DNA of 35,679 nucleotides from a virus (lineage: Duplodnaviria > Caudoviricetes). This document shows positions 1-35,679 of the stretch, one piece after another. Made by a program: the position numbers and the translations under genes. Each line of letters starts with the position of its first letter. The first letter of the stretch is position 1. The notes beneath the pieces were generated by a model. The model did not search any database. It was given only the letters and a program-made list of their open reading frames with translations, and had not been told where the DNA came from. The stretch spans positions 1-35,679 of IMG/VR virus record IMGVR_UViG_3300044216_004308, one strand, 5' to 3'.

Positions 1-480
1 AGATGTCATTGTGCCGGCGAAATTTTCATCATCACCTAGTGCGGCCGCTAACTCATTAAGTGTATCTAAAGCGCCTGGGGCACCGTCGATAACTGCTTGT
101 GTACCTGTTGAAATTAATGCATTGATTGTTCCTTGTGCTGATGCTGATAGTGTTAACGCACCATTGATGTTTGTTGCACCATCAAGATCCGTTGTACCAT
201 CAACTTCAAGGTCATTATGCATTTTAACTTTACCACGAAAGTTTTTACCAACAGTAGAACCACCGTCACCTCTATCTTGTGATGCAAGAATAGATACGTT
301 ACGTTCTAGGTCAGCAATACGTCTTAAGTTTGATTTTGTACCAGTAAATAGAATATCGTCAGTAGTAGTATCTACTGTACCAGTAACTTGTTCCAAGTTA
401 CCACTTGTGTCGTATTTAAATGTTGTTCCACGTGCAATAGTTGTATTCGTAGAACCGTTGTGTCTAAATTTTCTTCCCAT
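1..480 (-). CDS. Tail fibre-like structural protein, 5' part (runs off the window start; missing from the ORF track)
   Basis: ATG at 478-480 with AAGGAG SD; open to position 1. Translation MGRKFRHNGSTNTTIARG...VIDGAPGALDTLNELAAALGDDENFAGTMTS contains the common phage tail-fibre motif APxxLDTLxELAxALGxDxNF. Confidence 0.8.
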   Translation of the reverse strand, partial: MGRKFRHNGSTNTTIARGTTFKYDTSGNLEQVTGTVDTTTDDILFTGTKSNLRRIADLERNVSILASQDRGDGGSTVGKNFRGKVKMHNDLEVDGTTDLDGATNINGALTLSASAQGTINALISTGTQAVIDGAPGALDTLNELAAALGDDENFAGTMTS

Positions 481-534
481 TAGTGTCTCCTTAAATCGGG
501 AGGTCTTTAGATGACCTCATGTTCATAACTGAAC

Positions 535-561
535 TAGTGGAGGGGATTAGTCCCTCCACTA
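535..561 (-). terminator. GC-rich stem-loop after the fibre gene (terminator or processing hairpin)
   Basis: TAGTGGAGGG-N7-CCCTCCACTA inverted repeat just downstream of the stop at 578; the U-tract is weak. Confidence 0.5.
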
Positions 562-577
562 TTTGTTAAGTTAAACT

Positions 578-2602
578 TTATGCCTCATCAAAGTATACAA
601 CTTCAATTTCGTCATCTTCTGCAACAACGCCTGCGGCGAATGTTAAACCAGTTGAAGAAATTGATACTTCGTTTGGTCTTGCGACCATTCTGTTTATGTA
701 TACTACTGCGTAAGGTGAATCGTTGATTTCTGATGCAAAATCAATACCACCGATATCAATCTTACCTGCAGTTAATTGAGCCCATGTTTTAGTTAGTGTA
801 GCAGATGTGTTATCTGTTTCGTCTTGTGCAGAAATTTCATAAGCATCTGTATGTTTCTTAGCTGAATCAGCCAATTTCACATAACGTCCGTCTAGTGAAA
901 CAGTAACATCTGATTGAGTACCAACTGATAAAGTTAGTGTACCATTTGAGAATGATGCACCATCTACATAGTCATTAACTTCAACTTGTGTATTTGTTAC
1001 TGTTAAAGTACCAGCCGCATCATCATATGATAATGAGATACCTGTACCTGCAGTCATTAACGCCGCTACTCTATCATCAACACGTTCATTTGTGTGATAT
1101 AGGTTTGTAGAGCCTTCAGCCAAATCATCTGATGTATGATTGGCGATACTAGCAATCTGCGTTGGTGTTGTATAAGACATGATACCAGTTGTACTGTCAT
1201 AGCTTAAGTCACTGTTTGCAGAAATTGCCGCTCTTGCACGTGCAGTTGTATGATACTGATTAGATGCGCCTTCTGATAAATCATCAGTTGTAGCCGCCGC
1301 CATTTTTGTATCCCAACGTGCAGTTGTGTAATAAAGATTTGTTGAACCTTCAGATAAATCATCTGTATCTGCGGTTGCCATCTTAGCGTCCCAACGTGCA
1401 GTTGTATAGTAAAGGTTGCTTGAACCTTCTGCTAGGTCGTCTGTATCTGATGATGCTAGACCTTGTGTAGAAATTACACCTGTTGTTGAGTTGTAAGTTA
1501 AGTCACCTGATACTGAGATTGCATTTCTGGCTCTTGTATCTGTGTAGTATAAGTTTGTACCACCTTCAGTAATATCATTTGTTGTATGATTTGATACGTC
1601 TGAAACTTGGCCTGTTACGTTTCCTTGTACGTTACCGGATACGTTACCAACTAAGTTACCACGAAAATCACCTGATGTATATAGGTCTTCTGCACCTATT
1701 GACCATCTGTCGTTTGCTTCGTCCCATAAAAATTGAACGTTTAGGTCATCACCTCTTTCAATCTCAATACCACCTGATGCTGTTGCAGTACCAGTTGCAT
1801 CTGAGTTTAAAAGTAAGATGTTATCAGCTAAATTAATTTCTGATGTGTTAATTGTTGTAGTTGTACCTGAAACTGTCAAGTCACCTGAAATCGTTACGTC
1901 TGATGAAAATGCACCAGTTGTACCAGATATCGCATTTGTACCTGCACCTACTCCTGATGAAATCGCACCGTCTACGTATGATTTGTTTGCCGCGTCCGTA
2001 CCTAATAATGGAGTCGCCACTTCACGAATTAAGTTAGCATTCATGTCAATGTGGTCTCCAACTTGAATGTCGCCTGATGCAGTTTTCAATTCACCTGTGA
2101 ATTGAATACCATTAGCTGATTCTAGTTGTAGTGTACCTGTTCCTGATGTTGCTACCTTAAGTGCTTGGTCTTCTGACGTTGAAATCGAAATAGTTCCAGA
2201 ATCATCTTCGATAACTTTTTTACCGTTAACGTATAAAGATCCAGGACCTACGTAGATATCACGCCACATTAGTGTGGATGAGCCCAAGTCATATGTAACA
2301 TTGGCAGATGGTAGGATGTGACCTGTCATATCTAGGTTACCCGTCATATCTGCACCACCAGAGAACGTTGCTAAGTTTGTTACTGATAGTGTGCCACCTA
2401 CTGAGACATTTGATGAGAACGTTCCCGTTGTCATATTTGCCCCTGCACCTTCACGTGCTAGTGGGTAGCCGCCTGTTGTAGAACCATCGTGAACGACAAG
2501 TGTATTCTTGTCTGTATCGACTGTCACTTCACCTAACAATCCTGTAAAAGATGAATGTTGAGCCGTTGTACCACGACGGAACTGAATTGCATATGCCGCC
2601 AT
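578..2602 (-). CDS. Tail fibre / virion structural protein with Mtd-N-like N-terminal domain and internal repeats
   Basis: Likely start MAAYAIQFRRG at 2602 (GGGAGA SD). N-terminus IQFRRGT..F.G..GE.TVDTDK...VHDG.T.GG resembles the major tropism determinant N-terminal domain. Thr/Ser/Gly-rich with five TDDLxEGxxNxYxT repeats. Confidence 0.75.
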   Translation of the reverse strand: MAAYAIQFRRGTTAQHSSFTGLLGEVTVDTDKNTLVVHDGSTTGGYPLAREGAGANMTTGTFSSNVSVGGTLSVTNLATFSGGADMTGNLDMTGHILPSANVTYDLGSSTLMWRDIYVGPGSLYVNGKKVIEDDSGTISISTSEDQALKVATSGTGTLQLESANGIQFTGELKTASGDIQVGDHIDMNANLIREVATPLLGTDAANKSYVDGAISSGVGAGTNAISGTTGAFSSDVTISGDLTVSGTTTTINTSEINLADNILLLNSDATGTATASGGIEIERGDDLNVQFLWDEANDRWSIGAEDLYTSGDFRGNLVGNVSGNVQGNVTGQVSDVSNHTTNDITEGGTNLYYTDTRARNAISVSGDLTYNSTTGVISTQGLASSDTDDLAEGSSNLYYTTARWDAKMATADTDDLSEGSTNLYYTTARWDTKMAAATTDDLSEGASNQYHTTARARAAISANSDLSYDSTTGIMSYTTPTQIASIANHTSDDLAEGSTNLYHTNERVDDRVAALMTAGTGISLSYDDAAGTLTVTNTQVEVNDYVDGASFSNGTLTLSVGTQSDVTVSLDGRYVKLADSAKKHTDAYEISAQDETDNTSATLTKTWAQLTAGKIDIGGIDFASEINDSPYAVVYINRMVARPNEVSISSTGLTFAAGVVAEDDEIEVVYFDEA
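1235..1450 (-). repeat. Tandem 78-nt (26-aa) coding repeats
   Basis: DTDDLAEGSSNLYYTTARWDAKMATA / DTDDLSEGSTNLYYTTARWDTKMAAA / TTDDLSEGASNQYHTTAR; identical 17-mer tcccaacgtgcagttgt at 1311 and 1389. Confidence 0.85.
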
Positions 2603-2718
2603 ATTATTTCTCCCGTCTATAAAAAATCGATTTAATAATAGACAATACAAAGACACGCTCTGTATAATCTATGATTATTTATCTTGAATTTGTGATTTTT
2701 AGTGTTTATGAATTATTT

Positions 2719-3429
2719 TTATATAATTGCAACTTCAATGACTTTTTCACCAGAATCATCATTATTTACTAAAGATTTTGCAAAAACTGAACGTCCCATG
2801 TCTGTCCCACCTACTGATACACCATATCCTGGTGTTTTAGATGTGACGATTAAATCACCTTTTTTAACTGGTCCTATAATCTTACAAGGAACTCTTCCTT
2901 TTAACGCAACGTAAGGATGTGTACTATCTTCACCTGCATTTGAATTCATTTTTAGTCCTGGATCTGTAGAAATAACACCTGCTACTTTATAATCTGCTTC
3001 TACATCAGTTGTTGTTATTTCTTTATCTCCATCAAATACTACTACAGTTCCTGGTTCATATTCAGCATCTGCCTCATATCTTTCAGCCAAGTCAGCATAT
3101 GTTGCCTCTACTGTATGACCATATATTCTTCTCCATTGAAATGAATTTGAACCTATATCATATGTATTATCCGCTGATGGGAATAATCCAGTTGTCATGT
3201 TTGTTAATACACCTTGTACTTTTGAATCTGTGTAATAAAGATTATTAGTGCCTTCAGATAGATTATCAGTTGTGACCCCTAATATGTCTCCTGTAATAGT
3301 TACATTTCCATTTTCTGAAATTGAAAATATAGAATTTGCTTTATTAACAGTATCTAACATTGGGTCTTTGTTTGAATGTAAAGCAAAATATCCTGCATTT
3401 CCATAAACGTTATTTTTGTCCAAGAACAT
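2719..3429 (-). CDS. Fibre C-terminal part with intramolecular-chaperone / peptidase G2-like domain (possibly fused to 3492-4355)
   Basis: YADLAERYEAD..YEPGTVV...VAGVIST.PG..MN...VALKGRVPCK..GPV.KGDLIVTS..PG motif; the frame stays open upstream to about 3608. Confidence 0.7.
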   Translation of the reverse strand: MFLDKNNVYGNAGYFALHSNKDPMLDTVNKANSIFSISENGNVTITGDILGVTTDNLSEGTNNLYYTDSKVQGVLTNMTTGLFPSADNTYDIGSNSFQWRRIYGHTVEATYADLAERYEADAEYEPGTVVVFDGDKEITTTDVEADYKVAGVISTDPGLKMNSNAGEDSTHPYVALKGRVPCKIIGPVKKGDLIVTSKTPGYGVSVGGTDMGRSVFAKSLVNNDDSGEKVIEVAII

Positions 3430-3491
3430 GTTTATAGATGATCCACCACCTATAGCAATACCTTCTAAACTATCTGATGGTAAACTATAGT

Positions 3492-4355
3492 TTAAATCAA
3501 TAAGACTATCTGTAAATTTGTTGGTAAACTTGAACCTGTTGATCCTCCTGTTGATCCTGATATTACATTTGTATCTGTTAATAACCCAAAATCTGTTGGT
3601 GCATCATAACTAATAACACCTGTTGTATTGTCATAACCTATTTCATTACCTATTACAGAAATTGCCTGTCTTGCATCCGTATCAGAATAATAATTTCCTG
3701 AGAAAGATATTTCACCTGTTGCAGGATCATAAGAAAGTTCACTAGCTGGTTCAACACTAATTGCCGCTCTTGCTCTTTGGTCTGTAAAATACTGATTTGT
3801 GCCCTCTGGTAAATCATCTGTAGTATTAGTTGTAACAGACCAAGTAAGTGTAGTGAAAGTTGCTTGTGCTGGTGTATTTGCACCTATTACGGTACCATCT
3901 ATATTACCTGCATTTATATCAACTGTACCATCACCTGTTATATCAATAATTTTTATTGCATTTTCTGAATTGATATCAGCAACAATGCCTGCCGATGCTA
4001 CTATATTTGTAGCTGATATTGAACCTGTTTCTAAACTTTCAGCGAAAGTTGAAAATGTGCCTGTCGTTTCATTCCAACCAAATTTAACATTAGTATCTGA
4101 ACCTCTATTAATTTCGATTCCAACATCTTCTGATGCCGCACCTGTGTGGTCTCCATTTAATAACATAAATGGGTCTGCAACTGAAACTGTTTCTGAATTA
4201 ACTGTGGTAGTAGAACCTTGAACTACAAGGTTACCTGCGATTTCGACTGTTCCACTTCTGGTTTCCAGTATAGCATTATCTGTTGGACCACTATCTAAAA
4301 AAACTTTTGCGCCTTTTAAGAATAATCTGTCACCGAATTTAATTTGTTCTGCCAT
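3492..4355 (-). CDS. Tail fibre-like structural protein, N-terminal part
   Basis: GAGAGAG SD and late promoter upstream. GNLVVQGSTTTVNS...LLN...GIEINRG segment is paralogous to the 578-2602 protein; has a TTDDLPEGTNQYFTDQRARAAIS repeat. Confidence 0.7.
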   Translation of the reverse strand: MAEQIKFGDRLFLKGAKVFLDSGPTDNAILETRSGTVEIAGNLVVQGSTTTVNSETVSVADPFMLLNGDHTGAASEDVGIEINRGSDTNVKFGWNETTGTFSTFAESLETGSISATNIVASAGIVADINSENAIKIIDITGDGTVDINAGNIDGTVIGANTPAQATFTTLTWSVTTNTTDDLPEGTNQYFTDQRARAAISVEPASELSYDPATGEISFSGNYYSDTDARQAISVIGNEIGYDNTTGVISYDAPTDFGLLTDTNVISGSTGGSTGSSLPTNLQIVLLI

Positions 4356-4388
4356 GTGTTTTCTCTCTCAAAAGAATGATTTATAAAT

Positions 4389-4396
4389 GTATTTAT
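4389..4396 (-). promoter_or_regulatory. T4-type late promoter (ATAAATAC)
   Basis: Minus strand TGATAAATAC ~35 nt upstream of the fibre gene; same core at 8443, 8840, 13002, 20582 and 32561. T4 consensus is TATAAATA. Confidence 0.7.
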
Positions 4397-4420
4397 CAGA
4401 TTTGATAGGAAAGTAGAAAC

Positions 4421-4449
4421 AAAAAAACCCGGGATTGCTCCCGGGTTTT
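4421..4449 (-). terminator. Rho-independent terminator of the capsid operon
   Basis: Minus strand AAAACCCGGGA-GCAA-TCCCGGGTTTTTTT, ~25 nt after the major capsid stop. Confidence 0.9.
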
Positions 4450-4473
4450 CTTTAATAGCAGTATAATATAATA

Positions 4474-5628
4474 TTATACGAAAGCTAGATTGCTAACTGC
4501 GATTTTAGATACGTAGTCAGCCGCATTACCTAGAGATGATGCAGTGTTTGTTAGTTCAACATAACCATAACGAGTCATGAATGATACTACTGGCTCAAAA
4601 GAAGCCGGATCAACTACAACGCCTGAAGACATTAGCGGAACGTACGGACAATAGAAAGCCGCCGCATCGATTTCGCCAGCACCTTTGTAACCAAGTAGTA
4701 CGTCATCGTTAGATGCATATGTGTTTACATATACTCTCATTGTACCGTTTAGAGTACCTACGAATTTAGTATTTGTTGGTGCTTCAAAAGTACCTTCAGT
4801 TGTTCTAGCAAATGCTGATGTTGTAGCAGATTGTAGAACTGTTAAAGCTGATGGTGAAAGCACTGCCCAGTTCGCCGCGCCTCTACGAGTACGTTGAGCG
4901 ATTAGGTTTGCTTGTTGATTGATTAGTGTCGCAAGAACGGCATGTCTGTCACCGATAAATGTTGGTGTACCTGTGAAAGAACCTGACATGTCATATGTTC
5001 CACCTGTTGTTGCTAGAGCAGATAGTGAGCCTAAGATTTCTTGGTCGATTTCAGCAGTGATTTCCATTGCTAGAGCCGCCATGATTTCAGCTTCAATATC
5101 TAGACCGTGCATTGAGTTAGCATCTTGTGCCGCCTCAAAAGTCCAACGTGCAGATAGCTTTCTTGTTTTCGCTTCTACAGTTTGCTTTAGAACTTGGATT
5201 GACATTTTTGATCCTGGCTCACCTTCTAGTGATGCAGTTGCCGCCGGTGCCGCTGATGCGTCACCTGAGTAAGCGTTTGCAATTTCGAATGGTGATAGAG
5301 CCTCATCACCTGCTGATACGCCAGCTTTTGCTTCTGCGTATCTTACACGTAATGTGTGGATCTGACCTACTGGTCCTGTCATTGGCTGTACGCCGATGAT
5401 TTCGTTTGCGATAACTGTTGGCATTACACGACGGATAACTGGTAGGATCACTTTGTTAAGTGTTGCGATGTTACCAGCCTGTGTTGCACCAGCAGTTGCA
5501 CTCTCATTAAGAGCGACTTTGGTGTTTTCTAAAACTGCGGACATTGTGTCACGTTTTGTGCCTTCTAAACCTTCTAAAAGAGCATTTCTTGTGTTGTCCC
5601 AGTTATTTCCTTCAAAAAGATTTTCCAT
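4474..5628 (-). CDS. gp23: Major capsid protein (T4 gp23 family)
   Basis: Motifs RRVMPTVIANEIIGVQPMTGPVGQI, VEAKTRKLSARWTFEAAQD, EITAEIDQEI, AFYCPYVPL, TRYG; downstream of scaffold and protease. Confidence 0.95.
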   Translation of the reverse strand: MENLFEGNNWDNTRNALLEGLEGTKRDTMSAVLENTKVALNESATAGATQAGNIATLNKVILPVIRRVMPTVIANEIIGVQPMTGPVGQIHTLRVRYAEAKAGVSAGDEALSPFEIANAYSGDASAAPAATASLEGEPGSKMSIQVLKQTVEAKTRKLSARWTFEAAQDANSMHGLDIEAEIMAALAMEITAEIDQEILGSLSALATTGGTYDMSGSFTGTPTFIGDRHAVLATLINQQANLIAQRTRRGAANWAVLSPSALTVLQSATTSAFARTTEGTFEAPTNTKFVGTLNGTMRVYVNTYASNDDVLLGYKGAGEIDAAAFYCPYVPLMSSGVVVDPASFEPVVSFMTRYGYVELTNTASSLGNAADYVSKIAVSNLAFV

Positions 5629-5654
5629 CTTTTATTCTCCTGATATTATCCTGG

Positions 5655-6773
5655 TTAATTTTGTAACCCAGCTAATTTCTTAAGCTGAATTATTTCGGCA
5701 TCACTTCCTGACGACTGTGATTCTTCCGTTACTACCTCACGGTCACCAGTTTGTTCAGTCATTTTGCCTTCTGTTAATGTTTGTGTTTCTTCTTTCGTTG
5801 AAACGTTTTTCTCGTCCAAAACTGCTGGTAGGTATTTTTTGAATGCAGTTTTTAGATTTGAAGTTTTTACTGACTCAAGTAGTTCATTCATTACTTTAGC
5901 TTTTTCTTTGCCTAACGGTGCCATTAGACTTGCCATAACCTCTTTACGGTCAATCTTATCTTCTAGTACACGTTTTGCCTTTTCAGCATTTTCAATGCTT
6001 GAATCTTTTTCAGCGATTACTTTTTCAAGTTCTTTAACCTTTGTAGCTGAATCATCCAACTTCTTGTTCATTTTAGCTACTTCTGTACCTTCATTTAAAT
6101 GTGAAGTCATGAATTCGCCTGAGAACGCTTCAAATACCTTACGGCCAAATTCGTTTTCTTTAGCCGCTTGAATATCTTCTTTTAGCGTTTTCATTTCTGA
6201 ACGTAGAGAATTTTTAATTGTATTCTCTACTAATTCTGCTGAACGTTTAATAAAGTTCTGCTTAGTCTTGTTAAGTAGTTCTTTACCTTCTGCTACTAAA
6301 CGTACCTTAGTATCTACTAATTCACGTTTATCGTTGTGGAACTCAGCTAGTTCACGTGATAGTTGCTTAACTACGAATTTCTTAGTTTGTTCAAGATTTT
6401 CGTTAACTTTCGCTCTATCACTTCTAAGTTCCTTAACTTCGGTCGCCAAACGAGAAGTAATGAATTTTTCAAGGAGTTTTGCATGTTCAGAAATTGCTTT
6501 CTTATATGCAACTCGTTCTGCGATTAGAGATTCACGGTCTGATTTGAACTCTGCCATTTCGTTTGTAATTGAATTCTTAAGCATGTTATCCATAGCCTCG
6601 ACAATTACTGATTTGTCATGTTCAAATTTTTGTGCGAATTCCTCACGCAACTCGGCTGTAATCTCCTCTCTTGCTTCTGATAGTTTTTTGTCCAGAGCCT
6701 CTTTAATTTGTGAACTAGCCTCTTCGGATAGAACACCAGTCTCTAGAAGATTAGCAAGGATTTCGTTTGCCAT
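5655..6773 (-). CDS. gp22: Prohead core scaffolding protein (gp22-like)
   Basis: Long E/K-rich coiled coil between the protease and capsid genes, the T4 gene order. Confidence 0.8.
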   Translation of the reverse strand: MANEILANLLETGVLSEEASSQIKEALDKKLSEAREEITAELREEFAQKFEHDKSVIVEAMDNMLKNSITNEMAEFKSDRESLIAERVAYKKAISEHAKLLEKFITSRLATEVKELRSDRAKVNENLEQTKKFVVKQLSRELAEFHNDKRELVDTKVRLVAEGKELLNKTKQNFIKRSAELVENTIKNSLRSEMKTLKEDIQAAKENEFGRKVFEAFSGEFMTSHLNEGTEVAKMNKKLDDSATKVKELEKVIAEKDSSIENAEKAKRVLEDKIDRKEVMASLMAPLGKEKAKVMNELLESVKTSNLKTAFKKYLPAVLDEKNVSTKEETQTLTEGKMTEQTGDREVVTEESQSSGSDAEIIQLKKLAGLQN

Positions 6774-6787
6774 TGTTGCTTCTCCTG

Positions 6788-7417
6788 TTAAAGTTTAAGT
6801 TCATTAATGAACTTAACTAATTGTTCTGACAAGTACTTTTGAGCGACCTTGTCTTGTTGTACATTCTGTGCTAGTTGCCAAGTTTGGTAACCACCACGCA
6901 TGTTCATTAAACCTTCGTAGATTGCCTTAGGGTAGGCCTCCGGCGCACTTGGTTGTGCAACGATGTCTACTGTGACAATCTCAAAATTCTTCACTTCACC
7001 ATTTGGACCAACTTCACCTGAACCACGAGATGAAACGCCTAGTGTAGCGCCTGACTCGATTAATGTTCTGATAATGTTTCCCATTGGTGTAGGAACAATT
7101 TTAAGTTTACCGTACCCGTTCGGTCCATCCATCCACATAGATTCAATAATATGCGAAACTCTGTCAACGTTGACAGTTAATTCTGGTGGGTGGTCACATT
7201 CGCCTAGTACAGGAAAACCTTCGTCAATTTTCTTTTGTACTGACTCCACTGCGTTAGCAATTTCGTTAACCGGATAAACACGTTGGTTAGCATTTTTTAC
7301 GTTACCTTGAACGAAAATGCCTTCCATAAACATGTTCTTAGCACCATCATCACCTTCAACAATACGAGATTTAACTTTCGCTTGATTATGTGATAGTCTT
7401 TCTATAAGAACGGTCAT
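6788..7417 (-). CDS. gp21: Prohead core protease (gp21)
   Basis: EGIFVQGNVKNANQRVYP, GECDHP, VSH, LGVSSRGSG, DIVAQPSAPEA motifs. Confidence 0.93.
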   Translation of the reverse strand: MTVLIERLSHNQAKVKSRIVEGDDGAKNMFMEGIFVQGNVKNANQRVYPVNEIANAVESVQKKIDEGFPVLGECDHPPELTVNVDRVSHIIESMWMDGPNGYGKLKIVPTPMGNIIRTLIESGATLGVSSRGSGEVGPNGEVKNFEIVTVDIVAQPSAPEAYPKAIYEGLMNMRGGYQTWQLAQNVQQDKVAQKYLSEQLVKFINELKL

Positions 7418-7439
7418 TGGTTATCTCCAAAAGTATTTC

Positions 7440-8363
7440 TTACGATGAAACTGACTTAGTGTTAGCCCCATCATCACCTGCTGATGCCGATGCCGGCTTC
7501 ATTGCTGGTGCTTTACTGTTTCCAGATACGTTTACATTTTTTGTAGCCATATCTTTTGGTGCATCGCCTTTTCCGCCCGCAGTGTTACCATCGTGGGTTT
7601 TTACTGGCGCCGCACTTGAATCGTCTCCAGGACGTTTTGGATTTGCATTAACTGGTGATTTAGCATTGTCGCCATTATCGCCTGCTTTTGCAGTCATTGG
7701 AGTTTTATATTCTTCCAATTTTTCTTCCGCATCGTCTGAATCTTCATCTGATTCTTCTAGGTCAAGTTCTAATTCGTCTTCTGAACCTTCTTCTACTTTA
7801 TCTTCTGTAGCTTCCTCTGATGATTCTTCTACTTCTGATGTTTCTTCGATTGTTGGTTCTTCAACTGCCTCAGCTTCCATGTCCATTTCAGCCTCTTCTT
7901 CATCGGCTTCATCTTCCATGTCATCTTTTTCGCCTGACATAATTTTTTCGAATTCTGCTTCCAAATCAGCAAGATTCGATTCTAGGTCGTCTACACGATC
8001 CTCGATATCACCTTCTTTAGATTCAGCATCGTCCATTTCTAGGTCGTCCATTGCTTCATCTTCTGATTTTTCGTCTTCGTCATAGAATTCTTCGTTTTCG
8101 ATTTCTGCTTTGTCTGATTCAATTTCATCATTTGATTCTACTGATTCAGGTTCTGCGTCTTTCGATGCTTCCTCAACGGTTTCATCCTCAGACTCGTCTA
8201 TATCTTCAAGGTCTTCTTCTACAACTTCGTCACTTTCGTTTAGAAGTTCTTCATGGATTCTACGAGCTTCGGCTACTATGAAGTCATGTAACATGGCTTC
8301 TGCGGCTTCACGCTCCTCGTTGATAAGAAGTTCTAGTACGTTTTCTAGTGTACTTCTTGACAT
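7440..8363 (-). CDS. Highly acidic prohead core / internal protein (gp67/gp68-like position)
   Basis: Very D/E-rich, low complexity; between portal and protease; AAGGAG SD and late promoter. Confidence 0.6.
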   Translation of the reverse strand: MSRSTLENVLELLINEEREAAEAMLHDFIVAEARRIHEELLNESDEVVEEDLEDIDESEDETVEEASKDAEPESVESNDEIESDKAEIENEEFYDEDEKSEDEAMDDLEMDDAESKEGDIEDRVDDLESNLADLEAEFEKIMSGEKDDMEDEADEEEAEMDMEAEAVEEPTIEETSEVEESSEEATEDKVEEGSEDELELDLEESDEDSDDAEEKLEEYKTPMTAKAGDNGDNAKSPVNANPKRPGDDSSAAPVKTHDGNTAGGKGDAPKDMATKNVNVSGNSKAPAMKPASASAGDDGANTKSVSS

Positions 8364-8442
8364 AATACGTCTCCTTATCTATATACAGCCACAAAACATG
8401 AACTGTGGCAAGGTTGTAGAAACACTTCTATTTGTTTCACAT

Positions 8443-8451
8443 GTATTTATA
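8443..8451 (-). promoter_or_regulatory. T4 late promoter TATAAATA
   Basis: Exact TATAAATAC on the minus strand upstream of the head operon. Confidence 0.75.
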
Positions 8452-8590
8452 GAGGTATTTGGGGTTTATGACGGAAATGTGAAAAAATGGCTACTTTTTA
8501 AGCCATTCTGGATCATAAGTTATTTAGAATATTACTTATGTTCTTTAAATACGTACTTATAGCACTATATGTGTAAGAAATTTGACGTTT

Positions 8591-8812
8591 TTATAAGTCA
8601 GCAGGAGTTTCAGAACCTTTAGAAGAACCACCATATTGTGTTTTTAATTGCACTTTTTTCTGGTCATTCTTGTATTCTCTATATGCTCTAATTTTTCTCA
8701 AATCATTAAGGTGTGAAAGTGTTAGACGTTTCTTTCTAGTATCGTCTAATTCTATACTATTGTGCTTATCTCTTTCAGGAGAATAGTTTTCCTTAATTTC
8801 TGAATACTTCAT
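8591..8812 (-). CDS. Small basic hypothetical protein in the head module
   Basis: 73-aa ORF with its own late promoter at 8840-8847, directly after the portal gene. Confidence 0.65.
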   Translation of the reverse strand: MKYSEIKENYSPERDKHNSIELDDTRKKRLTLSHLNDLRKIRAYREYKNDQKKVQLKTQYGGSSKGSETPADL

Positions 8813-8839
8813 TATAAAATTCCAATGTTTCTAACAAAT

Positions 8840-8847
8840 GTATTTAT
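8840..8847 (-). promoter_or_regulatory. Late promoter (ATAAATAC)
   Basis: AGATAAATAC on the minus strand right after the portal stop. Confidence 0.6.
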
Positions 8848-8849
8848 CT

Positions 8850-10550
8850 TTATTCGTCATCATCTGATACTAAGTCACCTTCAGCGCCTGAGATTGGTGA
8901 ATCTCCTGACTCTGTATCTGCACCTTCGGTATCAGTTTCATCAAATTCAGGTTCAGCACCACCTTCAAAGTCTCCTCCAGGAATAGATGCACCTACTGAT
9001 TTAAGACCATCTTGTCCTTCAGGATCACCGGTACCTTTTTCTTCGGACCAAAGTTTTTCATTTTCTAATATTTCTTCATCTGTTAGACCCAAGAAACGTT
9101 TCATTGCAAAACGTTTACTTACATATTCAGCACCTTCGATAGCAGTGAATACATTCATCATTACTTGGTCTACCTCTGCTTGACGATACTTACCAAAGTT
9201 TTGCGGAGGATTAAATACTAAATCAAATAAAGAACTTTCGATAGTAACGCCTCTGTGTTTTAAAAACATTTTAAATTCTCTATCCATTTCCTCAGCAACA
9301 ATCTTTTGTAATCTTTCACAGAATTTTGTAAATCTGAATTCTTGAATAAATGCAGTTCCTACACGACCATCATTGTAACCGTTACCATCACTATCTAAAC
9401 TACCTAGATAACTTGGCGGTACTCTTAGACCACGCATTAACTTATCATTGAAATATTTTAAGTCATCAATCTGACCTAAGTTCTCACCACCTGGTAATGT
9501 TTCAACTTTAGAACCACGACCTTCAGCCGTTTGAGCAAAGAAATAATCTTCCATAATTGATAGTGGATTATATGCACTATCTGTAATGTTTTGACCACCA
9601 CCTGTTTTTGAAGGTATACGTCTTTGATGAATATCATTTTTGATACGTTCTAAATGGGCACGTGCTTTATGTGTTGGCATATTACCAACGTCAATATAAA
9701 ATACTCTACGTTCTGGTGCCCTTTGTACACGATAAATTAAGATTGCATCTTCCAGTAATTCTTTTTGTTTATAGACCTTAAATACAGGTTCTAAAACTGA
9801 ATTACCAAATGGCCAGAAGCCATCAATGCCTTCACTTAATGAAATGTGTACTACGTGTTTTGCATCAACTGGAGTTGATGTTTGCTCTGAAACATATCTA
9901 GTTCCTCCTACAGAACCAGCGGCATATCCTTGAGTTGTATTTGCGTTGACATTAGGATTATTAGGATATCCTGCTGATGAATGTAAGAGTTTGTTCTCGT
10001 CTGCGGTTACATTTAAACTTTGTAGATTGACATCCATATCTTTAATATAATATGCCTCAATCTTTTTTCCTTTACCTTCGTTAACAATAACTTTTTCGAT
10101 TTTTGCAGGATCTACCCAAAACAATTTATATGTTTCTGGATCACGTACAAAAACTTGGTCACCATATTTTACTGCGTTTCTAAAAATTCTAAAAATACGT
10201 TTGTGTAAATCATTTAAGTTACACCATTGTCTTAGAGATTTTTGAATGATATCATTTTCAGTATCAGTTGCCTCTTCTTGGTATTCTACTTCGAAAGGTA
10301 ATTTTGTATATTGATTTTTTAGTGTAGAGAATTCTGCAATAGTATCTAATGCAGTGTTCACTTCACTATCTAGATCCATTTGGTCATACTGTCCATATCG
10401 TTGAACACGATTAGGTTGTCCTTGATAGACTTCTGGTAGCCAACTGGAATATCTTTTTGTATCTGCATCCGCGGTTACACCTGTACCAGTGGATACTGGC
10501 ATCTTTTCAGGCATTCCATCGTATGTCTTAAAGTATTTTTTCCAACTCAT
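8850..10550 (-). CDS. gp20: Portal vertex protein (gp20)
   Basis: LLEDAILIYRVQRAPERRVFYIDVGNMP, EDYFF, GRGSKVETLPGGENLGQIDDLKYF, LRVPPS, EFRFTKFCERLQ. Confidence 0.96.
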   Translation of the reverse strand: MSWKKYFKTYDGMPEKMPVSTGTGVTADADTKRYSSWLPEVYQGQPNRVQRYGQYDQMDLDSEVNTALDTIAEFSTLKNQYTKLPFEVEYQEEATDTENDIIQKSLRQWCNLNDLHKRIFRIFRNAVKYGDQVFVRDPETYKLFWVDPAKIEKVIVNEGKGKKIEAYYIKDMDVNLQSLNVTADENKLLHSSAGYPNNPNVNANTTQGYAAGSVGGTRYVSEQTSTPVDAKHVVHISLSEGIDGFWPFGNSVLEPVFKVYKQKELLEDAILIYRVQRAPERRVFYIDVGNMPTHKARAHLERIKNDIHQRRIPSKTGGGQNITDSAYNPLSIMEDYFFAQTAEGRGSKVETLPGGENLGQIDDLKYFNDKLMRGLRVPPSYLGSLDSDGNGYNDGRVGTAFIQEFRFTKFCERLQKIVAEEMDREFKMFLKHRGVTIESSLFDLVFNPPQNFGKYRQAEVDQVMMNVFTAIEGAEYVSKRFAMKRFLGLTDEEILENEKLWSEEKGTGDPEGQDGLKSVGASIPGGDFEGGAEPEFDETDTEGADTESGDSPISGAEGDLVSDDDE

Positions 10551-10569
10551 TTTTTAATCCTATGCTCCT

Positions 10570-10598
10570 ATAGTATCACGTTTTAGACCCGGTGTCAA
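10570..10598 (-). promoter_or_regulatory. Sigma70-type promoter upstream of portal
   Basis: TTGACA-N17-TACTAT with extended -10 TG. Confidence 0.6.
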
Positions 10599-10606
10599 CC
10601 TCAATC

Positions 10607-12916
10607 TTACTGATCCCTAATTTCCTTTATTAATTGTTCTATTGTACTAATTAATCTATTCTTATCTGCAACATTTTCTTGTTCTCTTAATGCTCTATTT
10701 TCATCACTTATTCCAAAGAAAGGATTGTCTTTAAATGATGTATCTAATTGATTTATCGCATCCAATAGTTTTTGTAGTTTGTCTTGGGATCCTTCAGCAT
10801 TGAATTGATCCGTAGTTTTTATGGCTTCTAATGCCCTTAAAAATTCTTCTTGATTAAAGTTTTGATTTTTATTAAATGTATCAAACCCTATTAATTCTGC
10901 TATTTTTTTGGCTTCCTCATCTACATTTGTACCATCACCTCTTAATACTGATGCAATTTCGTCAAACATACTTTCTGCATCATTATCATAAAAGCCACCA
11001 AAAGAAAAAGCACCTGTATTTTCAAGAGATTCTCTACCACCTTGAATGCTTAATGTCTTTTCTTTTTGTTCTAAATTTTTTTCTTCTGAGACATTACTTT
11101 CACCTGCCTCTGTCATTTGATTACCTACTACTGTATCTTTTGCACCTGTTACATTTAATATTCCTGAAGTTGCTGAATTTACACCACCTGATGCAACATT
11201 AAGAATATCCATTCCAAAGTTTGCTAGACCCATTAAAGACTCTCTAACAAATCCTGCCGCCCTTGTTATACCTGCCGCCGCCGGTGCTAAATCATTTCCA
11301 AATTCTTCAAAGTTACCAATTAATTTTGCAGTTTGAGTATTGAAGCCTTCTAAATTATCTGAAAACGCTTCCATTTGTGTATTAACTAATCCTTCTACTG
11401 CTACAACTGATTGTCTTTGAAGTTCATCTTTTGTAACTTGTGCCATATCTGCATCTGTAAGTTCTTGTTCGCCTTGAGTTATACCACTTATAGTTTGTCG
11501 GAATTGTTCAATTTCACTAAATATTTTTAATAGTTCTGGTGAAGTCGTTGTCATCATAGCCCTGGTTGCTGAATTGTTTTCATTGGAATCGACCATTTGA
11601 GCGGCTCCTGACATAAATGTTTCTACTGCCTTCTGAACATCACCTCCGTTATCAGCAACCATACCTACTTGTTCAATAAGTCTGACTAGTTCAGCACCTT
11701 GTCCTGTTTGCATTAATTGGGCTCTTTCTTGTGAAAGCATAAAGCCTTCTCCGCCCATAGCAATTCTTTTTATAATTGCCTCTCCTAATGCACTACCATC
11801 ATTAAGACCTACATTTGCCAAAGCACCTATTGTTTGTTGTTTTTTCTGGTCGTCTAATAATGCCAAGAAACCTGCAACATCATCTCTTTGAAATCTATCG
11901 GAAATCATTTTTGCAGATTCTTCTAAACTAATCTTTAATACGTTTGACGTAGCTTGAACTCCGTCCATAAAGTCTTCCATGCCTTGTTGCATTTGTCGTT
12001 CATTAAGCGAACCTAACATATTCGCCGCTCTTAATGAATCAAGATATTCACCTGACATGATACTGACTTGTCTAAAGTCCATACCAAATCTAGCCATCAT
12101 ACCTAATGCCTTTTCTCCATTTTCAAGTTCTCTGTCAAATGCCATTGCATTAACAAACTTCATGGATGCTTCGACACCATTGATACCAACTGCCCTTGCA
12201 AATGTTTTAGTAAATTCTGCCGCTTGTCCTAATGTGAAATTATTTTCTCTAACTGCCTCTGCAAAGCCAACTAAACCTGATGATGCACTATCCAAACCTG
12301 CAAATAAACCTGTTTGTCTAATTTCGTTTGCAAGATTAAATCTATCTTCGAATGCTTGTCCTAAGAATGCATTGAAACCTTCAGCCGCAACTGTAACACC
12401 TGCTAGACCTTTGATAGTTTTTTGAAAGGGATCTCCTAATGCACTTGAGTCTTGTGTACCTTTAGTGACCATATCCATTTTTGCTTGAAATCTTGCATTT
12501 ACTGGATCTACTTTACCGCCCAATTCATATTTTTTCGTTAGAGCATCTTCTAACGATTGGGCTCTTTTAGCATTATATTGTTCTGTTAGTTGCTCATGTC
12601 TTATTAAATCTTGTATGCCTTTGTATATATTGCTGAATATACCTCTTGATGTCTTTTCTTCTTGTATCTGAGATTTAGTTACTTCTGTTAGTTTTTGTGT
12701 TGCTTTTTGATTTGCTCTTTCATTTGCTACAGTTTCACGTAATACTTTTACAGTTTCGGCATTTCCTTTTGCTACATTATCGATTCTTTTACTAACATCT
12801 GAGGTTAGAATATTTTCTTTAGCTAGTATGGCTTTTATCTCTGCAAGAGTTTTTTCCGTGGACCATTGCGGTACTCCAGGACCTAAACCATTAATAAAAA
12901 CTTCGCCTTCAGCCAT
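10607..12916 (-). CDS. Probable tail tape measure protein
   Basis: 769 aa, Ala/Gly/Gln/Met-rich, apparently helical; late promoter at 13002-13009; next to the gp26-like gene. Positional and compositional inference only. Confidence 0.55.
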   Translation of the reverse strand: MAEGEVFINGLGPGVPQWSTEKTLAEIKAILAKENILTSDVSKRIDNVAKGNAETVKVLRETVANERANQKATQKLTEVTKSQIQEEKTSRGIFSNIYKGIQDLIRHEQLTEQYNAKRAQSLEDALTKKYELGGKVDPVNARFQAKMDMVTKGTQDSSALGDPFQKTIKGLAGVTVAAEGFNAFLGQAFEDRFNLANEIRQTGLFAGLDSASSGLVGFAEAVRENNFTLGQAAEFTKTFARAVGINGVEASMKFVNAMAFDRELENGEKALGMMARFGMDFRQVSIMSGEYLDSLRAANMLGSLNERQMQQGMEDFMDGVQATSNVLKISLEESAKMISDRFQRDDVAGFLALLDDQKKQQTIGALANVGLNDGSALGEAIIKRIAMGGEGFMLSQERAQLMQTGQGAELVRLIEQVGMVADNGGDVQKAVETFMSGAAQMVDSNENNSATRAMMTTTSPELLKIFSEIEQFRQTISGITQGEQELTDADMAQVTKDELQRQSVVAVEGLVNTQMEAFSDNLEGFNTQTAKLIGNFEEFGNDLAPAAAGITRAAGFVRESLMGLANFGMDILNVASGGVNSATSGILNVTGAKDTVVGNQMTEAGESNVSEEKNLEQKEKTLSIQGGRESLENTGAFSFGGFYDNDAESMFDEIASVLRGDGTNVDEEAKKIAELIGFDTFNKNQNFNQEEFLRALEAIKTTDQFNAEGSQDKLQKLLDAINQLDTSFKDNPFFGISDENRALREQENVADKNRLISTIEQLIKEIRDQ

Positions 12917-12928
12917 TAAATTTCTCTC

Positions 12929-12957
12929 TTGACAAGTTAAACTTCGTAGTTTATAAT
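12929..12957 (+). promoter_or_regulatory. Perfect consensus sigma70 promoter
   Basis: TTGACA-agttaaacttcgtagtt (17 nt)-TATAAT, 70 nt upstream of the gp26-like gene. Confidence 0.8.
12939..12952. promoter_or_regulatory. Palindromic operator-like site, copy 1 (AAACTTCGtAGTTT)
   Basis: One mismatch from the perfect palindrome AAACTTCGAAGTTT; related copies at 20560 and 32539. Confidence 0.55.
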
Positions 12958-13001
12958 ACTACTAAATATACGTATATAACCACTTAGTAATTTATATAAG
13001 T

Positions 13002-13009
13002 GTATTTAT
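13002..13009 (-). promoter_or_regulatory. Late promoter for the tape-measure-like gene
   Basis: TGATAAATAC on the minus strand. Confidence 0.6.
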
Positions 13010-13027
13010 CAAATCAAGGAATTAATA

Positions 13028-13873
13028 ATGCAAGAGAATCCGCTAACTAAATATTTTAGAAAGCCGGCAATTTACGTAAGTTTGCCTACTAAAGGAAGGT
13101 TTAATCCTGAAATAGAACAAACTGTTATTGATGAAGTAGGCGTCATGCCTATGACCGCTATTGATGAAATAACTTTAAGAAATCCTGACTCACTATTAAA
13201 TGGTGAAGCCATGATTAGCTTATTTAAAAGTTGTTGTCCTTCAATACCTAATCCTAGAAACCTATGCAATATTGATGCTGAGGCGTTGTTTTTAGCAGTA
13301 CAATATGCTACATATGGAAAAGAAATCACACATACTCACAAATGTAGTAAATGCGGTGAGCCAAGTGATTTTAGTATCGATATAAACTTTATATTGAACA
13401 AATTTCCAGATATAGAAAAAATAGAACCAATAATTTATGAAGACTTAGAGATACATATTAAACCTCCAAGTTTAGAAAGTGTAACACGGGTTGCTCTCAT
13501 TCAGCTAGAAGAACAAAGAATTGTTCAGAATATCAAAACACAAAGTAAAGATGATGCTGATGAGTTAGAACTTGCCAAACGTTTTTATTCAAGTTTTGAA
13601 CGTGTTGCTAGACATAACGTAGATTTATTGGCTGAAACAGTTTCTAAGCTAGTTACAAAAGATGCTGAAATTACAGATAAAAATCAAATTACTGAATTTT
13701 TATCAAATATACCAGCACAAATTGTAACTAAAATCAATAAGTCAGTAGAGCAAATCACTAGAAAACCAGATGATATCAACTCGTTTAAGTTTGTCTGTCC
13801 ACAAGAATCATGTGGGCATGAAGAAACAATTAAGCTGGAGATGAACCCTGTAAATTTTTCAGAAGCTGGTTAG
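13028..13873 (+). CDS. Baseplate hub assembly / tail chaperone protein (T4 gp26-like)
   Basis: NPL..YFRKP.IYVSLPTKG, PMTAIDE, DAEALFLAV..ATYG and two Cys pairs (CSKC, CPQESC); C-terminal PVNF. Confidence 0.75.
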   Translation: MQENPLTKYFRKPAIYVSLPTKGRFNPEIEQTVIDEVGVMPMTAIDEITLRNPDSLLNGEAMISLFKSCCPSIPNPRNLCNIDAEALFLAVQYATYGKEITHTHKCSKCGEPSDFSIDINFILNKFPDIEKIEPIIYEDLEIHIKPPSLESVTRVALIQLEEQRIVQNIKTQSKDDADELELAKRFYSSFERVARHNVDLLAETVSKLVTKDAEITDKNQITEFLSNIPAQIVTKINKSVEQITRKPDDINSFKFVCPQESCGHEETIKLEMNPVNFSEAG

Positions 13874-14091
13874 CAACCGCCAGCGGTGAAGATATTGTAG
13901 AAAAAACAAAAAAGTTTGAAAAAGAACTTGACAAGGTACATAAAAATCTGCTAGAATTAAGTTGGTATATGAGAGGTGGGGTTACGATTCGTGACTTACA
14001 CGATATGCCAGTAGGACATATTAAGTATATCAATGAGATAATTGAGAAAAACTTTGATATGAGTAAAAAGGCAGGAATGCCAATACTATAA
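13858..14091 (+). CDS. gp51-like ORF in the -1 frame, probable frameshift extension of the gp26-like gene (not in the ORF track)
   Basis: Frame open 13834-14091: FRSWLATASGEDIVEKTKKFEKELDKVHKNLLELSWYMRGGVTIRDLHDMPVGHIKYINEIIEKNFDMSKKAGMPIL. First ATG only at 13969; slippery heptamer at 13852-13858. Confidence 0.7.
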   Translation, partial: FRSWLATASGEDIVEKTKKFEKELDKVHKNLLELSWYMRGGVTIRDLHDMPVGHIKYINEIIEKNFDMSKKAGMPIL

Positions 14092-14119
14092 CTAATACAA
14101 CTAATAAAATCTAATATAT

Positions 14120-14590
14120 AACTCGGCGAATAGGAACAGGGAATGACTAATATCTCAGCATACATAGTGGAATCGTTTGTCGGGTCGCCGACACGGGATT
14201 GAGATTGCAAATATAAAGTTTGCCGTCGGACTAGTCAGGATGAATTCTGACATTCTTCTCGTAAACCACAAAGAGTATTCATAATCATAAAACAGCCATG
14301 GTTCCCTAAAGGACATGGTTGACTAGTAATAATATTACCGATGATAGGTTTTTATAACACTATCTGCTTTTTATAGTTTCTATCTATGTGGATTATAAAA
14401 AGTGCCGTTGGATCGAAAGATGCAATACTAAGTTAAGGAGGGATCGCCAACCGACTCCGTCGTAACTAGCGACTAACTTAGACATAGAGGCGATGAGCAA
14501 GGGACAGATAAGACAAGATATTTCTGTACAGCCGTTTTTTAATTGTCCTGGCAACAGGGCAATTATGGCTTCTTCACGGGACAGAGACTA
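14120..14590 (+). ncRNA. Candidate large structured non-coding RNA of unknown class
   Basis: ORF-free and richer in GC than its flanks; at least 9 stems with G-U pairs and GNRA loops on the + strand. Boundaries are approximate. Confidence 0.65.
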
Positions 14591-14596
14591 ATACTA

Positions 14597-14625
14597 TTGA
14601 CATATACCTATTAATGATATATACT
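14597..14625 (+). promoter_or_regulatory. Sigma70-type promoter for the resolvase gene
   Basis: TTGACA-N17-TATACT. Confidence 0.65.
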
Positions 14626-14719
14626 TATAAACAAATACCGAATTAATTCGAAAGAGCAAAGCGATTGAGAATTAAGAGGGATTAGGTCTTTAGACCTTTA
14701 ATGATGGAAAATAGAATTT

Positions 14720-15250
14720 ATGCCAAGCAAAAGTAAAGCAAAAGGTAGTAGCTATGAAAGAGATTTAGCTAAGTTCCTAAGTGAGAAATACAATGGTAGC
14801 TTTGTACGTGTACCTAATAGTGGTGCATATATAGGTGGTAGTAATTTTCATAGAGCAACTAATTTAAGTGAAGGACAAGTAAGAGGTTTTAAAGGAGATA
14901 TTATACCTCCTGATAACTGGAAGTATTTTAATTGTGAATGCAAAAATTATGCTGATTTTCCTTTTCACCATTTTCTACATAATAAAAAAATTCCTCTTTT
15001 AGAAGGTTGGATAAATCAAACTATGGAAATCGCAGAAGAAGGCGATGTGAATATTCTTTTTATGAAGTTTAGTCGTAAGGGAACTTACGTAGCATTTCAA
15101 GAAATACTATTGAACAAAGGCTGGAGAAGCCCTATTCATGTAAAATATAATTCTGAGAAATATGGAACTTGGATAGTTTTAAGTACAGAAGAATTTTGGT
15201 TATACAATACTGAAAGATTTGAATATCATTGTATCGATGGTATTAAATAA
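14720..15250 (+). CDS. Holliday junction resolvase-like PD-(D/E)xK nuclease
   Basis: SKAKGSSYERDLA, RVPNSGA, GDII and ECKNY motifs of Hjc-type phage resolvases. Confidence 0.8.
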   Translation: MPSKSKAKGSSYERDLAKFLSEKYNGSFVRVPNSGAYIGGSNFHRATNLSEGQVRGFKGDIIPPDNWKYFNCECKNYADFPFHHFLHNKKIPLLEGWINQTMEIAEEGDVNILFMKFSRKGTYVAFQEILLNKGWRSPIHVKYNSEKYGTWIVLSTEEFWLYNTERFEYHCIDGIK

Positions 15251-15371
15251 ACCAAGCAATCAATAAACCCATAACAAGACCTTTGGTCCAGGCAATCCAC
15301 GCAAGACCATAAGCATCAACATTGAATTTCTTTTGCCAGTATTCAGTTTGTTTTCTATGCCATTTAATCAT
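15243..15371 (-). CDS. Small Trp-rich membrane protein, 42 aa (not in the ORF track)
   Basis: MIKWHRKQTEYWQKKFNVDAYGLAWIAWTKGLVMGLLIAWFI; GGAGGAG SD; overlaps the stop of the upstream ORF. Confidence 0.7.
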   Translation of the reverse strand: MIKWHRKQTEYWQKKFNVDAYGLAWIAWTKGLVMGLLIAWFI

Positions 15372-15591
15372 CTTTATCTCCTCCGGTAACATTACAAAGA
15401 ATCTTATAGCCATCATAATAGCTAGGCATCTTTCCAGTTAGAAAAGCCCATTCAATGTATTCTTCTGCGGCCAGTTTCTTTTGTTCGCACACTTCAAGAG
15501 ACTCAACTTCGTGTGGAGCCCAACCTTTTTGTGTAGGATAAATTTCTGTACCATTAGATAGAATAAAAATTATCACCATAAATACTTTCAT
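15364..15591 (-). CDS. Hypothetical protein with hydrophobic N-terminus
   Basis: 75-aa ORF; ATAAATA directly precedes the start, so it may be a near-leaderless late transcript. Confidence 0.6.
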   Translation of the reverse strand: MKVFMVIIFILSNGTEIYPTQKGWAPHEVESLEVCEQKKLAAEEYIEWAFLTGKMPSYYDGYKILCNVTGGDKDD

Positions 15592-15617
15592 ACAAATATT
15601 TATGGAAAAAATACATC

Positions 15618-15639
15618 AACTTAACAACGTTGTTAAGTT
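15618..15639. repeat. Perfect 22-bp palindrome
   Basis: AACTTAACAACGTTGTTAAGTT, intergenic. Confidence 0.85.
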
Positions 15640-15650
15640 AAACACTTACT

Positions 15651-15821
15651 TTATTTTGATTTAGGATTTTTCTTTCTACGAAATTTATAGTTCATTTGTC
15701 CTTCATCTGTAACAGCACCTTCAGGACATTGTTCTATTTTGCCACCTTTTTTAAGATATTCTTGTATCTGTTTTTCTAGGGCAATTTTTTCTAGTTTCTT
15801 TTGTTCGCTTCTTTTATCCAT
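15651..15821 (-). CDS. SutA-like RNA-polymerase-binding small protein, 56 aa (not in the ORF track)
   Basis: MDKRSEQKKLEKIALEKQIQEYLKKGGKIEQCPEGAVTDEGQMNYKFRRKKNPKSK; GAGG SD. L..QI.EYL..GGKI resembles the SutA core (A..EFL.RGGKV). Confidence 0.6.
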   Translation of the reverse strand: MDKRSEQKKLEKIALEKQIQEYLKKGGKIEQCPEGAVTDEGQMNYKFRRKKNPKSK

Positions 15822-15833
15822 TTGAACCTCTTA

Positions 15834-15861
15834 AAAATAGCCGGGAAATTAATCCCGGCTA
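15834..15861 (-). terminator. Rho-independent terminator
   Basis: Minus strand TAGCCGGGA-TTAATT-TCCCGGCTA-TTTTT. Confidence 0.8.
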
Positions 15862-15940
15862 TACTCGCTCTCGTATGAGAATACTAAAGATGCCTAGCTA
15901 GATGAGAGAGGTTGAGAGGAGACACTTGACATCTTTAATA
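15834..15940 (-). ncRNA. Candidate small regulatory RNA with anti-SD loop
   Basis: Lies between a sigma70 promoter (15946-15974) and a terminator. Stem UAAAGAUGUC/GGCAUCUUUA encloses CUCCUCUC and CCUCUCUC. Confidence 0.55.
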
Positions 15941-15945
15941 GTTTA

Positions 15946-15974
15946 ATAATAACAAATACCGAATAGAAAGTCAA
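15946..15974 (-). promoter_or_regulatory. Sigma70-type promoter
   Basis: TTGACT-N17-TATTAT with extended -10 TG and an A-rich UP element. Confidence 0.65.
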
Positions 15975-15996
15975 CACCTTTTTTAAACTTTTTTTA

Positions 15997-16206
15997 TTAT
16001 TCTAACCCCATGTTGCTTTTATATTCTTCAAATAATTCTGGATCTGGATTAGACTTACCTCCAGTTCCATCTACACCAAAGTTACAACTTGCTACAAAGA
16101 GCAAACCTGCAACACAGGCATATGAAAAGAATTTTAAGAATTTTAGAAATAAGCCATAGGCTTCTTTTGCCTGCTCTTCGGCAATTTTTTTAACATCGTC
16201 AGACAT
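15997..16206 (-). CDS. Small single-pass membrane protein
   Basis: 69 aa, AAGGA SD, hydrophobic stretch FFSYACVAGLLFVASC. Confidence 0.65.
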   Translation of the reverse strand: MSDDVKKIAEEQAKEAYGLFLKFLKFFSYACVAGLLFVASCNFGVDGTGGKSNPDPELFEEYKSNMGLE

Positions 16207-16215
16207 GATAGTTCC

Positions 16216-17997
16216 TTATGTTGTTTCAGTAATTAGTTCATCTTCATTAGAGAATGATGTAAAGCCATTTTCTTTTATAACATTAAGAACATTAGTAACA
16301 CGTCCATATAATTCATCTCTATGTGATATTAAGAATATTGAACGACTTCTATCACGTTGCATTTTCTTTAATACTGCAAGTGAAGATTCAACACCGTTCG
16401 TATCCATACCACTATCAATAAGTTCGTCTACAAATAATACGTTAATTGTACTATAAAGAGATTCAAATATATCACGGAAACTCCAACTTAATCCTAAGAT
16501 AAGTCTGTTACGTTCACCTCTAGATAAATTATCAAAGTCTAGTTCACGACCTAATTCTGTAATTTCTACAGTTAAATCACTCATGAATCTTACTTCGTGT
16601 GGCAAACCAAGTTTATCAAGATAAAATTCTAAACGTGAATTTAAATATGATAAGTTTTGGTCAATAATCTTTTTACGAATAAAACTGTCTTTGTTTGTTA
16701 ACAGTTTCATCAAGAAGTCCTGATGTTCACGATAAGATTGTAATGCATTCATTTTAGAATAATCTAATTCTTCCAAGCTACTTTCACGCATTTCTTTTAT
16801 TTGTTCTGTATAAGGATCTTCTTGTTTCTTTTTAGTTTCGATTTGTTCTTTTAATACACTAACTGAGTTTTGATGTTCATATGCATCGTTTAGATTATCG
16901 TAGAATACACTAGGCTTGTCACCTAGTTCACCTACTTCTTCTATAACTTTCGTATGTGTATCTAATTTTGTATAGTTTTCCATTAAGTGTGATTTAGTTT
17001 CACCTAATAGTTCTTCTTTTTCTTTTAAAATTTCTTCTTGTTTAGCATCATGTACTTCTTGTCCACAAGCAAAACATTTGTGGTCTTTAATCTTTTCTAT
17101 ATCACTTAATACTCTTGTTTCTAAATCGGAAAATTTTTTGTTATCGGCTGAAATACTATCAACCCAACGTTGTGCTTCTTCTAGTTTAGATTTCTTTTCT
17201 GTATATTCATTTAGAGTTTGATGATTTGCAATTTCTTGTTTGATATCAACATGTGATAAAGAATTCAATGCATCTTCTAATTCTTTTAATTCTTTGTCAT
17301 GTTTGTCTTGCCAAATATGTTGTCTGCGTTCTATATCTGTAATGTTTTTAAGAATACGTGAATTAGCATCTTCTATTGATTTTAAATTGTATTCTTCTTC
17401 TTTTATTTCGTCTTTTGTTTCTTTGATTACTTCTTTAAGTGCCTCTGCTTTACGAGACAACTCAGTAATACCTAATAATTCTTCGATTAGTTCACGTTGG
17501 TCATTTGCTCTCATACTCAAGAAAGGATCCGTGTATGTGTTTAGAGCAACAATGTGTTTGAACATTGCATGAGAAATACCAATAATCGAATCAACTTCGA
17601 CTTGTGTTTGTCTCATTTCACCTTGTGCTACATCATCAGCACCATCGTTTAAATCTATTCCGTCTCTGATAAAACGAAATACATTTGGTCTACGACCACG
17701 TTCAATTCTATATTGACTTCCATTGTATTCAAAGTCAATCGTAACAAGCATGTTCTTTGCATTTGTCTTGTTAATTAAATTGTCTTTTCTGATATTTGTA
17801 AGTGCATTGCCGTATATACCAAAAGACAAAGCATTGATAAGAGTAGTTTTACCTGTACCATTACGAGAACCATCACCACCTAAATCTAAGTTGTTACCTA
17901 AAACAAGAGTCAAATTATCTCTTTCAAGGTCAACAGCCTGTGTGACGTTTCCTACACTCATAAAGTTTCGGATCGTAATATTTTTTATTTTTAGCAA
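16216..17997 (-). CDS. gp46: Recombination endonuclease ATPase subunit (gp46 / SbcC / Rad50)
   Basis: Walker A GSRNGTGKTT, zinc hook CFAC, signature LSRGE, Walker B LFVDE; TTG start with GAGAGG SD. Confidence 0.93.
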   Translation of the reverse strand: MLKIKNITIRNFMSVGNVTQAVDLERDNLTLVLGNNLDLGGDGSRNGTGKTTLINALSFGIYGNALTNIRKDNLINKTNAKNMLVTIDFEYNGSQYRIERGRRPNVFRFIRDGIDLNDGADDVAQGEMRQTQVEVDSIIGISHAMFKHIVALNTYTDPFLSMRANDQRELIEELLGITELSRKAEALKEVIKETKDEIKEEEYNLKSIEDANSRILKNITDIERRQHIWQDKHDKELKELEDALNSLSHVDIKQEIANHQTLNEYTEKKSKLEEAQRWVDSISADNKKFSDLETRVLSDIEKIKDHKCFACGQEVHDAKQEEILKEKEELLGETKSHLMENYTKLDTHTKVIEEVGELGDKPSVFYDNLNDAYEHQNSVSVLKEQIETKKKQEDPYTEQIKEMRESSLEELDYSKMNALQSYREHQDFLMKLLTNKDSFIRKKIIDQNLSYLNSRLEFYLDKLGLPHEVRFMSDLTVEITELGRELDFDNLSRGERNRLILGLSWSFRDIFESLYSTINVLFVDELIDSGMDTNGVESSLAVLKKMQRDRSRSIFLISHRDELYGRVTNVLNVIKENGFTSFSNEDELITETT

Positions 17998-18001
17998 AGT
18001 A

Positions 18002-18604
18002 TTACCTCTCTCTTGCGAATTTGCCTAGTTGTATTGGATCTAAACTGATTTCATTTATATTAACATATTCTGGTTGTTTTATCAACCATAAAACTATCTC
18101 AGCAATGTATTCTGTATCTATAAGTTTTCTTTCTGGGTGTTTTTTCATAACACTTGGAGTAGTTAAACTGCCTGGTGATATCAATGTTGATTTGATATTA
18201 GAACCTCCTTGTGTCATATAAGTTAAGTCACGATTATAATTTTTTAATGCTTTCTTTTCTGTTGGATATCTCCATGTTCTTCCTTTGACACCAGTATCCG
18301 CAGTAGAACCAATATTAATGATATGTGCAGACCTTTCTTTTTCTACGCATTTAGAATATATTTGTTCCGCTATCATTATTTGATGAAACTTCCATAGTGC
18401 GGCGTTATTGATGAATATATCGAAACCGTCATTAATAAAATATTCTGCCAATCTTTCTTGTTCTTCACCTCGGTCTAACGACCAGTTATTGCTACGACTA
18501 GCAGTACGATAACTAATATTATCCACACTATCAAAAAGATTGCATATCGCTTTGCAAAGCCCATAGTATTTGTTCCCTGTTATTAATACGTATAAGTCTT
18601 TCAT
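18002..18604 (-). CDS. Short-chain dehydrogenase/reductase (SDR family)
   Basis: LITGNKYYGLC Rossmann-like motif, DIFINNAA, IINIGS, catalytic YPTEK (YxxxK), ISPG. Confidence 0.85.
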   Translation of the reverse strand: MKDLYVLITGNKYYGLCKAICNLFDSVDNISYRTASRSNNWSLDRGEEQERLAEYFINDGFDIFINNAALWKFHQIMIAEQIYSKCVEKERSAHIINIGSTADTGVKGRTWRYPTEKKALKNYNRDLTYMTQGGSNIKSTLISPGSLTTPSVMKKHPERKLIDTEYIAEIVLWLIKQPEYVNINEISLDPIQLGKFARER

Positions 18605-19620
18605 TATAAATTCTGATACAATTCTACTAAAATCTTTTTATTGAAACTTCCACCCTCATCGATAGAATTTAATTGTGAAATTACTATTTCATCAATCGTT
18701 TCAAAATGAAGTTCAGCACCGGTATCATCTTCATGTTGTGTGTTTTTCATTGGTTGTAATGATATATCTCTTAAGTCATATGCTTCAATAAATGTATCTT
18801 TGATAAAGTTTGCCTCTTCATAAGATATATCAATATCAAGTGTAATTCTTGCAGTTGTTTTTGGTAATAGATATTTTGAAGGATCTACAAGCAAGTCAGA
18901 CAACGTGATATTTTTATATTTAGGAGCATCGGGCCATGCAAAGAACTCAGGATCTTTCCCCCAATCAAGGAACATCCAACCTCGTTCATCATCTCCTGCA
19001 TCGGAGAAGTTATGTGGGAAAGCATTGCCCGTATATATCACGTTGCCTTTAATTTGCCGGTGATGAAAATGCCCTGAAAAAACGAACTCTTGGTTCGTAA
19101 ACATCTCACTTTTTAAACCTCCATGGTCCGGCATTTCGACCATTGCGTTTAATTTAAATGTGGGAAGTTCAAAGTGTCCGAACATGTACTTACTTCGCAT
19201 CTTCGGAATTTTTTTCCATTCATCACCAACCAGCCAACTGACAAATGTACAATCTCCTTCGGAGAGTACACTGTCTATCAGGATTATGTTTGGTAACTCT
19301 TTTGCAAACTCTACTGAATTTACGTCACGTGTTTCACGGTAAAACAAGTCATGATTACCTAAAATAAAATAAACTTTTTCAAATGCGTTGTTTAGTTTAC
19401 GCAATCCATCTAATGAATACTTCATGGTTGATATATTAAGACTAGCACGATTATGATGCCAGTCACCACCAAACACACAAGTTTCACAACCTTTTGCTTT
19501 GGCTTGTTCTATAAACCAATCAATGAATTCATCACAATCTTCATTGTGTTGTCTTGCGTTGTTACGCATTCCATAATGGATATCAGTAAACCAAGCGGCT
19601 TTTTTGAAAAGATTAGTCAT
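18604..19620 (-). CDS. gp47: Recombination endonuclease nuclease subunit (gp47 / SbcD / Mre11)
   Basis: Metallophosphoesterase motifs DIHYG, GGDWHH, GNHD, GHFE, SGHFH; likely start MTNLFKK at 19620. Confidence 0.92.
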   Translation of the reverse strand: MTNLFKKAAWFTDIHYGMRNNARQHNEDCDEFIDWFIEQAKAKGCETCVFGGDWHHNRASLNISTMKYSLDGLRKLNNAFEKVYFILGNHDLFYRETRDVNSVEFAKELPNIILIDSVLSEGDCTFVSWLVGDEWKKIPKMRSKYMFGHFELPTFKLNAMVEMPDHGGLKSEMFTNQEFVFSGHFHHRQIKGNVIYTGNAFPHNFSDAGDDERGWMFLDWGKDPEFFAWPDAPKYKNITLSDLLVDPSKYLLPKTTARITLDIDISYEEANFIKDTFIEAYDLRDISLQPMKNTQHEDDTGAELHFETIDEIVISQLNSIDEGGSFNKKILVELYQNL

Positions 19621-20485
19621 TATCGGCGTATATCTCTTTGATTGTCTCTGTAGGTATTTGGTCATCAGTAATACGTGTTTTGATTACTTTCTGCCAACGT
19701 TCCTGCGATTTCATTTCATGTTCTAACTGTCTAGTCCAACTTGGCATCTGACCTGATTTTTCTAATAAGTCATCACGAATACCTTGATTTTTCTTTTCAG
19801 TATTAAGAACACGTGTAAATGAATTGTTAACAGCCGCGGTATAATACGCAAATGGATTGTCACTTTTTGCCTCGTTAAATTGTAAACCAATTTGTGTAAG
19901 TTGTAAAAGTGCTTGTCCTCTCATTTCGTCAATATATGTATATCCACGCCAGTTACTTCTTTGAGAATAACGCTCTACTAATTTAATGTACATATTGGCA
20001 AGTTTTGCAGTTATTTTGCCACCCTGTAAATCAAATTCTTTGTTTTTATTATAATGTGAAATTCCAACTTCTCTAAATTTTCTTCCGTCTAGTACATAAT
20101 GTTTAAAAGGTGGGAAGTTTAATTTTACTTTATGGTCAGCTATAGACTTTGGATTATTTTTTCTTCCTGGTTCGTCAGGAATATGCTCAAAAGTCATAAT
20201 TCTAAAAACTAAATCATTCTTATCTATTGTGTCTAAATCGACTAAAAAATCTGATTGTCTTTTCTTTTTATCTGTATTAAGTTCCCAGGCTTCTTTTTGC
20301 ATTCTATCTGCCCGGTTTTGTTTTGCTTGGTCTATCGAATCACGAATTTCTTTGGTATCATTAAGGATAATATCATATTGATGATGCTTATCTCTGTCTT
20401 CAAACCAGCTATAATTAGCTTTAGAAGTGTGAATCTGCCTCAGCATATCTTTGTTGTTTAAATAATTTTGACCTCTACGTGCCAT
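19613..20485 (-). CDS. gp55: Late-transcription sigma factor (gp55-like), longer than T4 gp55
   Basis: NYLNNKDML, NWRGYTYIDEM, KSDNPFAYYT....SF.R....EKK; upstream of gp47 and gp46 as in T4-like phages. Confidence 0.85.
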   Translation of the reverse strand: MARRGQNYLNNKDMLRQIHTSKANYSWFEDRDKHHQYDIILNDTKEIRDSIDQAKQNRADRMQKEAWELNTDKKKRQSDFLVDLDTIDKNDLVFRIMTFEHIPDEPGRKNNPKSIADHKVKLNFPPFKHYVLDGRKFREVGISHYNKNKEFDLQGGKITAKLANMYIKLVERYSQRSNWRGYTYIDEMRGQALLQLTQIGLQFNEAKSDNPFAYYTAAVNNSFTRVLNTEKKNQGIRDDLLEKSGQMPSWTRQLEHEMKSQERWQKVIKTRITDDQIPTETIKEIYADND

Positions 20486-20510
20486 GGTTTTGCTCCTAAT
20501 TAATAGTACA

Positions 20511-20540
20511 ATTATATACTAAATTGCAACCGGTTGTCAA
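20511..20540 (-). promoter_or_regulatory. Sigma70-type promoter for the gp55-gp47-SDR-gp46 operon
   Basis: TTGACA-N18-TATAAT. Confidence 0.65.
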
Positions 20541-20559
20541 GCTAAATATTTACTTTTTT

Positions 20560-20573
20560 AAACTACGAACTTT
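20560..20573. promoter_or_regulatory. Palindromic operator-like site, copy 2 (AAACTaCGAAcTTT)
   Basis: Ends 8 nt before the late promoter at 20582. Confidence 0.5.
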
Positions 20574-20581
20574 ATATAACG

Positions 20582-20589
20582 ATAAATAC
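20582..20589 (+). promoter_or_regulatory. Late promoter of the baseplate operon
   Basis: GATAAATAC followed by AAGGAG SD and ATG at 20609. Confidence 0.7.
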
Positions 20590-20608
20590 ACAAAAGAAGG
20601 AGAATTTA

Positions 20609-21181
20609 ATGTCCGAAAACTTATATGAAAGAGTACAGCCAGTTTATATTTCAGATCCTAGCGGAAGACTAAGTGCATCAGGATTAGGAACAATACAGTT
20701 TCCATATACACCTACTCTTAGTGTTATTACGCAAACTGGTTATAGTTCATACGATTTGACACATTCAAACTTTCAACAAAGAGCATTTGAAATGGCGTCA
20801 AATACAGAATTTAACATGGCGGCTCCTATTATTATTCGTAGTGAAGAAGAGGCTCAATCTGTTTTAAAGATGGGACAGTTTCTTAGAGGTGCATTGAAAA
20901 TGAATTTTGGTTGGCGAGATGAAGATGCTGGTCTACCCCCTCCGGTGTTAAGACTTTACGCACATGGAATATATACAAATGTTCCTATACTTGTAAGAGA
21001 CTTTACATGGAACTTAGACCAAGATGTTGACTATATCAAAGTGTCTTCAGGCGAAAGAGTACCAGTACAACAAACATTCGTTCTATCACTAACCACAACA
21101 TATTCTCCAAAAAACGTAAGAGATAATTTCACAATGAATGATTTCTTAAGTGGTAAACTAAAGAATAAGGGGTATATCTAA
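20609..21181 (+). CDS. Baseplate / tail-tube initiator-like protein
   Basis: FPYTP, THSNF and G.PPPVLRL motifs of tube-initiator-like proteins; directly upstream of gp53. Confidence 0.6.
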   Translation: MSENLYERVQPVYISDPSGRLSASGLGTIQFPYTPTLSVITQTGYSSYDLTHSNFQQRAFEMASNTEFNMAAPIIIRSEEEAQSVLKMGQFLRGALKMNFGWRDEDAGLPPPVLRLYAHGIYTNVPILVRDFTWNLDQDVDYIKVSSGERVPVQQTFVLSLTTTYSPKNVRDNFTMNDFLSGKLKNKGYI

Positions 21182-21474
21182 TGGCATATGATCCTACTTC
21201 TCCTTGGAAAAAGACTGCAATATTACAAGATAAAATATTGGATATAATGAATGATGTATTTCTAGAGGCAGATCCTTTAGATGAAATTTACGAGATACCA
21301 CAAGAGTACAACCAAAGACCAGATTTAGCTAGTTATAAATTGTATGGTACTTCAAAATATTGGTGGATTTTTGCAAAGAGAAACCCTGACACAATAGAAG
21401 ATCCTATTAGAGACTTTACGGCAGGAACAAAGATAGCAATTCCTAGCAAAAATCAAATCGATAACATGAAGTAA
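21181..21474 (+). CDS. gp53: Baseplate wedge protein (gp53-like, LysM-related)
   Basis: RPDLASYKLYGTSKYWWIFAKRN...G..I.IP motif. Confidence 0.85.
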   Translation: MAYDPTSPWKKTAILQDKILDIMNDVFLEADPLDEIYEIPQEYNQRPDLASYKLYGTSKYWWIFAKRNPDTIEDPIRDFTAGTKIAIPSKNQIDNMK

Positions 21475-21478
21475 AACA

Positions 21479-24400
21479 ATGGCTGTAAGAAGTGTAAGAA
21501 ACAATAATCCAGGAAATATCAGAACAAACTCAACTAAATGGGTTGGTAAAGTTGGGGACGATGGCTCATTCGTTACCTTTTCTACACCTGAAAAAGGTGT
21601 TAGAGCAATGGCAAAAACTTTAGAGACTTATCAGGATAAACATAATTTAAAAACACCTGCTCAAATTATTGGTCGTTACGCACCGCCAAATGAAAATAAT
21701 ACTCAAGCATATATAAATGCAGTAAGTGAGGCCGCAGGTTTAAGCCCGAATCAAGAAATAGATTTAAGTGCAAATCCAGAAATACATAAAAAATTTATTG
21801 CGGCAATGATAAAACATGAAGGAGGCGCAGAGGCGGCTCAATATTTTAATCAAGGCAATATTATCGATAATGGTATTCGAATGGCTGTCGATGAAGATTT
21901 TGATAAAGCACAAGCAGGATTAGACGATACTGAGGCAAATAAAGCATATCTTGATGCACTAAGCGAAAAAGAATCAGAATCAATAGATGATATAGTAGAA
22001 GAAGAAAACCAACTTGATCCACAAGATGCTACTAGAAAAGTTTTAAATAACGCAACAAGTCTAGCCCAACTTATCGATGGTATGGAAGCCAGAAAGTTAT
22101 TCTGGGATAATGAATTAGATAGATTTCAAAACTATACTTACAACATAGAATTGTTTTGTATAAATCAACAAGAGGCGGCAAAATACTTAGCATATGAAAA
22201 CACACCAAGTTTATTAGATGATGTTGTTAATGATGCTTGGCCATCAGACAGTATTGAAAAAATAACTATTGCAAAAACAGGTGTAACTACAGAATTAAAC
22301 ATAACAGACTTAACTATAACATCACTTGGTACAGGAAGTAATACGACATCAAGAATAGCCGGTACGGCTAAAGATGTATCTTTTACTATCACACAAGTAG
22401 GCGGTACGTCATTACCTGATATGCTTAATAATACAGTTTTATTATGTGGATATCCAAACTTAGGTGCGGCAACTTTGTTTTTGAAAATAAAATTTATCGG
22501 ATATGATGAAAACGACCAAGTTATACGAAACTTCCCTGCAACAAAAGTTCTACCAATTAAAATAAAAAAATATTCACAATTAGGTTCTGAGACAGATGCA
22601 AGAGGTACAAGTACACAATTAGAAGCAGTTGTTTACCAAGATGAAGTAGTTACAAGTACTGCGGTTTCACAAGTTGATTATAATTTTGAGTTTCCAGTAA
22701 AAGACACTTTAGATGAAACACTTCAAGAATTTTTTAATTCACTTAACGAAAGTGTAAAAGAAAAAGCAGTTATTAGTGACCCTAACTTTATCAACGAATA
22801 TAAATTTGAAATGTCACCTGAGTTTAAACAAGAATTCGGACAATCAGAAATGAAAGAACCAGGCCATCCAAATATGGCATCAGGTAATAACGAAACAGAC
22901 AAAAAAGCAAAGATAAAATTAGGACAACAAACAGGTGTAATGACACCTGGTATTTCAGTTTATAATGCAATAGAAAGTATAATATTAAATGCAAAACAAA
23001 TAAGAGATGAACTTACTGAGTCTAAAGATAAAGCAACAAAACTTTTTAGAATTTTACCTCACGGTGAACCAAAGATAGCAGGATACAATGTTCTTAGTGG
23101 TAGTTACAGTTATATCGTAACGTATTACATAACACTTCAAAAGACTATAATTCCAAAAAATCAAATTGATAACGCAAATATAATTGCATCAACGGCAAAA
23201 ATATTAAAAGATATATTTTTAGATGGACGTTGCCATAAAAGATATTATCATACCTATACAGGAAAAAATGACCAAATACTAGATTTTAGAGTCACCCTAA
23301 CTGAACAGTTACAAAAATCATATTCAAAACCAGCTGATGCGTATATGGCAAATGTATTTTTAGATTCAATAGGAGACTACAGAAAAGAAATTGATAAAAA
23401 AGCGGATCAGAAATTAACAGAACTTGAGGCTGAGGCAAAAATATTACAAAAAGAATTTGATAAACAGGAAGAAGAAACAGAAAAACTTATTAAAGATTTT
23501 GGTGAGATGAACGAGAAACTAAAATCTAAATTTCTTAATAAACTCAGACAGTCAGGCATTCAAGGAAAGTTTGGTAGAGCCGATTCTAACCTTTTTAAAG
23601 ATGCAGACATTAATCAAATTAAAAGTATTCTTCAATCAGGCGATACCAAAGGCGCCACTCAAGCATACGATGTATTGAATGATATACTAAAAGGCGAAGT
23701 AAGAAAAAACTTTAATACGTTGAATAATCAAGTTAGAGATGCACAACTAAAAACAAATGCGGCACAGAAAAAACTAGAAGAAAATCAAAAAGAAGATGAT
23801 GATGTTACTAGAGAAGCATTGGGACATCTGTTATCTAATAAAGCATTAGAGGCTACAAGTGCTATAGGAGAAAGTTGGAAATCGTTAGGCCTAGGTGGTG
23901 AGGGCGATACCGGTATTGTTCTTACTGAGGAACTAGATAGAGAAATTATTAAAAAATTAAGTATTGACCAATTTAGTTCTTTAATGAAAACACTCGTAGA
24001 AAATCCAGTTAACTTTGAACGAATAACTAAACCATTACTTCAAAAACCAACGAAATTAAATATTATCAAACACCCAAATCAAGAAGAAATAGAATTAGCA
24101 CAAGAAAAATATTATGAAGGTATAACGGCCAATCAGAGTATGATACAGGCTTCGATGACTATTAAAGGTGATCCTTTTTGGATTGAAACAAACTTACCAA
24201 TTGAAGTAGAAAAAGGAAAGTTTGGCACAAAGAATACAAATGAAAATTTTAAAATGCACACTACTCAAATGAATGGTTACAATTATGTAGTTATTATTAT
24301 TGATAAAGCAGAGGGAAACTTTTTAGAAAATTCAGATAGAATTGGCCAAGATGCGGCAAACTCAGACGGTATTAAGAAAACTAGATTAGAAACTATGATA

Positions 24401-26308
24401 TATCTAGTAAACGAAATACAAAGTCAATTCAGTGGTGGTAGATTTATACAAACAATGCAAATGGTTAAGCAACCATCAGCAAGTACATTTAAAGAAGTCA
24501 AACCGACAATTTTCTCAGGTGTTGGTACACCAGTAAATTGGGGAATGGAACAAGAACGTTATCAAAATATTGCACCAGAATTAGGAACAAATGAGAACGT
24601 AACAGAAAAGGAAAAACAAAGTGCAGATGCAAGTAACATTACTACTCCAGTCGGTGCAGGAACGGCAGTAAATGAAGAAGGCGAGAAAGTTGTAGTAGAT
24701 ACTCAGGCGGCGGCAGTAATTGCCGCAAATGCCCATAGAGCAAATGTAAATTTATTCATTGATGCTCAGGGTCAAAGTAGTGGTATACCTTCAGAAGCAC
24801 AAGCAAAACAACTTGCCCTAACAACTACACAACTTAATCATTTATGTAATATGGGTGAACAGTTTGCATGTGTAACTTTAGCTGAAGGCAGAAATGCAAT
24901 CAGATCCCATTTTGGCAGTGCAGATGAGTCTAGAGATATTATTAATCAAGCAATAGATGGCGGTGATACTGTATCTGCGGCCACAGTTGCAATGTTAGAT
25001 GAAACATATGAAGCCTTGGGTGAGGAAAGAATTCAAGATGGTGTAGTTAATATTCAACAAGACGATTTAGATAATTGGAATAATCAAATCAAAGAAGACA
25101 TGGATAGAAGTTATTTAGGAAATAATGATGTTCTATTTAATCCAAATGAAGCAATGGATAGTTTAGAACCAAATGACAACTATGGACCTGCAGGAACAAA
25201 AGCACTGTTAAATGGTGATATAGAATTATCTAACAAAGGTGTAAAAAGAAGTAATATAGCAGATAGGAATGGAGTAATTAGAAGTTTTGGTTATGAAATA
25301 GAACCCAATACAATGACAGCCGGTGAACTTAATAAAGTATCTTCACTTAATGAGGAAGCAAACTCTATTATCAATGGTAGAAGTTTACATGATTTAAGTG
25401 ATGAAGAATATTCACAAGTAAAGTCTATTGAAGGTACTATCAAACAGATGAATACCAACGCAACAACAGGAACTAGAGGCGAAGTTAGAGATGCACTTGA
25501 GGCTGAAAGATTAACAACACAAATTCAAAAAGATGAGGCAGAATTAGCAGAAGTAAATGATGATTTAGATAGCTGGTATTGGACTAAAAAGGGCAGAAGG
25601 GATGATGAGGAAAGAAAACAAGAACTGGAAAAATCTATTGCAGACAATAGAGCATCGTTACAATCTGTTTCTAAAGATCCAGTATCCACAGTAGTAACAA
25701 CTACAGATGCAAATGGTGACAAAGTTTATACACCAATAGAAGAGGCTGTAAAAGTAACTGACCCTGAAATAACAACTATACCTGTAAAAGTAGGTGATGA
25801 TAATCGTGTCGATGTTGTTACACAAGATGGATTAGAAGATTATAAACAAGAGGGTGATGCAGTATTAAGTGATGCCCAAGTTGCAGAATATAAAGGTGCT
25901 AGTTCAGTTTATAATCAAATAATAGAACAAGCAAATGCAAAACCAAGAGTACAATTTACTGATGAATTTGGTACAGAAGAAATTTTAGATTATTCAAATC
26001 TAGATCCTATAAGTTATGTAGATGAAAATGGAACTACTATAACTATACAAGATCCTAGTACACATTTTGGATTAGTTGATACAACTAAAGGTGCAAATGA
26101 TATATCAAGATACACATTAAATAGTTCAACATTAAAAGACAAAGTTGCATCAAGTAATAATTTTCCAAATGTTGATACCGCTGATACTAGATTATCGTCA
26201 ACAAATGCAAATGATTCTGATGGAATAATTCAAACAACAATAGGTGCAAATGATTTTATAATTGTAGCAGATGAAAGAATTAACACACAAGAGGATGGAC
26301 CACAATAA
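21479..26308 (+). CDS. Large baseplate hub-like protein with N-terminal lysozyme/transglycosylase-like domain
   Basis: N-terminal RNNNPGNIR...F.TPEKG.RAM...RYAPPNENNT..Y...MIKHEGG. YTGKNDQILDF and IKGDPFWI are typical of hub proteins; long coiled-coil and acidic inserts; between gp53 and gp5. Confidence 0.65.
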   Translation: MAVRSVRNNNPGNIRTNSTKWVGKVGDDGSFVTFSTPEKGVRAMAKTLETYQDKHNLKTPAQIIGRYAPPNENNTQAYINAVSEAAGLSPNQEIDLSANPEIHKKFIAAMIKHEGGAEAAQYFNQGNIIDNGIRMAVDEDFDKAQAGLDDTEANKAYLDALSEKESESIDDIVEEENQLDPQDATRKVLNNATSLAQLIDGMEARKLFWDNELDRFQNYTYNIELFCINQQEAAKYLAYENTPSLLDDVVNDAWPSDSIEKITIAKTGVTTELNITDLTITSLGTGSNTTSRIAGTAKDVSFTITQVGGTSLPDMLNNTVLLCGYPNLGAATLFLKIKFIGYDENDQVIRNFPATKVLPIKIKKYSQLGSETDARGTSTQLEAVVYQDEVVTSTAVSQVDYNFEFPVKDTLDETLQEFFNSLNESVKEKAVISDPNFINEYKFEMSPEFKQEFGQSEMKEPGHPNMASGNNETDKKAKIKLGQQTGVMTPGISVYNAIESIILNAKQIRDELTESKDKATKLFRILPHGEPKIAGYNVLSGSYSYIVTYYITLQKTIIPKNQIDNANIIASTAKILKDIFLDGRCHKRYYHTYTGKNDQILDFRVTLTEQLQKSYSKPADAYMANVFLDSIGDYRKEIDKKADQKLTELEAEAKILQKEFDKQEEETEKLIKDFGEMNEKLKSKFLNKLRQSGIQGKFGRADSNLFKDADINQIKSILQSGDTKGATQAYDVLNDILKGEVRKNFNTLNNQVRDAQLKTNAAQKKLEENQKEDDDVTREALGHLLSNKALEATSAIGESWKSLGLGGEGDTGIVLTEELDREIIKKLSIDQFSSLMKTLVENPVNFERITKPLLQKPTKLNIIKHPNQEEIELAQEKYYEGITANQSMIQASMTIKGDPFWIETNLPIEVEKGKFGTKNTNENFKMHTTQMNGYNYVVIIIDKAEGNFLENSDRIGQDAANSDGIKKTRLETMIYLVNEIQSQFSGGRFIQTMQMVKQPSASTFKEVKPTIFSGVGTPVNWGMEQERYQNIAPELGTNENVTEKEKQSADASNITTPVGAGTAVNEEGEKVVVDTQAAAVIAANAHRANVNLFIDAQGQSSGIPSEAQAKQLALTTTQLNHLCNMGEQFACVTLAEGRNAIRSHFGSADESRDIINQAIDGGDTVSAATVAMLDETYEALGEERIQDGVVNIQQDDLDNWNNQIKEDMDRSYLGNNDVLFNPNEAMDSLEPNDNYGPAGTKALLNGDIELSNKGVKRSNIADRNGVIRSFGYEIEPNTMTAGELNKVSSLNEEANSIINGRSLHDLSDEEYSQVKSIEGTIKQMNTNATTGTRGEVRDALEAERLTTQIQKDEAELAEVNDDLDSWYWTKKGRRDDEERKQELEKSIADNRASLQSVSKDPVSTVVTTTDANGDKVYTPIEEAVKVTDPEITTIPVKVGDDNRVDVVTQDGLEDYKQEGDAVLSDAQVAEYKGASSVYNQIIEQANAKPRVQFTDEFGTEEILDYSNLDPISYVDENGTTITIQDPSTHFGLVDTTKGANDISRYTLNSSTLKDKVASSNNFPNVDTADTRLSSTNANDSDGIIQTTIGANDFIIVADERINTQEDGPQ

Positions 26309-27219
26309 TGATTTCAAATGAATTTTCAGTATTATCAGATTTATCATGGTCAAAGCATAGAAAAGGTACACCAATTGGTGTGAAACTTGATCCAAAATTC
26401 AGTCACATACATGAAGAATGGAAAAGTGATTATCCTACCAGAACTGATATGCATAGAGCGGATAAAGTTTCAGATATTATTCCAATATTTGGTGATAGTT
26501 TTATGTTTTGTGCAGGATTACCTATACAACATGAACTTTCAACTTTACTGAATGCGAAATATACTGATAAACTATTTGTAAATATAGCAAGACCAGGTTC
26601 AGGTAATACAAGAATATTAACAAGATTAGAACAATGGGTAAACGATGAATTATCCAAGAAAACAAAAACAATAATAATAGGACTTTCATCGATGTATAGA
26701 TTTGATTATTATATGGATACTGATAATCCAAATTCAATATCTGCACACAATTCCATATATAATTTAGAGTCTCATAAAATATTAAGAGCCTTTGACCTCA
26801 TGCCACAAATGAATCCAAAAGAATTATACGATACTGAAAAAGTAGAAATGCAAAGAAAGATACAAAGCAACGTATCAAAAGTTTGGGCACATATGGTTGA
26901 ACAAGAAACAAGCTATACAAACGTTTGGTTAAGAAATGTAGAGCCAAACATTAGAAGAATAGATTGGATAACAAAAGCCATGAATTGGGATGTAATATTT
27001 GTTAATAATCTCTCATGGCATGAAAGCATACATCCTGATGATAGAAATGTCTTTAATAAATATCTAGAAGATATGGATATACCACAAAGAAAATTTAAAA
27101 TTGTTAACATGTGGGAAGAAAACAAAAGTGTTGAAGACAGATGTGATTGTGGTCATTGGGGTGTAGAAACAATTAAAAATTTAACAAGGTTAATACAAAA
27201 AGAATACGATGGAATCTAG
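26308..27219 (+). CDS. SGNH/GDSL-hydrolase-like protein
   Basis: IFGDSF block I, NIARPGSGN block II, C-terminal DCGH (DxxH). Confidence 0.55.
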   Translation: MISNEFSVLSDLSWSKHRKGTPIGVKLDPKFSHIHEEWKSDYPTRTDMHRADKVSDIIPIFGDSFMFCAGLPIQHELSTLLNAKYTDKLFVNIARPGSGNTRILTRLEQWVNDELSKKTKTIIIGLSSMYRFDYYMDTDNPNSISAHNSIYNLESHKILRAFDLMPQMNPKELYDTEKVEMQRKIQSNVSKVWAHMVEQETSYTNVWLRNVEPNIRRIDWITKAMNWDVIFVNNLSWHESIHPDDRNVFNKYLEDMDIPQRKFKIVNMWEENKSVEDRCDCGHWGVETIKNLTRLIQKEYDGI

Positions 27220-29044
27220 AATAACAGGAAGTTACGCAAAAAGTATTTTGGCGTCTAGGAAACACCAAGAAAATCCTATACTAAAAAATATACAAGGCGG
27301 TATTTACAAAGCAATTACTGTAGGTGGATTTCCTGATCCTGAAGGTAGAGGAAGAATAGCGGCCTATGTTCCTACTTTAGGTGGGGATCCAGATAATCCT
27401 ATGTTCTTTCAATATGCATCACCTTTTGGTGGTGCAAATGCACAAGGATCATATGGAATGTTTTCGGTCCCACCAGATGCTGGTATAACTATACTAGTAT
27501 TTTTTGCAGAAAATGGAGACTTAAATGAAGGACATTGGTTTGCAGTTTCACAAGAAATACCAGGCGTAGTTGCAGGAGATTCAGGTAAAGCAAAATCAGA
27601 TGGTACAGGACAAGGTGATGGAGTATTTACAGATGTTCCTTCAGCAAAAGTTAGACCTATATCAATGAGAGATGCGGTTCAATCAGATGAAGTTGAACAA
27701 GATAATTCAAATAAAAATGCCAACACTGCAAATCAAGGAATTTATTCAGATCCAATAAGAGGTCAAACAACTGCAAGTCCTCAAAGAGATGCAAACTACG
27801 AAACTACACAACATTCAAAAGTATATGGTTGGAGTACTCCTGGTGGAAATTATATTTCTATGGACGATGGTTCAGTAGGAGATGACGGTGTAATTCATCC
27901 AAATCAAATAAGAATTTCATCAGGATCAGGTGCACAAGTTATTGTAGATGGAACAAATGATTTTATATATGCAATCAATAGTTCAGGATCAGGTTGGGTA
28001 GAAATAGGAGCAGAAGGCGAAGTTATGGTATATGCTGAAGGTAATATGTCCATTCGTACTGAAAAAGATTTTAACTTACGTTCAGATAAAAACATAAATT
28101 TAGAAGCCGCAGAAAAAATTAATATTCGTAGTGGAGAAAATTTAAACTTGAATGTAGGAGACCAACTACATGCCAAAACAAAAGGAAGTATGTTCTTTGA
28201 AAGTGGTGGAGCAAATCATACAAAAGTAAAAACAGATATGTTTGTAACAACTGATGGACATTTACATCTTAATGGACCAATGGCTTCTATCGCTTTTGAT
28301 ATACCATTATCTGCACAACCAGATATGCAAAACTTAGAAGCAGGATTAATTGAAGATACAATTATTCCTAAAATACCAACACACGAACCTTTCTTACGAG
28401 GAACAAGTGCAACAATGCCTGGTTCATCAGGTGATACACCAACGCAAACTAGTGATTCACAAAAAGCAGGAAATAGTATTGCGAGTGATCCTTCAAGTGC
28501 CGAAGGTCAAGTAAATGCAGACAATCAAGCACAAGATTCAAATGAAGATGTTCCTGGTTTACCAGACGGAGAAGGCCTAGGAACAATACGAGCAAGTAAT
28601 GGTGTAGGTTGTCAAGTTGCAATGATATTTGTTAAAAACTTTCAAGGTCTCATTGATGATTTAGAAGCAACAGGTTATGAAATTAGAACATTACATGGAT
28701 ATGCTAAACGAACAACAAGAGGTGGTAATAAACCTAGTTTCCATGCAATGGGAGCCGCAATAGATATTAACGCATATGCACCAAATGGATATGCCCAAAA
28801 TGCGCCAGCTGGTTGGGATCCAAGTGGAAGCAGAGGCTCAAACTTTGGTTGTGATTTACCATTGAATATAGGTTCGATAGCCGCAAGACACGGATTAGGT
28901 TGGGGCGGTAATTGGTCTAGACCTTGGGATCCAATGCACTTCTCAGCCGCAAGTGTTGAACGTGGTGCATATAGATTAACACGTTCATATAAAGTTGCAG
29001 AGAACTCAGATGTTACTGGAACAACAACTGTGAGGTTAGCATAA
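27209..29044 (+). CDS. gp5: Baseplate central spike (gp5/VgrG-like) with C-terminal M15-family peptidase domain
   Basis: OB-fold DPEGRGRI...FSVPPD.G..ILVFF; beta-helix-like repeats; IPTHEPF; C-terminal R...SFHAMGAAIDIN...WGGNW...DPMHF zinc peptidase motifs. Confidence 0.8.
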   Translation: MESRITGSYAKSILASRKHQENPILKNIQGGIYKAITVGGFPDPEGRGRIAAYVPTLGGDPDNPMFFQYASPFGGANAQGSYGMFSVPPDAGITILVFFAENGDLNEGHWFAVSQEIPGVVAGDSGKAKSDGTGQGDGVFTDVPSAKVRPISMRDAVQSDEVEQDNSNKNANTANQGIYSDPIRGQTTASPQRDANYETTQHSKVYGWSTPGGNYISMDDGSVGDDGVIHPNQIRISSGSGAQVIVDGTNDFIYAINSSGSGWVEIGAEGEVMVYAEGNMSIRTEKDFNLRSDKNINLEAAEKINIRSGENLNLNVGDQLHAKTKGSMFFESGGANHTKVKTDMFVTTDGHLHLNGPMASIAFDIPLSAQPDMQNLEAGLIEDTIIPKIPTHEPFLRGTSATMPGSSGDTPTQTSDSQKAGNSIASDPSSAEGQVNADNQAQDSNEDVPGLPDGEGLGTIRASNGVGCQVAMIFVKNFQGLIDDLEATGYEIRTLHGYAKRTTRGGNKPSFHAMGAAIDINAYAPNGYAQNAPAGWDPSGSRGSNFGCDLPLNIGSIAARHGLGWGGNWSRPWDPMHFSAASVERGAYRLTRSYKVAENSDVTGTTTVRLA

Positions 29045-29289
29045 TGACATTAAAAGATTTACTTAAAGGATTAAAAGACTCGATGGATCCAAATTATTGG
29101 GCTGAAAAGATAGGCGAAAAATCAGGTGCTTACGATAAAGCAAGAAATTCAAAAATGAGAAAATGGGCTGATAGTCTTACAGGTTGGAAATGGTGGGCAT
29201 GGCAAATAGTAGGCGGTTTATTATTTGTTGTTGTGGCAGAATTTTTCTTAAACTTATTAGGCTTAAGTATGTTGCCTTGGAGATGGTAA
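29044..29289 (+). CDS. Small Trp-rich membrane protein
   Basis: 81 aa with C-terminal hydrophobic helix WWAWQIVGGLLFVVVAEFFLNLLGL. Confidence 0.65.
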   Translation: MTLKDLLKGLKDSMDPNYWAEKIGEKSGAYDKARNSKMRKWADSLTGWKWWAWQIVGGLLFVVVAEFFLNLLGLSMLPWRW

Positions 29290-29290
29290 T

Positions 29291-29929
29291 ATGATATTTG
29301 ATAAAAGAAAAGGTTCGTTATTAAATTATATTCAAATGCCGTTGAATGTTACAACACCTTATGGAACAAATCTAGGTACAGGATATAAAGAAGATGGCAC
29401 GCCTACATACATCTTATCGCACATAAGACTTACTACTTTTCCTGTAGTTGATTTAATTTTTTCTTCATTAAGTAAAGATGCAATTATAGAAACAGAAACA
29501 CCTATATTAGAATTAACTGATGATAATAAAATAGGTTATGGTTATCAAGTAACACCAACTGAAATAAAGTTTGGTTTTGTTACAGTAGAATCACAAAGAA
29601 TAGATATTTCATCAGGTAAAATTACAAAACAAATGGCTAAGTTTATGTTAGATAAACAACTTAGAAATATTGGAAATGTCTTAGAAAGATTTGTAATTAA
29701 GGAATTAGCACAAACACAATTTGATGCACTATGTTATTATTTTTATAAACAGGGTGTAGATAAAATCGAAAATAACCCAATCATTGCTTTAATCAATAAT
29801 GAAAAATGGTATGATATCACAGACGAAATTCAAACTAATATAAAAAAGAATAACGGCCAGTTTGATGAAAAACTAGCCGCTATGAAAATACGTACTGCTA
29901 AAATGTGGAGTTACGTTCCGGGATTTTAG
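29291..29929 (+). CDS. Divergent phage-lysozyme (GH24)-like protein
   Basis: IGYG and L.Q.QFDAL motifs; canonical E-x8-D-x5-T catalytic pattern not evident. Confidence 0.55.
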   Translation: MIFDKRKGSLLNYIQMPLNVTTPYGTNLGTGYKEDGTPTYILSHIRLTTFPVVDLIFSSLSKDAIIETETPILELTDDNKIGYGYQVTPTEIKFGFVTVESQRIDISSGKITKQMAKFMLDKQLRNIGNVLERFVIKELAQTQFDALCYYFYKQGVDKIENNPIIALINNEKWYDITDEIQTNIKKNNGQFDEKLAAMKIRTAKMWSYVPGF

Positions 29930-30117
29930 AATTCGTAAATTGATTTAGTATAACCTCTTGTAGGCTCTACATTTACAATTTCAATTTTAGACTCAGGATT
30001 CATTTGAGTCATTAATTTTTGTACACGATATGCATCGTCTACACTTGTGTCTCTGGTAACATCTTTACCATCAACTTTTACCCTTACGGGATTTCTTAAT
30101 TGTTCCTGTTTCTTCAC
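29926..30117 (-). CDS. Hypothetical protein
   Basis: GTG start overlapping the upstream TGA; GGAGG SD. Confidence 0.6.
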   Translation of the reverse strand: MKKQEQLRNPVRVKVDGKDVTRDTSVDDAYRVQKLMTQMNPESKIEIVNVEPTRGYTKSIYEF

Positions 30118-30356
30118 AAAGCCTCCAAATATTGTTTATTGTTAGTTTCTAAAGTTACAAAACTACCAAAGTAGTTTTCAAAAGTCTTAAGAAGATTTAT
30201 GTAATCTCCAGACTTCATTTCGTTAATTATTTTATCACCATCTAATCCTAAGTCACGACTAAATTGTTGAGCCGTACCTAAAAGATAAAAAGCATTTCCG
30301 TTAGGACCATCAAGGTCTATTACAAGTTCTTCAACTGATTTTTCACGAACAGCCAT
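30114..30356 (-). CDS. Conserved phage hypothetical protein
   Basis: Likely start MAVREK at 30356 (GGAGG SD); IDLDGPNGNAFYLLG...MKSGDY..LL motif. Confidence 0.7.
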   Translation of the reverse strand: MAVREKSVEELVIDLDGPNGNAFYLLGTAQQFSRDLGLDGDKIINEMKSGDYINLLKTFENYFGSFVTLETNNKQYLEAL

Positions 30357-30360
30357 TATG

Positions 30361-30570
30361 TTAATCCTCCATCCCATCAAAATCGCATTGCCAATATTTA
30401 CCGTCAAACCATGCACGTAGACCACCTAATGGATAATCTTTATGCTCAAAAAATATGTAAGGACGACCACTTGCATCTATTTTTTGTTCTATGATATTGG
30501 CTTCTTTTAAAGGTATTAGACGTTCCTCACCAGTATCTTCATAATAAGCACTATTAAAAATTCGTATCAT
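30361..30570 (-). CDS. Hypothetical protein
   Basis: Likely start MIRIFN at 30570 (GAGG SD), coupled to the upstream stop. Confidence 0.65.
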   Translation of the reverse strand: MIRIFNSAYYEDTGEERLIPLKEANIIEQKIDASGRPYIFFEHKDYPLGGLRAWFDGKYWQCDFDGMED

Positions 30571-30920
30571 TATGCTACCTCTTGCCAACCAATTGATGCA
30601 CAAACAAATTGTTTGCCATCTTCATTTTCAACTACGTCACTAACACTAACAGAATACATAGGAGCCAATCGCTCAATGTTTTCTTCTGGACCAATGTTAC
30701 CGATTTCAAATACTTGTTCCATACTATCGGCAGTAATGTTTGATACATGAGTGTACCAATTATTGTCCATTGCCTTTTTAGCCAACGAACCTACATCATT
30801 TTTAGCAAAAGACATATCCAACTTAGTTAGATGCTTAGGAACACTATTATGTCCTTCAGCATTTACTTTGTCAACTTCTGCATCAGTAAGATGAATTTGA
30901 TATAATTTAAATTTTTGCAT
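30570..30920 (-). CDS. YodL-like domain protein
   Basis: KLYQI...Y..V...E.VF..GN...SVSVSDVV....F.C.SIGW resembles the YodL family (SLSVSDVV...YVDSIGF); AGGAGG SD. Confidence 0.55.
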   Translation of the reverse strand: MQKFKLYQIHLTDAEVDKVNAEGHNSVPKHLTKLDMSFAKNDVGSLAKKAMDNNWYTHVSNITADSMEQVFEIGNIGPEENIERLAPMYSVSVSDVVENEDGKQFVCASIGWQEVA

Positions 30921-30933
30921 TAGTGCCTCCTAA

Positions 30934-31404
30934 TTAAAGAGTTGTACGTTCATCGCCCTCGATTTTGAGAACGCATTTACCTGTAGACAAATTATCTACG
31001 TTACCTACAAACTTACCAACAAGATGTTCGTATTGAGTTCCTTTTTGAAACCCACCTACGATATAACCTCGTTTCATGTACCAGTCACCTGACTTTTTAC
31101 CTTTACGAATAACCTTATCAAGATACAAAGTATCCCAACCATCGGCATCGTATTCTTTTTGAGATTTTTGAAACTCAGATTCGAAATTATCATCACAAGG
31201 GAAGAAATCAAGAAAGTTTTCTTCAAATGCATTGTTAGAATCTGTAACTAAAGGAATAACAGTTTTAGCCTCTTCGGCTGTTTCTGCCTCAACAATATAA
31301 GTGTTGCCACCTTTGTTTTTCCAATATTCTGAAACACCATCCCAATCAGAATCATGTGATGCGTAGTTTTCACGAATTTGTGTTTCGATAACAAATTTAC
31401 TCAT
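30934..31404 (-). CDS. Hypothetical protein
   Basis: Likely start MSKFVIETQIRENY at 31404 after a GGAGAGAGA SD; YWKNKGG motif; own promoter. Confidence 0.7.
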   Translation of the reverse strand: MSKFVIETQIRENYASHDSDWDGVSEYWKNKGGNTYIVEAETAEEAKTVIPLVTDSNNAFEENFLDFFPCDDNFESEFQKSQKEYDADGWDTLYLDKVIRKGKKSGDWYMKRGYIVGGFQKGTQYEHLVGKFVGNVDNLSTGKCVLKIEGDERTTL

Positions 31405-31428
31405 ATCTCTCTCCTTCATCATGATTCT

Positions 31429-31456
31429 AATATAGCACAGATCCCAAATCTGTCAA
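31429..31456 (-). promoter_or_regulatory. Early sigma70-type promoter
   Basis: TTGACA-N16-TATATT with TG extension. Confidence 0.65.
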
Positions 31457-31460
31457 GTTT

Positions 31461-31808
31461 TTAGTCTAACCTAGACCCTGCATAAGCATTAAATCCGTAT
31501 GACTTCATTACATTAGCATAAACTTGTGCGCCTTCTTCTTTGGCGTCTATATTCTGACCTGCATAATTTCCAGGATTCCACAACTGCCAGGCTTTACCTG
31601 TCCAGTCTTTCTTAAAACCAATAGATTCTAGCCCAGCCCTTTCAGCTTTACCTAGTTTAGTATTACCCTTATTTTTAGGATAAACAGTAACCCAAGCAAA
31701 ACCACATGCAAACTGGTCTTGACCTTTTAAAACGTTATTGAAAAATGTATTAACAGCCGTAGTTGCTTTTGAACTGGCTTCTTGATGAACATCTGCGTAT
31801 GTAGTCAT
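31461..31808 (-). CDS. Conserved phage hypothetical protein
   Basis: 115 aa with CGFAWV...Q....KE..A..YA......SRLD pattern; GAGAGGGA SD. Confidence 0.75.
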   Translation of the reverse strand: MTTYADVHQEASSKATTAVNTFFNNVLKGQDQFACGFAWVTVYPKNKGNTKLGKAERAGLESIGFKKDWTGKAWQLWNPGNYAGQNIDAKEEGAQVYANVMKSYGFNAYAGSRLD

Positions 31809-31836
31809 AATCCCTCTCTTTCTTGATTATGTAACT

Positions 31837-31864
31837 ACTATATCATGATTCTCGATTCTGTCAA
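31837..31864 (-). promoter_or_regulatory. Early sigma70-type promoter
   Basis: TTGACA-N16-TATAGT with TG extension. Confidence 0.65.
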
Positions 31865-31880
31865 GTTTTTGAGGTGTTTA

Positions 31881-32474
31881 TTATGGTCTTGATTCAAGTA
31901 TTTCGTCAATTAACCCATAATCTAGCGATTCTTTAGGATCCATGAAGTTATCTCTTTCCATATCTGCATGTAATTCTGCGTATTTTTTCGCTTTAGAGTT
32001 GTGTTTGACATAGATATTAATCAGACGTTCTTTAATCTTCATAATCTCTTTTACTTGTATTTCCATATCAGTTGCCTGACCACCTGCACCACCGCTAGGT
32101 TGGTGTATCATATGTCTTGCATTTGGCAACATATATCTTTTTCCAGGAGCACCAGATGTTGCTAAGAGAGAACCCATAGAACATGCTTGTCCTATAACCA
32201 TAGTCGAAACATCTGGTTTGATAAATTGCATAGTATCGTAGATAGCCATGCCAGCCGTAACTGCACCTCCGGGTGAATTGATATAAAAATGAATATCTTT
32301 TGATGGATTTTCTGCCTCTAAAAATAAAAGTTGGGCACAAATTAAATCAGACTGGTAGTCGTTTACTTCACCAGTAAGAAATATAACTCTTTCTTTGAGC
32401 AAACGAGAGAAAATATCAAAACTACGTTCTCCATTTGCAGTTTGGTCAATCACCATTGGTACTAAATTAGGCAT
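31881..32474 (-). CDS. clpP: ATP-dependent Clp protease proteolytic subunit
   Basis: Start MPNLVPMV at 32474; [25 protein letters not shown]; catalytic Ser (ACSMGS), His (MIHQP), Asp (ERDNF). Confidence 0.96.
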
Positions 32475-32505
32475 AATATTATTTATACTCCTTAATAATA
32501 GTAAA

Positions 32506-32534
32506 AGTATAGAGGATTTTGATATTATTGTCAA
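32506..32534 (-). promoter_or_regulatory. Sigma70-type promoter for clpP
   Basis: TTGACA-N17-TATACT. Confidence 0.7.
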
Positions 32535-32538
32535 GTTA

Positions 32539-32552
32539 AAAGTTCGAAGTTT
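32539..32552. promoter_or_regulatory. Palindromic operator-like site, copy 3 (AAAgTTCGAAGTTT)
   Basis: Ends 8 nt before the late promoter at 32561. Confidence 0.55.
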
Positions 32553-32560
32553 ATAAGTTG

Positions 32561-32568
32561 ATAAATAC
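32561..32568 (+). promoter_or_regulatory. Late promoter for gp25-gp6
   Basis: TGATAAATAC. Confidence 0.7.
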
Positions 32569-32593
32569 TCTTAATATACAGAGAGAATTAAAA

Positions 32594-32950
32594 ATGGCAA
32601 GATTTGTAGGTTTTAGTACTAAAAATAAGTTGGCAATCAATCATACACTAACAGGAAAAGAGTTAGTTGTTGAAGATTTGATGAACAATATAATGACACG
32701 TAAAGGTGAAAGAGTAATGATGCCTACATATGGATCTATTATACATGAATTAGTATTTGAGCCATTGACTTCTGATATAAAACAAATTATAGAAGATGAT
32801 TTGACAGAGATAATTAATGATGATCCAAGAGTTATATTGAAAAGTATAAATTTATCAGAGTCAGACCATTCAGTAACAGCGTCTATATCGGTAGATTTAT
32901 TACCAGAAAAAGAACCAGTGACTTTAACGATAGACCTACAGAGAGAATAA
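32594..32950 (+). CDS. gp25: Baseplate wedge subunit (gp25)
   Basis: Start MARFVGFST at 32594; L.N.IMTRKGERVMMPTYGS.I..L.FEP...DPRV. Confidence 0.92.
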   Translation: MARFVGFSTKNKLAINHTLTGKELVVEDLMNNIMTRKGERVMMPTYGSIIHELVFEPLTSDIKQIIEDDLTEIINDDPRVILKSINLSESDHSVTASISVDLLPEKEPVTLTIDLQRE

Positions 32951-32951
32951 A

Positions 32952-35679
32952 ATGAGTCAAAATAGAATAGATAACTTATTTGCTAGTGAGACATGGAGTT
33001 CGGTATATACTGCCTTCACAAACGTTAGCTTGAAAGCATATGACTTTGACACTATACGTGAAAGTCTTCTTGCTTATGTACAACAAACATATCCAGAAAA
33101 ATTTAATGATTTTATTGCAAGTTCTGAATTCATAGCAATTCTAGACCTTGTTGCATACCTAGGTCATTCTCTAGCATTTAGAAATGACATGAACACACGT
33201 GAAAACTTCTTAGATACTGCGGAACGCCGTTTAAGTATTTTACGTATGGCACAGACATTAGGTTATATAAAAACAAGACCAATCAATGCACGTGGTATGA
33301 TGAAAATCACAAGTGTATCAACTACAGAAGATGTATCAGACAACGAAGGCAATTCTCTCGCTGGTGTTGTTGTTAACTGGAACGATTCTAATGATGTAGA
33401 TTGGTATGAAAAATTTATTACAGTATTAAATTCATCTTTCGATAAAAATACAAAAATTCAAGACCCTAGTGCATCACTAACAATAGGTAATATAGAAAAC
33501 TATCTATATGAAGTAAATGAAAATCAAACTTCAAAATCTTTAGCATATGCATTTAGTTCGAATATAGCAGGTGGAAACAGAAGACTAGAAGCAGTACGTA
33601 CAGTTATTGAAAATGAAAAGATTATTGAAGGTGAACCTATAGGTGCTAGAAACTTTACAATATTAAACCGAAATGATAACCTAGGTCCAGCAAGTGATAG
33701 AACAGGTTTCTTTGTTACTGCAAAAGCAGGACAATTAAAAAGTGAAATATTTTCTTACTTAACAAAACTTTCAAATAGAGTAGAAATAATTGATGACGTT
33801 AATATTTCAAACTCAGATGTTTGGATTCAAAAATTTGATACATCATCAGGTGCATATGTATCATCAGTGTCAAAAGTTGATAACGATACCCGTGAAACTG
33901 CGATTTATAATTCATTAAGAACAGGAAGTGGTGACTTAGCAAGTATACATACTAATACTGATAACTCTATTGAAATTAGATATCCTGATGGTGTATTTGG
34001 TAATGCGGCTTTTGGTGATTATCGTGTTTGGTATAGAACATGCGATAATGAGAACTATACAATAAATTCAGGCGATATTGAAAATGCAAGTATTTCTATT
34101 CCATATATTGGTTCAGATGAAAAAGCATATAGATTAAATTTAACTTTAGCAAGTACACGTGACTTTGCTGAAAACTTTGCGGCTGAAACATTTACAAGTG
34201 TAAGAAGAATTGCACAAAAGGCTTACTACTCACAAGACAGAATGGTCAATGCACAAGACTATAATGTTTATCCATTAACTTTAGGTAATAATGTAATTGA
34301 AAAAATTAAATCAGTTAATACATCTTTTGCAGGTAACTCTCGTTACTTTGAAATGGACGATATAACAGGACATCATTCAGATTTAAGTATTACAGGAACA
34401 GACGGTTCAGTTTTTGTAGAAGATGAAGGTGGTTTACAACCAGACTATTCAGGTATATCTTTAGCTACACCAGTATATCCTAACTGGACAGATTCAATAA
34501 AGATTGCATTAAGTTTTAATAGAGACCATGGAAACGCATCAGACTTTATAAGAAATGAAGTTGTAAAAGCAATATCACACCCTGCATTAGTAACTCAATA
34601 CTTTTATCAATATAAAGATGATCCAAGTGTTAATATTCCAGTATCATCAACTGGTGGTGCTTATACAAAAAGTCCTTTAAATAATTTACAGATTGAAACT
34701 ACAAATCCTTTAGATGTTGAAGTTGGAGATTACATAAAAATAAAAGGACAATCAGATACGATTTATTATGCCAGAGTAGTACAAGTTGGTTCAAGTGATC
34801 CTGCTGAACTTATATTGGATAAAGTTATTACGGAAACAGGTGTTATTCAAACGATAACAAGAGACATTAGAAAGAAATTTACAGATGCAGAAATTACTGC
34901 AATTAAAACTGCTAAAATAGATGATGCAACGGTTGAGTCATTTACATTATTCTATGACTTAGTTGATGGCACGACTACTAAATGGGAATGGAAAATATGG
35001 GATGGCACAAGTGACATTACTGGTAAAATTCAAGTATTCTTAAAATACGATGCAGGAATGAGAACAAGTGAAGCCCAATATACTGCCCATGTAAAAGGTA
35101 AGAAGATTGTTTTTGAAAGTCTTGACCAAGTTAAGTTTTATTATGGCAATGAAGAAGTAGTTGTAGACAACGAAACTAACTTAGCTGAAAGAGACAAATT
35201 AGTAATCAATTATTATAATCCAGGTGATGCAACACCTACTACATCAAGTACAGTTGGTTCAGATGACATAACTATTGGTTATGCTCCAGTAAATACATAT
35301 CTTGATGACGGTTCAGGTGGTGCTACATTCAAAGCAAAATTTAAATATACAGGCGCAGAAGATACTCTTGAATTTGTAGAAAATAATCCTGCACAAGTAG
35401 GAAGTCCTACATACAAGCATTACTTAGTTTCACCAGCTGGTTTAACTTATGAATTAGCGGCAAGCACAATAACTTCACCAGCTTCACCAGATAATATTAT
35501 TGGTGCTACTCCTGATTATGAATTAGAATTTGCAGTACCAGATATATCACAATATGTATCTACACTAACAGATGTATCACTTAATAATACAGTAGCAGAC
35601 TCTACAGAAATAAATATTTCACCAGACCAAATGCCTGTTGTAACAGAAACAGATGCGGCAAACGTATATTCGGCAGTCT
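32952..35679 (+). CDS. gp6: Baseplate wedge subunit (gp6), 5' part, runs off the window end (not in the ORF track)
   Basis: MSQNRIDNLF...YDFDTIRESL...FNDFIASSEFIAILDLVAY...ENFLDTAERR.S.LR.A..LGY; later DGVFG and QDRMVNAQDY; follows gp25. Confidence 0.9.
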   Translation, partial: MSQNRIDNLFASETWSSVYTAFTNVSLKAYDFDTIRESLLAYVQQTYPEKFNDFIASSEFIAILDLVAYLGHSLAFRNDMNTRENFLDTAERRLSILRMAQTLGYIKTRPINARGMMKITSVSTTEDVSDNEGNSLAGVVVNWNDSNDVDWYEKFITVLNSSFDKNTKIQDPSASLTIGNIENYLYEVNENQTSKSLAYAFSSNIAGGNRRLEAVRTVIENEKIIEGEPIGARNFTILNRNDNLGPASDRTGFFVTAKAGQLKSEIFSYLTKLSNRVEIIDDVNISNSDVWIQKFDTSSGAYVSSVSKVDNDTRETAIYNSLRTGSGDLASIHTNTDNSIEIRYPDGVFGNAAFGDYRVWYRTCDNENYTINSGDIENASISIPYIGSDEKAYRLNLTLASTRDFAENFAAETFTSVRRIAQKAYYSQDRMVNAQDYNVYPLTLGNNVIEKIKSVNTSFAGNSRYFEMDDITGHHSDLSITGTDGSVFVEDEGGLQPDYSGISLATPVYPNWTDSIKIALSFNRDHGNASDFIRNEVVKAISHPALVTQYFYQYKDDPSVNIPVSSTGGAYTKSPLNNLQIETTNPLDVEVGDYIKIKGQSDTIYYARVVQVGSSDPAELILDKVITETGVIQTITRDIRKKFTDAEITAIKTAKIDDATVESFTLFYDLVDGTTTKWEWKIWDGTSDITGKIQVFLKYDAGMRTSEAQYTAHVKGKKIVFESLDQVKFYYGNEEVVVDNETNLAERDKLVINYYNPGDATPTTSSTVGSDDITIGYAPVNTYLDDGSGGATFKAKFKYTGAEDTLEFVENNPAQVGSPTYKHYLVSPAGLTYELAASTITSPASPDNIIGATPDYELEFAVPDISQYVSTLTDVSLNNTVADSTEINISPDQMPVVTETDAANVYSAV

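What the first reader, a model, noticed from the sequence alone, without database searches (positions are those of the whole stretch)
14120..14590. Candidate large, ornate phage non-coding RNA (~470 nt) of unrecognised class
Seen: the only long ORF-free stretch in a very compact genome, covered by stems. Examples: ATCTCA/TGAGAT (14152/14200) enclosing TGTCGG-gtcg-CCGACA; long-range ACTAGTCA/TGACTAGT (14230/14320) enclosing CAGCCATG...CATGGTTG; GCTTTTTATAGTT/GATTATAAAAAGT (14366-14403); ATC-GAAA-GAT; a three-way junction closed by CTAAGTTA/TAACTTAG (14428/14474) with GGAG/CTCC and GTCG/CGAC arms; AGCCGT..AATTGTCCTG-GCAA-CAGGGCAATT-ATGGCT (14530-14570). G-U pairs and GNRA loops fit the + strand, suggesting RNA-level selection. 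The next gene has its own promoter at 14597, so this is not simply a 5'UTR. Known: phages carry large structured RNAs of unknown function (ROOL, GOLLD). I could not find hallmarks of tmRNA, RNase P or group I/II introns. Inference: a possibly new large ncRNA co-transcribed with the tail chaperone gene.
Basis: partly seen in the sequence, partly recalled or inferred. Interest (0 to 1): 0.85.

Follow-up and report, generated by a model that had tools for sequence, protein, structure and literature searches.

The report
Jumbo-phage origin RNA grips own DNA
This gene-free stretch holds a conserved, heavily knotted RNA-type element of marine giant phages, absent from the RNA family library searched, whose two short repeats change together; it likely pairs with its own DNA to start genome copying, and a small phage with no recognisable copying genes carries the same element.

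Summary
Real. 14163-14585 (+) is a conserved, four-pseudoknot RNA-type element of marine RaK2-like jumbo phages (83 distinct homologues, 66-99% identical; 44 of 98 pairs with compensatory change; no Rfam hit). The decisive part lies at the 3' end: an internal 8-nt word (14501-08) and a copy after the last hairpin (14578-85) change in lock-step, and their core mismatches are always those tolerated if the RNA word pairs with the template DNA strand. Downstream come an AT-rich stretch and single-stranded-DNA-type hairpins on the displaced strand; upstream, boxes shared with the gp32 (SSB) gene leader. Cultured enterobacterial relatives keep an element with the same core layout in five evenly spaced, co-oriented copies, and a 28-kb phage with no recognisable replication gene carries this cassette. 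Best reading (0.62): a ColE1/T4-like R-loop primer RNA at a replication origin; not shown by experiment. Against: no profile-level link to the enterobacterial RNA, no skew signal, weak expression data. The scan reported this RNA and this idea before on other genomes.

The parts
13928..13957 (+). sigma70-type promoter-like site inside the upstream reading frame (candidate promoter of the RNA; may owe its look to codons)
   Evidence: 11 of 12 with TG; same place in 11 of 40 loci, while 26 have a dedicated promoter in the gap; several RNA-library contigs begin at 13985-14019 (weak)
14092..14152 (+). A/U-rich leader with four CTAATA boxes, likely binding sites of the phage ssDNA-binding protein gp32
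   Evidence: only such cluster in the window; mean 4.45 CTAAT[AT] boxes in 40 loci; same boxes over the ribosome-binding site of the gp32 gene in G001 and G002
14163..14364 (+). 5' domain of the RNA: closing helix 14167-70/14266-69, hairpins 14173-96, 14207-23, 14234-51, 14293-14321, 14343-64, helix 14200-04/14257-61, pseudoknot 14241-45/14277-81, kissing strand 14323-26
14366..14488 (+). core domain: hairpin whose loop (14383-89) pairs with 14482-88; CCGTTG (14405-11) pairing with the loop 14447-51; GNRA hairpin; three-way junction 14428-14481 with a loop (14466-69) that kisses 14323-26
   Evidence: compensatory changes in all of these helices; same layout in the enterobacterial jumbo-phage element
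14501..14508 (+). R1, internal copy of the direct repeat; predicted guide that pairs with the template DNA strand at R2
   Evidence: lock-step with R2 and one-way wobble pattern
14535..14565 (+). U tract and terminal hairpin with G-rich 3' arm
   Evidence: 97.8% of cells paired
14578..14585 (+). R2, second copy of the repeat; predicted DNA target and start point of the R-loop
14586..14660 (.). AT-rich stretch (76% A+T), candidate unwinding element; holds a promoter-like site at 14597-14625
14643..14675 (+). hairpin with two tandem G.A mismatch pairs and a GC-AAA-GC cap, of the kind single-stranded DNA forms; candidate primase/helicase loading signal
   Evidence: only hairpin with two tandem GA pairs in the window; such a hairpin on this strand in 31 of 45 loci, on the other strand in 0 of 45
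14684..14697 (+). AGGTC-TTTA-GACCT hairpin
   Evidence: 43 of 45 loci
13028..14092 (+). context: T4 gp26-like gene (13028-13873) and its out-of-frame continuation ending at 14092
   Evidence: PHROG 150, PF12322; upstream of the RNA in 57 of 59 loci with enough flank
14720..15250 (+). context: RusA-like/PD-(D/E)XK resolvase gene; replaced by a SegE-type GIY-YIG gene in 36 of 83 loci

Best explanation
The stretch is a conserved, pseudoknotted RNA-type element followed by DNA hairpins, and it likely works as the pre-primer RNA of a phage replication origin. Shown by comparison: the fold, the lock-step repeat R1/R2, the strand-specific DNA-type hairpins, the gp32-leader boxes, the multi-copy relatives and the presence of the cassette in a small phage without recognisable replication genes. 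Inferred steps: (1) host sigma70 RNA polymerase transcribes the element early in infection; (2) the core folds and presents R1; (3) as the polymerase passes the terminal hairpin and R2, R1 pairs with the template strand at R2 and keeps the bubble open, so an R-loop persists over the AT-rich stretch; (4) a 3' end is made by a host or phage nuclease, or by termination, and the phage T4-like polymerase extends it; (5) gp32 recruited by the leader boxes and the hairpins on the displaced strand load helicase and primase.
For: R1/R2: longest shared word 7.12 nt within a locus against 5.08 between loci, highest of 5000 permutations 5.88, n=50; on a tree of the RNA body, position -2 changes 11 times in R1, 11 in R2, 11 jointly, position -1 4/4/4; no consistent complement inside the RNA. 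In 23 distinct R1/R2 pairs every difference at positions -2..+3 is R1 G against R2 A (6 cases, 0 reverse), as expected for rG.dT wobble on the template strand; R1 pairs better with the complement of R2 than the reverse in 46 of 50 loci, 3 the other way. Tandem-GA hairpin on the non-template strand in 31 of 45 loci, 0 of 45 on the other; GNA/GNNA mini-hairpins are more stable as DNA than RNA and occur at phage and plasmid priming sites (PMC13037366, passages). CTAATA clusters occur at two places in 187 kb of G002, the RNA leader and the gp32 leader; CTAATATCTATC occurs in G001 only in those two leaders. GAP32 has five copies of an element with the same core layout at 35, 99, 177, 261 and 341 kb, all on the strand of most genes; PA5oct has three co-oriented copies of its syntenic element, one annotated from RNA-seq as ncRNA004. 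A 28,342-bp phage contig (92% complete by CheckV) shows virion genes but no polymerase, primase, helicase, initiator, integrase or sigma factor in PHROGs/Pfam and carries promoter, boxes, an ornate RNA, a direct repeat around a terminal hairpin and the GA hairpin; two contigs with the same flanking genes carry the marine RNA itself, 84-86% identical to jumbo copies and nested among them. ColE1 and T4 oriF/oriG use promoter, persistent R-loop and displaced strand in this way (PMC5043065, PMC3016281, passages).
Against: No experiment. Neither nhmmer nor a covariance model of the enterobacterial core links the two families; the joint descriptor was written after seeing both and missed the G001 copy. 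In the enterobacterial family the direction test fails: 2 wobble against 2 reverse differences, and the reverse duplex is slightly better in 31 of 35. The R1/R2 anchor was chosen as the best-matching pair in each locus, which favours agreement. G001 (92% complete) has only one copy. Four-fold-site GC skew shows no switch at the element; the overall skew switch 6-7 kb away follows gene orientation. No RNase H (PF00075) in G001 or G002. T4 origins need no structured RNA, so the size and conservation of the core are not explained by priming alone. The small phage's RNA folds only weakly better than shuffles (z -1.16) and its contig may lack genes.
Confidence: 0.62

Rival explanations
1. The core is a ribozyme or guide scaffold that acts on its own locus: it cuts itself after R1 to make the primer end, or nicks or attacks the DNA at R2, alone or with the neighbouring nuclease.
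For: Many invariant unpaired residues and four pseudoknots in a compact core, more than an R-loop seems to need; R1/R2 agreement ends sharply after position +3; the next gene is always a nuclease where known (resolvase 18, GIY-YIG 36 of 83 loci; endonuclease VII in enterobacterial phages); no phage RNase H found.
Against: No Rfam ribozyme or intron hit; no joints in RNA contigs (contigs cannot show absence); the neighbouring nuclease is exchangeable and the marine RNA also sits beside unrelated genes.
Confidence: 0.15
2. A free ornate RNA in the manner of ROOL or GOLLD (scaffold, or sponge for gp32), acting in trans.
For: Size, ornate fold, own promoter in 26 of 40 loci, gp32-leader boxes, RNA-library contigs over 13990-14570.
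Against: Does not explain a repeat that changes in step with a DNA position 70 nt downstream with one-way wobble, the strand-specific DNA hairpins, or the even spacing and common orientation of copies. PA5oct ncRNA004 is of low abundance (0.02-0.08% of phage reads).
Confidence: 0.11
3. A cis-acting transcription control element (antiterminator or pause switch acting on RNA polymerase, with R1 competing for the template at R2).
For: Sits directly after a promoter and is co-oriented with most genes in GAP32; U tract and hairpin near the 3' end; RNA contigs of four runs stop at 14531-14533 (may be an assembly break at the T tract).
Against: The syntenic GAP32 copy points at a terminator and a convergent gene, with nothing to read through; the DNA hairpins and gp32 boxes are unexplained.
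Confidence: 0.07
4. A packaging or recombination signal, or a selfish RNA-nuclease element.
For: Adjacent nuclease genes; transfer to a small phage.
Against: Fixed position after the gp26-like gene in 57 of 59 loci with flank; the small phage has its own terminase and portal; no target duplications or patchy presence seen: 17 of 18 neighbours of the gp26-like gene carry it whole and the 18th is cut by its contig end.
Confidence: 0.05

Closest known systems
ColE1 RNA II pre-primer origin
   Same: Promoter, about 500 nt of folded non-coding RNA, predicted persistent RNA-DNA hybrid at its 3' end, displaced strand used for helicase loading (PMC5043065, passages). An upstream RNA segment pairing with the template strand near the origin is also reported for ColE1 (recalled, not seen in the passages read).
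   Different: No sequence family link; four pseudoknots; an 8-12-nt mixed-sequence guide that is free to change with its target; phage T4-like replisome and gp32 boxes; no antisense RNA I seen; R-loop not shown.
T4 oriF/oriG R-loop origins
   Same: T4-like phage, promoter followed by an AT-rich unwinding element, several origins per genome, gp32 needed (PMC3016281, passages).
   Different: T4 origins are about 100 bp, MotA-dependent and need no specific sequence or RNA fold; here 420 nt of conserved structure and a sequence-matched repeat.
ROOL, GOLLD, OLE large ornate RNAs
   Same: Large, ornate, phage-borne, function open (PMC12286853, abstract start in search listing only).
   Different: No Rfam match; tied to downstream DNA signals; no evidence of oligomeric cages or high abundance.
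Uncatalogued multi-copy RNA of RaK2/121Q/GAP32-like phages
   Same: Same syntenic site, same order of core helices and two core pseudoknots, CCGTTR and YAACC words, repeat around a G-rich terminal hairpin, AT-rich stretch, GA hairpins.
   Different: Opposite orientation at this site, 4-5 copies against 1 found, different 5' domain, no profile-level similarity.

Membership tests
ColE1-type RNA II origin | Sequence/structure family match to ColE1 replication-control RNAs | tested here: not met
   No Rfam hit; that Rfam holds RNA I is recalled
ColE1-type RNA II origin | Long non-coding transcript from a sigma70 promoter upstream of the start point | tested here: inconclusive
   Promoter-like site in 37 of 40 loci; RNA-library contigs at low depth, strand unknown; only 38 of 504 indels are multiples of three
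ColE1-type RNA II origin | Persistent RNA-DNA hybrid, primer made by RNase H | not testable with these tools
   Only comparative signs; PF00075 absent from G001 and G002, a host enzyme is possible
ColE1-type RNA II origin | Antisense regulator complementary to the 5' end | tested here: inconclusive
   Only a 9-of-12 promoter-like match on the - strand at 14238, at chance level; conservation not tested
T4 oriF/oriG-type origin | Promoter plus downstream AT-rich unwinding element | tested here: met
   76% A+T at 14586-14660 against 65% for the window; promoter-like sites
T4 oriF/oriG-type origin | Short, sequence-independent R-loop region; MotA middle promoter | tested here: not met
   420 nt of conserved covarying structure; promoters are TTGACA-type
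ROOL / GOLLD / OLE | Match to the Rfam covariance model | tested here: not met
ROOL / GOLLD / OLE | Abundant free RNA forming homo-oligomers | not testable with these tools
   No raw reads available; contigs cannot give level
Group I/II intron, RNase P, tmRNA | Catalytic-core or tRNA-like hallmarks detected by Rfam/ARAGORN; interrupted host gene | tested here: not met
   element is intergenic
RaK2/GAP32-like multi-copy RNA (uncatalogued) | Profile-level sequence similarity | tested here: not met
   nhmmer both ways; covariance model of the core, filters off
RaK2/GAP32-like multi-copy RNA (uncatalogued) | Same core topology and 3' cassette | tested here: met
   One descriptor recovers 44 of 51 marine and 30 of 32 enterobacterial sequences; 9 hits in 3.17 Mb, all known copies; 1 hit in 7.92 Mb of reversed and shuffled controls; written after seeing both families
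RaK2/GAP32-like multi-copy RNA (uncatalogued) | Several evenly spaced co-oriented copies per genome | tested here: not met
   One copy in G001 (342 kb, 92% complete) and in G002 (51%); diverged copies could be missed

The most novel reading that the evidence does not exclude
An RNA-guided replication initiator: a superfamily of pseudoknotted RNAs, with at least three sequence classes on one core fold, that uses a freely evolving 8-12-nt internal guide to find its own DNA and catalyses the step that makes the primer end (self-cleavage or DNA nicking), with no initiator protein; and small phages without replication genes capture and swap this cassette to parasitise the jumbo phage's replisome.
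Probability: 0.17. Interest if true: 0.96.

Novelty: new variant of a known kind. Interest (0 to 1): 0.82.

Why it matters
How RaK2-like jumbo phages start DNA replication is not described in the papers found, and the function of large ornate phage RNAs is an open question. This element gives one such RNA a concrete, testable job with a two-site compensatory experiment (R1 against R2), and cultured relatives growing on laboratory E. coli K-12 carry the counterpart. It would be a second, independent family of structured pre-primer RNAs beside ColE1, with a programmable RNA-to-DNA guide, and the small phage would be a new kind of satellite that keeps its own virion genes and borrows origin, late promoters and replisome from a jumbo helper.

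Tried and rejected
Rfam on the window, on 7 related loci and on 4 more: nothing. blastn against 50,697 phage records: no match. One strict pattern scan of GTDB genomes: 0. Protein-coding reading: rejected, 38 of 504 indels keep frame, longest + ORF median 35 aa. An internal complement for R1/R2: no consistent site. Profile links marine to enterobacterial: failed. A relaxed descriptor on G001, G002, Phosso and PA5oct gave no more hits than reversed controls and is uninformative. GC skew as origin marker: confounded with gene orientation, four-fold sites noisy. RNase H family search: 1 of 5 genomes (Atu_ph07), not the marine ones. RNA runs: 18 seawater metatranscriptomes hold 30-55% of the words; 8 were laid, all as contigs at depth under 10 over the element, found by this gene, probably one campaign; uncovered parts prove nothing and four contig ends at 14531-33 may be an assembly break at a T-tract length variant. 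Phosso has one copy of its syntenic element by blastn and Atu_ph07 and RaK2 have no long gap at this site. PA5oct ncRNA002 is unrelated by blastn. One search was a pattern search of no use.

Full report
Setting. The window is a 35,679-base virus record with T4-like portal, capsid, gp46/47, late sigma and baseplate genes. Its gp26-like protein is closest to Sinorhizobium phage Phosso and Agrobacterium phage Atu_ph07 (33%) and RaK2/GAP32-like phages (26-29%) among 96 matching records: a jumbo phage whose nearest relatives are environmental contigs, with seawater runs holding the stretch. The finding lies between the out-of-frame continuation of the gp26-like gene (stop at 14092) and a resolvase gene (14720).

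Observation. The + strand folds at z -2.43, the - strand at -0.58. Rfam and ARAGORN find nothing. Of 18 viral loci found through the gp26-like protein, 17 hold the whole element and one is cut by its contig end. I aligned 46 of these 51 (one reference could not be resolved, four near-duplicates or truncated copies were left out) and counted a 98-pair structure drawn from the covariation scan: 92.1% of cells pair, 44 pairs change on both sides, 0 of 500 shuffles reach this, and slid partners pair at 35-44%. The structure was derived from these sequences, so the controls lean in its favour; two pairs of helix 6 and the middle of helix 9 are poorly supported in this alignment. Four pseudoknots covary: 14241-45/14277-81 (2 of 5 pairs), 14323-26/14466-69 (2 of 4), 14383-89/14482-88 (5 of 7) and 14407-11/14447-51 (1 of 5). 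Only 38 of 504 indels keep frame, so it is not a protein gene.

The repeat. GGGACAGA stands at 14501-08 (R1, right after the core) and at 14578-85 (R2, 12 nt after the terminal hairpin). In 50 homologues the two sites share 7.12 nt on average against 5.08 between loci (highest of 5000 permutations 5.88), and no consistent complement exists in the RNA. On a FastTree of the RNA body without the repeats, position -2 needs 11 changes in R1, 11 in R2 and 11 jointly; position -1, 4/4/4. Among 23 distinct pairs all differences at -2..+3 are R1 G against R2 A (6, none reverse), with 4 more wobble-type differences at +4 and 1 reverse at -3; R1 pairs better with the complement of R2 than R2 with the complement of R1 in 46 of 50 loci, 3 the other way (RNA energies as proxy). 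The simplest partner complementary to R2 is the template DNA strand (inference). The anchor was the best-matching pair in each locus, which favours agreement but not the direction.

Flanks. After R2 come 75 bases at 76% A+T, the window's only hairpin with two tandem G.A pairs (14643-75) and AGGTC-TTTA-GACCT. A tandem-GA hairpin lies on the RNA-like strand in 31 of 45 loci with flank and on the other strand in 0 of 45; the second hairpin is in 43 of 45. Mini-hairpins with GNA/GNNA loops are much more stable as DNA than as RNA and occur at priming sites of G4 phage and at ssiA (PMC13037366, passages); that tandem G.A pairs are a DNA motif is recalled. Upstream, 37 of 40 loci have a TTGACW-type promoter: 26 in the gap, 11 inside the upstream frame where codons may mimic it. 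The leader holds on average 4.45 CTAAT[AT] boxes. G003 has three further clusters that look incidental. T4 gp32 binds its own mRNA leader (recalled), so the boxes are likely gp32 sites (inference).

Cultured relatives. GAP32, CBB, BF, Kaldavass, Munch, XaC1 and JNE01 have a 680-810-base gene-poor gap at or beside the same site, holding a different conserved element on the opposite strand. blastn finds it in 72 phage records, 285 places. GAP32 has five copies, at 35.1, 98.8, 177.5, 261.5 and 340.7 kb, all on the strand of most genes. Its covarying helices come in the same order as the marine core, with the same two core pseudoknots and the words CCGTTR and YAACC, then a repeat around a G-rich terminal hairpin, an AT-rich stretch and GA-type hairpins. 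Profiles do not link the families. One descriptor, written after seeing both, recovers 44 of 51 marine and 30 of 32 enterobacterial sequences, gives 9 hits in 3.17 Mb (all known copies; G001 missed) and 1 in 7.92 Mb of controls. I read this as a shared core fold, probably by descent, not proven. In that family the repeat also changes in step but shows no wobble direction. PA5oct has three co-oriented copies of its own syntenic element, one of them ncRNA004, annotated from RNA-seq at 0.02-0.08% of phage reads (PMC7318152, passages).

A small phage with the cassette. Two of 59 loci with flank lack the gp26-linked gene upstream (L268, L270). Their upstream gene led to two viral contigs. G005 is 28,342 bases, 92% complete by CheckV; 47 protein scans in PHROGs over it, its relative G006 and L270, and 20 in Pfam, show terminase, portal, scaffold, capsid, tail, an HNH nuclease and a glycosyltransferase, and no polymerase, primase, helicase, initiator, integrase or sigma factor; many small ORFs have no match. 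At the site where L268/L270 hold the marine RNA (84-86% identical to jumbo copies, nested among them on a midpoint-rooted tree without support test), G005 and G006 hold a third RNA type between the same promoter, CTAATA boxes, a CTTCAAGT repeat around a terminal hairpin and the same DNA hairpins; its core can be drawn on the same layout by eye, though it folds only at z -1.16. G005 also has the jumbo phage's late-promoter-like word 44 bases before its scaffold gene. An exchangeable cassette in a phage with no recognisable replication genes is what a borrowed origin would look like (inference).

Mechanism. ColE1 opens its origin with a 550-nt transcript that forms a persistent hybrid, is trimmed by RNase H, and leaves the displaced strand for helicase loading (PMC5043065, passages); T4 oriF/oriG use a promoter and an AT-rich element, and gp32 is needed on R-loop substrates (PMC3016281, passages). 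The element has the parts of both, plus a guide. I put 0.62 on an R-loop pre-primer origin, 0.15 on a catalytic core acting at R1/R2 (which could still serve initiation), 0.11 on a free ornate RNA, 0.07 on transcription control, 0.05 on packaging or mobility. Results against: one copy only in G001, no skew signal beyond gene orientation, no phage RNase H, no direction signal in the enterobacterial family, and expression shown only by low-depth contigs of RNA libraries over 13990-14570.

Novelty. Ten literature searches and passages of the PA5oct and CBB genome papers gave no description of this RNA; the library lacks most subscription journals. The catalogue of candidate viral RNAs (PMC10690425) could hold fragments: five motifs were absent from the readable supplements, but its alignments could not be read. 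I also read passages of PMC12599619 and PMC8391903 without effect on the reading; PMC12286853 was seen only in a listing. Earlier notes of this scan describe the same marine RNA (e1-5771475, e1-8104643, e1-8685325) and the enterobacterial one (e1-5618603, e1-5618612, e1-5619232, e1-122653), several with the origin idea; they are not independent support. I had the origin reading before the look-ups. Added here, as far as the few lines shown allow me to judge: the one-way wobble test, the shared core layout of the two families, the PA5oct ncRNA004 link and the small phage with a swapped cassette. Verdict: a real, uncatalogued RNA family, most likely a new variant of RNA-primed origin; interest 0.82.

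Noticed in passing
G005 (L719/L720), G006 (L718), L268, L270: Small siphovirus-like phage of about 30 kb with virion genes, no recognisable replication or sigma genes, jumbo-type late-promoter words and a swappable origin-like RNA cassette: candidate satellite of the jumbo phage.
   Followed up: partly
L717:8679-9111 and L718:8377-8813 (+): Third class of ornate RNA (about 430 nt, no Rfam hit, 89% between the two copies) with the same core layout and a CTTCAAGT direct repeat; preceded by a short basic ORF after the promoter.
   Followed up: partly
window 13852-13860 and 13876-14092: AAATTTTTC at the end of the gp26-like gene, kept in relatives, followed by an out-of-frame 71-codon frame conserved in 18 of 18 loci: likely programmed frameshift of the lambda G/GT type.
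   Followed up: partly
NC_019401.1 (GAP32) 35.1, 98.8, 177.5, 261.5, 340.7 kb: Five co-oriented copies of an unannotated ~520-nt structured element, each after a promoter-like site.
   Followed up: yes
PA5oct 12.9, 76.0 and 246.1 kb: ncRNA004 of the PA5oct paper has two unannotated paralogues; the syntenic one is overlaid with small hypothetical CDS calls. Each of the two inspected ends in a hairpin flanked by a short repeat.
   Followed up: partly
L020:4733-5746 (-), phage Phosso: 1-kb gene-free stretch beside an RNase HI gene with promoter-like site, stems and GCGAAG-type hairpins; single copy; no profile match to either family.
   Followed up: partly
G002 106241-106291, G001 237745-237790 (-): CTAATA boxes over the ribosome-binding site of the gp32 gene: candidate translational operator.
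   Followed up: yes
window 12962, 13009, 20542, 20582, 8847, 8450, 4396, 2682: [AC]TAAATA words 26-93 bases before structural genes: T4-like late promoters.
   Followed up: partly
gene after the RNA in related loci: Three unrelated nucleases alternate at this position: RusA-like resolvase, SegE-type GIY-YIG (145 aa) and endonuclease VII.
   Followed up: partly
G001 70.9-71.5, 131.0-134.5 kb (-): Other structured non-coding stretches among the tRNA clusters, not examined.
   Followed up: no
window 31881-32534 (-): Phage-encoded ClpP protease (PF00574).
   Followed up: no
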